A stretch of DNA of 64,000 nucleotides from Gnetum montanum (Eukaryota; Plantae; Gnetophyta), in assembly GCA_015680685.1 (NCBI GenBank), contig MNCI01002038.1, positions 553,950-617,949 of the forward strand, read 5' to 3'. Under the pieces are notes generated by a model, which saw nothing but the letters and a program-made list of their open reading frames with translations, did no database searches and was not told the origin of the DNA. This document shows positions 1-64,000 of this stretch, piece after piece; the first letter of the stretch is position 1, and every line of letters begins with the position of its first letter. Both the position numbers and the translations under genes were made by a program.

Positions 1-3000
1 GTGGTCCAGGGCATACTCAAATGTATCACCATAGGTGGAGAAGTTATCCATGAAGACTTCCATTCCACTATCAATTTAATGCTAAAAAATGCTCAAGACC
101 AAGCATTAGAAGGTTGCACAGGTATTGCACAGACCAAAGGGCATCTTATGATATACAAAAGTTCCCCAAGGACTTGTGAATGTCATTTTTGCTTGATCCT
201 CAAGTGTGATTTAAATTTGGTTATAGCCACTATAACCATCCAGAAAGATATAATAGTAATGCCCAAAAATAGTTTCCAACACTTGGTTCACAAATGATAA
301 TGGAAAATTATCTTTGAACATCATCATGTTCAATGGCTTGAAATCAATACAAACCTACCACTTTCCACCTTTCTTTAGCACAATTATAAGTGGATTAACC
401 CGCTCACTATCTACAATTGGATAGATGAACCCTGCCTTGAGAAGTTATTCAGTTTCCTCTTTGATTATTTGCTTCAATCTGGGATTCAACTACCATTGCA
501 ACTGCCCCTTTGGCTTCATGGCTGGATCGATATAAATGCGATGCTAGCATATCCAAGGACCAATAATTGTGAGTTTAGGATATGACCAAGCAAAGGTTAT
601 TAACCATTTTTTGACCACTTTCAACAACATTCTTTATGACTCAGGATGGCATTGATTATCACTAGCTTGCCATTTTTTAGAAATGCATATTCCATGCTAA
701 TAAGTAGAGTTTTTAACTCTAAGGGATTTTGTTTAAAATTTTCAAGAATTTTCAACTCTCCCCAGTTGGTATCATCAAGTTCATCATCAGAGAGTTGGCT
801 ACGAACTTTCTATAGTTCATCCATGCCTTCAACATAGAGACAAGTTAGGCTCTCTGTAGGTTCCATGCAAAGTATGCTCCTATCATAATCAACTATCATC
901 CACTGGGTGTCCTCTTGTTTTGTGGTTACTACATAGAAGGACTTTTAGATTTCAAATTCATCTACACACTATCTACATTCTTTGATTAATGTGCTTTTGA
1001 TAGACCAAATTTTCTGCACACAATTACACCCAGTATCATTGTACGTGATGCATGAAACTCTCTTCTTCTCGACCTTTCTGAATGCATTTTCCTTAAAAAT
1101 CTTCAGGGATAGATCTCTGATGCCCATTTGTGCATCAATAGTGCTCATCCAAGCCCTTCCCATAAGGATTGAGAAGTCCCATTTGTAACTATCAACCTTG
1201 ATCATCAAAAAATTAGTAGCACATGACCACCAACAAATAGTGGTTACAATGTCCTCCACTAATTCCAAGGGGATAGTGATGGACTGATCTACCAATTCTA
1301 AATAAATGTTACTCTTCTTTAGAGGAGGCAAGTTCCAAGCTATGTATATTTCATGAAAAATTAGATTGACACTAGAACCTAAACTAAGAAGAGCCTTGCA
1401 TGGCTCATTTTTAGCAATCTGTAGGTAAAAGAGAGGACCTCCAAGATCAACTCTTTTCCTGGGAAGATTGCTAGCCTTGATCAAATGAGATACAACATGG
1501 GTTAACATGACTAGGCAGATCTTGGGAGGCATTTGGTTAAAGGGCTCTCAAAAGGAATGGATGCAGAGGATGATGGAGACATAGGATGACCAGCTATATG
1601 AGTCGATGAGGGATTTGTAGGACTATTGGTTCGAAAGAATGGTCATTTACAAGATTTGGTTTCCAAACCACTTGGTTGAGGAACTAGTCATAAGTTAATA
1701 GCCCTAATAGCATTATGTTGCTCTGGCTATGATGGAATTTTGCCTTGCATGGATGGAGCAAGTAGTAATTATGTTGAGGATGGAGGGACATGTGCTAAAG
1801 GATGATGAGGATGATGAGGATATAGGAATTCCCCTCTAGGAGATGAAGAATGAGTTCTATAGTATCTTAGAGGATAGTAGTGATGCTGAAAGGAAGCATG
1901 ACTAGAAGAGTCAAGCAAAGACATGGGTTGTTAAACATAGTAATCAATATGGATTGGTTGCCTGTAAGGGTATTGTTGCCTTGGTGGTGCCATCCCCCAT
2001 GACTATGGGTGCTGCCACTAATGGTATTACTAGTACAGTTGTGGTGGAGCTCCACTTGGAAAATAAGCCTATTGTTGCTGGTGGAACTACCTTGGGTTGT
2101 CTTGAAAATAAGAAAACCTTCTGGGTGCTTACCTTCATGCTAGTCTAGTATTTAGAGCATACACCCCAAATTCCTATAAGTGTGACACAATAGGGCAACA
2201 TCTTTTGGGATGTTCATATTAGCAAATGTCACATCCATCATCATCATCTAATTCTAACTCCACAACCTCTTCTACTATAGCAGCTTTGCCCTTACCCCTT
2301 TGGTAGGCATGTTCAACTTCCTTTCTTTTTCTGCAGTCACGATCACTACTTTGCTCTTTGGATTCTTTTGCAATTTTTAGAGTAGTTTGAAATTCTTCAT
2401 CCAAAGATTCCCACATTTTTTCAACCTTAGATGAAATTTCAAACACAAATTTTTAAATTGGCAAGGTTTTTTGTTGCACCACTTCATCAAATGGTGTCTC
2501 CCCCATATTGTCATAGATTCAAACCTCCCTTTCTCTGATTGAAGAATCCTAGTTATACTCCTCAGTACTTTCCCATTTTCTCAACTTGCCTTCTTCTTTT
2601 GCAACCTACTCAATCAATTTTGAATCTAATGGACTCTTAGTTTTGATAGTCTCCATTGGGCATAGACCCCAAGGGTTCTTCTTATTTCTAATTGGAGCCA
2701 ATCTATGATATGGCAAAGCTACTCCCACTCAAAATAACCATGGCTAGAACATCTATGCAAAAGGGAATAATACCTACCCAATACTACATCCAAAGGTTCA
2801 TGAGTTCCTTGTTGCCAACCTTGGATTTTCTTTCTCAAATTGGACACTCTAGAGTACATCTAATATTTTTCATTGAATAGCTTAAGCATCATACTCCATC
2901 TGTGAATTGATTTTGGCTCCCAGGTGTAGTACCATTATTCTGCTTCTTTGATGAGTGTCCTAGGAGATAGCTTGAGTTTTTTCAAATCACTTTCAATGTT

Positions 3001-3740
3001 CTACAAGGCATAGACATCATGAAAGAGTCGAAGATGGATCTATGGATCTGAGTTATATCCTCCCTTAAATCTAGGATTCGATTTTCTTTCACATACCTAG
3101 TTAGAATTCTAACCACCTCCGTTGTGTTCAGCATGCTTCAAGTTGCCTATAAAGGATCATCATCATTAGGATTTCGATGATGCCTATGATGTCTTCTACT
3201 ACCCCTTCATTCATGGCAAGTTCTACAATCATTGTCTTGTCATTCACCTCCATCATGGTTTCATCCCCTATGGTTTTGATCAAATTTAGAGGAGGAAGAA
3301 GAAGATGTAGATGAAAAGGATGAAGAGGGAGGAGGACTACCACCACCATGGTGTCTACCACCTCCTCTTCGCTTGTCATGACCATGATCATTAGGTTTAT
3401 CATCATCACAATGCTTACTCAGGGGCCCCTACATTGACTCCTACTTTATGAGAACCCCTAGAGGAAGGATCCTCCTTGTTATTTTAGTTCAGTAGGAATA
3501 AGAGGTTAGTGAACTGTTTCCCCTTCATAGCTTCATGGTGCTTCTCCTAGTGCTGATCTATTTTGCATTGTGTTTCAGTGGGATGGTAGTCCCAGTAGTT
3601 ATGGTCATATACAACATATTCATTATGAAGATCTTGAATGCCCAACCTCTTAAGAGTTTGGAGCAGCATCCCAAGAATAGATTAGTTAGGAGGCAACACA
3701 ATGTTGCCCTCCATATCTCTCCACCATAGCTATTTATCCT
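1..3740 (-). mobile_element. Decayed Ty3/gypsy (Athila-type) internal region: gag, protease and RT, running off the window start
   Basis: Minus strand at 1-145 reads MPFGLCNTCATF...MEVFMDNFSTYGDTF (RT core). ORF 969-1532 has the Athila-style protease motif ALLSLGSSVNLI. Gag remnants lie at 2200-3120 (AKEEGKLRKWES; GCDIC..HP..CP). Many stops and frameshifts. Confidence 0.85.
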
Positions 3741-5508
3741 GATGTAGGATGAAGGTGACATCAGGTACAAACTCATCTAGACATCTTATGTTCTTAAAAT
3801 TATTCTAGCACATTGAAATAATTTAATTAAGTTGGATACATAGATTTCTTTGAATGCAAAGATGATGAAATCATGAGACCAGTTAATCATTAAATCAATG
3901 GCATGAGTATATTTTTGGTGAGGCTAATGGAAAGAGTGCAATATATACTTAGTTGGATTATCAATTCCTCTTAATTTGGTTTACACTTTATAAATTGGTG
4001 TATATACAACTATGAGTATAATGAAGACTGTCACAACACAAAAGCATTTGGATGCAAAATTGGGTTACTATGCTGAGAAATTAAAGGTAGAGTTTTAGAT
4101 AAAAAAAATGTGCAGTAATGCAATGAGAAAGTCAAGGGGATAACTTGTGAAAATGGAACTTATATACAAGTTACAATATGCAAGTAAAATGTTGAAAAAC
4201 ACAAAGTTTATTCCTTTGAACAGCTGCAGTAATGGAAATATTTTACATAATATTTTGATATGAATAGGTATAGTGATGCTATCAAATGCATTCATAAAAT
4301 CTAATTGGAAATTATTTAATATAAAACCAAACAATGCAGTAGAATGCTAGAATTTTTAAAATAAAAATCAAAGGTCCAATGCTACATTTTCACAATTATT
4401 AATTTCATCCAAAGGGAGAAACAAAGAGGAAAATTTCATGGTATTATTGCATACAACAAGAATTTAGAACCTAAGCACCACATCTATGGACAACATAGGT
4501 TGTTAATGTGCTCATCAAAATTAGTTCTAAAATTCTAGGGTTCTTGTTGGATGCCCACATTGTACCCTTACCATTCTCACCTAAACCTAGTTCGTATGGG
4601 TAGGCCCTAAGCAAGCAAGCATCATGAAAAGTGTCTTTGCTTAAACAGGGTTGAAACCCTAATCTTCATTATGCCAAGCATCTACAACAAATAAAAAAAT
4701 CACAAGAATGGTTTGTTGTACTTTGGAGTTAAAAAAGAAACTCCTTATCTAGAAATAAAAATAAGGCAAAAACACCATGGACATCCTCATGCTATGCTCA
4801 TGATTCCTCATCAAAACATGATTTCAAATCACATAGAAAATGGCAAGCAATAACAGGGTATCAAAGTACTGACATTATCAACACCCTCATTGCAACTTCA
4901 TGGTGGTAACAAAAGTAATTCTATGGGCTTGAAGAAATTCTATTATTTTTGTTCTATGAGATTTGACAGGCAAACATAAGGTTCGTTGCTAAGATGCAGT
5001 AGAGAAGGCAACCATGGATATGGTATGATTAGATCAATGTTGCCATGGAAGGAGCTCATCCACCGATGAGAAACTAAGCAATAGTAATGCGATTTCTTCT
5101 CCATCGTTGCTAATGCATATCTAGATGGAAAATCTACAACTACTGACATAGAGATGGGCCTGTGAGACTCCAACAACTTAGGATTCGAGCGCACAGATGG
5201 CAAAAGGGATGGCATAAGAAACAGCCAAGATGAATAGGAAGCGACCAACAACAACGCTACAATGTAAAGCCAAGAATGTATAGCTTCTGGCATGAAAGCC
5301 ATGAGGATTGTGAAGGCCTCCATAGGGTTACACATCAAAACGATGTAGCAATACATGAAGTCCAAAGGCCACATAACCTTATTCTTTAAAAAACATTATT
5401 CGCGTTACCATATACATGGCCATTTTTTAACATTGAAAGGAGGTTTTCTTTAATTTAAGAAATGAATTCATGAATTATGATTTTATTTTCTAAGGGGATT
5501 TAAGAATT

Positions 5509-5531
5509 TATATATATATATATATATATAT
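5509..5531. repeat. (TA)n microsatellite
   Basis: Directly visible TA run. Confidence 0.95.
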
Positions 5532-5585
5532 AATTCTTTATGGAAGTTAAAATATTCCCTTAAAATATGTAACGTTATAATTACT

Positions 5586-7052
5586 CATAGGACACTTACC
5601 CACCATGGCATGTATTCCTCAAATTTCTGTAACTTCCTATGGTTATTGTCTTGATATTTGTTGCCAATAGGACACTTGGCAATCATAGCTCAAATTTCTA
5701 CTAACTTCTTATGGAAGTTATAACTTCTAGGGTAATTATAAATTAATTCCTTGGATATTTTTGCAACCGTTAACTTTTCATGTGTATTGTAACTACCCAA
5801 AGCCACTATAAAAAGGCTTCAAAGGTAGAGTGAAAAGGAAGGGAATTGGATGGAGTAACTTTGAAGCAACTTGAAGATTGTGAAATCATGGCTTGCTAAA
5901 GACATCAATTCAACTTCTTTGTTTTAATCTTGTGAGTTCATTTCTTCCCATTCTGTTTTAGTTGGTTAGCTAATAGTTTAGGTATTATCGTACTTGGCAT
6001 TTAATTTTGAGATTTTTCCTAGGTTGCTTTTATAGCTCTGTTTTTGTGCAACATTGTACTTCTATTAAGATTTGTCATAGAAGAGCTTATGTTGTAGAAA
6101 AGCCTTAAGAGAAATTTGATAGTAATGTCTTAATGAAATTACCTGTTTTGAGCATAGAGAATCTAGAAAAATCTTCGGTATTTTGAGATGACTGAAATAG
6201 CTTCATTATTTTAAAGTATATTTCTTGGGTATCTCAATCCAAAAATTGTCAAATGTTTTAAAGGCTTTGTTGAATGCAATCTTTGAAAGCTATTTACCAA
6301 GCTAAAATAGAGACTCATACTTTGTCATTTACGCAACATTTTTGGTAGTATAATAAGATTATCTTTAAAAAATTTCTTGTTAAGCTCAAAAGGTTTGGAC
6401 AATTTGTAGTTAGATTGAATTCGAATAGCTTTATTGTGAAGTGTTTCCTCATGTCAATTTATCTTACTTAAATATTTGAGATTTTACACAAATCTACTTT
6501 CTTTTCTTTCTCTTTCTAAGTCCATTTTATCTTGTTCTAGTTTTAGTTTTCTTGTGAAATTTTCTCTTTGGGGGAAATTAGGAGTAGATTGGAAAAATTA
6601 TGCTCAAACATTTTTGCAAAATCTTATTTGTTACAAATAACATACTATAGGGACTATATAGACTAAGTGATTTAACAAAATAGAAGCCTTCAACAACTCA
6701 CAGTATTTGACAAAGTTAGTTGAATTTCTTTTATGATAGCCAATTACAATTTCATACACAACCCAACCATTTCAACATTCACAATAGCAAACACATACTC
6801 ACATTTAGAATGTTTTATAACTATTGAGTCTATTTGGAGGTATCTAGGCCTTGGTGTTACTAGAGACCAGCAAGCACCTAAACCCTATTTGAAGAACACC
6901 TTTGATCCCATGACCCCCAAAGTCACGAGGCTCGAAGGCCACCCAACATTGGTGGTCTAGTCCCAAATGGTTGCTAATAATTCTTTTGATGCTAGAAGGG
7001 CTGAAAATTTGTCCTCTATGTTCATAAGTCTGATAGTGCTAACACACCAATA
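5586..7052 (+). repeat. 5' LTR (shared portion) of a Tat-type gypsy element; may extend upstream to ~3743
   Basis: 5586-~6909 is a diverged direct repeat of 12144-~13465. A degenerate PBS-like TGTTGCTAGAAGGG follows at ~7062, then gag. The upstream boundary is uncertain (TGTAGG at 3743). Confidence 0.7.
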
Positions 7053-7335
7053 CTTCTTTTTTGTTGCTAGAAGGGTTTAGTAAATTAGATACTATTTTTA
7101 GTTCATGGTCAAACAGATTGATAGTTTGTAAGATTTCAAAGGTTCAAAAGAAATTCTTGATTATAAGACTAATTATTCATCAAAAGAAGAACAGAAGAAG
7201 GTTCTTAAGTTTGGAACAAGTAGTGGAGTAAAGACTAGAAGGATAAGAAGATCATCCCTTGTGTCTGGTTTATTAGTCTATAGGAGAAGAACAAAGAAGT
7301 ATAAAAGTTTAACAATTAAAAGGAATTATAATAGG

Positions 7336-10300
7336 ATGGCAAATCCTTGGTAAAAATTACATCATTAGGATTTCAAAACTACAATGATATTCCTAAGGTA
7401 GTTTACGAATATTTTCCTGAACCTTTTATTCATGGAAAAGCTTACTTAGTTGAAAAATACCTTCACATATTTGAGTTAGCTTTGGCTCATGCAAATATTC
7501 AACATCAAGATCAAGCTTGTAGATTGTTTGTAGTGAATTTAAAGGATATGGCTCAAATTTGGTATTCAAATTTGCCAAGTAATAGTATCACAAGTTGGGA
7601 TGATATGAAAAGTCTATTCCTATTCCATTTTAGTAATCAATTGGATCAACAACAACGATACTATGGGTTAGTACAAGGTAAGGAAGGAGTTAAAGAGTCA
7701 ATTAGAGACTTCAACATTAAGTTTCAACAAATTTGTGGAGTCTTTCAAAGACAATATGGACCATCATATGAAGTGCTTAGAGATACTTATCTTAAGGTTG
7801 TGAATCCCAATATTTCAATTTGGTTAAGAAGAACTCCAAACTTGATAACATTGAATGACTACTTTAGTGAGGCTATACAATTAAAAAAATAGTTGAACTT
7901 GAGCCATGAAGCAATTATCACAACTAAAAAAAGAGAAGAGAAAATGATGATTCCTATGCAAGATTTTGCTCAACTTAAAGCATTACTAGGACCATCTTGT
8001 ATTAAGACAGAGCAAGAGTTAGAAAGCAAAGATTCTAAAAAATGAGAGTTAATGAGAGACTTGTCCAACAAAGTACTGAAGCAAGAAAAAGCTTTAGCAA
8101 AAGTTAAAATTAATGAAGAAAAGAAAAATAGAAAACATAAACATCAAGATACTAAGTTAGCAGAAGATGAGGACAAATGTGATCTTATCATGTCATCCTT
8201 CCTTGATATTGAATTTGATGATGAGCTATCTAGTGTTCATTATGGAATCAAATCTTCTAACAATGGATCTAGTGATACTTCTTCTATATCAAGTTCTAAA
8301 GAAGATATATCATCAGATGAAGAGTGTAACAACAATGATGAAAATGGATATAATCTGCAATCAAAAGAAAGATTAACTACTTCTAAGCCTTTAAATGTCA
8401 TTTCTGACTTATCTACTGAGAGAAAGATTTTTGAATCAAGTAGAGGAGAGAAGAATAAAAGTAAAGAAGATCAAGTAGAGCAATGTACTCAGAATCAAAC
8501 TCTTAATAAATGGATGAAGAAACTAGGCTTTTATGGAGATGGAGAATATGATTTAATTCAATATCTTAAACATGTTAGGGCAAATATTAGTATATATTAT
8601 TTACTATAGATATGAGGTCAACAAAGAAAAGCTTTAGAGTTCATTAAAGGTAAGAAAAGAGTTGAAGAGTCAGAATTAAGTTATGTGTCCAATAATGACA
8701 AATTAACAAAGGCTAGCTATGATTGTACTCTTGATAAGGAAGATCCTCCTTTTCTTTTGATAATGAAGTTAAAGAACAAGTATCTTCACAATTGTTTGGT
8801 TGATTCCAGAGGTACATCTACTATTATGGCATTGTCTATAGGCAAAAAACTTGGTTTGATTCCCGAAAGATCAAATAAAGGATTGTTCAAGTGGATAAGA
8901 GTAGAGTGAAAATCATGGATCAATTACCAAATGTTCTATTAGAAATTTCTTCTAAACCTTGTATCAAAAGTAGAGTAACTATTCAAGTAGCAGCTATACT
9001 AGACTCACATAATCTTTTGTTGAGTAGAAGTTAGAGTGAAATTTCTCAAGTTAAGAAGAACTAAATCAAATATATATACAATGAACCTTTGATAAATTAA
9101 AACATTACTTCAAATGGAAAGAATAAAGTTGTTGAAACAAGAGCTTTTGAAACCAGAATTTGCACACTTCGGGAAGTTTATAATTTTGGAAAAAGAAGAA
9201 TTTCAAGATCAAAGAAAATGAAAACTATACTTTGATAATTTTTTTAATTCCAAAGGTGCAGGAGTTGGAGTAGTTCTAGTAAAAGATGATTTCACAAAAA
9301 TATTCAAGGTGATTCATTTATCTTTTCCTTGTACTAACAAAAAGGCTGAATATGAAGCTCATAATATTGGAATTAAAACAACATTGGAAAAAGAAATCAA
9401 GGTAATCACTATAAAAGAAGACTCAAGATTAGTCTATGAATAGATTAAAGGTAATTGTGTTGTAAAGAACTCATTCTTGTGATTCTATAAACAACTTGTC
9501 TACAAAATTCTAGATCAATTTCATCACTACCAAATAGAACATATAGGTAGAGAAGATAATTATATAGCAGATGACTTAGCAAAAGCAACTTCATCATTAA
9601 ATGTAAAAAGGATAGAAACTTATGAAGGTCTAATGATTGAGAATGAACATCAACCATAAATACCAAATAACATAAAGCATTTACAAGTATTTAAAGATGA
9701 TGATCAATTGCTTAGATTCTTAAGGAAAAAACAAGAATTTGAAGGTCAAATCATACATGAAATAGCATCAAGGTTTAAGACAAATTCCATTCCCAAAAGG
9801 ATCATTGAATATGAACATGAGTTTAGAAAAAATTTGCTTACTAAAAATGATATACAAAATCCAAATAATCAAGCTTATGAAGCAATGAATTTCAGATCTA
9901 CTGGGATACCAAAGATGTTAAATGTCACAAAGGAAAAATATTTAGTTTTCAAGAAAAATTTATTATTGCTCCTAAAAAATAATTTGGAAATTTTTGCTTG
10001 GTCCTATGATGATCTTAAAAATTTTAGACCAAATGTGATGACACATAAAATTCCTTTGATAAACAATTGTAAGGTAGTTAAAAAAATAAAGGAAATTTAA
10101 TCCATCATTTGAACCAGCTTTGGAAGCTGAGATCAAGAAGTTATTAAAAGCTTGAATCATATATCCTACCCGATATTCGACATGGCTTGCTAACCTTATG
10201 CGAGTAAGAAAAAATAATGGTGATATTAGGTTTTGTGTGGATTTTATAAATTTAAATGAAGCTTAGAAAAAGACAACTAACCACTTCCTAGAATTGATGA

Positions 10301-12142
10301 AATGTTGATCAAAGTATTAGGTTGTCAAGTATATTCTTTCTTAGATGGTTTTTTAGGATATAATCAAATCATGGTAGATAAGAGTGATAAATAGAGGATG
10401 ACATTTATCACTAAATGAGGAACTTTCACTTACCAAAGAATGCCATTTGGATCATCAAATGTCGAAGCTACTTTTCAAAGAGCAATGGATTTAACATTTA
10501 AAGGTTTAATAGGCAAGTTCATTGTGGTTTATTTGGATGATATCATTGTCTTCTCAAAAAGGAAGGAAGATCATATTGGTCATCTTCAACAAGTTTTTAA
10601 TAGATGTCATGAGTATGATATTTCATTAAATCCTAAGAAATGTATCTTTGGGGTTAAATTTGGAAGTTTACTAGGTCATGTAATCTATCAAAGAGGAATT
10701 GCTATAGATAAGTCTCAAATTCAAGTAGTACAAAATATCAAACATCCCACAAGTAAAAAGTCTCTTAGATCTTTCTTTGGAAAGATAAATTTTGTTAAGA
10801 AATTTATCATTAGATTCACTAAAATTACTAAACCTTTGATGCATATGTTAAAGAAACATGTTCTAGTAGAGAAATCACCATAATCGATCAAAAATTAAGA
10901 AAGCCGTTCAAGAAGCTCCTTACTTGGTAAAGCCAAAATGGAAAGAAGGCTTCTAGTTATATGCCTTTGCTTTAAATGATTCAATTACTACTATTTTAAC
11001 TCAAAAAGATGAAGGTTAAGATGAACCAATCAGATTTTTTGGATATTAATTGAAAGGTTCAGAATTAAATTATTTAGACTTAGAGAAACAAGCATTCACA
11101 GTTATTAAGGCACTTCAACATTTCAAGTATTATTTGGAAAGCTCATTAGTTCATATTATGCTAATTGAGCCTACATTAAAAATTCTTAGCCCAAAATGAA
11201 ATTGGATTAAAGAGAGGAAAGTGGCTCATAAAGCTTCAAGGTTTCACATTTTTATTGGAAATATGCAAAACCATAAAAGGAATAGAATTAGCCAAGTTAA
11301 TGGCTAAAGAAGATGAAGTATATGTGCTTAAGACTCATGAAGGAAATTGGTATGAAGACATTCTAGAATTCCTTGATACATGAAAGGTTCCTAATAACAC
11401 AACTGTAAGTCAAAAGAGAGCTTTCTTCAAGAAAGCAAACAAATTTGTGGTCAAAGATGGAATCTTATACAAAAATGATTTTAGAAGGATTTTGTTGGAA
11501 TGTGTTTATTATGATCAAATTGGTCCCATCTTCAAATATTTCCATAATCATTCTAATTTGTTCTATGAATATCCTAAGTCTACCATGCAACATATACTAC
11601 GCCCTAGTTATTATTGGCCGAGTATGTATCAAGACATTATTTTGAAAATTCAAAGATGTTACAAATGTCAAATTCATGGATCAAAAATTAAAAAAGCTAA
11701 AGCCCCCTTAAAACTAGTAATTGTGGATAGACCATTTTAGCAATGGGACTTAGATTTCATTGGTACAATTTCTCCTTCAAGAGTAGGACATAAATTTATT
11801 CTCACAGCTACTAATTACTTTACTAAATGGTCTAAAGAAAAGGTTCTAAGAAAAAGTTTAGCATCAGATATGATTAAGTTCTTACAAGATTAAATTTTAA
11901 GTCATTTTGTTTTACCTAAAGTGTTGGTATCTGATAATGGACCCACTCTTCAATTTGAAGAATTTACAACATGGGCATCAAAAAAATCCATCTTTCTATT
12001 TTTCTTGTTGAATGATTATCCTCAATATAATGGCTCTATTGAATCTATAAATAAAAAGCTTATTTCCTACATTAAAAATTCAATGGATGAAAATCCAAGA
12101 AATTGGATTGATTACTTGCAATCTACATTATGCATTGATTAG
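7336..12142 (+). mobile_element. Decayed Tat-type Ty3/gypsy polyprotein: gag-PR-aRH-RT-RH-INT, integrase C-terminus missing
   Basis: Gag 7347-7892 (CRLFVVNLKDMAQIWYSNLPSNSITSW); protease LHNCLVDSRG (~8785); archaeal-type RNase H ~9219-9585 (KLYFD, GAGVGVVL, CTNKKAEYEA, EDSRLV, DNYIADDLAK); RT MPFGSSN...VVYLDD (10440-10883); integrase YYWPSM, WDLDFIG, VSDNG (11345-12142). Confidence 0.88.
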
Positions 12143-12143
12143 T

Positions 12144-13465
12144 CATAGGACACTTGCCCATCATGGCATATATTCCTCAAATTTTTGTAACTTCCTATGG
12201 TTATCCCCTTGATATTTGTTGTCAATAGAACACTTGGCAGTCATAGTTCAAATTTCTACTAACTTCTTATAGAAGTTATAACTTCTAGGGTAGTTATAAA
12301 TTAATCCCCTAGATATTTGTAAAACCCTTAACTTTTCATGATTATTGTAATTACCTAAAGCCACTATAAAAAGGCTTCAAAGGTAGAGTGAAAAGGAAGG
12401 AAATTGGATGAAGTAACTTTGAAGCAACTTGATGATTGTGAAAGCATGGCTTGCTAAAGACATCAATTTAGCTTCTTTGTTTTAATCTTGTGAGTTCATT
12501 TCTTCCCATTTTGTTTTAGTTGCTTAGCTAATAGTTTAGGCAGTATCATGCTTGGCATTTAATTTTGGGATTTTTCCTAGGTTGCTTTTATAGCTTTATT
12601 TTTGTGCAATATTAGACTCCTATTAAGCTTTGCCATAGAAGAGCTTATGTTGTAGAAAAGCCTCAAGAGCAATTTAATAGCAATGTCTTAACCAAATTGC
12701 CTATTTTGAGCATAGAGAATCTAGCAAAATCTTTGATGTTTTGAAACGACTAAAATAGCTCACTATTTTAAAGTTCATTGCTCAGGTATGTCAATTCAGA
12801 AATTGTCAAATTTTTTAAAGGCTCCATTAAATGTAATCATTGACAGCTATTGACTAGCCAAAATAGAGACTTGTACTTTGTTGTTTATGTAGCATTTTTG
12901 GTAGTATAATAAGATTGTCTTTATGAAATTACTTGTTAAGCTCAAAAGGTTTGGACAATTCGTAGTTAGATTAAACTCAAATGACTTTATTGTAAAGTGT
13001 TTTCTCATGTCAATTTATCTTGCTTAAATATTTGAGATTTTATACAAATTTATTTTTTTTTTCCTTTCTCTTTCTAAGTCTATTGAATCTTGCTCTATTT
13101 CTAATTTTCTTATGGAATTCTCTTTGGGGGAAATTAGGAGTATATTGGCAGAATTATGCTCAAACGTTTTTGCAAAATCTCATTTGTTACAAGTAACGTA
13201 CTATAGGGACTATATAGACTAAGTTATTTGACAAAATAGGAACCTTCAACAACTCATAGTATTTGACAAAGTTAGCTAAATTTCTTTTATGATAGCCAAT
13301 TATAGTTTCATACACTACCCAACCATTTCAACATTGACAACAACAAACACATACTCACATTTAGTACATTTCATAACTACTGAGTCTATTTGGAGGTATC
13401 TAGGCCTTAGTGTTGCTAGAGACCACCAAGCACCTAAACCTTGTTTGAAGAACACCTTTAATCCC
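12144..13465 (+). repeat. Truncated 3' LTR of the Tat element
   Basis: Direct repeat of 5586-6909. It starts abruptly after the integrase core with no PPT and ends where L1 sequence begins. Confidence 0.8.
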
Positions 13466-14434
13466 TAGCCAATAGTTATATTTCTTACTAAAATTAAAGA
13501 TGAAATATTTAACTTGATTAATGCTAAAGCTCTAGGTTTTGATGAAATGTCCATTAATTTTTTTTAAAAGTCATTGGTATGTTGTTGGTAGAGACCTTTA
13601 TTGCATTTTTGTAAAAGCTATTAAACAATGGACTCTTGCTCAAGAGTTGAATAGAGTAGTCATTTGACTTATTCCTAAGGAAGTTGATCTTTTTTGCATT
13701 GGTAATTGATGCCCTATTACTCTTTTAAATTCTATTTTTTAAATTTTGACTAAATGTCTTCCTATAGGATTAAAACCAATTATTCCTTAATTAATTACTC
13801 AAGTGCAATATGCCTTTGTCAAAGGTAGATATATTCTAGATAATGTTGTTGCAGTTTGGAAGGGTATGTAGTGGGCTAAGTATTTCAATCAAGACATTGC
13901 TTGTTGAAGCTTGATTATGCTAATGTATATGATAAAACTGAATGGCAGTTTATTATTGCTTGTCTTTGCTACTATGATTTTAAAGAAAAATTTATTGGGA
14001 TGGTGGAGACTATTTTTGCATATAATAATGCACTTGTGGCTACAAATATTGGCATTACTAATATTTTTAAGCTTGAACACTCAATTAGATAAGGTTACCC
14101 TTTTATGTCTTATCTCTTCATCCTTATAGTAGATTTTTTATGTCATGATATAGAAAAGGACCAAGAACATAATTTTCTACAAGGCATCTTTGTTGAAAAT
14201 AATGTTCCTACTTTATTAAATATGCATGTTATAGATGAATCTTTTTAATGATAAAAATTGACAAAGTTATTTCACATTGTCTTTTTTATCATATTAATCA
14301 ATATTGCAGACTTTCAAGATCTCAAATTAATTTGTACAAATTTTCCATCTTTTGCAATAAAAAGGTTCAGAAATGGGCTTTATCCAAATCTTAGCATTCT
14401 ATGGAAAAGTTAGATGTTATTCAAATTCTATAGA

Positions 14435-15228
14435 TGATGGGACGTGATATTGCATGGGCCGCGATATCACATCCCCCATGATATCGCAGTCTGCCGCAAT
14501 GTCTATAAATAAGAAGCAGCTCTCCCTTGTTCATCATTAGGAGTTAGATTATAGCGAAGCTCTAGCAGTTTGATCCCTCCAGACATAGATTATTTTCCAG
14601 TGTCTGCCCGCAATGTGGTGAATGTAATTGTACAGCATCCTTTATTCGAGTGTGATGTACTTGGACACGCACATGACCAGCAATAAAGATCGAGATTACT
14701 TCATCATTGCAGCATTCACTTTGTTTATTTATTTAATTGTTATTTACTACTTTCCTAATTAGTCTCTCACCCTTATCTCCTAGAACACGGAATGAGTACA
14801 ACTTGATTACGAGCATTTAAGTGTGACTACTTGGTAGCCCAATGGCGTACCCGAGATCTGCGCTTGGTAATCCTAGTGGTAGTCGTGCACGAAGTCCAAG
14901 ATGTGTATGGATGATCAAGGAACGGAAGCTCATCGCACTTAGGCTAGATTAGATTCTCTTACCCTTTCCCTCCTAGCTTAGCTTAGTTAATATTATTTTC
15001 CATTGCCTTCAGAAGTAGCATTACATTAGGAAACCCATCATACACCTCACTCTGGACTAAACCATACATGACAAATATAATACTAGTCCAGGTGGGAGGA
15101 CAGCGAACTGCGACCTAAGGATAACTATCTAGGTGCCACAACTAGTCTATCTGTGGAGTTCGACCGGATCACGCATGAGAACGCTCGTATTCGTATGGTT
15201 GAGTGTAGGGGTACCTTGCCACTCATCA
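14435..15228 (+). repeat. 5' LTR
   Basis: Near-identical to 20038-20858 except for the 5' repeat array; TATAAATA at ~14504. Confidence 0.93.
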
Positions 15229-15229
15229 T

Positions 15230-15247
15230 TGGCGCCGTTGCTGGGGA
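15230..15247 (+). promoter_or_regulatory. Primer-binding site (tRNA-Asp type, typical of Athila)
   Basis: TGGCGCCGTTGCTGGGGA one base after the LTR's terminal CA; matches the Athila PBS consensus TGGCGCCGTTGCCGGGGA with one mismatch. Confidence 0.85.
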
Positions 15248-15599
15248 TGGTGCTAGTTATCTAGATTAGTTATATAATACAAGGTCGCTGTAAAGGACTT
15301 AATGATATATCTTTTAGAAAGAAATAATTATTAAAAGTCACATGTAAAATCACACACAAATTTCACAACCATGCCTCTCCTACAAGATTACAATAATGCC
15401 ACACTTAGTGAGGAAGTTCATTGGAGAACCAACGAATTATCTAACAATGAAGATTGGAGTACGCAATCCGAAGTGGGGGTTTCTTAGAAACAGAGACAAA
15501 GGCCACATCATCCCAACACACGAAGGCATAACTTACATGATGACGATGAACCCCTACTAGCCACTACAAGCCTAATGTAAATACAAGAGGCTCTTCGAA

Positions 15600-16700
15600 T
15601 CTCCCGTAGGCATCGTAAAGAGAGTTGCCTACCCAGGCTCGATTTAAACAACTTCCCTACTTTTTCAAGAGGCTATGACTTAGATCCGCATCAACATTTA
15701 CAAGCCTTCTGCGATGCTTGTACGTGGAACAACATTGATAACAGGTGGCAAAAACTCAAGCTCTTCCCTATGACACTTGTTGACCAAGCAAAAGTATGGT
15801 ATAGATCATTAAAACCAAATTCAATACAACGCTGGTCAACAATGGTAGAAGTTTTTAATGAAAAATATCAAACCTACGCACGAGTGTCAGCCTTGAGGAA
15901 ACAAATCCAAGGATGGAAACAAGCACAACATGAACCCTTGGACATGGCCTTAGAAAGATATTATGCACTATTAAACAACTGTCCAGGCCATGGGTTTTTC
16001 GAGGAAAGGCTAATGTACCATATCATTGATGGGCTACGTAATGAAACAAGAGAGACCTTAGGAATGTATGCCCAAGGTCAACTATATGAACTACGAACCC
16101 ATCAAGTCCAAGAGCTTATTAAGCGGGTAGCAAAAGAAGAAGGAGAATTAGCTAGATGGGAGAGTGTTGAAAAACATCAACGGGACCAAAATCTCAAATT
16201 AATAAAGGTCCATGATCATAAAAAGCAGAAATCAACAAATCTCAAGGTGGAAACATCATCTTTGCCAATACAACAAACATTAGAAGAAGTCAAGGCAAAG
16301 ATCAATAAGATGTTGGAATGGATGAATCAAAGTGTGGAGAATATATCAACAACATTGGAGATAGAGTTCTGACAACCTAAGAAGTAGGACGGAATAGTAG
16401 ACAATCGGAAAGAAGGGATAAGGAAAATAAGAGCTCAACTGCCAATCATACATATGAATGTAACATATGCCTGTATGATCACCCCAAAGGCCAATGCCCA
16501 ATCTTGTTACATTTACATGAGCATTGGGAAAATCGTTACATCTAGAGTTCGTACAAAGATACTGTGTTTGATCACAGTGGCAACAATCCCAGTCGTGGGG
16601 GAGACCACCCTTAGACTGGAGGCACCCTTCATATCATCCGAATCCAAATGCTTATCTTGTTCAACATCCTATTTCTTCAACTGAGCCAACATACTTTATC
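15600..16700 (+). pseudogene. Retrotransposon gag (Retrotrans_gag-like) with stops
   Basis: LPTF..DPHQHLQAF..KLKLFPMTLVDQAKVWYRSLKPNSIQRW (ORF 15770-16372); Cys/His motif CNIC..HP..CP at ~16455. Confidence 0.85.
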
Positions 16701-19321
16701 TCACCACAGTACCATTCTCCTTAATACTATCAACCCATGCCTCCAACATAACCACCACCTTGCGCACCTTATACTCCTCCTAACTTTCAACTTTCTCATC
16801 CTTTCCCTCCTTATACATCACCACCAACTATTCCTAAGGTGCCTGCACCACCACAACAACTCACAAACAACACTTGTGCTACTACTACTAACAGCAATGC
16901 AAAGCCTCCTCAACATCAAAAGCGTCCTTTCTTTAAACACGGCCGTAAGAAGGGACAACACAATTTTGAGGCCACTGCATCTTCCAACCNNNNNNNNNNN
17001 NNNNNNNNNNNNNNNNNNNNNNNNNNNNNNNNNNNNNNNNNNNNNNNNNNNNNNNNNNNNNNNNNNNNNNNNNNNNNNNNNNNNNNNNNNNNNNNNNNNN
17101 NNNNNNNNNNNNNNNNNNNNNNNNNNNNNNNNNNNNNNNNNNNNNNNNNNNNNNNNNNNNNNNNNNNNNNNNNNNNNNNNNNNNNNNNNNNNNNNNNNNN
17201 NNNNNNNNNNNNNNNNNNNNNNNNNNNNNNNNNNNNNNNNNNNNNNNNNNNNNNNNNNNNNNNNNNNNNNNNNNNNNNNNNNNNNNNNNNNNNNNNNNNN
17301 AATCCTTGCATACCATCTAATGGTCCCAAATATCATAGTGGGTCAACTCATTATCCAGGAACTACATTGTATAAATTACCCCACTATGCTCATTATAATC
17401 AAGTGTGTGAAACCCGATGGGGTAAATATGACCAAGCCAAAATACTTCCAACATGCAAGGATCTCCGTCTTCCATTTATTAATCCTTACCATACTCAACC
17501 GCTTAGTTATGGGGGATATCCCCCATTCTAAATAATAAGCAAGATTAATAAATATTTTTCATTTTCTTTAATTTTTCAATTTTTTTTCTAGTTTTTCATT
17601 TTTCAACTTTTTATTTTATCTTTTTATCTTTTTGTGTTTTTGTGTTTTTGTCTTTTTACGTTTTTGTAANNNNNNNNNNNNNNNNNNNNNNNNNNNNNNN
17701 NNNNNNNNNNNNNNNNNNNNNNNNNNNNNNNNNNNNNNNNNNNNNNNNNNNNNNNNNNNNNNNNNNNNNNNNNNNNNNNNNNNNNNNNNNACATCAAGGG
17801 GACTTGCGGATTCTCTTTAGTGACGACTGTGGGTGTTATCATGCAACGTGGTTATACTAAGATCCTTGTAGATCTAATGAAAAATGGGAGTAAGAGTAAT
17901 CAAAAGGGCACTCGAAAATAAAACGTTATTCTAGGGGGTCCCACTGGAAAGACATGCACTCATGCCTGAAGGTTGGCGGCTTCTCTGGATTCAGTAAAGT
18001 GAAAAAAAGAAAAAAAAAAGAAAAAGAAAAAACAAAGTGCCCTAAAACAAAAGTCACTCCTCCCTTGAATAAAATGCCAAGTGATCGTATGCCTTGTTGT
18101 TATGGTACTCTCATAGTCGCTCATCATGGGATGAAACAATGCGATGTCACTGATTAGAGGAATGGACTTGGTCCTGATCTTGGAATGATGGGGTAATGAC
18201 ACCTTAATCATGTTTTACACGTAAGATTCATTATGCCCTGGGTCAGTTACCTCATGTCCCGATCTCTACAATCCCTTTCTATACTTTGCCTCATCTCATT
18301 TTTCATGTAATTGTAGCTCATGTCCCATGTAGCATAGAATTTTTCTCTCATTCTAGTGATATTTACATGTGTGTGTTCTGTGGAGTTAGTGCTGATTACA
18401 TTTAACCCTTCTAGTGCCCACGGACACTTTAAGTGTGGTTACACAAGGGCAATATAGGTTGGAACCTTTTTTGGGGAGGACCCACTTGTGTAATCTCTTG
18501 TGATTCTCACTTATGACATCGCTCACACACACCATTTACCCTCAGCATAATTTTTAAAATAATTTTCTTTCCCTTATTATTATCCCTCTAAATTTTAATG
18601 CTCCAATGTACTATTACATACCCTTTTTCTTACCACCCAAGATTTAATTAGTTAAAATCCACACCATCACCATTAATGGTGCCTTTGAATTAATGAAATT
18701 GCCCTAGAACATCTTGATCATAGTCAATGTCCTCAATTCAAATGTTAATTTCAAAATAACCCTTAAAAAAATTCGGTACATTCTCTAAGTGCCCTAACTT
18801 CAATGAAAATATATATACGTGACCCCCCTTATGCTAATCAACATCATTTGCAATTGTTCACGTAGGGGAAGTTTTTCAATTCCTCTCTACGACTTGTGAT
18901 TGCGCATCCCTTGCTTTCATATCCATCATGTGCTCGCTGATACTCTGATTTTCATTCCATTTGAACCTACTTGAACCTGGAGTGTTCAGCTTAGTTGTGG
19001 GGGAGGGGCACATGCCGAATAGGGCATATAGTGCATAAATTTTTTGAAATTCATCATCACCCGAAGGATATATTTAAGGGTAATTAGTCATAGAATTAAG
19101 AATAGCATGTGTCAAAAACTATTTCATCCCCTTAGCTATACCAGAAAATTAAATTTGGAAACCACCTAAGCAAAGAGGACTCAACACTATAATCTTTCAA
19201 GGACATGTCCTTCCAATAATTAACATCACATGGAAATAAAGTAAATCTATTAAGGCAAGCAGTAAGGTATAACCTAACTTTGGTAACAACCTTACTAACA
19301 ATTAGTTCTGTGTGATTGCAG

Positions 19322-19909
19322 ATGGCCCTGAAACGCGGACAACAGGAAGGTCCTGCTTAAGGTGCGATCAAATGACCTAAGAGAGGTGAAGGACAAGTTC
19401 CTACCAAAAAAATGTAGAGTAGGAGGAACAATCATTTAGTATCCACCAAGAAGACCTTGTTGCTGTACAATCAAGGACTACCCTCTCTAAAAGCGGTGAC
19501 TGGTACTTAGGGGAAACATACCAATTTTGACACCACGATTAACAATTGTGGTGTGACTGTTGATTTTTCTGTTCAAGCCATTTCGGAAGTATTAAACCTT
19601 CCGAATACAGGGCCAAAGGTTACTCAAAACCAGCTGGACACTTTCAGAACTGAGCAACTTAATAAACTGTTGACAGAGAATAAAAGGGTGGTAGAAGAAA
19701 AAGAGAAGGCTGACCAGGATGCCTCTATGGCACAAGTGCAAAATTACATGCATGCCAAGGCACTCAAGGCCTTACTAGAGGAGAAACTCCAGGCCATACT
19801 TCAACGCCATCAAGTCCCAAGACTTGGAGCACAAGAAAAAGGGAAAGACACCCATGGAGGAGCCACCACCACTAGGAACTACATGAGTTCCAAATTTTTG
19901 TCGTTGTAG
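19322..19909 (+). pseudogene. Athila env-like/extra 3' ORF remnant
   Basis: Starts MALKRGQQEGP directly after TACTAAC...TGCAG. Contains GVTVDFSVQAISEVLNLPNTG and a coiled-coil-like tail. Lies between gag and the PPT. Confidence 0.6.
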
Positions 19910-20037
19910 CATTTTTCTATGTTGTGTCTTCCCACACTGCGGCATTGTCCCATTTCTTTTTCCATCAATAATCCCATACCTATCCACTGTGTAATCACTA
20001 TAACTCAAGGATGAGTTTTTATTCAGTCGTGGGGGTA

Positions 20038-20858
20038 TGATGGGCCGCGATATCGTGTACGCGATATCACGTCTGCCACGATATCGCATCCCTCGTGATA
20101 TCGCGTACGTGATATCATAGTCCGCCACAATGTCTATAAATAAGAAGCGACTCTCCCTTGTTCATCATTAGGAGTTAGATTGTAGTGAAGCTCTAGCAGT
20201 TTGATCCCTCTAGACATAGATTATTTTCTAGTGCCTGCCCACAGTGTGGTGAATGTAATTGTACAACATCCTTTATTCGAGTGTGATGTACTTGGACACG
20301 CACATGACCAGCAATAAAGATCGAGATTACTTCATCATTGCAGCATTCACTTTGTTTATTTATTTAATTGTTATTTACTACTTTCCTAATTAGTCTCTCA
20401 CCCTTATCCCCTAGAACACGGAATGGGTACGACTTGATTATGAGCATTTAAGTGTGACTACTTGGTAGCCTAGTGGCGTACCTGGGATCTGTGCTTGGTA
20501 ATCCCAGTGGTAGTCGTGCACGAAGTCCAAGATGTGTATGGATGATCAAGGAATGGATGCTCATCGCATGTAGGCTAGATTAGATTCTCTTACCCTTTCC
20601 CTCCTAGCTTAGCTTAGTTAATATTATTTTCCATTGCCTTCAGGAGTAGCATTACATTAGGAAACCCATCATACACCTCACTCTAGACTAAACCATACAT
20701 GACAAATATAATACTAGTCCAGGTGGGAAGACAACGAACTGCAACCTAAGGATAACTGTCTAGGTGCACAACTAGTCCATCTACAGAGTTCGACCGGATC
20801 ACATGTGAGAACACTCGTATTCGTATGGTTGAGTGTAGGGGTACCTCGCCACTCATCA
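20038..20858 (+). repeat. 3' LTR
   Basis: Direct repeat of 14435-15228, preceded by the PPT and followed by TSD ATAGA. Confidence 0.93.
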
Positions 20859-21699
20859 ATAGAAAACTTTATGGAATGTTATAGAGAAGAAAATTAAACA
20901 AAAACTTAATAAGTGGAAGGATAAGAAGCTTTTAATGGTTGGTAAGTTTATTGTGTGTAAGCATATTATTCAAGCTACTCATGTGTATTATTCATCATGT
21001 GGGGCCCTTAGTATTTTTGCATATCATTACATTGATAAGCTTGTGCAAAATTTCCTTTGGAGTAGTAGCCATTCTAGAAAAAGATTTTGTTATGTTGCAT
21101 GGGATATTTGCACTTTTCACAAAGAGGATAGTGGATTAGGATTGGTAAATTATTATAAGTGTAGTATTATTTTATGTATCAAGTGGATGGTTAAACGCTT
21201 ATATATTAAAAAGCCTTAGAAGCTTCTTTTTGATAAGCGCATTTAGATGGATAAGCCTAGAGATAGTGATTACAAAAAAGATATTAATTTCTTTAATTGG
21301 ATCCTTTTCCAAAAGGTATTACTATATTAGGTTTTATTGTCATAAAGCACATTTGGAAGACTTGGAGTTTTATTAGTGAGTTTTGGAACTTTAATTAATA
21401 ATATTAATGTTTCTACCTCTATGTTTGATAAGATTTCTCCTTAGTGGCTTCTCATTAATAATGAACCATGGGCTATTAAGCATCCAATTCTTTGTAGTAC
21501 ATGGTGAAAGTTTGGCATTTATTTCCTCTTATCTCTTTGCACACATAATTGCTGGATTACTTGGTCTAAATGTCAAAGTTTCTAAGGCACTAATGTTTCT
21601 AAAAAGTCTATATTTTTTGCTCTTTTGCATTTTTTGGACAACAGTGTAAGTATTCAAGATTTTCATAATTGTTTTCTTAAATTTTCTTGGATTAATGAT

Positions 21700-22584
21700 T
21701 GATGAGTCATGTTTTGCAGGGCTACAATATCAAATATCCAATATCAGGGCCACAATTTCGAGTATTCGATATCGAGGCACGACCTTCGATGTTGGATATC
21801 TGATATTGCCCCTCTCATGGTAACCTATAAATACCACACTTGGGTGCATGGTTGGGAGATAGATTTAAGAGAGCTTTTTCATAGATTTCAGAGTAGTTAG
21901 AATTTTGTTAGTTTGTTTTCTAGTGCATGCCCAAAGTGTGATGCTAAGTGATTGTACAACATCCTTATTCAAGTGTGACGTTCTTGGATGTGCTACATGA
22001 TCGACAATAAAGATTGAGATTACTTTCCTTACTACAGCATCCACTTAGATTTATTATTATTTTTAATCATTTAATTGTTTACTATTTCCTTAGTTAATGT
22101 TTCCATTTATTGCTTTTTATTATTCCTTCCATTAAGTGAAATGAGTATGACTAATTGTAAGTGCTTAATTATAATTACTTGGTAACCTAGTAATGTATCA
22201 TTTGATAAGCCCAATGACGTATGCTTGGTAATCCCAGCAATAGTTATGTGAAGTCCAAGGCATGTACAGATGGTTAGGAACGGATACTCATTACATGTAG
22301 GCTAGTTTAGACTTTACTTTCCATTGTTAATTGGATTAAACAATTAACTTCTTTATTGTCATTAGGAGTAGTTTAGGGTTAGACAACATCAATCATCAAA
22401 TGCCTCACTTTGGACTAAACCATATGTGATAAAGCTACCACTAGTCCAAGTGGGAAGATAGCAAACCATAATCAAGCATAGCGATTTAGATGCACAACTA
22501 GTCCCATCCACGGAATTCAACCGGATCATGTGTGAATGCTTGTGATTCGTATGGTTGGGCGTAGGGATACCTTGCTACTCATTA
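21700..22584 (+). mobile_element. Solo LTR, older relative of the Athila-like LTR, inserted in the L1
   Basis: TGATGAGT...ACTCATTA ends; flanks ATGAT/ATGAC (TSD with one mismatch). Internal blocks are shared with 14435-15228 (CAATAAAGAT.GAGATTACTT; GGACTAAACCATA; CGTATGGTTG). Confidence 0.85.
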
Positions 22585-23955
22585 ATGACCATCATGTTTT
22601 TCCATATTGGTCCAAGATTATGTATACTCTTATTAGTTCTAAGATTAATATTTGGCTAAGATTCAATTATCTTTGGAAGGTTAATCATAATGTGCAATTA
22701 TGGAAGCAATGAATTTAGAAGATATGGAATGCATCTACTCCTTTAAAAATTAGATATTTTCTATGTTATTTGATTCATCAAGGTTTTCCTATTGATATTT
22801 GATGCTCTCATTTGGGTGCTCATGACCTAAGATGTCCTATTTGCAACATGGAAGATATATTCATCCATTGTTTTTTTTATTTGTCCCCTTGGTTATAGCT
22901 CTTAGACTTGATGTAATAACCATTTACATGGTTTTCAACTAATGTTAGATGATGTTTTATTTGCTTTCACCATCTTAGTCTTTATGTCATCTAGAAGTTT
23001 CAATGTAATGTAGTTTTTCACAAAGATTCTCTAGCTAATTTTCTTCCATTATCAATTCAAGGTGACCTCATTCAACAATTGTTGCTTCATCCCAATTCTT
23101 AAATATTTCTTTCTTTACTTTTTCTTTTTTATTAACAAGAAGCTGTTTTGTAAGAAGTGAACCAATTTGGATACTTTTCAATGAGGACAAGGTTTGATCC
23201 TTTTCCTACCCTAGAGGGAAAGTTTTTTAGGATTGGTTGTAAGGATGAAAGCTTGAAAAGGCATCCCCAAAACCATTGAGCCTTGCTTTTTTGTTGTTTT
23301 TGAGTTTCTCCTTTACTTCTTTGGTTTTGTACTTTGAATTTTTATTTTTAATATATTTATATTTATGGGTTGACACCGGTAATAGTCTTGGCATGGAAAA
23401 TTATGTCACATGTTTGATTCTAGCAAGATATGCCAAGTTATGTGAACAGAAAAAGTATTTCTATAACAAAAATTTCTGAAAGTGGTTTGATTGATTCAAG
23501 AGATCTAATAAATGTAAATAAAAAATTCAATTTCAATTTTTTAGTTTCACTTTAAATTTAATGAGCTGGTCTTTTTTGTCTCTTTAGTAGCGATAGTATT
23601 TTTTATATTTCCCTCATATTGAACCTACTATGTGGAAATTATAAACTACACAATCTGTCACGATCCAATTACATTTTAACAATATAACCATTACTTTAAT
23701 TGAATGTATATTATAAGTTGCAAGTTCATATTTCACTTGTATTCGGGGATTTTCAAAACATATTCTTGAGGTATTATTTGCATGGCCATCTATCAGTTTA
23801 TTTCTGCTACGGTAAGGTACCGGGGGGCAGTGTCTCCTCTTTACGGAGATTATACCAAATAAGGAGAGAGCAGAAGAGGAGTTTGAAATCTAAAGAAAAA
23901 ACCAAAATTTTAGATTTCAATAGAGAATGCTCTGCTGCTACAGATAAAATACCCC

Positions 23956-25213
23956 CTAAGTGGAAGGAAAATAAGCTATCTATGGCTGGTAAATTTATTG
24001 TTTGCAAGCATATTCTCCAAGCTACCCATGTGTATTACTCTTCTTGTTGGGCTTCTAGCATCTCTGCTTATCGTCGCATTGATCAACTAGTCAAACACTT
24101 TCTTTGGAACAACAGCCATACTAAGAAAGGATTTTGTCGGGTTGCTTGGAACGTCTGTACTTCTTATAAAGAGGACAGCGGTTTGGGCCTCATTGATTGC
24201 TACAAACAGAGCATTGTGTTATGTGCCAAATGGATGGCCAAATGCTTATCTGGCTCTGAACCTTAGAAGCTTCTTTTCCTTAAACGCATACAGCTTGGAA
24301 AGCCCGAAGGTAGTAATTATTGGAATAATACTCATTTCCTTAACTGGATTCTTTTTCCCACTGGTATTACCATTTCTGGTTCTGTTGTCATCAAATACAT
24401 TTGGAAGGCATGGTGTTATCTTAGTCAGTTTTGGAACTTTAACACTATCACTATTTCTTCCTCTACACTTGATAAGCTTTCTCCTTGGTGGATTCCCATT
24501 CACAATGAACCTTGGGCCATTAAGCGTCCTCGTCTATGTAGCACTTGGGATAAGCTTGGCATCTCCTCCCTCTCATCTCTTCGCATTCATAATCGTTGGA
24601 TTACTTGGACTGAATGTCACCTTATTTACGGCTGCTCAAAAGTCTACCTTTTGTACGATTTTGGATACCTTGAACAAAAGTGTTGTTATTCAAGACTCCC
24701 TTGGTAGTTTTTTAGATCTTTCTTNTTGTCCCCTTGCTCATAGCTCTTGGATTTGGTGTGGCAGGTTTTTACAGGGTTTCGACCAAGCTTGGATGAGGTT
24801 CTTTTTGGTGTTCAAGGCTCTTTGATTTATATCTGGTGTCGCCTTCGTCCCCTTATTCTCCATGCTATCTGGAAATTTCATTGTAATGTGGTTTTTCAAC
24901 GTGATTTTCCTACTAATATTCTCTCCTTATCTATTCAAGAAGACATTGTTCAACAGCTAATGTTGCAGTTGAGCTCTTGAACTTTTTCTCTCCCGTTTTT
25001 CTAATTTGTTGAACTCTTGAACTTTTTCTCTCCCGTTTTTCCTAATTTGTTGTAGTTTCTCCTCTTTTGAGGTGAGCTTTTCCCCTTTGCTGTTATTCTT
25101 TGAGACCTCTTCATCTTTTTTGACCCTCTCTTTTATCCCCTTTGTACTATTTTCTTTTTTCTCTATTTATTAAATTTATTTTTTGGGGTCCGACCCCCCC
25201 CCCCCTCCCCCCC
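23956..25213 (+). mobile_element. 5'-truncated L1 copy (same family as 20864-23380)
   Basis: KWKENKLSMAGKFIVCKHILQATHVYYSSCW..HFLW..VAWNVC is colinear with 20910-21690. T-rich 3' UTR ends TTTTTGGGGTCCGACCCCC. Confidence 0.85.
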
Positions 25214-25254
25214 TCTCGAAGAGATTTTTCGCCTGCTGAAGCTTCGGTGGTTTT

Positions 25255-26102
25255 CTGGCAGTAGACATTGAACATGTTTATGCGTCGTCAGAAGACCCTT
25301 CTGGAGACGATTTTATAACCAATCTGAACGCCTCGATACAGGAAAATAGCAAATGTAACCATTTTTCCTTCTTTCGTTTACTTCAAATTGAACATATTTA
25401 AGATAGTTCAACGTCTCCCATTCTGTAACGATTTTATTCAAATTCAACTTATGCAGTCTTTGATCATTTGGTTGAGTTGATACCGGGCGAAGTTCTTGCC
25501 GAGCGAAGATACACCACATCCCGCAGTATGTATTTCCAACATGTTCTGTAGCTCCTAAGATTTTACTATTTCCGAAAAAACGCTTAAAGATGTATGTCAG
25601 TTTTATTTTTCGGAGTTTAGTCATTTCTTCGTTTAGTTAGCATAGAAATTACCTTTCCTTGGCGGGTTTTAATCTCACAGCTTGTTAATTGGTAAAACAT
25701 TTTGATTTTGTAAAGGTAAATCGCTGAAGAATGCGGTACTTTATCATTATTGCTTGTGCGTTTGCTACGTTTTGGAATTCGTATTGTTTCTTATTTAAGA
25801 TTTGTGATGCTTGGTAGTATAATGGCATGAGCAAGAAGGCGAAGGCTGAGGCTAGGAAAGCATTAAAGGAGACCCTGAGAACGGCCCGCCGTGCTAAGGT
25901 AAAGCTGTTACATTAGTTGATAATTGTTTGTTTAGGTTTTATAAGAAGATAAACTATTGTTGCATATAGAGTAAATTTTTCTTATTGCAGTTGGATCCCG
26001 GTAACTGTCTGAGTACGTTAGAACTTGCGAAGAGAAATGCAGAAAAAGAAGATAGAGAGAAATGTGAAGAGGAAGACACTACTGATGTGAAATCATTGAA
26101 AG
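25255..26102 (+). pseudogene. RRP14: RRP14/SURF6-like nucleolar protein, N-terminal exons (25255/25261-25354, 25457-25525, 25818-25898, 25991-26102); frameshifted, rest of gene not found
   Basis: GT-AG-bounded exons splice to ...NASIQENSKFFDHLVELIP[+1]AKFLPSEDTPHPAYNGMSKKAKAEARKALKETLRTARRAKLDPGNCLSTLEL..., matching the Rrp14 N-terminal pattern FDxLxxLIPAxFY...KxxKLDP...TLxL. There is an extra G at ~25486 and no in-frame ATG for the first exon. Confidence 0.75.
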
Positions 26103-27647
26103 GTAATTTTTAAAATTCTTTTTCATAGTTGAATACTAACGCCAGAAGCGTATGAACTTGTTTTTCTAAAATGTTAGTGAGGCACCCATCATGAGTATTA
26201 TCTGATGCATGTTATTATTTACTTAGTATTTGAAGTCCTAGAAATAGTTTCACCTACCATGCCTTTGCTAGTGTACTTGATGTTACTAAAGGATGGTATA
26301 CTCATGCGATTTAAATGTTCAATGCATCTTTTATCAGTACATTTCAATGAGAATATTGTTTGGTCAGGCATGAGTTCAATTTCACCATATTTTCATAATA
26401 AAAATAGACATTTTTTCTTTCATTTTGTTTTTTAATGCTGTTTTCGTAGTGGCATCAACCTCAAAATAATGCAAAATGACAATAGTGAAGACAGTAATGA
26501 TGGCATGTGGATCGTCATCATCATGATGCCTTTATCACAACAACATGTAATAGAATGTGAATGCTGAAACGTAAACACAGAGAGACATACAAAGTTACTT
26601 AAAGTTGTTTATTCAATGGTGGTTAATGTACAGTTTTCAAAAAAACCATCATCATCATAGCATTTATCCTGTCGGCTTTGGTTGACTTGTCAATTAGGCA
26701 GGTAGTTTGATGATTGTTTTTAGAGTTTGCTGTCCACCTAACACCAACATGAACATATATCTTTACTGTATTCTTAAGTAGCATGTGTGGAGCTGAACTA
26801 CCTTAAATGTAATGTGTTCTAATCAAGATTCTAACCTTGCCAACATCAAGCTTTCATCCTTATTTTGGAACTGATGATATGTAATAGTTATCAAAGACTT
26901 GTCTAAGCTTACAATGTGCCCTTGCCGGCCATCATATTCATTTTCCTGAATTCAATTTCACTTTCCATGAATATACAACTCAGAAACATAATTGTTTTGC
27001 AACAGAATCTTCATTTTCCTATTTGAGAAATTCCAGGTAAGATCTACAATGCATTATGAAGTACTTATAGAACCTATTTCTCGCTAAATTTATTTGTAGT
27101 TTATGTTGTATATAGTTGTGTTTCAAATACGATAACTTGCGTAAATGATTTTTTTATATAAAATGGAGGAATTTAAAAGGGGATCTTGATTCCATTCAAT
27201 ATTATTTTTCAAATTCACTTTCTCTACAAAAGGTGTTTCTCTCATGGTGCATAACAAGTATCCTAGTGATCACCTATTTGAGTGAACATATTGTAGAAGA
27301 GTTGTGGTGAAGGACACTGTTTTAAGTTTTTCTTGTAAATCAGTCTATTTATTCTAAAGAAATTTTTGATCAATTTGAATGTAGCAGGTTGTAGTTTGGG
27401 CATCAATGATAATGATTTAATGCTTTTCCTGTATTTTATCTTTCTGGAATGTTAATGCTATTTGTTTCAATTCCTAGACTGTATAGTTAGGGCTATTTAA
27501 TATCTTTCACTATAAGTAGATAACAATAAAACTATTTCATATATAAGGTTATTTGGAAATGGGAGTGAATTGAGATATTCATCTGCTATGTATTTTAACA
27601 ATTAGAGCTTGATTGAGACTGCTGACATTTTGGTATTACCACAGGGG

Positions 27648-28063
27648 TGTTGGAAAAATGAAGACAAATACATTAATTGTTGTATTTCCTTTTATGTTGC
27701 ATTTGATGTGGGGATGTGTTTTATCCCACATGTATTAGGATTGGGGTTTGGTCCTCATGTTTCCTCATAAATAGGAGGGCTTGGTGTTTTATCCCACATG
27801 TATTAGGATTGGGGTTTGGTCCTCATGTTTCTTCATAAATAGAAGGCTTGGGGTAGCCTTTNNNNNNNNNNNNNNNNNNNNNNNNNNNNNNNNNNNNNNN
27901 NNNNNNNNNNNNNNNNNNNNNNNNNNNNNNNNNNNNNNNNNNNNNNNNNNNNNNNNNNNNNNNNNNNNNNNNNNNNNNNNNAGATCTGTAGGGTTCTAAT
28001 AATTTCTCTAGAGCATTTGTAGTGTGTTTTCAGATCTAATTGTTTTCAGATCTGATTATAACA
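27648..28063 (+). mobile_element. Solo LTR related to the neighbouring copia LTRs, opposite orientation (contains an N gap)
   Basis: TGTTGGAAAAATGAAGACAAATAC...CTGATTATAACA is the reverse complement of the copia LTR ends; TSD AGGGG at 27643-27647 and 28064-28068. Confidence 0.9.
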
Positions 28064-28536
28064 AGGGGCACCCTTGGTATTTAGAAGAGTTGTTACTGTC
28101 AAGAAGTAGGATCAATCATTGTATTCTCCTTTAGAGTTTAGATTTTTATTGGTTTTTTGTTGACAAAAATTGGTTATTGCCCATGATTCATCTAGTGATT
28201 CTTTGTGAATTCTTGCTGAGGTTTTTAGCTTTTCTTCTTTTCTGAATTTTGACATTCTATGTCTACCTTTTTCAATCAGTAATTATTTCAAGCACAAGGA
28301 ATCAGTATCTAGAATGTCTCTCAAGGAAACTGAATGTTGAGTGCATACTTAATGTTCAACATGACTATGAAAGTCTTCGGATTGCACTTGGTTCATTTCT
28401 GTGCGTCTTATGCTTAAAATTTTTTGTAACAGCTTATATATGACTCATTATATGATATTGAAATTTAATGATAAGAACCGTCTAAATTTATAGTGTTTAA
28501 CTCTTGCAGTTATGGTAAAGTAAGGATTATTCAAAG

Positions 28537-31500
28537 TGCTATAATCAGAAGCGATAGTTTCAATAAAACAGTCAGCAGATCAGATCTGAAAATACACTAG
28601 AGAAACTCTAGAGAAATTATTAGAACGCTGTAGATCTGAATAAAACGTTAAAGGCAGAAAATATCGTGTTGCAGATCAAATAGATGCAGTAAATCACTGA
28701 AAAAACTATTGTAAACTCCAACATACGTTTGCTGTAAAAGCAGAATGAAAACAATGAAAGAAAATAGCACAAAAACATAGAGATTTACGTGGCTTGGGCA
28801 CTTTTTACCCTACCTCCACAACAATGCTGATCTGCCTTCTATTCTTCTCAAATCTTAAGGACACAAGCCATCCTTATAGCTTTCCCAAACACCCAATCTG
28901 TTACTCCAACAGATCTCAGATCTCAGACTCTCGTCTCCAAGGTAAAACCTCAATACAATGCTTTCGCATCAAAAAAAGAAAAAGAAAAACCCCTTAAAGA
29001 CTACCCCAAGCCTTCTATCTATAAGGAAACATTAGGACCAAATCCCAATTCTAACACATGTGGGATAAAACACATCCCCACATAAACATCACTTTACAAA
29101 CTGACCTCTTTATTTATTTATTTATTTTCATGTCATTATTTAAAATGCAACATCCTTTTAAAAACATAAAAGAGGATACAACAAATAATACTAATGTATT
29201 TGTCTTCATTTTTCCAACAAACTCTCCCTTGAAGACAACTCCAACTAGCCTTCAAGAGATGTGCACTTTTAATTAAGCTTTAGCTATCCCAAGCTTCTTC
29301 CTACAGAAAATGTGTTTTTTAGTTATCACTGGTTTTGTTAAAGCATCAGCAACATTGAGCTTTGTATGGACCTTCTGAACATGCACCAAGCTATCCTCTA
29401 TGATTTCTCTTATGAAGTGGAACTGGATATCTATATGTTTCATCCTGGTATGAAAGGTAGAATTCTTTGCAAGATGGATTGCACTCAAATTGTCACAAAA
29501 CACAGCATACTTTTGTTGTTTTAATCCAAGAGATTGTAGGAATCTCTTCATCCATAACATCTCCTTGCATGCTTCTGTGAGGGCCACATATTTTGATTCG
29601 GTTGTAGATAAAGTTACCAGTGGTTGTAGACATGAAAACGAACTCACTGCTGCACCACCAAAAATAAATGTGTACCATGTAGTGGAATGTCTTGTATCAT
29701 GATTAGCAGCAAAGTTTGCATCTACAAAACCTTCAATGTGCAGATTAGCATCTCCAAAACACAAGCAATGTGTTTTTATTCCCTTTAAATATTTTAGAAT
29801 CCATTTAACAGCCAGCCAATGATTCCACCCATAGTTGGTCATAAATCTACTAACTACTCCAACAGCATAAGCAATATCAGGACGTGTACAAACCATGGCA
29901 TACATCAATGACCCAACAACAGAAGTATATGGGACATTTTTTACCTTTTCAAAGTCCTCTTTTGACTTTGGATAGTCCTTCTTTGATAAATTAAATTGTG
30001 CTGAAAGAGGTGTACTTACAGGTTTTGCATCCTCTATGTTGAAACGTTTTAGAACCTTTCCAATGTAATCTTCTTGACTCAGCCATAGCTTCTTCCTTTT
30101 CTATCCCTATAAATATTCATTCCAAGAATTTTCTTTGCTTGTCCCAAATCCTTCATAGCAAATTCTTTTTCCATTTCCAGTTTTAGATGTTTTATTTCTG
30201 CCATGTCATTTCCAGCAATTAACATATCATCAACATACAACAACAACACTGTAAACTTACCCAAAACATCTCTAGAAAAATGCACACAGTGGTCTAGATT
30301 GTTTTTTTGATAATTCAGCTTTTTCATGAAGGTATCAAACCTTTTATACCACTGCCTAGGGGCTTGTTTCAGACCATATAAGCTCTTTTTTAGTCCACAA
30401 ACCAGACCTGAACCTTGTTGTTTTTCATACCCTTCTGGTTGTTTCATGTATATTTCCTCCTCCAAATCTCCATGGAGGAATGCTGTTTTTATGTCAAGCT
30501 ATTCCAATTCTAAGTCTATGCAGGCCACCAAAGATAGCACTAAATGTATAGAAGAGTGTTTTACCACTGGAGAAAAATTTCTTGAAAGTCTATGCCTGGT
30601 TTTTGTGCATAGCCTTTCACCACCAACTTGGCCTTGAAATATTTTTCCCCATTGGCCTCTGTTTTAATTTTGTATAGCCACTTGCATCCCAAGGGTTTTC
30701 TCCCTTTTGGCAACTGACCCAGCTCCCACGTTTTGTTCTGTTGGAGTGATTCCCATTCATTAGTCATAGCTGCCTTCCACTTTGTAGCATTAGTACACGT
30801 CATGGCTTCCTCCATTGTTTCCAGTTCACCACTATCATTGTAAAGAACATAATTCAACGAGGGAGAATACCTTTTAGGAGGTCTGGTAGCTCTTGTTGAC
30901 CTTCTAACCTAATGAGACACATTTGTAGCTTGTTGTTCATCATCTTCTTCCTCATTTCCTTGTTGTCCTCTATTTTCTCCTTGCTGTCCTGAGTTTGCAG
31001 CTTGCTGCCATGTAATTTTAGCATGCTGCCCAATGTTTCGAAATTTGGAAAATCCATGAATTTCATCATTTTCAACTTCTTCAATCACCCTAAAAGGAGT
31101 TCTCATGCTATCTAAACCATTGTTGTCCTTGTTTTTTGTTTGCAGCTCACTAAAAATCACGTTTTCTTTGAATTTAATGTCCCTTGATCTCACTACACGT
31201 TTCAATTCAGGATCCCAAAGTGTGAATCCTAAATCATCTTTTCCATATCCAACAAATATGCAATGTTTAACCCTATCCTACAGCTTACTTCTATTCTCCT
31301 TTAGAATATGCATAAATGCCTCGCATCCAAAATTTCTTAAATGATTGTATGAAATGTCTTTGCCTCTCCAAACAACTTCTAGAACAACATTATCAATTGA
31401 AGAATGTGGAGACCTGTTCATCAAATATGCTACAGTCTTAACTGCCTCTCCCCAAAACATTTTAGATAGGCCAACACTTGAAACCATTGTTCTAGCACAA

Positions 31501-33959
31501 TCCAACAATGTTTTGTTGCATCTTTTAGCAACTCCATTTTCTTGTGGTGTACCAGGAGGGGTACAAATGTGCCGAATTCCTTTGCTGTTGCAGAAATCAA
31601 CAAATACTTTGGAAGTGTACTCCCCACCATTATCAGTTTGCAAACATTTTATTTTTAGACTTGTTTCATTTTCTACTCTTGCAACAAATGTTTTGAAAAC
31701 TAAAAACGCTTCATTTTTTGATTTCAACATATAAACCCAAACCTTTCTTGTACAATCATCTATGAAAGTTACAAAATAAACAGATCCACCAAGAGAGATG
31801 GGAGTCATAGGACCACAAACATCAAAAAAGACCAATTCTAACTTATTTTTCTTTCTGTTGTTCAGATCTCTACAGAAGTTTACTCTTCTAGATTTTCTAA
31901 CTAAACAATCTTTGCAATCAGTTTGGGCATAAGAAAATATAGGAATGAGAGACTGATTTTGAAATACCTTTAAGCCTAACCAGCCAATGTGTCCAAGATG
32001 TTTACGCCACACTTCAGAACTTTCTGCATTAGAAACTATTGCAACAAAGTTGCATGATGCAGCTATCAATGTATGTAAGCTACCCTCCTTCTTTCTTTTC
32101 AGAATGGTCATGATTCCCTTGGAAATTCTCTAATGTCCACCTCCACTACTGAAATTCAAACCTAAATCATCTAGTTGTGGAATTGAAATCAACTTCTTTG
32201 TGACTTCAGAAACATGTCTAACGTTATCTATTGTCACCTTCGGCATCCTTGCTTGTTGTAGACTTATACTTCTAATTCCAAGAACTTTTAAAGCTTTTCC
32301 ATTAGCTGCATATACAAAACCAGATTTAACTTCATGATAAGATGTAAAACAAGACTTATTTGGACAAATGTGAAAGGAGGCACCTGAGTCAATCAACCAG
32401 ATGTCACTACTACGTCCATCTACCACCATTGTACACAGGTCTTGAACCAAAAAACTAATGTTTTTGTCAGCTGCATTTACCTCTGATGTTCCTTCTTCCG
32501 ACTTCTTTTCCTTTCATTTATCTTTCTGTGCTTTCCATGCAAAGCAGTCCTTCAAATGCTCTTTTTTCTTATAGAACCAACACTCTTGAGTTTGAGTTTT
32601 GCCACGTGATACACCTTTGTTCCTACTTCTCCCTCTACTTGGGAAACGTCTCCTACTTCTTCCTCTTTCCTCTGCTACATGAACATTTCTAGATCCAAAA
32701 GACTCATCTCCTCTTCCTTCTAAATCCTGAAGGGTAGACATGACTTGTTCAAATGTCATAGATGAAACACTCATAGAAGTAGTAATAGATGTCACAATTG
32801 CAGATGAGGAATCAAGAAGGAGTCTAACAGAGCATAGGATTTAACTAAATCTGGAATAACAATTTTATATGCTTCCAACTTATTTAGATTTTCCATCAAC
32901 TCATCCAAATGATCTTGGAAAGCCACATCAGATCTCTTCTTACATTTAAAAACTTTTTGATAAATATGAAAGGTATTCAAACTTGATACTTTATCAAACC
33001 TATTTTTCAACGTTTGCCACAGATCATGTGGATCCATGTCAAGTTTAATTGATGCCAAGATCCCATTGTTTATAGTTCGATGAATGAAAGATAATGCTTT
33101 AGTCTTCATTTTTCTCCAATCAGCATTCGACATTCCTACTGGCTGAGAGGGTTTTAGGGCCTCCTGGCATTCCTTTTGTGCTAAAACGGCCTTTGTCAAA
33201 ATGCTCTAGATGTTCCAATTCTTTTTTACCAATCTTTTCGTTGTTTGCAGCCTCTCCATCTCTTTAGATATAGCTTCGATACTAGTTGTTATAATCAGAA
33301 GCGATAGTTTCAATAAAACAGTTAGTAAATCAGATTTGAAAATATAGTAGAGAAGCTCTAGAGAAATTATTGGAATGCTGTAGATCTGAATAAAACGTTA
33401 AAGGCAGAAAATATCGCACTGTAGCAGATCAAATAGATGCTGTAAATCACTGAAAAAACTGTTGTAAACTCCAGCAAACATTTTTTGTAAAAGCAGAATG
33501 AAAACAACAAAAGAAAATAGCACAAGAACATAGAGATTTACGTGGTTCGGGCCCTTTTAACCCTACCTCCACAATAATGCTGATTTGCCTTCTATTCTTC
33601 TCAAATCTTAAGGACATAAGGTGTCCTTATGGCTTTCCCAAGCATCCAATCTATTACTCCAATAGATCTTAGATCTCAGACTCTCGTCTCCAAGGTAAAA
33701 CCTCAATACAATGCTTCCACATAAAAAAACACACCCTTTAAAGACTACCCCAAGCTTTCTATATATAAGGAAACATTAGGACCAAATCCCAATCCTAACA
33801 CGTGTGATAAAACACATCCCCACGTAAACATCACTTTACAAACTGACTCCTTTATTTATTTATTTTTTCATATCATTATTTAAAATGCAACATCCTTTTA
33901 AAAACATAAAAGGAAATACAACAAATGATACTAATGTATTTGTCTTCATTTTTCCAACA
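28537..33959 (-). mobile_element. Full-length, decayed Ty1/copia LTR retrotransposon
   Basis: LTRs 28537-29219 and 33287-33959; TSD CAAAG (28532-28536, 33960-33964); degenerate tRNA-iMet PBS ~33272-33284; PPT AAGGGAGAG ~29222-29230; gag, protease WLIDSGASFH, integrase TDNGGEY/PQENG, RT LYGLKQAPRQW/YVDDML, RNase H FVDANFA/HIDIQFHFIRE. Confidence 0.96.
29273..33259 (-). pseudogene. Copia gag-pol polyprotein (gag-PR-INT-RT-RH), fragmented by frameshifts and stops
   Basis: ORFs 32792-33199, 32514-32795, 32130-32450, 31278-32111, 30561-30857, 30079-30465 and 29273-29908 are in canonical copia order. Confidence 0.93.
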
Positions 33960-34138
33960 CAAAGTTTAAGTCACTTTTATGAGACAAATTTTGTTATCCT
34001 TTATGTGGTAACCTATTAACTTTTTATCAAAGTTCAATGACTTAAACATGCAATTCAAATCCTCACATCACATCATAGGAACGTTTTACCAAGAGTGATT
34101 GCTTGAATTTACAATTTATGAACAACAACCATGAATAT

Positions 34139-35370
34139 TGTTAAGAGTATACTCCTAAGTTAAGGTGCACTCATTAGTTTCTTAACTTAATCTATCAACA
34201 ATTATGAACGATCGTGATGGTTTAGTAGAGAGTCACAACTCCTTACGAAGGATAAGATCAGAAGATAAAGTGGAATAAAGTGAAGCACTATTGAATAAGA
34301 AAGGAATAACAATGAACACCAATTTTTGCAATTTAAACATATTACAAACCACAACGATTCGTGAAATTAGAAAGGAGCAAATAGGAGTATTCAATAGTAA
34401 TGAAGATGTTACAAAGCACAAGAGTGGTAACAAGAAATCAAGTTCTAGAACCAAAAGGTGAAAGAAGGGACTTGAATAGAAGAAGTAGAAGGATCCAGTT
34501 TCCTAAATAGGACAAGAAAATCCAAAAGTAAGCCATATATAATCTTGTCTAGTTTCCTAAAGAGGAAGAGAAGACCATCCAGAAGGTTATGAAGGATGAA
34601 GAAGATGACTATGAAGAAGGGACAAACTATGATTGAGGTAGTAGTCCATAATAGGTCAAGCTATGGATCTCTGAGGAACCCAAGGAGGCCTAGCCCACGT
34701 AAGAATGAACGAGGAAAATTCCCATCAAACCTATTATAAGTAACAGGCAAAGGCAAGTATCATAAGGATGTAGCCAAGAAGAAGAAAAGACCTACAAAGA
34801 AGTATTTTGTAAAAGACCAATGAAGTTAAGTCAGTAATGACTTAATGAAGTACGAGAAAAGTTTGTGAAGTTAAGTTCAGAAGGAACTTAACGAAGTACA
34901 ATGAACCAAGTCCAAATACAAGAGTTTGTATTACAACAAAGTTAAAAACATTAGTTGTAATATATTGTAATCTTATGACAAAGAAGTGATTATGAACCAA
35001 AAGAAGTTAAAAACATTAGTTGTAATATATTGTAATCTTATGACAAAGAAGTGATTATGAACCAAAAGAAGATGCATCGTCAGAGAGAAAGAGAGCAACA
35101 TCACTAAAACATAAGAATTTTTTAGCAAGACAAAAACTTGGAGATATAGCAAGCTCAAATATCAAGTTATGGAATTAATACAATGTAACTTTGTTCATCA
35201 TTAGAAGGTACGTAAGCAACCAAGTCAGTAAGACTTATGATACTCAGAATTGCCAAGAATTACGAAGAGCAATCATCATTACGAGGAGAGCTACAATCTT
35301 ACATCTCCATACTATTGATATTACTATCAATTATGATTAGTGAGGCATTACCAAAAAAAAATATCTAACA
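34139..35370. mobile_element. Solo LTR of another family
   Basis: TGTTA...TAACA termini; TSD AATAT (34134-34138, 35371-35375). The uninterrupted empty site is visible in the paralogous copy at ~35885-35905. Internal 65-bp tandem duplication at ~34939-35068. Confidence 0.88.
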
Positions 35371-35433
35371 AATATATGAAGATTAGAATTCAAATCCATG
35401 AAATTACTTGTGTAAGCATCTCAAATTCTTGGT

Positions 35434-36400
35434 ATCACATGTTCAAATGGAAGGTGAGAGAAATGATGTGACAAATAGAATTGAATAAGGATGAATGAGA
35501 TGGTGAGAAGCTAGTGGTGTGCTTCGTGATAGAAGAATCTTTGCTAGGTTGAAGGGATCACATGTTCAAATGGAAGGTGAGAGAAATGATGTGACAAATA
35601 GAATTGAATAAGGATGAATGAGATGGTGAGAAGCTAGTGGTGTGCTTCGTGATAGAAGAATCTTTGCTAGGCTGAAGGGAAAGTTGTACAGAACTACTAT
35701 TAGGTAAAACATTATTCAAACTTTAAGCCACTTTTATGGAACAAATTTCATTATCATTTTTGGGATAACTTGTTAACTTTCTATCAAAGGTCATCAATGT
35801 AAATATTCAACTCAAATGCTCACATTGCATCATAGAAATGTTTTACTAATAGTGATTGCCTAAATGTACAATTTATGAACAACCACCATGAATATATGAA
35901 GATTAGAATTCAAATCTAAGAAGGTACTCAATGTAAGCAATTTAGATACTTGGTATTACTTGTTCAAGTGGACATTGAGGTTAAGAATGATGCGACAAAC
36001 AAAATTGAACAAGGATAAATGAAATGGCAAGAAGCTAGTGGTATGCTTTGTGATAGAAAAAGTTTTGCTAGGTTGGATGGAAAGGTCTATAGAACTACTA
36101 TTAGACCTGCAATCTTGTATGGTGTGAAATGCTAGCTTATCAAAAAACATTAGGCTCAACACATGCATGTAGCAAGATATGAGTGCTTAGGTGTTCCTAA
36201 GAAAGATCACATTAGCAATTTTTTTATTAGGGTAGGTTTAGGAGAAGCACCCATAGATGAGAAGATGAATGGAAGTTGTCTTAGATGGTTTGGTGGTGTG
36301 CCGAAAAGATCAGAGAATGTAGTTATTAGAAGAGGTTGTTTATTAAAGTTAAGGGGAAACAACAAAGAGGTAAATCTAAACATGCTTAGTTTGCAGTTAT
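35434..36400 (+). mobile_element. RTE-clade LINE 3' fragments (two degenerate copies; the first carries a 123-bp tandem duplication)
   Basis: Remnants of the RTE motif DVTNRI..GWM.W..ASGVL.D.RI..RLKGKLYRT.IR at 35460-35703 and 35985-36125; LRWFG at ~36280. Confidence 0.75.
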
Positions 36401-36909
36401 AAAAAAGAATATCCATTAAGCTCATTGTAATGCCCTTCATTCATACCTCAAGTAAGTCACTTTGTTCATCAGCGAGGGATCAACTGGGTATTAATGCTTA
36501 TTTGGTTCCTAACAGAAGTAACATTTTAAAGGTTGTAGCTACTATAGGAATATAGAAAAGATGTGGCTAATTAGTTAACAAATATCCATTTGGGCTGATT
36601 TTAATGATACTGTAAAGGATTTTGACAAATATTTTTATGACAAATCATGTTTTCCCCACAAACACAGCTTTTGCAATGAACTTATTGATGTGTGCACACA
36701 ACACATCCTTTGCAACCAAGCTATGGATTTATGTATTCACATTATGAAAGAAAGCATAAAAAATGTTCAGTGTGGGACATTAGTGATATTCATTCATGTG
36801 CATGTGTGTACGGATATGTGCAAATGAATGTTATTTTGTACTTCCTAGATTTTAGTAAATATGCAAATTGCTCTTATCAAACATTCTTTTTATTGTTTTT
36901 TTTTTAATG

Positions 36910-37377
36910 TTTACTAGTAAGGTGGAATGAATATGACTAGTTTTGAGTGTTAAGTGTAATTGTTTGGTAACCCAGTAGTGGTTTCACATGATTTGCTTAG
37001 TAGCGAACTTACTTGGTAATCCCACTAATGGTTACATGTGCCCAAGACATATACAGCAAGCCAGGAATGACTTCTGATTGTCATAGTCTAGAATAGATTT
37101 ACATTTATGTTATTGTTTAGACTTAGGCTTTATTTTCACATCTCATTATGTTTGTACTTAGGAGTACTATGAGCCCACAACATCAATGTATCATATGCCC
37201 CATTGAGAGTTAAACAATACACTTGCACTTCACTAGCTCAAAGTGGGAAGACAATGATCACAAATTGACTATCAACTCCTAGCATACTTACATTTTCCAT
37301 CCATGGCTTACAATCTGGTCATGCACATGTACTCGTGACTTGTATGGTGGAGTGTGGAAATACCCTACTGCTCATCA
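36910..37377 (+). repeat. 3' part of a diverged Athila-like LTR
   Basis: Shares blocks with 14790-15228 (CTTGGTAATCCC, GTGGGAAGACA, GTATGGTGGAGTGT) and ends CTCATCA; 5' boundary unclear. Confidence 0.65.
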
Positions 37378-39547
37378 CCATCACAACCTTGGCCCCAAGT
37401 CTGATGCCTAATGTGCTTAGCAAGTTGCCTTCCTTAATGGAAAGTTGTGCTTTTTCCATCATGTAGAACACTGAAGGTACATCTATAGTCACTATCGACA
37501 ATGTTTTGCAACAAGAGTGGTATGATGATATCAAGTTTTACCTAATGCATGGTGAGACTCCACAAAACCTAATTGCCCATTAAAAGAATGTTATACATAA
37601 ACGGTTAAAACAATATGTCATCATAGTTGATAACACATTATGTTAAAGGTCCTATGATGGTTGTTGGTATGCTTGGGCAAAGTGGAAGTCCATAAGATCC
37701 TTGAACAAGTGCATGAAGGCATATTTGGAGGACATATAGGACCATGAGCCATGGCTACAAAGATTAGACGATTAGGATAGTACTGGCCCTATATAGAAAG
37801 TGATTGCTCACAAAAAGTCAAAACTTATGATACATATCAATGGTATGGCAACTTGATACATGTGCCACCAACTAAGTTGCACATCACTCAGATCATATGG
37901 TCATTCCAAAGGTGGGGAATTGATATCATTGGAGCCATAACACCCAAGTCTTTTGTAGGACATAGCTTCATCATCACCGCAATCAAATACTTCACTAAGT
38001 GGGTTGAAGCTATTCCTCTAAGGAAAACAATGGTGCAACAAATCTGTAAATTCATATTAGATAATATAGTGTCTCGTTTCGACTTATCTTTAACCATAGT
38101 TATGGATAATGGATTGTAGTTTAGCAGCCAAGAAGTGCAAACGTTTTGTCAACAACTAAACATTAAACATTCCTTTTCGTCATTGTACTGCTTGCAAGCC
38201 AAGGTTAAAGTCATCATTAACCTTTTAAAGAAGATGCTAAGTAACGGTAAATGTAGATGGCATGAACAACTGTTGTATGTACTTTGGGCCTATAGGACAA
38301 CCTTTAGGACTACAATCGGAGCCATACCATATAGCTTGGTTTATGGATTTTAAGCTTTTTTGCCTCTTGAATTATAGGTTCCATCCTTAAGGATAGCTCT
38401 GTCTGACTTCATCAACAATGAATAGAATAAGGAACTACGTATCATTGATCTCAATTCGATGGAGGAACAACGAATACACACACTTGCAAACATCGAAAGA
38501 TATCAAGAGAGGCAGAAACAATAGTATTGTCATGATCCTAATAGGCAAAAAGTCAAGGAAGGAGACCTTGTCTTTAAGGCCATTCACGAACATGTAGACA
38601 AGCTCTCAGCCAACTGGGAAGGACCTTTCTTGGTCACCAAAGCCTATGGCAATGGAGCATTCAAACTACCAAACTTGGATGTAAATGAATTCGCCCACCC
38701 GATCAATCATTCCTATGTTAAACCATATTACATCTAATGCTGACTCGTTTGTCTGTAGCCTTTGTTTGTCATTGTTTACAGGTTTGAACATATGACAACT
38801 ATGATGATCTTCAACAAGCGAGCCTGTGTGACCTTACAATTCTTTCTGGCATCACAAGATACTACGAATTTTCTATAACTCTCTAGAACAAAATACAGAT
38901 CTCTCTTGTATATGCTAATTATGCACAATTACGGCCTATATATGCTTGCTAACTCATGTAGCCTTATGCAAATTCTTGTAATCACATGTACTCTTTGATT
39001 ATTTTCTTGTCCTCTTAGAGTTGTGTTTGTAGGATGAAGCTTGAAGTCGTTGCAAAGGTATGACCCATCGTAACAATGAATTATCATGTGACCCCAATGC
39101 ACGAGATGCACTTAGCTTGTTCAATTTTGGCAATAGTGCTTACCTCACATCACTTCCGTCACCCCCTATACATAGCCACTCCCTGTAACCAAATTATAGC
39201 CCTCCATACCTTGTTAACACTGAAAATCTATGTTTGACATTCATACACCATGGCCTTATGACATCTTCTCTAGCAGGCTTCACACTCAAGTTCTCTAAAT
39301 ATAGCATATTTCATTTACCAAGAAAGCAAAAATCTAGTCTGTTGAATGTAACACATCTCATTTAGCTAGAGAGTTAAAAGACCAAGTTCATTGAATATAA
39401 CACATTTCATTCAGAGCAAAGCTCAGCCTTGTCAACAAAACCCAATGAAGGTTTTACTTCCCAAAAGAAAGAGGGGGGAAAATGCCAAAGAAGTAAAAAG
39501 ACCAATGTAGCCTCAAGATAAGTAAATTACTGTCTCTTTGTCTCTCT

Positions 39548-39550
<3 letters not shown>

Positions 39551-39581
<31 letters not shown>
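39551..39581. repeat. (AG)n microsatellite
   Basis: Directly visible AG run. Confidence 0.95.
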
Positions 39582-39583
<2 letters not shown>

Positions 39584-40134
39584 CAAATGGCCAAAGAAGC
39601 CTTATTACAAAGTGTTGGTTGCTCCTCACATTATCCAGTAACTAGCACTGCATAGCATGAAGAGTTCTTCGTTTAACAAGCATGTCATTGCCCTTTCAAT
39701 AGCCATGAAGTCAACACTTGAAATTCCTTGTTAACCCCTTGATAACCAATATAACCTTTATCTCATCCTAAGCTCTCAACATCCTATCGTGATCTTATCT
39801 CACCACTATGATCACTCCTTGGCATGGTTTGAAAGCTACAAAATTAAGTGTGGAGGGGAAGCGTTGGTGATGCAGTCGTGATGGGTTTCGCATTCTTTGT
39901 TGATGTCTCTCGGCTCAATTCTCAAAACATCAACAAAGAGGGGCCAATGAAACACCTCAAGGAAAATTTGCAAATTTTGCATGATAAGCCTTAATAGCCA
40001 AATTTGCAATGTAATTAATGGGAATTAAAAGGCAAAAACAATTGCTTGTTTTACCCATCAAAAAATCCCATCCAATAGCCTTGTTTTAGCTAAGGTTCTA
40101 GCAATATTTAATGTGTAAAATGAAATTTGCAGCA

Positions 40135-40417
40135 TATAAGTTGTAAATGTCATTTAAGCTAGCTTATAAGCTATAAATGTCATTCAAGATTAGCTTATAA
40201 GCTATAAAGCTTATAAGTTGTAAATGTCACTTAAGCTAGCTTATAAGCTGTAAATGTAACTTAAGCTAGCTTATAAGTTGTAAATGTAATTTATAAGCTG
40301 TAAATGTAACTTAAGCTAGCTTATAAGCTGTAAATGTAATTTAAGCTAGCTTATAAGCTGTAAACGTCATTTAAGCTAGCTTATAAGCTGTAAGTCCCAC
40401 TTAAGCTAGCTTATAAG
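40135..40417. repeat. ~30-bp tandem array (TTAAGCTAGCTTATAAGCTGTAAATGTMAY), ~9 units, within the LTR
   Basis: Directly visible units containing overlapping palindromes TAAGCTAGCTTA and AGCTTATAAGCT. Confidence 0.92.
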
Positions 40418-41813
40418 AGCCTTGAAATGTAAATATGCTACATAGGTAGCAAAAGTCTCTTATGCTAGTGCCCCTTATGTTGGAATTTTGGGCAGTGAAA
40501 ATGTTAAATATGCTAGCATTTTAAGCCTAAAAGCCAAATACATTGGCTTATAAAATGCATATTTACATTATGCACAACTTGTAATGCTCATATGAGTATA
40601 TGAAACTATAACTGATGCAGATCACAACTTATTTAAGCTAGATTTGCAGCTGCTTTTAGGACTTTTTGCAGATCAAATTCCTAGAGAGAAACAACAAAGC
40701 AGAGTTTTAGATTACGTAGTCTTTCCAACACCATTTTTAGTGTAGATCTCTCCCAAGAGCAAGCCCAAGTGCAAGTGCAAGATACTCTCTACCACCTACA
40801 ACAGATTCCCAAGGATATTTGCTTATTTCGGGCTTCTCTGAAGCCTCCAATTTGTATCTTCTAAATTTGTACTCCCACAGTGTTCTCCCTTTTTTTATTA
40901 CATTAATACAAAGTTTGCAGTTCATGCTTTACTTGTATTTAATGTTTATTCACTATACTCTTGTGATCTGTCTTTAAGTCTTGCATGTTGTAGTTTTATT
41001 TCCCCGTTTTCATTAAATACACTCATTACAGATTTTTAAGTCCCTAAACGATCTACTGGACCATTTAGGGTGCTCCAAATCCTTTTTTGAGGCCCATAGA
41101 ATTCAGAGTTAAACTGGTTCACGCTAGGATCTTCGGTTTTCTAGCACCGAATTTTTTAGGCCTTATAACACACATCTATCACTCAAAAAACATGCTTGCT
41201 AACACACTAGCTACTTTTGCTCTCCTTGCCAATCCTACTTTCCTCAAGGATCATATATCTCATTCAATGCAAGATACACCTATTACACTTATGGGTATAC
41301 AATGCATTGGATTAATAAACTTAGAGTAAGATGAACAATACCATGATATTATACAATACCTGCAAACTGGAGAAACTCCTGAACATCGATCTTACTCATA
41401 AAAGGATACTCTCTGTAAGCATTCTACACATTTTTGTATTGTTGATCCTGGTATGTTATGTCGCATCTCCACATCAAACGTTCTTCTACACTGTCTAAGT
41501 CATGACGAAGCACAAAATGTGTTGGAACAAGTTCATTCTGGCATATGTGGAGGTTATTTAAGCTCATGGTCTCTAGTAGCTCATATCATTTCATTAGGTT
41601 ACTAGTGGCCTATGATGTCTAGGAATGCACATGATAGCTAAGATTCGTGATACATGTCAACATCAAGTTTCATGTATTTATGTTCTATCTCAAGGGTCGA
41701 TGACCTCTGAAATTGTATGGCCTTTCCAGAAATGGGAGCTGGATCTCATAGGTTCTATCAATTCTCCATCTTCTTCTAGTCATCAATTTATTGTAATAGC
41801 TATTGAATATATG

Positions 41814-44800
41814 TTTTTTTAGAGAATGTTAGGGATTAAATTACTAATAATAAAAAAGAAAAAAGTACAATCCAAGGCCACGAGTGAATGGTCAAACGGA
41901 CCCACCCTCAGGGAGGGGGAAACAATGCCACCTCGACACCCTACAAGTAAACCCCCCAACCCTAGCCCCACTACACGCTCCCCCCCACCCCTCGGGACCC
42001 AGCCTCCTCACCCTTATGAACTAGACACGCACTGCACACAAAACAAAGGCCAACCCGGCCAAATAGGAACTTTGACCAAAACCCATCCTCATCCACAAGA
42101 AATAGACCTAAGCACAGAAGGGGCCTAGGTAGCCTTGGAGCCGTTATAGTTGTTTGGGTAGGCTGTGACACTTGCACTGCAGCTGCTCGAGAGCATGTAG
42201 GATATCCAGCATATTACGATGTAGCTCAGAACCCACGAAACCAATGGCTTGCTAGAACTCCTGCAAGACAGCCTCACGACAAACCCCTTCCCTAGCCAAC
42301 CCCCCACCATTCAGATGGAAATGTGCAGAGGTACGGCGAATGTGCTGCCTTAGGGCCACCCATGAGCACTCATAGTTTATGCCCAGCATGACATAAGGGC
42401 ATCGCCCCTTTCAAAGCCACTGTTGCACACTCTACTCGTGCACCCTATCTAGCTAGTGTTGTCTTTGCCTCTCCTCTTCTTGCTCTTGAGCTCATTGCGT
42501 GCGCTCCATTTGCTCCCTTTCCCTTCGAGTAATTTCTTCTTGCTGTACCTTCGCTCAAACTTGGTCGTAGAGTTCATCCACTAGTCAAGCCGGGGATCCC
42601 TTCGTCAGCAGGGCCTACTTCCTAAGCAGCTCTTGCTCCCACTTGCGAAATCAGGCCTCCATGTCGGCCTGTGCTTGCTGGAGAGCCTCCTCCCATTGGG
42701 TCTCCCAACCCTGCTATTCCTCGGCCCGAGTCATCACCGCTGCCTTCTCTGTGACCCTATCAAGCTTCGCGACCAACAACACATCCCAACCAGCCATCGT
42801 GGATGGAAATGCGTCCACCACAACCATTGGAGTCGTAGCAGCCATCCCCCACTGTGCGACCTGCTTTCTAGAGTAGACCACCGTAGGTGTCAAAGCAACC
42901 CCAACTAGGAAGGTCTAGGGGGACCCAATGTCGACTGCACCTCCATTGCACCCTGCCAAAGGGCCATCATCAACTAGAAGTGGCACCCCCTCTTCTGCTG
43001 TCGTAGCACAACCAAGAAAAAGTGGGGCAAGTTGACTTTGAGCCCAAATTTTAAGCATTTCATGAATGCAAAGTGTGTGCCTTGAAGCTTGGAACCATTG
43101 CCAAACTGGACAAAAAATCGATCAACTAGCTTAGCAGCCCATCCCCAAATCAGCGGTAGAGTAGACTTGGGCACTTGCCAACTTTGCGTGCGTGGAACTG
43201 GTCCATCAAAGAGCAGCTCAGCATCCTCTAACCGTTAGGCTATGGGAAGAATAATTTCACCATCTTCCTGGGCCCCTAGGTACCTAGCGATCATCATCTC
43301 TATCAGCATGATTTCCACACCCTGAAATTCCATCTTATCGGCTAGCCAGTTGGTGAAGAAGGCACCATTAGGGAGGGTCAAGTCACCTTGCAATCGTGGA
43401 AGGAGAGTATCCCATCCACATTGCTTGACTAGACCCTAGGGCTCAATGTGCGCATGGAATGCCACGCAAGCCAGCTCGTATGTTAGCGTGACCCCCATTG
43501 CAGTAACAATTTCCGCTTATGCTTTCTCCATTTGGAAAACAACATGCACAAGGACAGGCACACATTGTTGTCGGAAGATTTTGTGGTTATGTATCTTCCA
43601 CACCTCCCATAAAAGCAATGTGGCCTTAGAGTCTCCCGTGAGTAGCGTCAAGGCAACCCATCCTGTCGCTTACCACATGTCCTACATGTAAGGGCATTGG
43701 AACACGAAGTGTAGCATAGTCTCAGGCCCACCATTGTAGAGGGGGCATGTGGCATCAATGTTGAGGTTGCGTTGCATTAAAGACGCTTGTACTGGTAGGG
43801 CATTACTCTCGAAGAGCCAAAGGAAAACCTTTATTTTCTCTAGCAGTCTCCCCCGCCAGACCTACTGCCAACCATGTACTAGTGGGTACATCGATTTCAT
43901 GAGCTGGCGCAACATCTGTCCCATCCACCCCTGTGCTAGCATGCACTATGCATGGGCCCAAAGCGTCCGCTAGGGTCTAGAGTTGCATGCCTCCATTTGC
44001 CACCTGTCATATTTCCCTCGCATGATGCGAATCCACTTCGTAGTCCCTTCGCCTCTCTAGGTAAACTGTGACAATAGCCACTGCTGTCCCATTGTTAGCT
44101 TGTCCTCGAATTTGAAAACACCTGGGCTCCTTGCTTCCCTAGGGCACACAGTCTGGTCCCAGCCAACCAAATGTAATTTATATCCCCCCTCTACCCCCTG
44201 ACCACACAAAATTTGAATGAGTTGATTGACAACCTTGATCACGACTTGCAGGGGATTTGCAACAGCAGCCACACAGCGTGCCATCGCCACGAGCACCTCA
44301 AACACCAGCACCAACTGCCCTTTCTTGGTGAGAAAGTGGTTAGCCCAATGTCCCACCTGACCCTCAATTTTTTTCAAAACTACGTTCCAAGCCGTGCATC
44401 GTCCCCAAGCAAAAAGCGGGATACCAAGGTACGAGTCTTGGGCCATCCCTAGGGGGAACCCCCAGCACTTGCATGATCCAACATTTAACTTGCCTATCCA
44501 CATTGAGAAAGTTCACCAAGTACTTCTCCCAATTCACCACTAGGCCAAGCTCATCTGCCATCGATGTAAGCACCCGATTAATAAGTCACGCCTGGGGGAC
44601 CCCAGTTTGACTAAGAAGCATTATGTCATCAGCGTAATGTTCGACAAGACATTCAACGCCTGCAACCATCAACTCCCCCACCCTTGCAGCCTTACAATAG
44701 TATTTTAGTAGGTCCATGCGATGATAAAAAGCAATGATGATAGAGAGTCCCCCTGCCTCAGACCTCTTCTAGGAGACAAGAAACCCCAGAGACGACCCCT

Positions 44801-45331
44801 CATGTTGAAGGAGAATGGGTCTGATGCTTGCAAATGAACGCACAGTTGCATGAATTTAGGGTCAAAACCTTTCTGCACCATAATGGTGGCGAGTGCCTCC
44901 CAAGTAACCGTGTCATAGGCCTTCGTAATGTCTAGTTTTAGACACAATCTAGGGAATTTGGAGAGGCGTAGAGGGTGGAGGATATCTTGCATTAGAAGGA
45001 CGTGGTCTTGCAGGAACCACCCTTGAACAAACCCCACCTGATGTTCCTTGACAAGTTTTGGCATGATGGGGACCAACCGTTGAACGAGTAGCTTAGAAAA
45101 TATTTGGATCAACACATTGTAGACCCCAATGGGTTGAAAATGAGCGGGAGATGAGGCATCGGCCCACTTGGGGATACTGACAATCCTTGAGAAATTGATC
45201 TCTTGACGTACCTGACGCTGGGCCAGCATTAGGTTGAAAGCGTCGAGAACATTGGGCCTGACAATATTGAAAAATTCCTTAAAGAACTTGACGTTCCAGC
45301 CATCAGGCCCCGACACTGTACCTCCCAGCAT
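41814..45331 (-). mobile_element. GC-rich, 5'-truncated L1-clade LINE with long C-terminal ORF2 extension
   Basis: SGPDG, LKLDITKAYDTV, GLRQGDSLS (44705-45331); HYADD ~44630; YLGIPL; zf-RVT KIKVFLW..CP..ET..H..QC (43690-43850); W..W..N..IF; short poly(A) (T run at 41814-41820). Confidence 0.9.
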
Positions 45332-47189
45332 AGAACTGTAACTAAGTGGGTTGAAGTTATTTCTTTAAGAACTGTAACTTCTAAGTATGTTTGTCATTTT
45401 ATTTTGGATCATACAATCACTCACTTTGGTATTCCTCTTTACATCGTAATTGATAATGGACCTCAATTCAAGAGTAAAGAACTAGCCAAATTTTATCATC
45501 AATAACAAATTACCTAGTCATTCTCATCTCCGTATTACCCGCAATCCATTAGGCAAGCTAAATCAACTAACTAATCCCTCATTTGTTTGCTAAGAACCAT
45601 GGATTACAAATCCCAACACAACTGGCATACTTGGTTATCCCACGCTCTTTGGGTCTATTGTACTATCTTCCAAATAGCAACTAATTGAACCCTTTTATGC
45701 TTTCCTATGAATCAGAAGCTATGTTACCGGTCAAGGTGGACGTGCCTTCTCTTTGTGCAGCCCTGAACAATTGGATGACAAATGAGGAAAATGATATCAT
45801 TTATTGTGTTGAGTTGGAAACACTTGTGAAAAATTGCAAGCAACTAGCAATCAATATCCAAAATTTTCAAGAAGCCATGCACCATCGCCATGAAAAGCAT
45901 GTTAGACTTAGAGACATCAAGGAAGGTGACTTTGTTCTTAGGCATTTTCCTAATGCCAAGATGACTAAGTTCTCACCAAACTAGCAATGTCCCTTTGTTG
46001 TCATCAAGAGCCTTGGCAACAAAGCATATTATTTAGCTGATTTAGATGGGAATCAATATTCAGATTTGGTAAACAGGGCATACATCAAATGATGCTACAT
46101 TTGAGGTTTTTTTAAAAAAAGAGAAAGATCAAGCGTCATCAGGTTTGCTCTAACTCTTCTCCCATCTCATCAACATTTTATTGCACTATTTTTTCTCCCC
46201 TTCCTATGTCATTTTTCCTCTCTCTTTCTCTCTATTTTTTGCTGTTTTTGTTCTATCTTTTTCATTGAGTTTCATGTACCTCCCCCAATCTCTTTCTATC
46301 CCATTCTACTAACTTTCTTCTGCAGCATACTATGGTGAAGATATTAATCAGCAATCTACCTCATGCAATGAGCAATTGGTGTTTTGCCATTTTTAACTCC
46401 ATGTAAGGGTGTGTTGAGTTTGAGTGGGATAGGGAGGGAATCAAATCTATGAAGCATCAATAATCATTAGAGTGTGGGATTTAGCCATGCCTCACTTTTG
46501 TGACATAGCACCCTGTCCTTGTGTATAGATGATGTCCCTAATTTCTTTTTTTAGTTTGATTGTTTTCTTGATTTCACAAGTCTATTATTTACCTTTCACA
46601 GGTCTATCTTTTACCTCTCCTCTCTTACTTCTCTCTCTTCCTTCTAGCTCCCTTTCCTGTCTCATTCCCTTCCTGTCATCAACATATTTAGTGAGAATTA
46701 AACAATTTGTTCTATTCCAGTAACGGTAGGTTGAGGGCATGAGTAGGACAGGGTGTGAATATCATAAATGACATCTTTTTCACCATCTTGAATATAGGAT
46801 TTAGCCACACCCCTTTCTATGGTGTAGTGCCGTCCTCATGACTAGTGTATTGGTGATATCCTAATATTCTTCCCTCTTCTACTTCATTCTTCCTACTTTT
46901 TCTTTTATATGTACATTAATTCAGCATCTAATCTCTTCTTGATGAACCCTTATTTGATACCTTAACAGCATCCATCAAGAGGGAGCAATGTTGTACCCAT
47001 TTTTTTTTATTCATTTTGAATCAAACGTAATTGTGGTTTCAATATCATTCCATGAGTATTTGAAAACCAAATCCCTGAAATACACCATTACAAGGCACAT
47101 TCTTATCTCCTATGGACCATCAAGAATCATCTGGGTTCATAATTCAACTTATGACTTAATTTTCTATGATCCCCAAAAAACTCTGAAGT

Positions 47190-47490
47190 AAAATTTTTCG
47201 AAGTGTTAGAGCTCTGATGGCAGAATTTTTCTAAGTCTTAGAGCTAGCACGGTTCAAAAAATTTTCTAACTATTGAAGCTAGCACAGTTGAAAATTCTTC
47301 TAAGTATTGGAGCTAGAACTTTTGCATCAAAAATTTTCTAATTGTTGCAGGTGGAGCTTTAGCGTCAAAATTTTTCCAAGTGTTAGAGCTGGAACTTCAA
47401 TGTTAAAATTTTTTGAAGTGTGAATGATGCAACATAAAAAATTTTCTAAGTATTGGGCTGACACAACTCAAAAAATCTCTCTAAGTGTGA
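47190..47490. repeat. Degenerate ~35-42-bp tandem array (AAAATTTTCTAAGTGTTAGAGCT core) in the Tat B LTR
   Basis: About 8 recurring AAAATTTT(T/C)(C)TAAGT..GAGCT units, upstream of TATAAATA at ~47679. Confidence 0.75.
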
Positions 47491-50327
47491 ATGATGTTAG
47501 ATGTCAAAGAGTCATCTGACGTTGAATGTCAAAAGTTAGAATCAATGTCAAAAGCAAGATTGATAGTGGATGTTGAAACTAAAAGATTAGACTTGCTATT
47601 TCTGAACTTGACTACAAGTTACACTTGACTCTGAGTTTAGTTTTAGCAACCCTAAGTTGAATATGGAAACTCTGGGGTTATAAATACAAGCTCAAAACAC
47701 AAGTTTTAGGTTGGATCTTTGGAGATTTGGTTAGATTTATTAAGATTCGAGAGCATTGGTCAAATTTTGAGAGATCAAGAGCACACGCGTCTACTACCAC
47801 AATAGCACTTGCATGCTTCTTGGCCACCTTCAACACCTTTTATACCTTCTGCATCATTTTTAGAGATAGGATTTTTAGGCTTCCACGCACTTTCCAAAGT
47901 TGGAATTTTTTCAGCTCCTGCATCAGTAACATGAGCCTTGGCCAAAACAACCCAATTTTGGCCCAGAATTGACTCCAGATCACACCTATAGCTTCTCCAT
48001 CCATCACCCAACCCTCCAAAGGTTCAGTTCCACCCTCCAAATCTATATTTTGCACCAAATCTAAGCTTTTTTTTTTAATTAGTTCTATCACATTTACGTT
48101 TTTTCTCTCCCATCATTTGTAGTTTGGCCTTCCGTAGGAGGCGAACATTTCAACTCGTCAATATAGCATTTTATTTTTCAGGAAAGGATCTGTGACCTTT
48201 TCCCCATATTGACACATTTCACTTTTATTATCTTATGCTCATTTGCTTGTATTTTATACTTAGAATTTTTTCTAGCTCTTGCATTGTATTCTATACTTAG
48301 TCAAATTTTCAGCGTTTTACACAGCCATTTTTCAATGTAAAAATTCTATCATAAAATTCTATCATTTGGAGAGGAAATTGAAACTTGTTCTCTCACGTCA
48401 AAACTACAGTGTTTTTAATATTTTACATTCTTTACCTATACTTTACACTTTATTTTTATTTCAATGTTCACAGCTTATTCTACACTTGGTTTATTTCCCG
48501 ATAATCTACACTTAGACATTTTTCTAGTGATTTTACACTTAGTTATTTTAATGTTAAAAAACTTCAACTTTTCATCGTTCTCTATCATTCTTGGTTTGTG
48601 TGTGGTAGGCTAAGTCCATATTTGATTAGAGAATTTGTGCCCCTTCTTTTCATAATCATTGATTTATCAAGGATTACATTGATCCAAAGACCATTTATGG
48701 CCACATGCTAAGTATCTTGATACCTAGTCCATGGAGGTATCCTTGTAGAAATAAAAAGAACATTTTTGCAAGAACAATTTGAAAACTTGAAATTTTGGGT
48801 AGTGGAAATGATTTCTCTAGAATTATCATTCACCTATGGGAATTCTAAATTACTCCTAACTTCTTCTACCAATGTTAAATTTTTTGCTTTTTCTATCAAT
48901 GCAGATTTTTTTTTTTTTAATTCTTAGAATGCAGATTTATAAGCTAACATATAGAAATTTGTGATGCATTATTCTAGTGATCTTTGTTGTAACTAAGACA
49001 TTTGATTTTATTTTTCTTGATGATGTGTATGAGTCATTAGTTGTTGATTTTGCATCATGATATGTGCTCATTCAAATTCAGGCTACCTGCTGCATAACCA
49101 AAGTTTCACTACATAGTTAAATGATTTGATGCAAAAGCATAACATTCAAGTCATTCATATCGTGTACTATTCTCGTTCTTTTCTATTTATTAAGCTAGGT
49201 AACACGTCAATGGTTCAGCATGCACTAGATCTAGTATTATTTATACATAAACATATAGTATTGATCATTCATAAGTGGACACTAGATTTTGATATGAATC
49301 TAAATTTCCATGTTTTGTTAAGCTATTTAATCTTTCATTGATGTTTTAAAAAACTAAGTAGTAAATTGCTTATTATTAATATTGTTTTTAGTGGTTGACA
49401 CCCCTTCTTGGTCTTTAGGGATGCATATAACCATCTAATTATGGTTCTGACAACAACCTGTCCCCCTTGTTAGTGCTCCTCTTCTATTATATTTTGAATT
49501 TTTTTCTTCATAATATATTTTATTTTTGGGGTTGAACATGCCCCTCACCCCCTTTTGGTATAGTTTGCCACATGTAGCTTGTGGTATCTAAGTCATAGGT
49601 TTGATTTTGATTGGCATGTCGATTTTCTTGATAAATTTTCCAAGGATTTTTAGTTAGGCATTGCCTAGTTGGTTAGAATATTTGGCTTGTGGTTTTTAAA
49701 TACGAGTTTGATCCCACCCCTTGTGCGGCCAGAAAGAGATTTAATTCCAATGAGCATGTTGATTTGACACATCATTATGGTTTGCTTAAAGCTTTACAAA
49801 AAGCTTCTTGTTGGCTTGTAAGACAAATTCTTTCTTTTTTGACAATAATGCTCTTAACTGAAAAACTAAAATTTACAAAGTGTGTGAATCAACCAATTGA
49901 GCTCTAGCTAATGGTAAAGATTCTTGATGTAAGATCAATCATAATGGACAATATGATGAAAAACTTGTGCATCATTTTCTAATGGATCTTCTTCTCCTAC
50001 AAAAGTTGGTATTTTGCCAATGCTTTCTATTGCTACTTTGAATCGTTTTGCTATTTTAAATTCAAACACAATTGTTGAAAATGATGTTAAAAGTAGGATC
50101 ATCTTTTCCACTAATAATTAATTTTCCTCTCTTGATTTTTCACAACATTATTTGTAAAGCTATACAGTTGAGTATACATCCTAAAATTGGAAAGATTTTT
50201 CTTTCCCTGTTATTTTTCATGTTTTCTACTTAGTGCTAAGCATGTGATGTACTTGAATTTTTTGCTTATTATTAATATTATTCTGGGGTCTGACTTCCAT
50301 TTCAATACCTTATGGATCCAATAATGA

Positions 50328-50420
50328 AGTGTTAACCTAGTGGTGACTCCAAGTTATGGGTTCAATTCTGGTGGGCAATACTAAGTTATAAAGTTCTAAT
50401 TTGACTATATGTCTTAAGGG
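50328..50420 (+). mobile_element. tRNA-derived SINE-like fragment (paralog of 62538-62645)
   Basis: Shares ATGGGTTCAATT(C/T)TGGTGGGCAAT...AAAGTTCTAATT.GACTATA with the 62.5 kb copy; B-box-like GGTTCAATTC. Confidence 0.5.
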
Positions 50421-53400
50421 TAAATATTACTTTTAAAAAAAGCCCAAAATTGAATTTTCATCTATCTATGCATATTCTTAGCAATTTACCTATGCTTCAA
50501 ACAAGTGTCCAAACTAATATAAAAAGTGTTGGTATTAGACTTGGAACCCAATTCCTTGGAATGCAGAAAAAGCTACTCCTCATGCTCATCATGTTCCCTT
50601 TTACGACTCTTTGTTTCTGTGTTTGAATGTCATAGCTTGCATTAAGGTTTATTTATTACCATCGAGTCAAACGACGCTGTAAAGGTCCCGAGAACGACCC
50701 CAATGGTATTAGCCATTCGACGTTACTAACATTTAAGCCATTTCAGCTCTGAAATCTAATTTAGGTTGGTTTTACTTCTGAAATCACGTAAATCCACCTA
50801 TTTCATTTACATTGTTGTATATCAAAAAAATTGCAGCCGTGAAGACTAAGCAAAGAACGAAGAGGAGCAGGAAAATATCAAGTATACCCAGATTTGCTAA
50901 CAGGCAATTTATGAAATCGTACAGTTTTCTGGTTCATTTTCCTGTTTGGGGTTTTTAGATTTTGACGATTTAATATTTTGTTGAAAGCGTCGTATGCTTT
51001 GATTCATGTTGCCGTGAGATCTTACAATGCTTTCTGTTTCCTAATCATGCTCCAGTTTACGTTTTTATTAAGAATGCAAGCTGTTACTATCTCTGTCATT
51101 TTATTGCCCCTTTATTACACGAGAGGGTTTGCGTTAGAAAGAACTTTGTTGTATTAGAATGATTTTATGCCTGGGGCTTTTGATAAATGTTTGGTTGCTT
51201 ACACGCAGATTTATTTAAAATAACCTACTAAGAATACATTAGGTAGCAGGAGAAAATTTGACTTTTAAATTAGGAGCTGCATTTTGGAATATTTGATTTT
51301 TTGAATTCTTCGTGGAAGGTGTTTAAGTCTGAAGTTTTATGTTGCCATTTTTTCTATAGTTCGGTGCCTTTCATTTGCAATTTTTGCAAGTCTTTTGAAG
51401 TTTACAGGCTAGTTGACTTCGTACATAGAAGCTGATGTGATTGTTCGAATTGCCAACCAAAGAAAAGAATTTCAAATTTTTGTTCTACACAACTGCACGA
51501 AGACAACATAAACCTATTTTAAGGCGTGATGTTATATAGCATTTTCAAATTTGTAAAGGAGTTCATACCCATAATGTTGGTCTAGGGGAATAGACAGTGT
51601 CTCTAATCTCACTTTCTGTTTTTCGATGATTAAGGGAATAGGATTTTCTGTTTTTCAATGATTAAGGGAATATGATTTGCAACATAGGCCACTATCATGG
51701 CAGTCCAGCGATTATATCAGTGTGATTATGTAAAAACAATTTATGGAACATTTTGCTGATAATTTTTGCTTTTCTACATTTCACTGGAGAGAGTGCCAGT
51801 AAATTCCACACTTGTGTGGATCCAGGAGTTTGTCTTTTATCAAATTATTTGATTTTTCTAATGTAATATTGTGTTATTCTGATTTACTTATGTTTTCCTA
51901 TTCGACATATTGATTATTCTCTTGCAAATTTTTATTCCAAATAGTCAAATAATGAGAGTAAAATTCATTTTTTTTCATGTTCTTTTTCTTTTACTTCTTT
52001 CCAATTGATGCGCAATATTTCAAAACATCAGTCTTCCTAGTGGATTATTCTTAATGTGCACATTTTTAAGGCATTTGTATAAGTCATTAGAACCTAAAGG
52101 ACCTCTCCTACAGAAAACAAACAAGGGAGTCCAGGATGATCAAGATCAGACATTAGAACCTAAAGGGGTAGACGTGCAGTAAAAAGGCAAAATAGGAAAT
52201 TCAAGTAAGCCACTTGGCATCTAAAATGAGGAAGCATGGCTAACAAATCTTGAATGAATGCTAAAAACTTTTACATATTCAATATTGTTTTGATACTTCT
52301 GTCTTAAAATGTTGAGCTTGGTTTCACCTTGTAACCTTAAATACTTGAGAATCTTTTCTACTTGTCAGCTGCAATTGGATTTTCTAATCACTTTCTGACA
52401 AAGAATCAAAGGACAAAACATCTTTGTTCAGATTAAATGGGTTTACAAGCTTAAGCCTATTGATCAAACAAATGAATTGTCATTACATTTATGCCGCCAA
52501 TTTGGGGCAGTCTATGAGTGTAGTCAGGTAATTTTATGGTTATTTTTAAGGCTGGTTGTCTACTTCGCACTAAGCTGAACGTATATTCTAACATGCACCT
52601 AAACAACATTGAACTGCAATTACCCACGTGCATGCAGATACGCAGTCACATTGAAAAAAGATTTTATCTACTACTATTTATTTGGAACAGCAAGGGAGAT
52701 CTTAAAAATACAAAGAAAATGCTTCTTAAACCAGTTGCTTCCGGACATCTAACTTAAGAAGTTGAACTCCTGCATCCTCTTTAAGAGTTGGACAATTTAC
52801 TAACTAATGAAGAATATCTTATTTATGTCTAACATAAGTAACGAAATATAGTCCAAAAGATGGTTTACATTCAGTCTTCCCCCTAGTAGATTATCATTTT
52901 TAAGGCATTTGTATCAGCCATTATATGTTTTGTGCCCCCAGATGGAGGTTTAATCCCTCTATTTTGATTCATTCTTTAAAACTTTCTTTTAATTTTTTAA
53001 CTTCTATAGAAATTTGCTTGCTGACCTGACCTGTTTATGGATGCCGAATAGGATCATCTACATACAAAGAATGGCTCTCATTTTAAATTCAAAATTTCTT
53101 GACCATACTAATGGAATGGTTTTCTTCGTGCACCTTTGTTGTGAAATGTCTTTGAATTTTATTCCCGTGTTACTTTGGTTGGTTTGGTGGCTTGAAGAAA
53201 CAACATCTGGGTGTTAATGTTGCACATCATTTCTGGATGTTGCTTTATCAAGCCTGTGCTCACTCATTGCAGTAACTAGGCTCTGTAACTGTTGCACATT
53301 GCATTCGGAGTATGCCCTAGAATCTGCAAAATGTGGAAAAAAACCTGTTCATGGGATTTGGCATGGTTTTACAGCTAGCTGTGAACCTAATTCTAACTCT

Positions 53401-53679
53401 CTTTCTGCAACTGGGCTTTGGACTAGCAATAGCAGAGTTCCTTGCTGCCCTTTCATGCATAGCAAATAAATGCTAGAAAAAATATTAAGGTTTTTATGAT
53501 AAAAATCAAATCAAGATAATCTTAATTTTCTTTTAATCTGTATTCTGTTTTAAGCTTTAATGTCTGTTTGTGTACATCATTCATATGTTTATCTCATAAA
53601 TTTTCTTTTACTTTTCTAACTGTTTCAGGACATATCTAAGGAGACGCTTATTTACATTTTGCAAGCTATCATTTTCAAC

Positions 53680-54022
53680 ATGGTTAATGCAATTAAAGGC
53701 ATTCTTATCAGCTGGTAAGCTCTGTATAGGATCTGATTTTCTCACTTTCGACCTTTTGTATTATTTCCATGCTTATTTGCTCTGTATATTATTTCCATTA
53801 ATGTGTAACCCTTCCGTTTTTCTTTGTTGCAATTACTGTCACAGTGACATACCAATGGCTGAGTTTATTATTAATATGAATAATGCTTCGAAGAATCATG
53901 ATAAGTTCATCATCCAGATACTTGACAGTACGCATATACTTGTTCAACCTAATGCGGCTGATCGCATTCAAAGTCAGATTAATGAGTTCCGTAATAAAAT
54001 AACATATGAAAAACCGGCTTGA
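53680..54022 (+). CDS. TFB5: General transcription/DNA repair factor TFIIH subunit p8 (Tfb5/TTDA); exons 53680-53714 and 53845-54022, 70 aa
   Basis: Splicing a 130-nt GT-AG intron (53715-53844) gives MVNAIKGILISCDIPMAEFIINMNNASKNHDKFIIQILDSTHILVQPNAADRIQSQINEFRNKITYEKPA*, the classic Tfb5 pattern (MVNxxKG..SCD.PM..FI..LDxTHx.V). An upstream acceptor at 53628 implies a 5'-UTR intron. Confidence 0.96.
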
Positions 54023-54700
54023 TCGTAGATGCATTCAAAGTGCAGTTGAGAGGCCAGTGGCTAATGTATTAGAAAAATAGTGTATTTTGATTTCGTATTC
54101 TTAATACCCTTTTTTACGGTTGTATGGAATATTATAGTTACAAATTTGGTTGTTTTGTTTTACATGTTACATAGAATACTTGGTAAATTTTTTCTCAATG
54201 ATGTTTTCAAAACTCATGAATGTTTTTACTGATACTGATCCAAAAGGTATACTGATGTAATAAAATTTCAATTATGATTTCATGGCAAAAAATTACATTG
54301 ATAGTGTTCAAAATTATTTCCATCCGTTCTCCCTAGTTTGTCACCAGAAATGTGTACAGAAGATTACACTAGTAATTATCTTCAGCTTCACTATAGGTAT
54401 TTGTACGTGTCTACATTATGTTATTTAAAATTTAAATTATATGAGTGCAAATGTCTGTATATCTTCTATATTCACAGCAGAAAGGGATCAGTGTAAATTG
54501 TCTCATTTGAAGACCTGGAATCTTTAATGTTCTTATTTGACATTTGTTTTTTCAGTTGAAAACATTTCTGTCCAGCACCAATGATTAATACGCAGGCTAA
54601 TAAAGTCAATAGTTCGTTAGCCAAAATATTGAAAATTATCCAACGTTATTCAGGTAAAGCCATTGGTAGAGATGCTGCATGGAGAGATACATCATTAAAA

Positions 54701-54812
54701 TATCGATTGATTGTTTCGGAACCTTCGGAAATATATCAGTCTGGGCATGGTATTAGTATCGATTGATTGTTTCGGAACCTTCGGAAATATATCATAGTCT
54801 GGGCATGGTATT
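54701..54812. repeat. 56-bp near-perfect tandem duplication
   Basis: TATCGATTGATTGTTTCGGAACCTTCGGAAATATATCA..GTCTGGGCATGGTATT twice (54701, 54757). Confidence 0.9.
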
Positions 54813-54835
54813 TTCGTTTTATTTGGCTGAGAGGC

Positions 54836-55225
54836 CACTAACAGTCATAAATCGGTAACAATAACGCTAAATAATATTGTCCCTAGGGAGAAGGTATCCA
54901 GAAATGCTAAATAATATTTTTTGTTTATAACCTTCTAGGGAGAAGGTATCAGTTCATAAAGCTCTAAGAAGAACGTATCGGTAACCTTAAATAATATTTT
55001 ATCTATAAGTAACGTTTAATAATATTTTGTCCATAATGTTGTAGGAAAAGGGTATAGTAATGTTAAATAATATTTTGTTCATAGCGTTCCAAGGAAAAGG
55101 TATTGGTAATGTTAAATAATATTTTTTCAATAACATTCCAATGATAGGGTATCAATAACAGAAAATAATATTTTATCCATAACACTTCCAAAGAGATTTT
55201 TGGGAACATTAAATAATATCTAGGG
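54836..55225. repeat. Degenerate tandem array (TAAATAATATTTT...AAGGTATC), possibly the subterminal repeats of a CACTA element end
   Basis: About 8 units with AAATAATAT; CACTA at 54836-54840 just before the array; no matching opposite end found. Confidence 0.5.
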
Positions 55226-58058
55226 AGAATTTATTAGATTTCTAATTTTTTTGGATTTCCAGATTTGACATGTGGACTTTGTTTTGGTTATGATACCTTG
55301 AAAATAATTTTAAAATTTTAAAAAAATTAAAATAAAAAATGATTTCCATATCCCATAAATAATATTTACATATAAATATCCGCATAAACCTTGGAAGAGC
55401 TACATGGTGTGCATGGTGAGCATGACCACGTGGGATGGCTACAACATCAAGTTGCGTTGGATGATTTCCATGTTGGAATCAACGGTGGTATTGACATCGA
55501 ATAATTGAGATAGGTGTTGGTGTCACAGAGGGTGTTGGTGTCACAGAGGGCGTCGGTGAGCACGAGGATGGCGCCCTAGCTGAAGTAATCATCAACATAG
55601 AGTAGAGTGACATTGCACCATGCAAAATGGGTGACCATGTCTACGATGGCTTGCATCTACACAGCATCGTTGCAAGATAGGACAAGTGCATCCAGAAAGG
55701 GAAGTGGGCCATGGACAACCATGGGCTCAATGTCACGAATGTGAGCAGAGGCATGTTGCCAATATGAGCAGAGGCTGGGAGTGAGAACATACAAAAACTA
55801 CTACAAATTCTTTTTTCTAAAACCCATTGTTACGAAAAACTTGATACACAAACCTTGTTCGTTGTCTTAAAGTCATGCAAATTTTAATCCTTAAATCTTG
55901 TTCTAAGTTGTGAAATTATTTACTGAAATAATTTATTACTTGTTTACGAATAAGATTCTCTTAAACCAAATTATAGGTAGATATTATAAATATATAACTA
56001 AGCTAGTTATTATGATTCATTTAGAAGAAACTCAACACACAACTGTTATGAATGGCATGGAATGTGTCGATTTACATAGGTTAGGATTTTGTTAGCTATA
56101 CTAGAATCATATATCAATATACAAAAATAGATACAATGGTAAGTTGTTTGTTTCTTAAGTTACATGGTTTGGGTTTAAGCATGAGCTTTCTATTAAGAGC
56201 TTACTTAGCATGATGAGTAGTAGCACTATGGGCATTCACCTTATAGGTGATGACCCTTTGATGGAAGGCTAATGAAAATCTTTTCCATGTTTAACTAACC
56301 CTTAACTAATTATTGGATTTTTTTCATGGCTTAGCACTAAAAAATTAATGATAGTTTTGAACCAGTTGTGAGTTATTTGTATGTGAATTTCATGATAGAC
56401 CAATAGTTTATGTTTGCTCTTGCAAAATAGAAACTTATTCATTATATATATAAAGGGAGGAATGGGGAAGAGGGGGCTAGTAATTTGCCTATGTCATGGT
56501 GGTGGTAACTATTATTAAAGAATATTTTGGGTTCCAACACCTTTGAAAGAATTTGACTATAGGGATACCTCAAGACATGTAACCATCATGATATATTAGA
56601 AGAATTATAGAGAAATATAATAATGCCTCAAATGGCAATCTCTTTCCCACAAATCCTTGTCACACAAAGAGTTAACCTCTTAATCCACCTCTTATTGGAT
56701 ATTATATTCAAATGATACTTAAAGTATTGTGGGTTATAATCTAGTTGAATTGCATATGCTATAATACAAGAAGTTTTGAAATAGATAATAATGATGTTGA
56801 ATCTTAATTGAACAAATTCTATATTTTATTATTTTAAGATTATATTATTAGATAAGTTGTAATTTAAACGAATAAGTTGATTGTGGCCTCTAGCTTGGTA
56901 GGACAGCTTCAATGTTATTGTTGTTACTAATAAAGGATCAAAAAGGATTATCACTTGGAGTCTTAATGCTCATCCCATCAATGGTGCCCTAAGAAGGTTA
57001 GTGGATGAGTAAAAGCCTACCCTCTTTGAGTGGTTGCACCTGGTTGTTATGATTGGCAAATGTAATTGTCAAGAATTTAATAGGTATGTCAACAAGTTTA
57101 GAAATTTCAAAATGCATAGGTTGGAGAAGTACTATTAATTAATCATTTAGTTGCATATTACAATGATTTTTAAGTTAATAATTGTTGACAAAATGTTGTC
57201 CCCTCCATTTTATTTGGACAAGGCTAGGATGATCTTGCATGGAAGGGAGGGATGGGGTGGATGTGGGGTGTGCAAGGATGGGTGTTGGAACCCCAAAATA
57301 ATTGTAATATAGGTACATCCCCAAATATATAACTTAGCATTGCCCACCAAAATCAAACCTATGACTTGGAGCTTCTAAATTGCCCATGAGTGGGAGGGAG
57401 GGAAGAGGTGTTGGACCCTAAAAAAATATTAACAATGAGCAAAGAAAATTCAAAGTACATCACAAGTTTGACACCAAGTAGACATTATAAAAAATATGAA
57501 AAGAAAAAACTTTTTGATTTTAGGATTATCTACTCAAGTGTATAGCATTACAAATGATGCATTGCAAAAATAAGGGGGGAAGAAAATTAATTGTTAGTAG
57601 GGAGGAAGATCAAAATCAGTATTCTTACCACTAGGCTAGCACCTCATTTTTTCAAGGCTAGGATGACGACGACAATGACTTGTTAATAACATAATACAAG
57701 TAAATTTAATTGAATTGAGCTTTTTTTATTATGTCTTATTATCTAGGGCATGCATCTTGCATCCTATTATCATAAGTTAGATCTTGAGAGGTTGTTAGGA
57801 TATACAACTATTTTGGAAAACATTATTGAAACTAAATTGGTCCAATAGCTCCATTGAGTATATTGGATGTAATTAAAAATAATTTTAGTTTTGTTATGTC
57901 ATAGATTTTCTATAATAATATATCTTAATGCAACTAATTGGGATTGAAATTATGACTTTTGCATTAGTGATAGGTGGCTTAAGTGCTCACCTCATTGTCT
58001 TGTGAGGTCAAAGGTTGTTGATTTGAGCTGTACTTGAGGCATCATTCTATTCCTCTTA

Positions 58059-61000
58059 CATCATCATCATCATCCTAGCCTTGTCCCAACAAAATGGGGT
58101 CGACTACATGAGTTCTTTTTCACCATTTACCTCTATGAAGAGCTAAGTCTTTATTTAATTGTAGTTTCTTCAAATCATTTTCAATCATTTTTTTCTGTCT
58201 TCTTTGGTCTTCCTTTCGATGGCTTTCCTGAAATAGTGGTATAGCAAGCTTTGTTTATTGGTTCATTGTATGATCTCCTTTGCACATGTCCACACTATCT
58301 AAGTTGCCATGCTTGTTGCTTATTTGAAATAAAAGCCATTATAAGTCTTCCTCTGATGTCTATATTATGTAGTTTATCTCTTCTAGTAACATTCAACATC
58401 TATCGAGAAGATGGAATTTCCTCCAATTGCTTGGGCATTGGGAATTTTGGGAAGCAAACCTTTTGGTGAAAGATCTTTCAGTAGGACAAGCTCATCACAA
58501 AATGATTGGGGAAGTTTTTTTTTTTTTGAAGTAGTTGCCCTGTTATGTTGAGGTTCAAGGGTGCATGTAAAGGATTAGTTTAGTAGGAGGCAATGGAGAA
58601 TTTCCTCGACCTTTCATGATGATAATAGACATGGCCAATTCACTAGAATTCTTAACATCCTTAAAAAACATAGTACCTCCTCCCTAAAAAAATCAACTCA
58701 TGAAGATACCTTTCATTTTGCTTCAACAAATGATACCTTTCATTTTGCTTCAACAAACCACAAATAGTGAATCTCATATCTTTATATATAATCCTTTACT
58801 AAAGTGAGGGGATGGAATTTTATTTGGGGGATGCATTGTTGACCAAAGGGAAGGTTTCATGCTTAGTTGTTGACTCATCATGTAGAGCTCACTCAAGATA
58901 AATTCTAGTAATAGGGTTTTGCCATGGCCTCCTACTATATCCTTTGCTATAAGATGACTGAAATTGCTACATACCTTTTCAAGGAATATTTGTTTACAAA
59001 GGCTATGAGTTTATTCATGTGCATGTGGACTAGGATCCTATGGGATCAATATTAGGTAATGATTACAAAAGGGTCCATCATGCAAACACACTTGCATGAG
59101 ATTTCATTATGGGTGAATGTTGCCTGGGAGATTTTTCTTGAGTGGAATGGTTGCACTTTTCATGCAAAGTGCCTAAACTCTCCCTATAAATGCATCTCAA
59201 AAGCATTCGCCAACTTTCACTTATGGGAAAACATTCATGAATGTTCAATGATAATGTTCAATACTCACGACTCCTTGTGAAATGAGTCAACATGGTACTC
59301 ATAAATTATGTGCTCCTCTACTTTTCTAGACATGCATACCCTATGCTAAATGAACTTTATGATGTTGTGCATGAATATCTTTTGATTGTTGGTTTCAATG
59401 CCTTATAGAAATGCCTAGAAATTTTTGATTAACTGGAAACAGGGTTGGGATTCTCTTCCCCCATAGCTGATGCATGATCCTTCTAATGGTTTGATTCCTA
59501 GTTAGCTTCATGATCTAAGTGTTCATCTGTGTGTTTGGAGGATTTTTTTTCCCTCCATGATGATATTGCTATTGTAATTTCTGATTTTGGATTTTCCCCT
59601 CTTGTTATATAAAAGACTAGACTTTCCTTCAAAAAACATTCAACATACATCAAAGCATATACATTTATGCCACATTGATTTATTGTTCATGCCTCTTTTG
59701 TATAGTCCAGCATTGAACACCATATAAGATAGCAAGCATGATTGTTGTCCTATAAGATTTTTCTTTCAATTTTATTAGTATTCTTTTATCACATAGAACA
59801 CCACTAGAGTATCTCCATTTTTTAACTATCCTGCCTCAATTCTATTTCTTATATCTTTATCAGCTTTGTCATTTGATTGGAGGATTAATCCTAAGTAGAG
59901 TAATTGTTTACAATGAGGAACTTTTTTTCCTTGAATTATCACCTCTATTTCACTAATGTTTATGTTGTTATTAAAATTAGAGTTCATACATTTTGTCTTA
60001 CTTCTACTAATTTTTAAGCTTTTTGATTCTAAAGCATGTCTCTATTTCTCCATTTTAGAAGTAATATTTTGATGAGTTGTATCCACCAACATAATATCAT
60101 CTACAAATAGCATACACCAAGGGATTTCATCTCGTATTTCTTTTGTTAATTTATCCATAATAATGGCAAATAAGTACAGGCTAAGTTCAAACCCTTGATG
60201 TAGACCTATTGTAACTGAAAAATTAGATGTTGTTCCATAATTTGTTCTAATTTTAGTGGTAGCTCCTTCATACATGTCTTGAAGTAGTTTAATATATTTA
60301 TTAGAGATGTTTTTCCTCTTCAAGGCCCATGATATAATGTCTTTAGGTACTCTATCATAAGCTTCTTCCAAGTCAATGAAGATTATATGTAGATTTTTCC
60401 TATGTTTTTTAAATTTCTTCATCAATTTTTGTATTAAGAAAATAGCCTCTATAATAGATCTCCCTTGCATAAATCCAAATTGATTTTTTGATACTATTGA
60501 TTCAATTCTAAAATACTACTCTATAACTCTCTACCAAAGCTTCATAATATGATTCACAAGCCTGATCGCTCTATAGTTTGCACAATTTTGTACATCTCCT
60601 TTATTTTTGTAAATGGGAACAACAAAGCTTTTTCTCCAATTGTTGGGCACTTTTCCATTGTTCAAAATTTTGTTAAATAATTGTGTCAATCAAGAAACTC
60701 TTATCTCTACAAATACTTTCCAAGATTCTATAGGAATGTCATTTAGTCCAACAACTTTTCCATTTTGCATCTTTGATAATGTTATATTCTCCCAAGAGGA
60801 TGAAAGCTTATTAACCAAACCAGAATTTGGTTCTTCTTCTTGGATGTCTTCTCTTGGGAGTTCTTCATTTACTAATTCTTGAAAGCAAATTTTGCACCTA
60901 TTCAAAATTTCATTGTCTTTTACTAAATTGTTTTCATTTGCTTTCTTGATACATTGGACATGATCAATGTCCTTACATTTCTTGTTTATATTTTTCTACT

Positions 61001-62440
61001 TCATTTATTCCTAATTTTTCATAAAAGTTATCCAATGCCTTATGTTTAACTTTGGCTAATTCTACAATTTCCTCCTTCTTTGCCATTTTGTATATCAACC
61101 TATTTTCTTGGCCACTACTTTGCTACCATTCCTTAAAGCTTTTTTTGTTGTTTTGGATAGCATGTTGCACTTCATCACTCCACCATCATGCTTTCTTTGG
61201 AATATATTTTTTTCCTTTTATTTCACCCAAAATGTTCTTTCCAATTTTATGAATGCAACTTTTCATTTGGCTCAAAATTAAATTTTCAAAGCGATCCCAA
61301 TTCCAAGTGCCTTCATGAAGCAATTATTTTTTGAATAAGGTGATGTTATCTTCCTTCAAATTCTACCATTTTATACATTTAGTCCCTTTTTATGTTCTAT
61401 TTTTTAACCTTTATATAGCTATGTCCATGACCATTAGTCAATGTTGAGTTTTAAGGCACTCTCCAAGTATGATTTTGCAATCTTTGTAGATGGCTCAATT
61501 TCTTTTATGTAGCAAGAAATAATCAATTTGTATTTTATGCATACCACTTTTATATGTGATTAAATGTTCTATCCTCTAATTAAAACAAGTATTTACAATT
61601 GCAAGGTCATATACACTTGTGAATTATAGTAGTAAATCTCCCATATCATTGTGCCCTCCAAATTCATGTCCCTCATGAATCTTGTCATATCCCATTTTCA
61701 TAGATCCAACATGATCATCAAAGTTCCCTCTAATGAATATGCTTTCTTGTTGTGAAATTTCTTGAAGCATCTAATCCATAAAATCCCAAAAATCATGTTT
61801 GATGGAATTATCTAGGTCAATTTATAAAGCATATATACTAATGACATTGATGAACTCATTTCCAAGCATAAGTTCGATGTCCATAATTCAATCGTCATGG
61901 CAATATACTTGTACCACTTTATCTTTGATACATTGATCAATCATGATAGTCACTCCATTTCAGTGATTTTCTTTTGTTGAGTAGAAGAGTTTGTAATCCT
62001 AACCTAAATCTTTAGCTTTCTCCCCTTTCCTTCTTGTTTTCTTGGAGGCAGGAAATGTAGATTCTTTATCTCTTCATGGTGTTAGTAATTTTAGAGGTCT
62101 TTTTATTGAGCGTATTAATGGTCTAGATTATCATCAGAAATTTCTATCATTGGACTTGCTTCTTTATCCATACTTGTTCCTAATGTGGAAATCCTTGTCT
62201 ACTTTTCACAACATTTAGGTGATAATGTTACACGTTATTTCTGAAGGATGTCCTAGTAAGACCTTTTCCATAGCAACTAGGTGTTATGACTATCGCACAT
62301 TGCATCTAGGGAATGTCCTAACATCTACAAAATTTTGAAAAGAACTCATCTATGAGATATGACAAGGTTTTAATGCCAGCTACCAACTTGATGCTAACTC
62401 TTCTTCTTTTCGTATCGAGCTTGGGATTGATATTGGTAAT
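58059..62440 (-). mobile_element. Near full-length decayed RTE-clade LINE (APE endonuclease plus RT), split by an L1 insertion
   Basis: APE remnants ~61400-62100 (YKLFYS, NGV.I, INVISIYA); RT IFIDLEEAYDRVP, GLHQG, PWCMLFVDD (60042-60470); 3' end with (ATG)n tail seen as (CAT)n at 58059-58074. Confidence 0.88.
58400..59634 (+). mobile_element. 5'-truncated L1-like 3' fragment inserted in the RTE
   Basis: 12-bp TSD AACATTCAACAT (58388-58399, 59635-59646), short A-tail before the right TSD, and decayed zf-RVT-like start. Confidence 0.65.
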
Positions 62441-62537
62441 GTTATCATTCTATTCCTCTCTAATTATTCTAAAATATCATGTTGGCTATATGTCTTTGAG
62501 TATTCTTATAGTTATTATTTTACTTTTAACAAAGATG

Positions 62538-62685
62538 TGTTAGCCTAATAGTAAGACACTTGATTTTAAAGCTCTAGGTCATGGGTTCAATTTTGGTGGG
62601 CAATGTTGAGTTATATAAAGTTCTAATTGGACTATACATCTTGAAGTATACCTATATTTTACTTATTTTGAGTTTCAACACCCCA
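62538..62685 (+). mobile_element. tRNA-derived SINE-like element
   Basis: A-box-like TAGCCTAATAGTAAG and B-box-like GGTTCAATTT at tRNA spacing; second copy at 50328. Confidence 0.5.
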
Positions 62686-63921
62686 TTATTTTAGTTCTAA
62701 TTCTTCTAAAATATCAAGTTGGCTATATAGCTTGGGGTGTACTTATAATCATTATTTTAGGTTCTAACACCATCCTCCGTTGGCATGAAAATTAGGAATT
62801 GGAAAATGTGAATTATATGTCTTAACAAAGTAGATACATCTTGTTGATTCATTATTTATTTATAACCTACAGCTATGTTAATCTTTGGGTAAATAACAAA
62901 GGTTACCATCCTCAACAATAGATTTTTTTTAAAAAAAACCTAAATTTAAAGTTGTCTTAGTGATAATAGTCTTAGCATGGATGGTAAGGTACTTGAATAT
63001 GTCCAATGGGTACATATATTCATATCATTCTAAATAATGAGGTAAATTTAGCAATAGAAATATCAACTTTTGGAGGATAAACTTGGTAACTCTACATTTT
63101 GCAAGCCAAGTGTTTGAAATTTTGTCGATCTTCTACCACTCGATTAATATTATTTGTAATGCCACTAGATTTAGTACGTGATCCTTCAAGCAGAACCACT
63201 ACTTATTTGTCATTCTACAAATTGCATGATGATTTATATGAATTTATTACTCAAAAAAATTTATGAAAGGTATGTTTTTATACAAATTCTAAGTTATTTA
63301 CCTTGTTTCTTAAGTTTTTTGAGTCATTTAAATTTGGTTTGGAAAGATCAAAGTTTAGATGTTGTCCATGCTTGTTATTTGTAAAACTCATTTTTGTAGG
63401 TAGAATTTGTTGATTTGATGATGGTTTTTAAGGCCCTTGATATCAATGTTTTTAATCATCATCATGCTTTATTGATTATTTGAAAGTGTATTCCCTTTTT
63501 TAATCTAGCATCTTCTAAATTTCAAAAGGTTCCTTGTTTTGTTAAATTGTCAAATCTTCCATTAATTTTTAAAAAAGTTGAAAGGGAAGTTCTCTCTCAA
63601 ATTGGGCCAATCAAGCATTGTAAAATCCTAATTGCAAGTAGTGGTTTTCATAAAATTCAATATATGATTAAAGTGGATCTTGATTCACTTAAGCGATAAA
63701 TCCTTCTGCATGCTAGCATAATTAATTATGCATAGAAGGTTATTTATTACAATTTTCCAAAGCCATGTCACTATTATCATTGAGAGAGTTATATGTTTGA
63801 TTCATGTCCTTTTATGCTGTGAAAAAAGGCTATGCAAGCATGTCAGCAACAAGCTATTGCAAGTGCTACCAAGGTTTCTTCTTTAAATTTTATAGATGCT
63901 ACAAAGTTCTTTTTTATAGAT

Positions 63922-64000
63922 TGATGAGACGCGATTCGCATGAGCCACAATATTGTGGCCGTCGCGATATCGCATCGTCCCCTACGATGTCACGTACGCG
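63922..64000 (+). repeat. Start of another Athila-like LTR (runs off the window)
   Basis: TGATGAG start followed by CGCGATATCG-type units as in 20038-20130. Confidence 0.7.

Follow-up and report, generated by a model that had tools for sequence, protein, structure and literature searches.

A plant L1 retrotransposon carrying a domain related to LTR-element extra ORFs behind its reverse transcriptase and zinc finger

The window, a stretch of 64,000 nucleotides from Gnetum montanum, contains a minus-strand L1 element in which the reverse transcriptase (RT) and CCHC finger are followed by a domain homologous to the extra ORFs (eORFs) of LTR retrotransposons. The domain sits at the RNase H site, shares the ORF2 frame, recurs in several divergent copies and was retrotransposed within the element. 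The reading preferred here, with a probability of about 0.55, is that the element is a degenerate member of a plant L1 family with an LTR-derived extra-ORF domain that would be translated with ORF2 and act as a nuclear DNA or chromatin binder of the PMD/VANC kind.

Results

Structure and boundaries of the L1 element

The components of the element are given in Table 1. A non-LTR RT followed by zf-RVT in ORF2 is the arrangement of the L1 clade; by three-frame translation, the remaining RT runs across frameshifts to ~44500. Contigs representing the empty site, with 41810 joined to 45341, were found in all four public DNA runs (4, 8, 1 and 2 contigs, 80% likeness), so all 3530 bp, the extension among them, form a single insertion. 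This agrees with an earlier sequence-only reading, which had placed the extension inside the element and 5′ of the poly(A), here seven A. Where the two flanks meet in the empty-site form there is a short T/A run, and no clear target-site duplication was seen. The L1 minus strand (45340–41811) is 50% GC and the repeat-rich surroundings are 33–34% GC. The stop codon at 42110–42108 differs in some other copies, and the true stop codon of the family may possibly be another. Over the putative coiled-coil segment, Pfam gave only non-significant coiled-coil-type rows.

The sequence that received the insertion (41500–41810 and 45341–45700) is also a repeat of high copy number, for which many contigs show the empty site. 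At the 5′ junction of the L1 lies an 11-nt word that is found again ~32 nt upstream.

Table 1. Components of the L1 element, in window coordinates
Feature	Position	Strand	Basis and remarks
5′-truncated L1 insertion, 3530 bp	41811..45340	-	inside another repeat; contigs joining 41810 to 45341
RT, N-terminal two thirds	44705..45340	-	RVT_1, E 4.6e-14; three-frame translation
zf-RVT, CCHC-type finger, decayed	43673..43900	-	PF13966, E 8.7e-15; residues 108–183 of P0001
Ordinary L1 ORF2 tail, W..W..N..IF region	43499..43672	-	stop at 43519–43517 in this copy
Captured Transposase_32/Athila-type extra-ORF domain (putative), 172 codons	42983..43498	-	ORF2 frame; hhalign, HMM, shuffle controls, alignment
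Linker in second frame	42735..42982	-	codon-position bias; 1 stop in 86 codons vs 5 and 5
E/Q/R-rich predicted coiled coil	42420..42734	-	from composition
C-terminal segment of tail frame	42108..42419	-	without detected homolog
G-rich 3′ UTR and 7-A tail (41821–41815)	41815..42107	-	

Reading frame of the extension and tail

The peptides quoted in the earlier reading were all found in the translated minus strand, and the zf-RVT frame continues past the finger without a frameshift, as it had stated. Between 43858 and 42900 the only stops in this frame are TAA and TAG (43684, 43672, 43519, 43438, 43237, 42976 and 42907); their compatibility with C>T or G>A decay had been offered as evidence, but this is true of any stop codon and carries no weight. 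Over 43435–42990, the zinc-finger frame holds one stop in 148 codons, where the other two frames hold 14 and 9, and one stop or fewer was obtained in 0.3% of 5000 base shuffles. The codon-position bias shifts to the second frame near 42990–42970, which moves the frame change upstream of the ~42900 first proposed. In the contigs of some other copies, +1 and −1 indels (net zero) occur at 42972/42980.

Over 42990–42110, the tail frame holds 12 stops (in 286 codons) and the other frames 13 and 12. Since it is no more open than these, the case for its coding status is compositional: E, Q, R and K reach 0.65 per 40 codons. On this basis the tail frame is taken as putatively coding, with stops that may have arisen by decay of Q, R and W codons. 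The proposed continuation into a coiled coil is matched by the E/Q/R-rich composition but not by the openness of the frame.

Relationship to the extra ORFs of LTR elements

No direct match of the extension or its halves to PF20167, PF03078 or PMD was obtained in Pfam, the check by which homology to Transposase_32 or Athila ORFs was to be established. No RNase H family was found in Pfam at E ≤ 10, as anticipated. Three word-seeded protein searches with the extension (552, 113 and 1280 candidates) gave nothing significant; the search of 1280 candidates missed zf-RVT relatives too, so such searches are insensitive here. PDB sequence searches gave nothing under E 0.67. A phmmer search over 1.84 billion representative proteins returned a single match, the 5241-aa repeat protein P0004, which was rejected because its score was built up from 21 stretches, none above 1.8 bits. 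A likeness of PxGLVK to the start of RNase H was set aside, since this part of the extension aligns with the eORF family.

A relationship was found through an intermediate family. Metagenome contigs were scanned with a short motif presumed to be typical of plant LTR extra ORFs, yielding 41 loci, several of them redundant. With phmmer the extension found 28 of these 41 segments, the highest score being 28.6 bits. An HMM was built from 22 segments after removal of seven with upstream frameshifts, those shorter than 170 residues and duplicates; its positions 6–182 of 200 aligned to residues 237–410 of P0001, the extension scoring 25.7 bits. Of 2000 shuffles, 1317 scored, at most 7.3, and the reversed sequence gave −3.2. 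Because the motif had been chosen for its likeness, the N-terminal half, which lies outside it, was scored separately; it reached 6.2 bits, and none of 1000 shuffles exceeded 3.3. When 858 six-frame chunks of the window were ranked with the HMM, the two best were the extension.

Comparison of the extension with 11 family members by hhalign gave 91.7% (E 7.8e-7) over 172 columns from Met242; protein identities are 17–24%. The homologous domain runs from the ATG at 43498 to about 42983, replacing the earlier placement of its start at 43560 or at GLVK. Seven of ten family member ORFs matched PF20167 (Transposase_32) with E values from 1e-4 to 3e-3 and scores that all fell short of the 45-bit cut-off, and Atlas placed the domain of locus L016 with Transposase_32 (0.93, 175 features) and the ATHILA clusters (0.92). 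These comparisons support a distant relationship between the extension and the extra-ORF domain of Transposase_32/Athila type in LTR elements, so that the homology first proposed stands by way of the intermediate family and not as a direct profile match.

A query of zinc finger plus extension found no locus in the metagenomes, and an L1 RT query none in viral contigs. Among the 46 metagenome and viral loci no L1 RT was found; one zf-like match lay 7.7 kb from the motif in L011. Loci L001–L005, from viral contigs, were uninformative for the extension.

The LTR-element relatives

Of 46 neighbouring ORFs, 18 were scanned, belonging to 13 loci. Ty3/gypsy pol domains were present at nine loci, upstream on the same strand at eight and on the opposite strand at one (L006); terminal repeats were seen at L016 and L020. 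No RVT_3 match was found in the scanned pol ORFs, which by the criterion given in PMC6317226 suggests Athila rather than Tat. In these relatives the domain forms the N-terminus of a separate ORF of 980–1340 aa, about 0.9–1.1 kb behind pol. The L1 tail matched neither the eORF tails nor an HMM of their C-terminal domain, so that the coiled-coil tail, which the earlier reading had described as fused along with the domain, has no detectable homology there.

The long LTR eORFs (L016 at 9900–10865, L015, L017, L020, L030, L031 and L033) contain a second conserved C-terminal domain of ~250–300 aa, with a motif common to seven distinct sequences and no Pfam match in the four long ORFs scanned. At L006 (2826–3257, −) the domain follows directly downstream of RT-RH-INT but in antisense orientation, as an antisense eORF or a nested insertion; the eight others are sense. 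An intact 297-aa ORF with the domain stands alone in 16 kb at L038/L042 (7649–8539, −) and L014, with no other ORF of at least 170 aa and no long direct repeat nearby; it is possibly non-autonomous or domesticated.

Fusion with ORF2 and other copies of the family

The ATG at 43498 aligned with the Met-Gly that begins the LTR eORFs. In this copy a stop (43519–43517) stands six sense codons ahead of it. Positions 43517 and 43518 differ from this copy in ~90–100% of the aligned depth in all four runs (7–8, 14–15, 11 and 2 contigs), so most copies read through the upstream stop. The domain of this copy has two internal stops (43438 and 43237); the first, a TAG, cuts it 20 codons in, which favours decay, although this position is absent from the 40 of 1874 variant rows listed.

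Among the 32 matches listed, X5 record 10 spans 43257–43629 with 71 differences and no gap, X1 record 4 spans 43247–43600 with 53 differences and 8 gap letters, and a third copy bridges the junction with 103 letters for 101 within the domain; none of those listed runs from the RT to the domain. Copies ~19% apart remain colinear across the junction, and the extension occurs in several divergent copies of this L1 family. Contig depth, which is not copy number, was 314–1427 over the C-terminal half of the domain, 170–1209 over the RT and 3–37 over the linker. The high depth over the C-terminal half fits constraint, and other elements could contribute to it.

It is highly probable that the domain is present family-wide. 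The domain is also probably fused to ORF2 as one protein, though with less assurance. The in-frame fusion first proposed therefore holds as likely for the domain but not for continuity into the coiled coil, given the frame change near 42980.

Predicted structure and membrane segments

A single-sequence AlphaFold model (pLDDT 35) was discarded and Foldseek was run on a better model. No match at E ≤ 0.001 was obtained in the PDB and viral libraries, nor by a second look at those chains with VIA. The sole whole-domain structural match, a weak one, was VANC21, a DNA-binding anti-silencing protein. No sequence or profile match of the extension to PMD or DUF1985/VANC was found in Pfam and PDB sequence searches, and no tandem motif array as a VANC target was seen in the window. 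The suggestion of an anti-silencing or chromatin role thus keeps one weak structural match and lacks a PMD or DUF1985 counterpart in sequence. In 19-residue Kyte–Doolittle windows, the maximum was 1.16 in the domain and 1.44 in the tail, and none exceeded 1.44 in three long LTR eORFs; no segment of transmembrane strength was present in the extension or LTR eORFs, which gives no support to the membrane sense of ‘env-like’. The domain likely acts on DNA or chromatin rather than membranes.

Other elements in the window

An Athila 3′ ORF of the window had been said to match the extension. In the ORF at 19511–19909 (+), only 25 residues remain of the domain, and a coiled-coil-like run comes after them. 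BLAST did not align this ORF with the extension, hhalign to the family gave 15.5% (E 0.0017), and the Atlas value to Transposase_32 (0.83) is a lead only. The claim was accordingly narrowed to the remnant. The LTR element holding this ORF (14479–20739) has gag at 15581–16372 and 95% identical repeats; no pol was seen, and assembly gaps lie inside it.

Two L1 fragments (20910–21700 and 23957–25000, +) are AT-rich, 73–77% alike and of another family without the extra domain. The latter ends ~30 codons past W..W..N..VF, and neither scores with the domain profile. Further non-LTR RT fragments lie at 60042–60776 (−) and at 13560–14125 (+), the second near the right LTR of a Gypsy element. A 30-bp tandem array of ~7 copies occupies 40104–40430.

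Discussion

The domain was likely captured from a Ty3/gypsy LTR element, the direction presumably being from LTR element to LINE. In an ancestral L1, the end of ORF2 would have been joined to an LTR extra ORF at its start codon, a junction suggested by the family's Met-Gly start having been kept, and its own stop would have been lost. Once the ORF2 particle reaches the nucleus, the domain might bind DNA or chromatin, which is the least certain step, with the downstream coiled coil probably serving as an oligomerisation arm. The bound domain could shield new or existing copies from silencing, or steer insertion sites. A bolder version, which we regard as less likely than not, is that the L1 welded an LTR-derived anti-silencing DNA-binding module of VANC/PMD fold to its RT, and that the ‘env-like’ Transposase_32/Athila ORFs are not envelopes but members of the PMD/VANC superfamily that counter silencing and have been exchanged between DNA transposons, LTR elements and LINEs.

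A rather unlikely alternative is that the domain is a functional separate protein, an L1 ‘ORF3’ made from its own ATG on a spliced or internally initiated RNA, or by read-through or a programmed frameshift, which only looks fused by being in frame. The retained Met-Gly start would suit this, as would the TAG at 43438, the change of frame near 42980 and the distinct ORF that the domain forms behind pol in LTR elements. In SIRE1 a single stop is read through, which is a precedent. Spliced env-like messages have been reported for Bagy2 (PMC7264820). The junction, however, lacks a spacer: the ATG comes six sense codons after the last L1-type position, compared with about 0.9–1.1 kb behind pol in LTR elements. 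The upstream stop is absent from most copies, the 43438 stop would cut the domain 20 residues in, and internal initiation could coexist with fusion. Somewhat less probable still is a capture and fusion as proposed with a role other than DNA binding, such as RNA binding, particle assembly or host-protein scaffolding via the coiled coil. The function of the domain family is given as not known in the available parts of PMC11728184 and PMC6317226, Athila-domain proteins are predicted to form coiled-coil pentamers with many host contacts (PMC13547354), and the VANC21 match is weak; yet that match is the only one over the whole domain, and nuclear localisation has been predicted for a sunflower Athila aORF that contains the domain (PMC11728184).

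There is little to recommend a neutral passenger, a piece of LTR eORF gained long ago by one L1 lineage through 3′ transduction or template switching and kept without function. This copy is indeed broken and its tail is rich in stops, but the domain is complete from Met to last helix with motif spacing kept at ~20% protein identity, stop-prone codons were converted at 0.10 in the domain vs 0.17 in the zinc-finger region, and divergent copies are colinear across the junction. Least probable of all is a true envelope-like membrane or fusion protein for cell-to-cell movement of the LINE: the homologous 3′ ORFs were historically called env-like, but the hydrophobicity values, the lack of a viral fold match and the position at the C-terminus of a nuclear-acting enzyme all stand against it. 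If a LINE has kept the domain beside its RT, the domain must be of use even where LTRs, particles, integrase and a membrane anchor are lacking, which speaks against its old interpretation as an envelope; together with the weak VANC21 match, this offers a test of the role of plant ‘env-like’ ORFs, through DNA binding and family-specific relief of silencing.

Comparison with known systems

In the literature search, no title or abstract start described a LINE with this domain, and prior cataloguing in Repbase or Dfam is possible; one supplement of PMC5203782 searched for ATHILA or PMD gave no match. In the available portions of PMC5203782, PMC5348765, PMC11728184, PMC11963269, PMC9289625, PMC5408684, PMC6317226 and PMC7264820, the ORF2 of plant L1s either stops at the zinc finger or has a C-terminal RNase H in addition, and Athila-type extra ORFs are described only from LTR elements. 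Ta11-type plant and oomycete L1s carry an archaeal-like RNase H after the CCHC finger (Smyshlyaev 2013, via PMC5348765 and PMC5203782). The present element resembles them in having an extra C-terminal ORF2 domain downstream of the finger; unlike Ta11-type L1s, it has no RNase H there, but a relative of the LTR extra ORFs without a known catalytic role, the region aligning lengthwise to the eORF family.

The Athila-type 3′ extra ORF (PF20167, related PF03078; PMC11728184, PMC6317226) is similar over the 172-column N-terminal domain, in its Met-Gly start and in a low-complexity linker with a coiled-coil-like region. In Ty3/gypsy elements it stands as an ORF of its own between pol and the 3′ LTR, which is true of the relatives found here and not of the L1 copy, where the domain, at 17–24% identity, lies in the ORF2 frame of a non-LTR element and is followed by a much shorter tail not detectably homologous to theirs. 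VANC of VANDAL transposons and the PMD proteins (MAIN/MAIL1; PMD-CC eORFs of Tat/Ogre) are, like the L1 domain, TE-encoded accessory domains, VANC21 being its weak fold match; eORFs that combine PMD with a coiled coil are known (PMC4408406). VANC, in contrast, is made as a free protein that works in trans through tandem motifs (PMC6719617), and the L1 domain has neither a sequence or Pfam match to PMD or DUF1985 nor such an array. The ORF3s of bdelloid LTR elements (GDSL esterase, DEDDy nuclease) also occur in non-LTR and Penelope-like elements (PMC5408684), an accessory module common to LTR and non-LTR retroelements as here; those are other domains, in animals, present as separate ORFs or in ORF1 and not as ORF2-end fusions. 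Set beside these systems, the element is a real new plant L1 variant, a LINE with an LTR extra-ORF domain behind its RT and finger.
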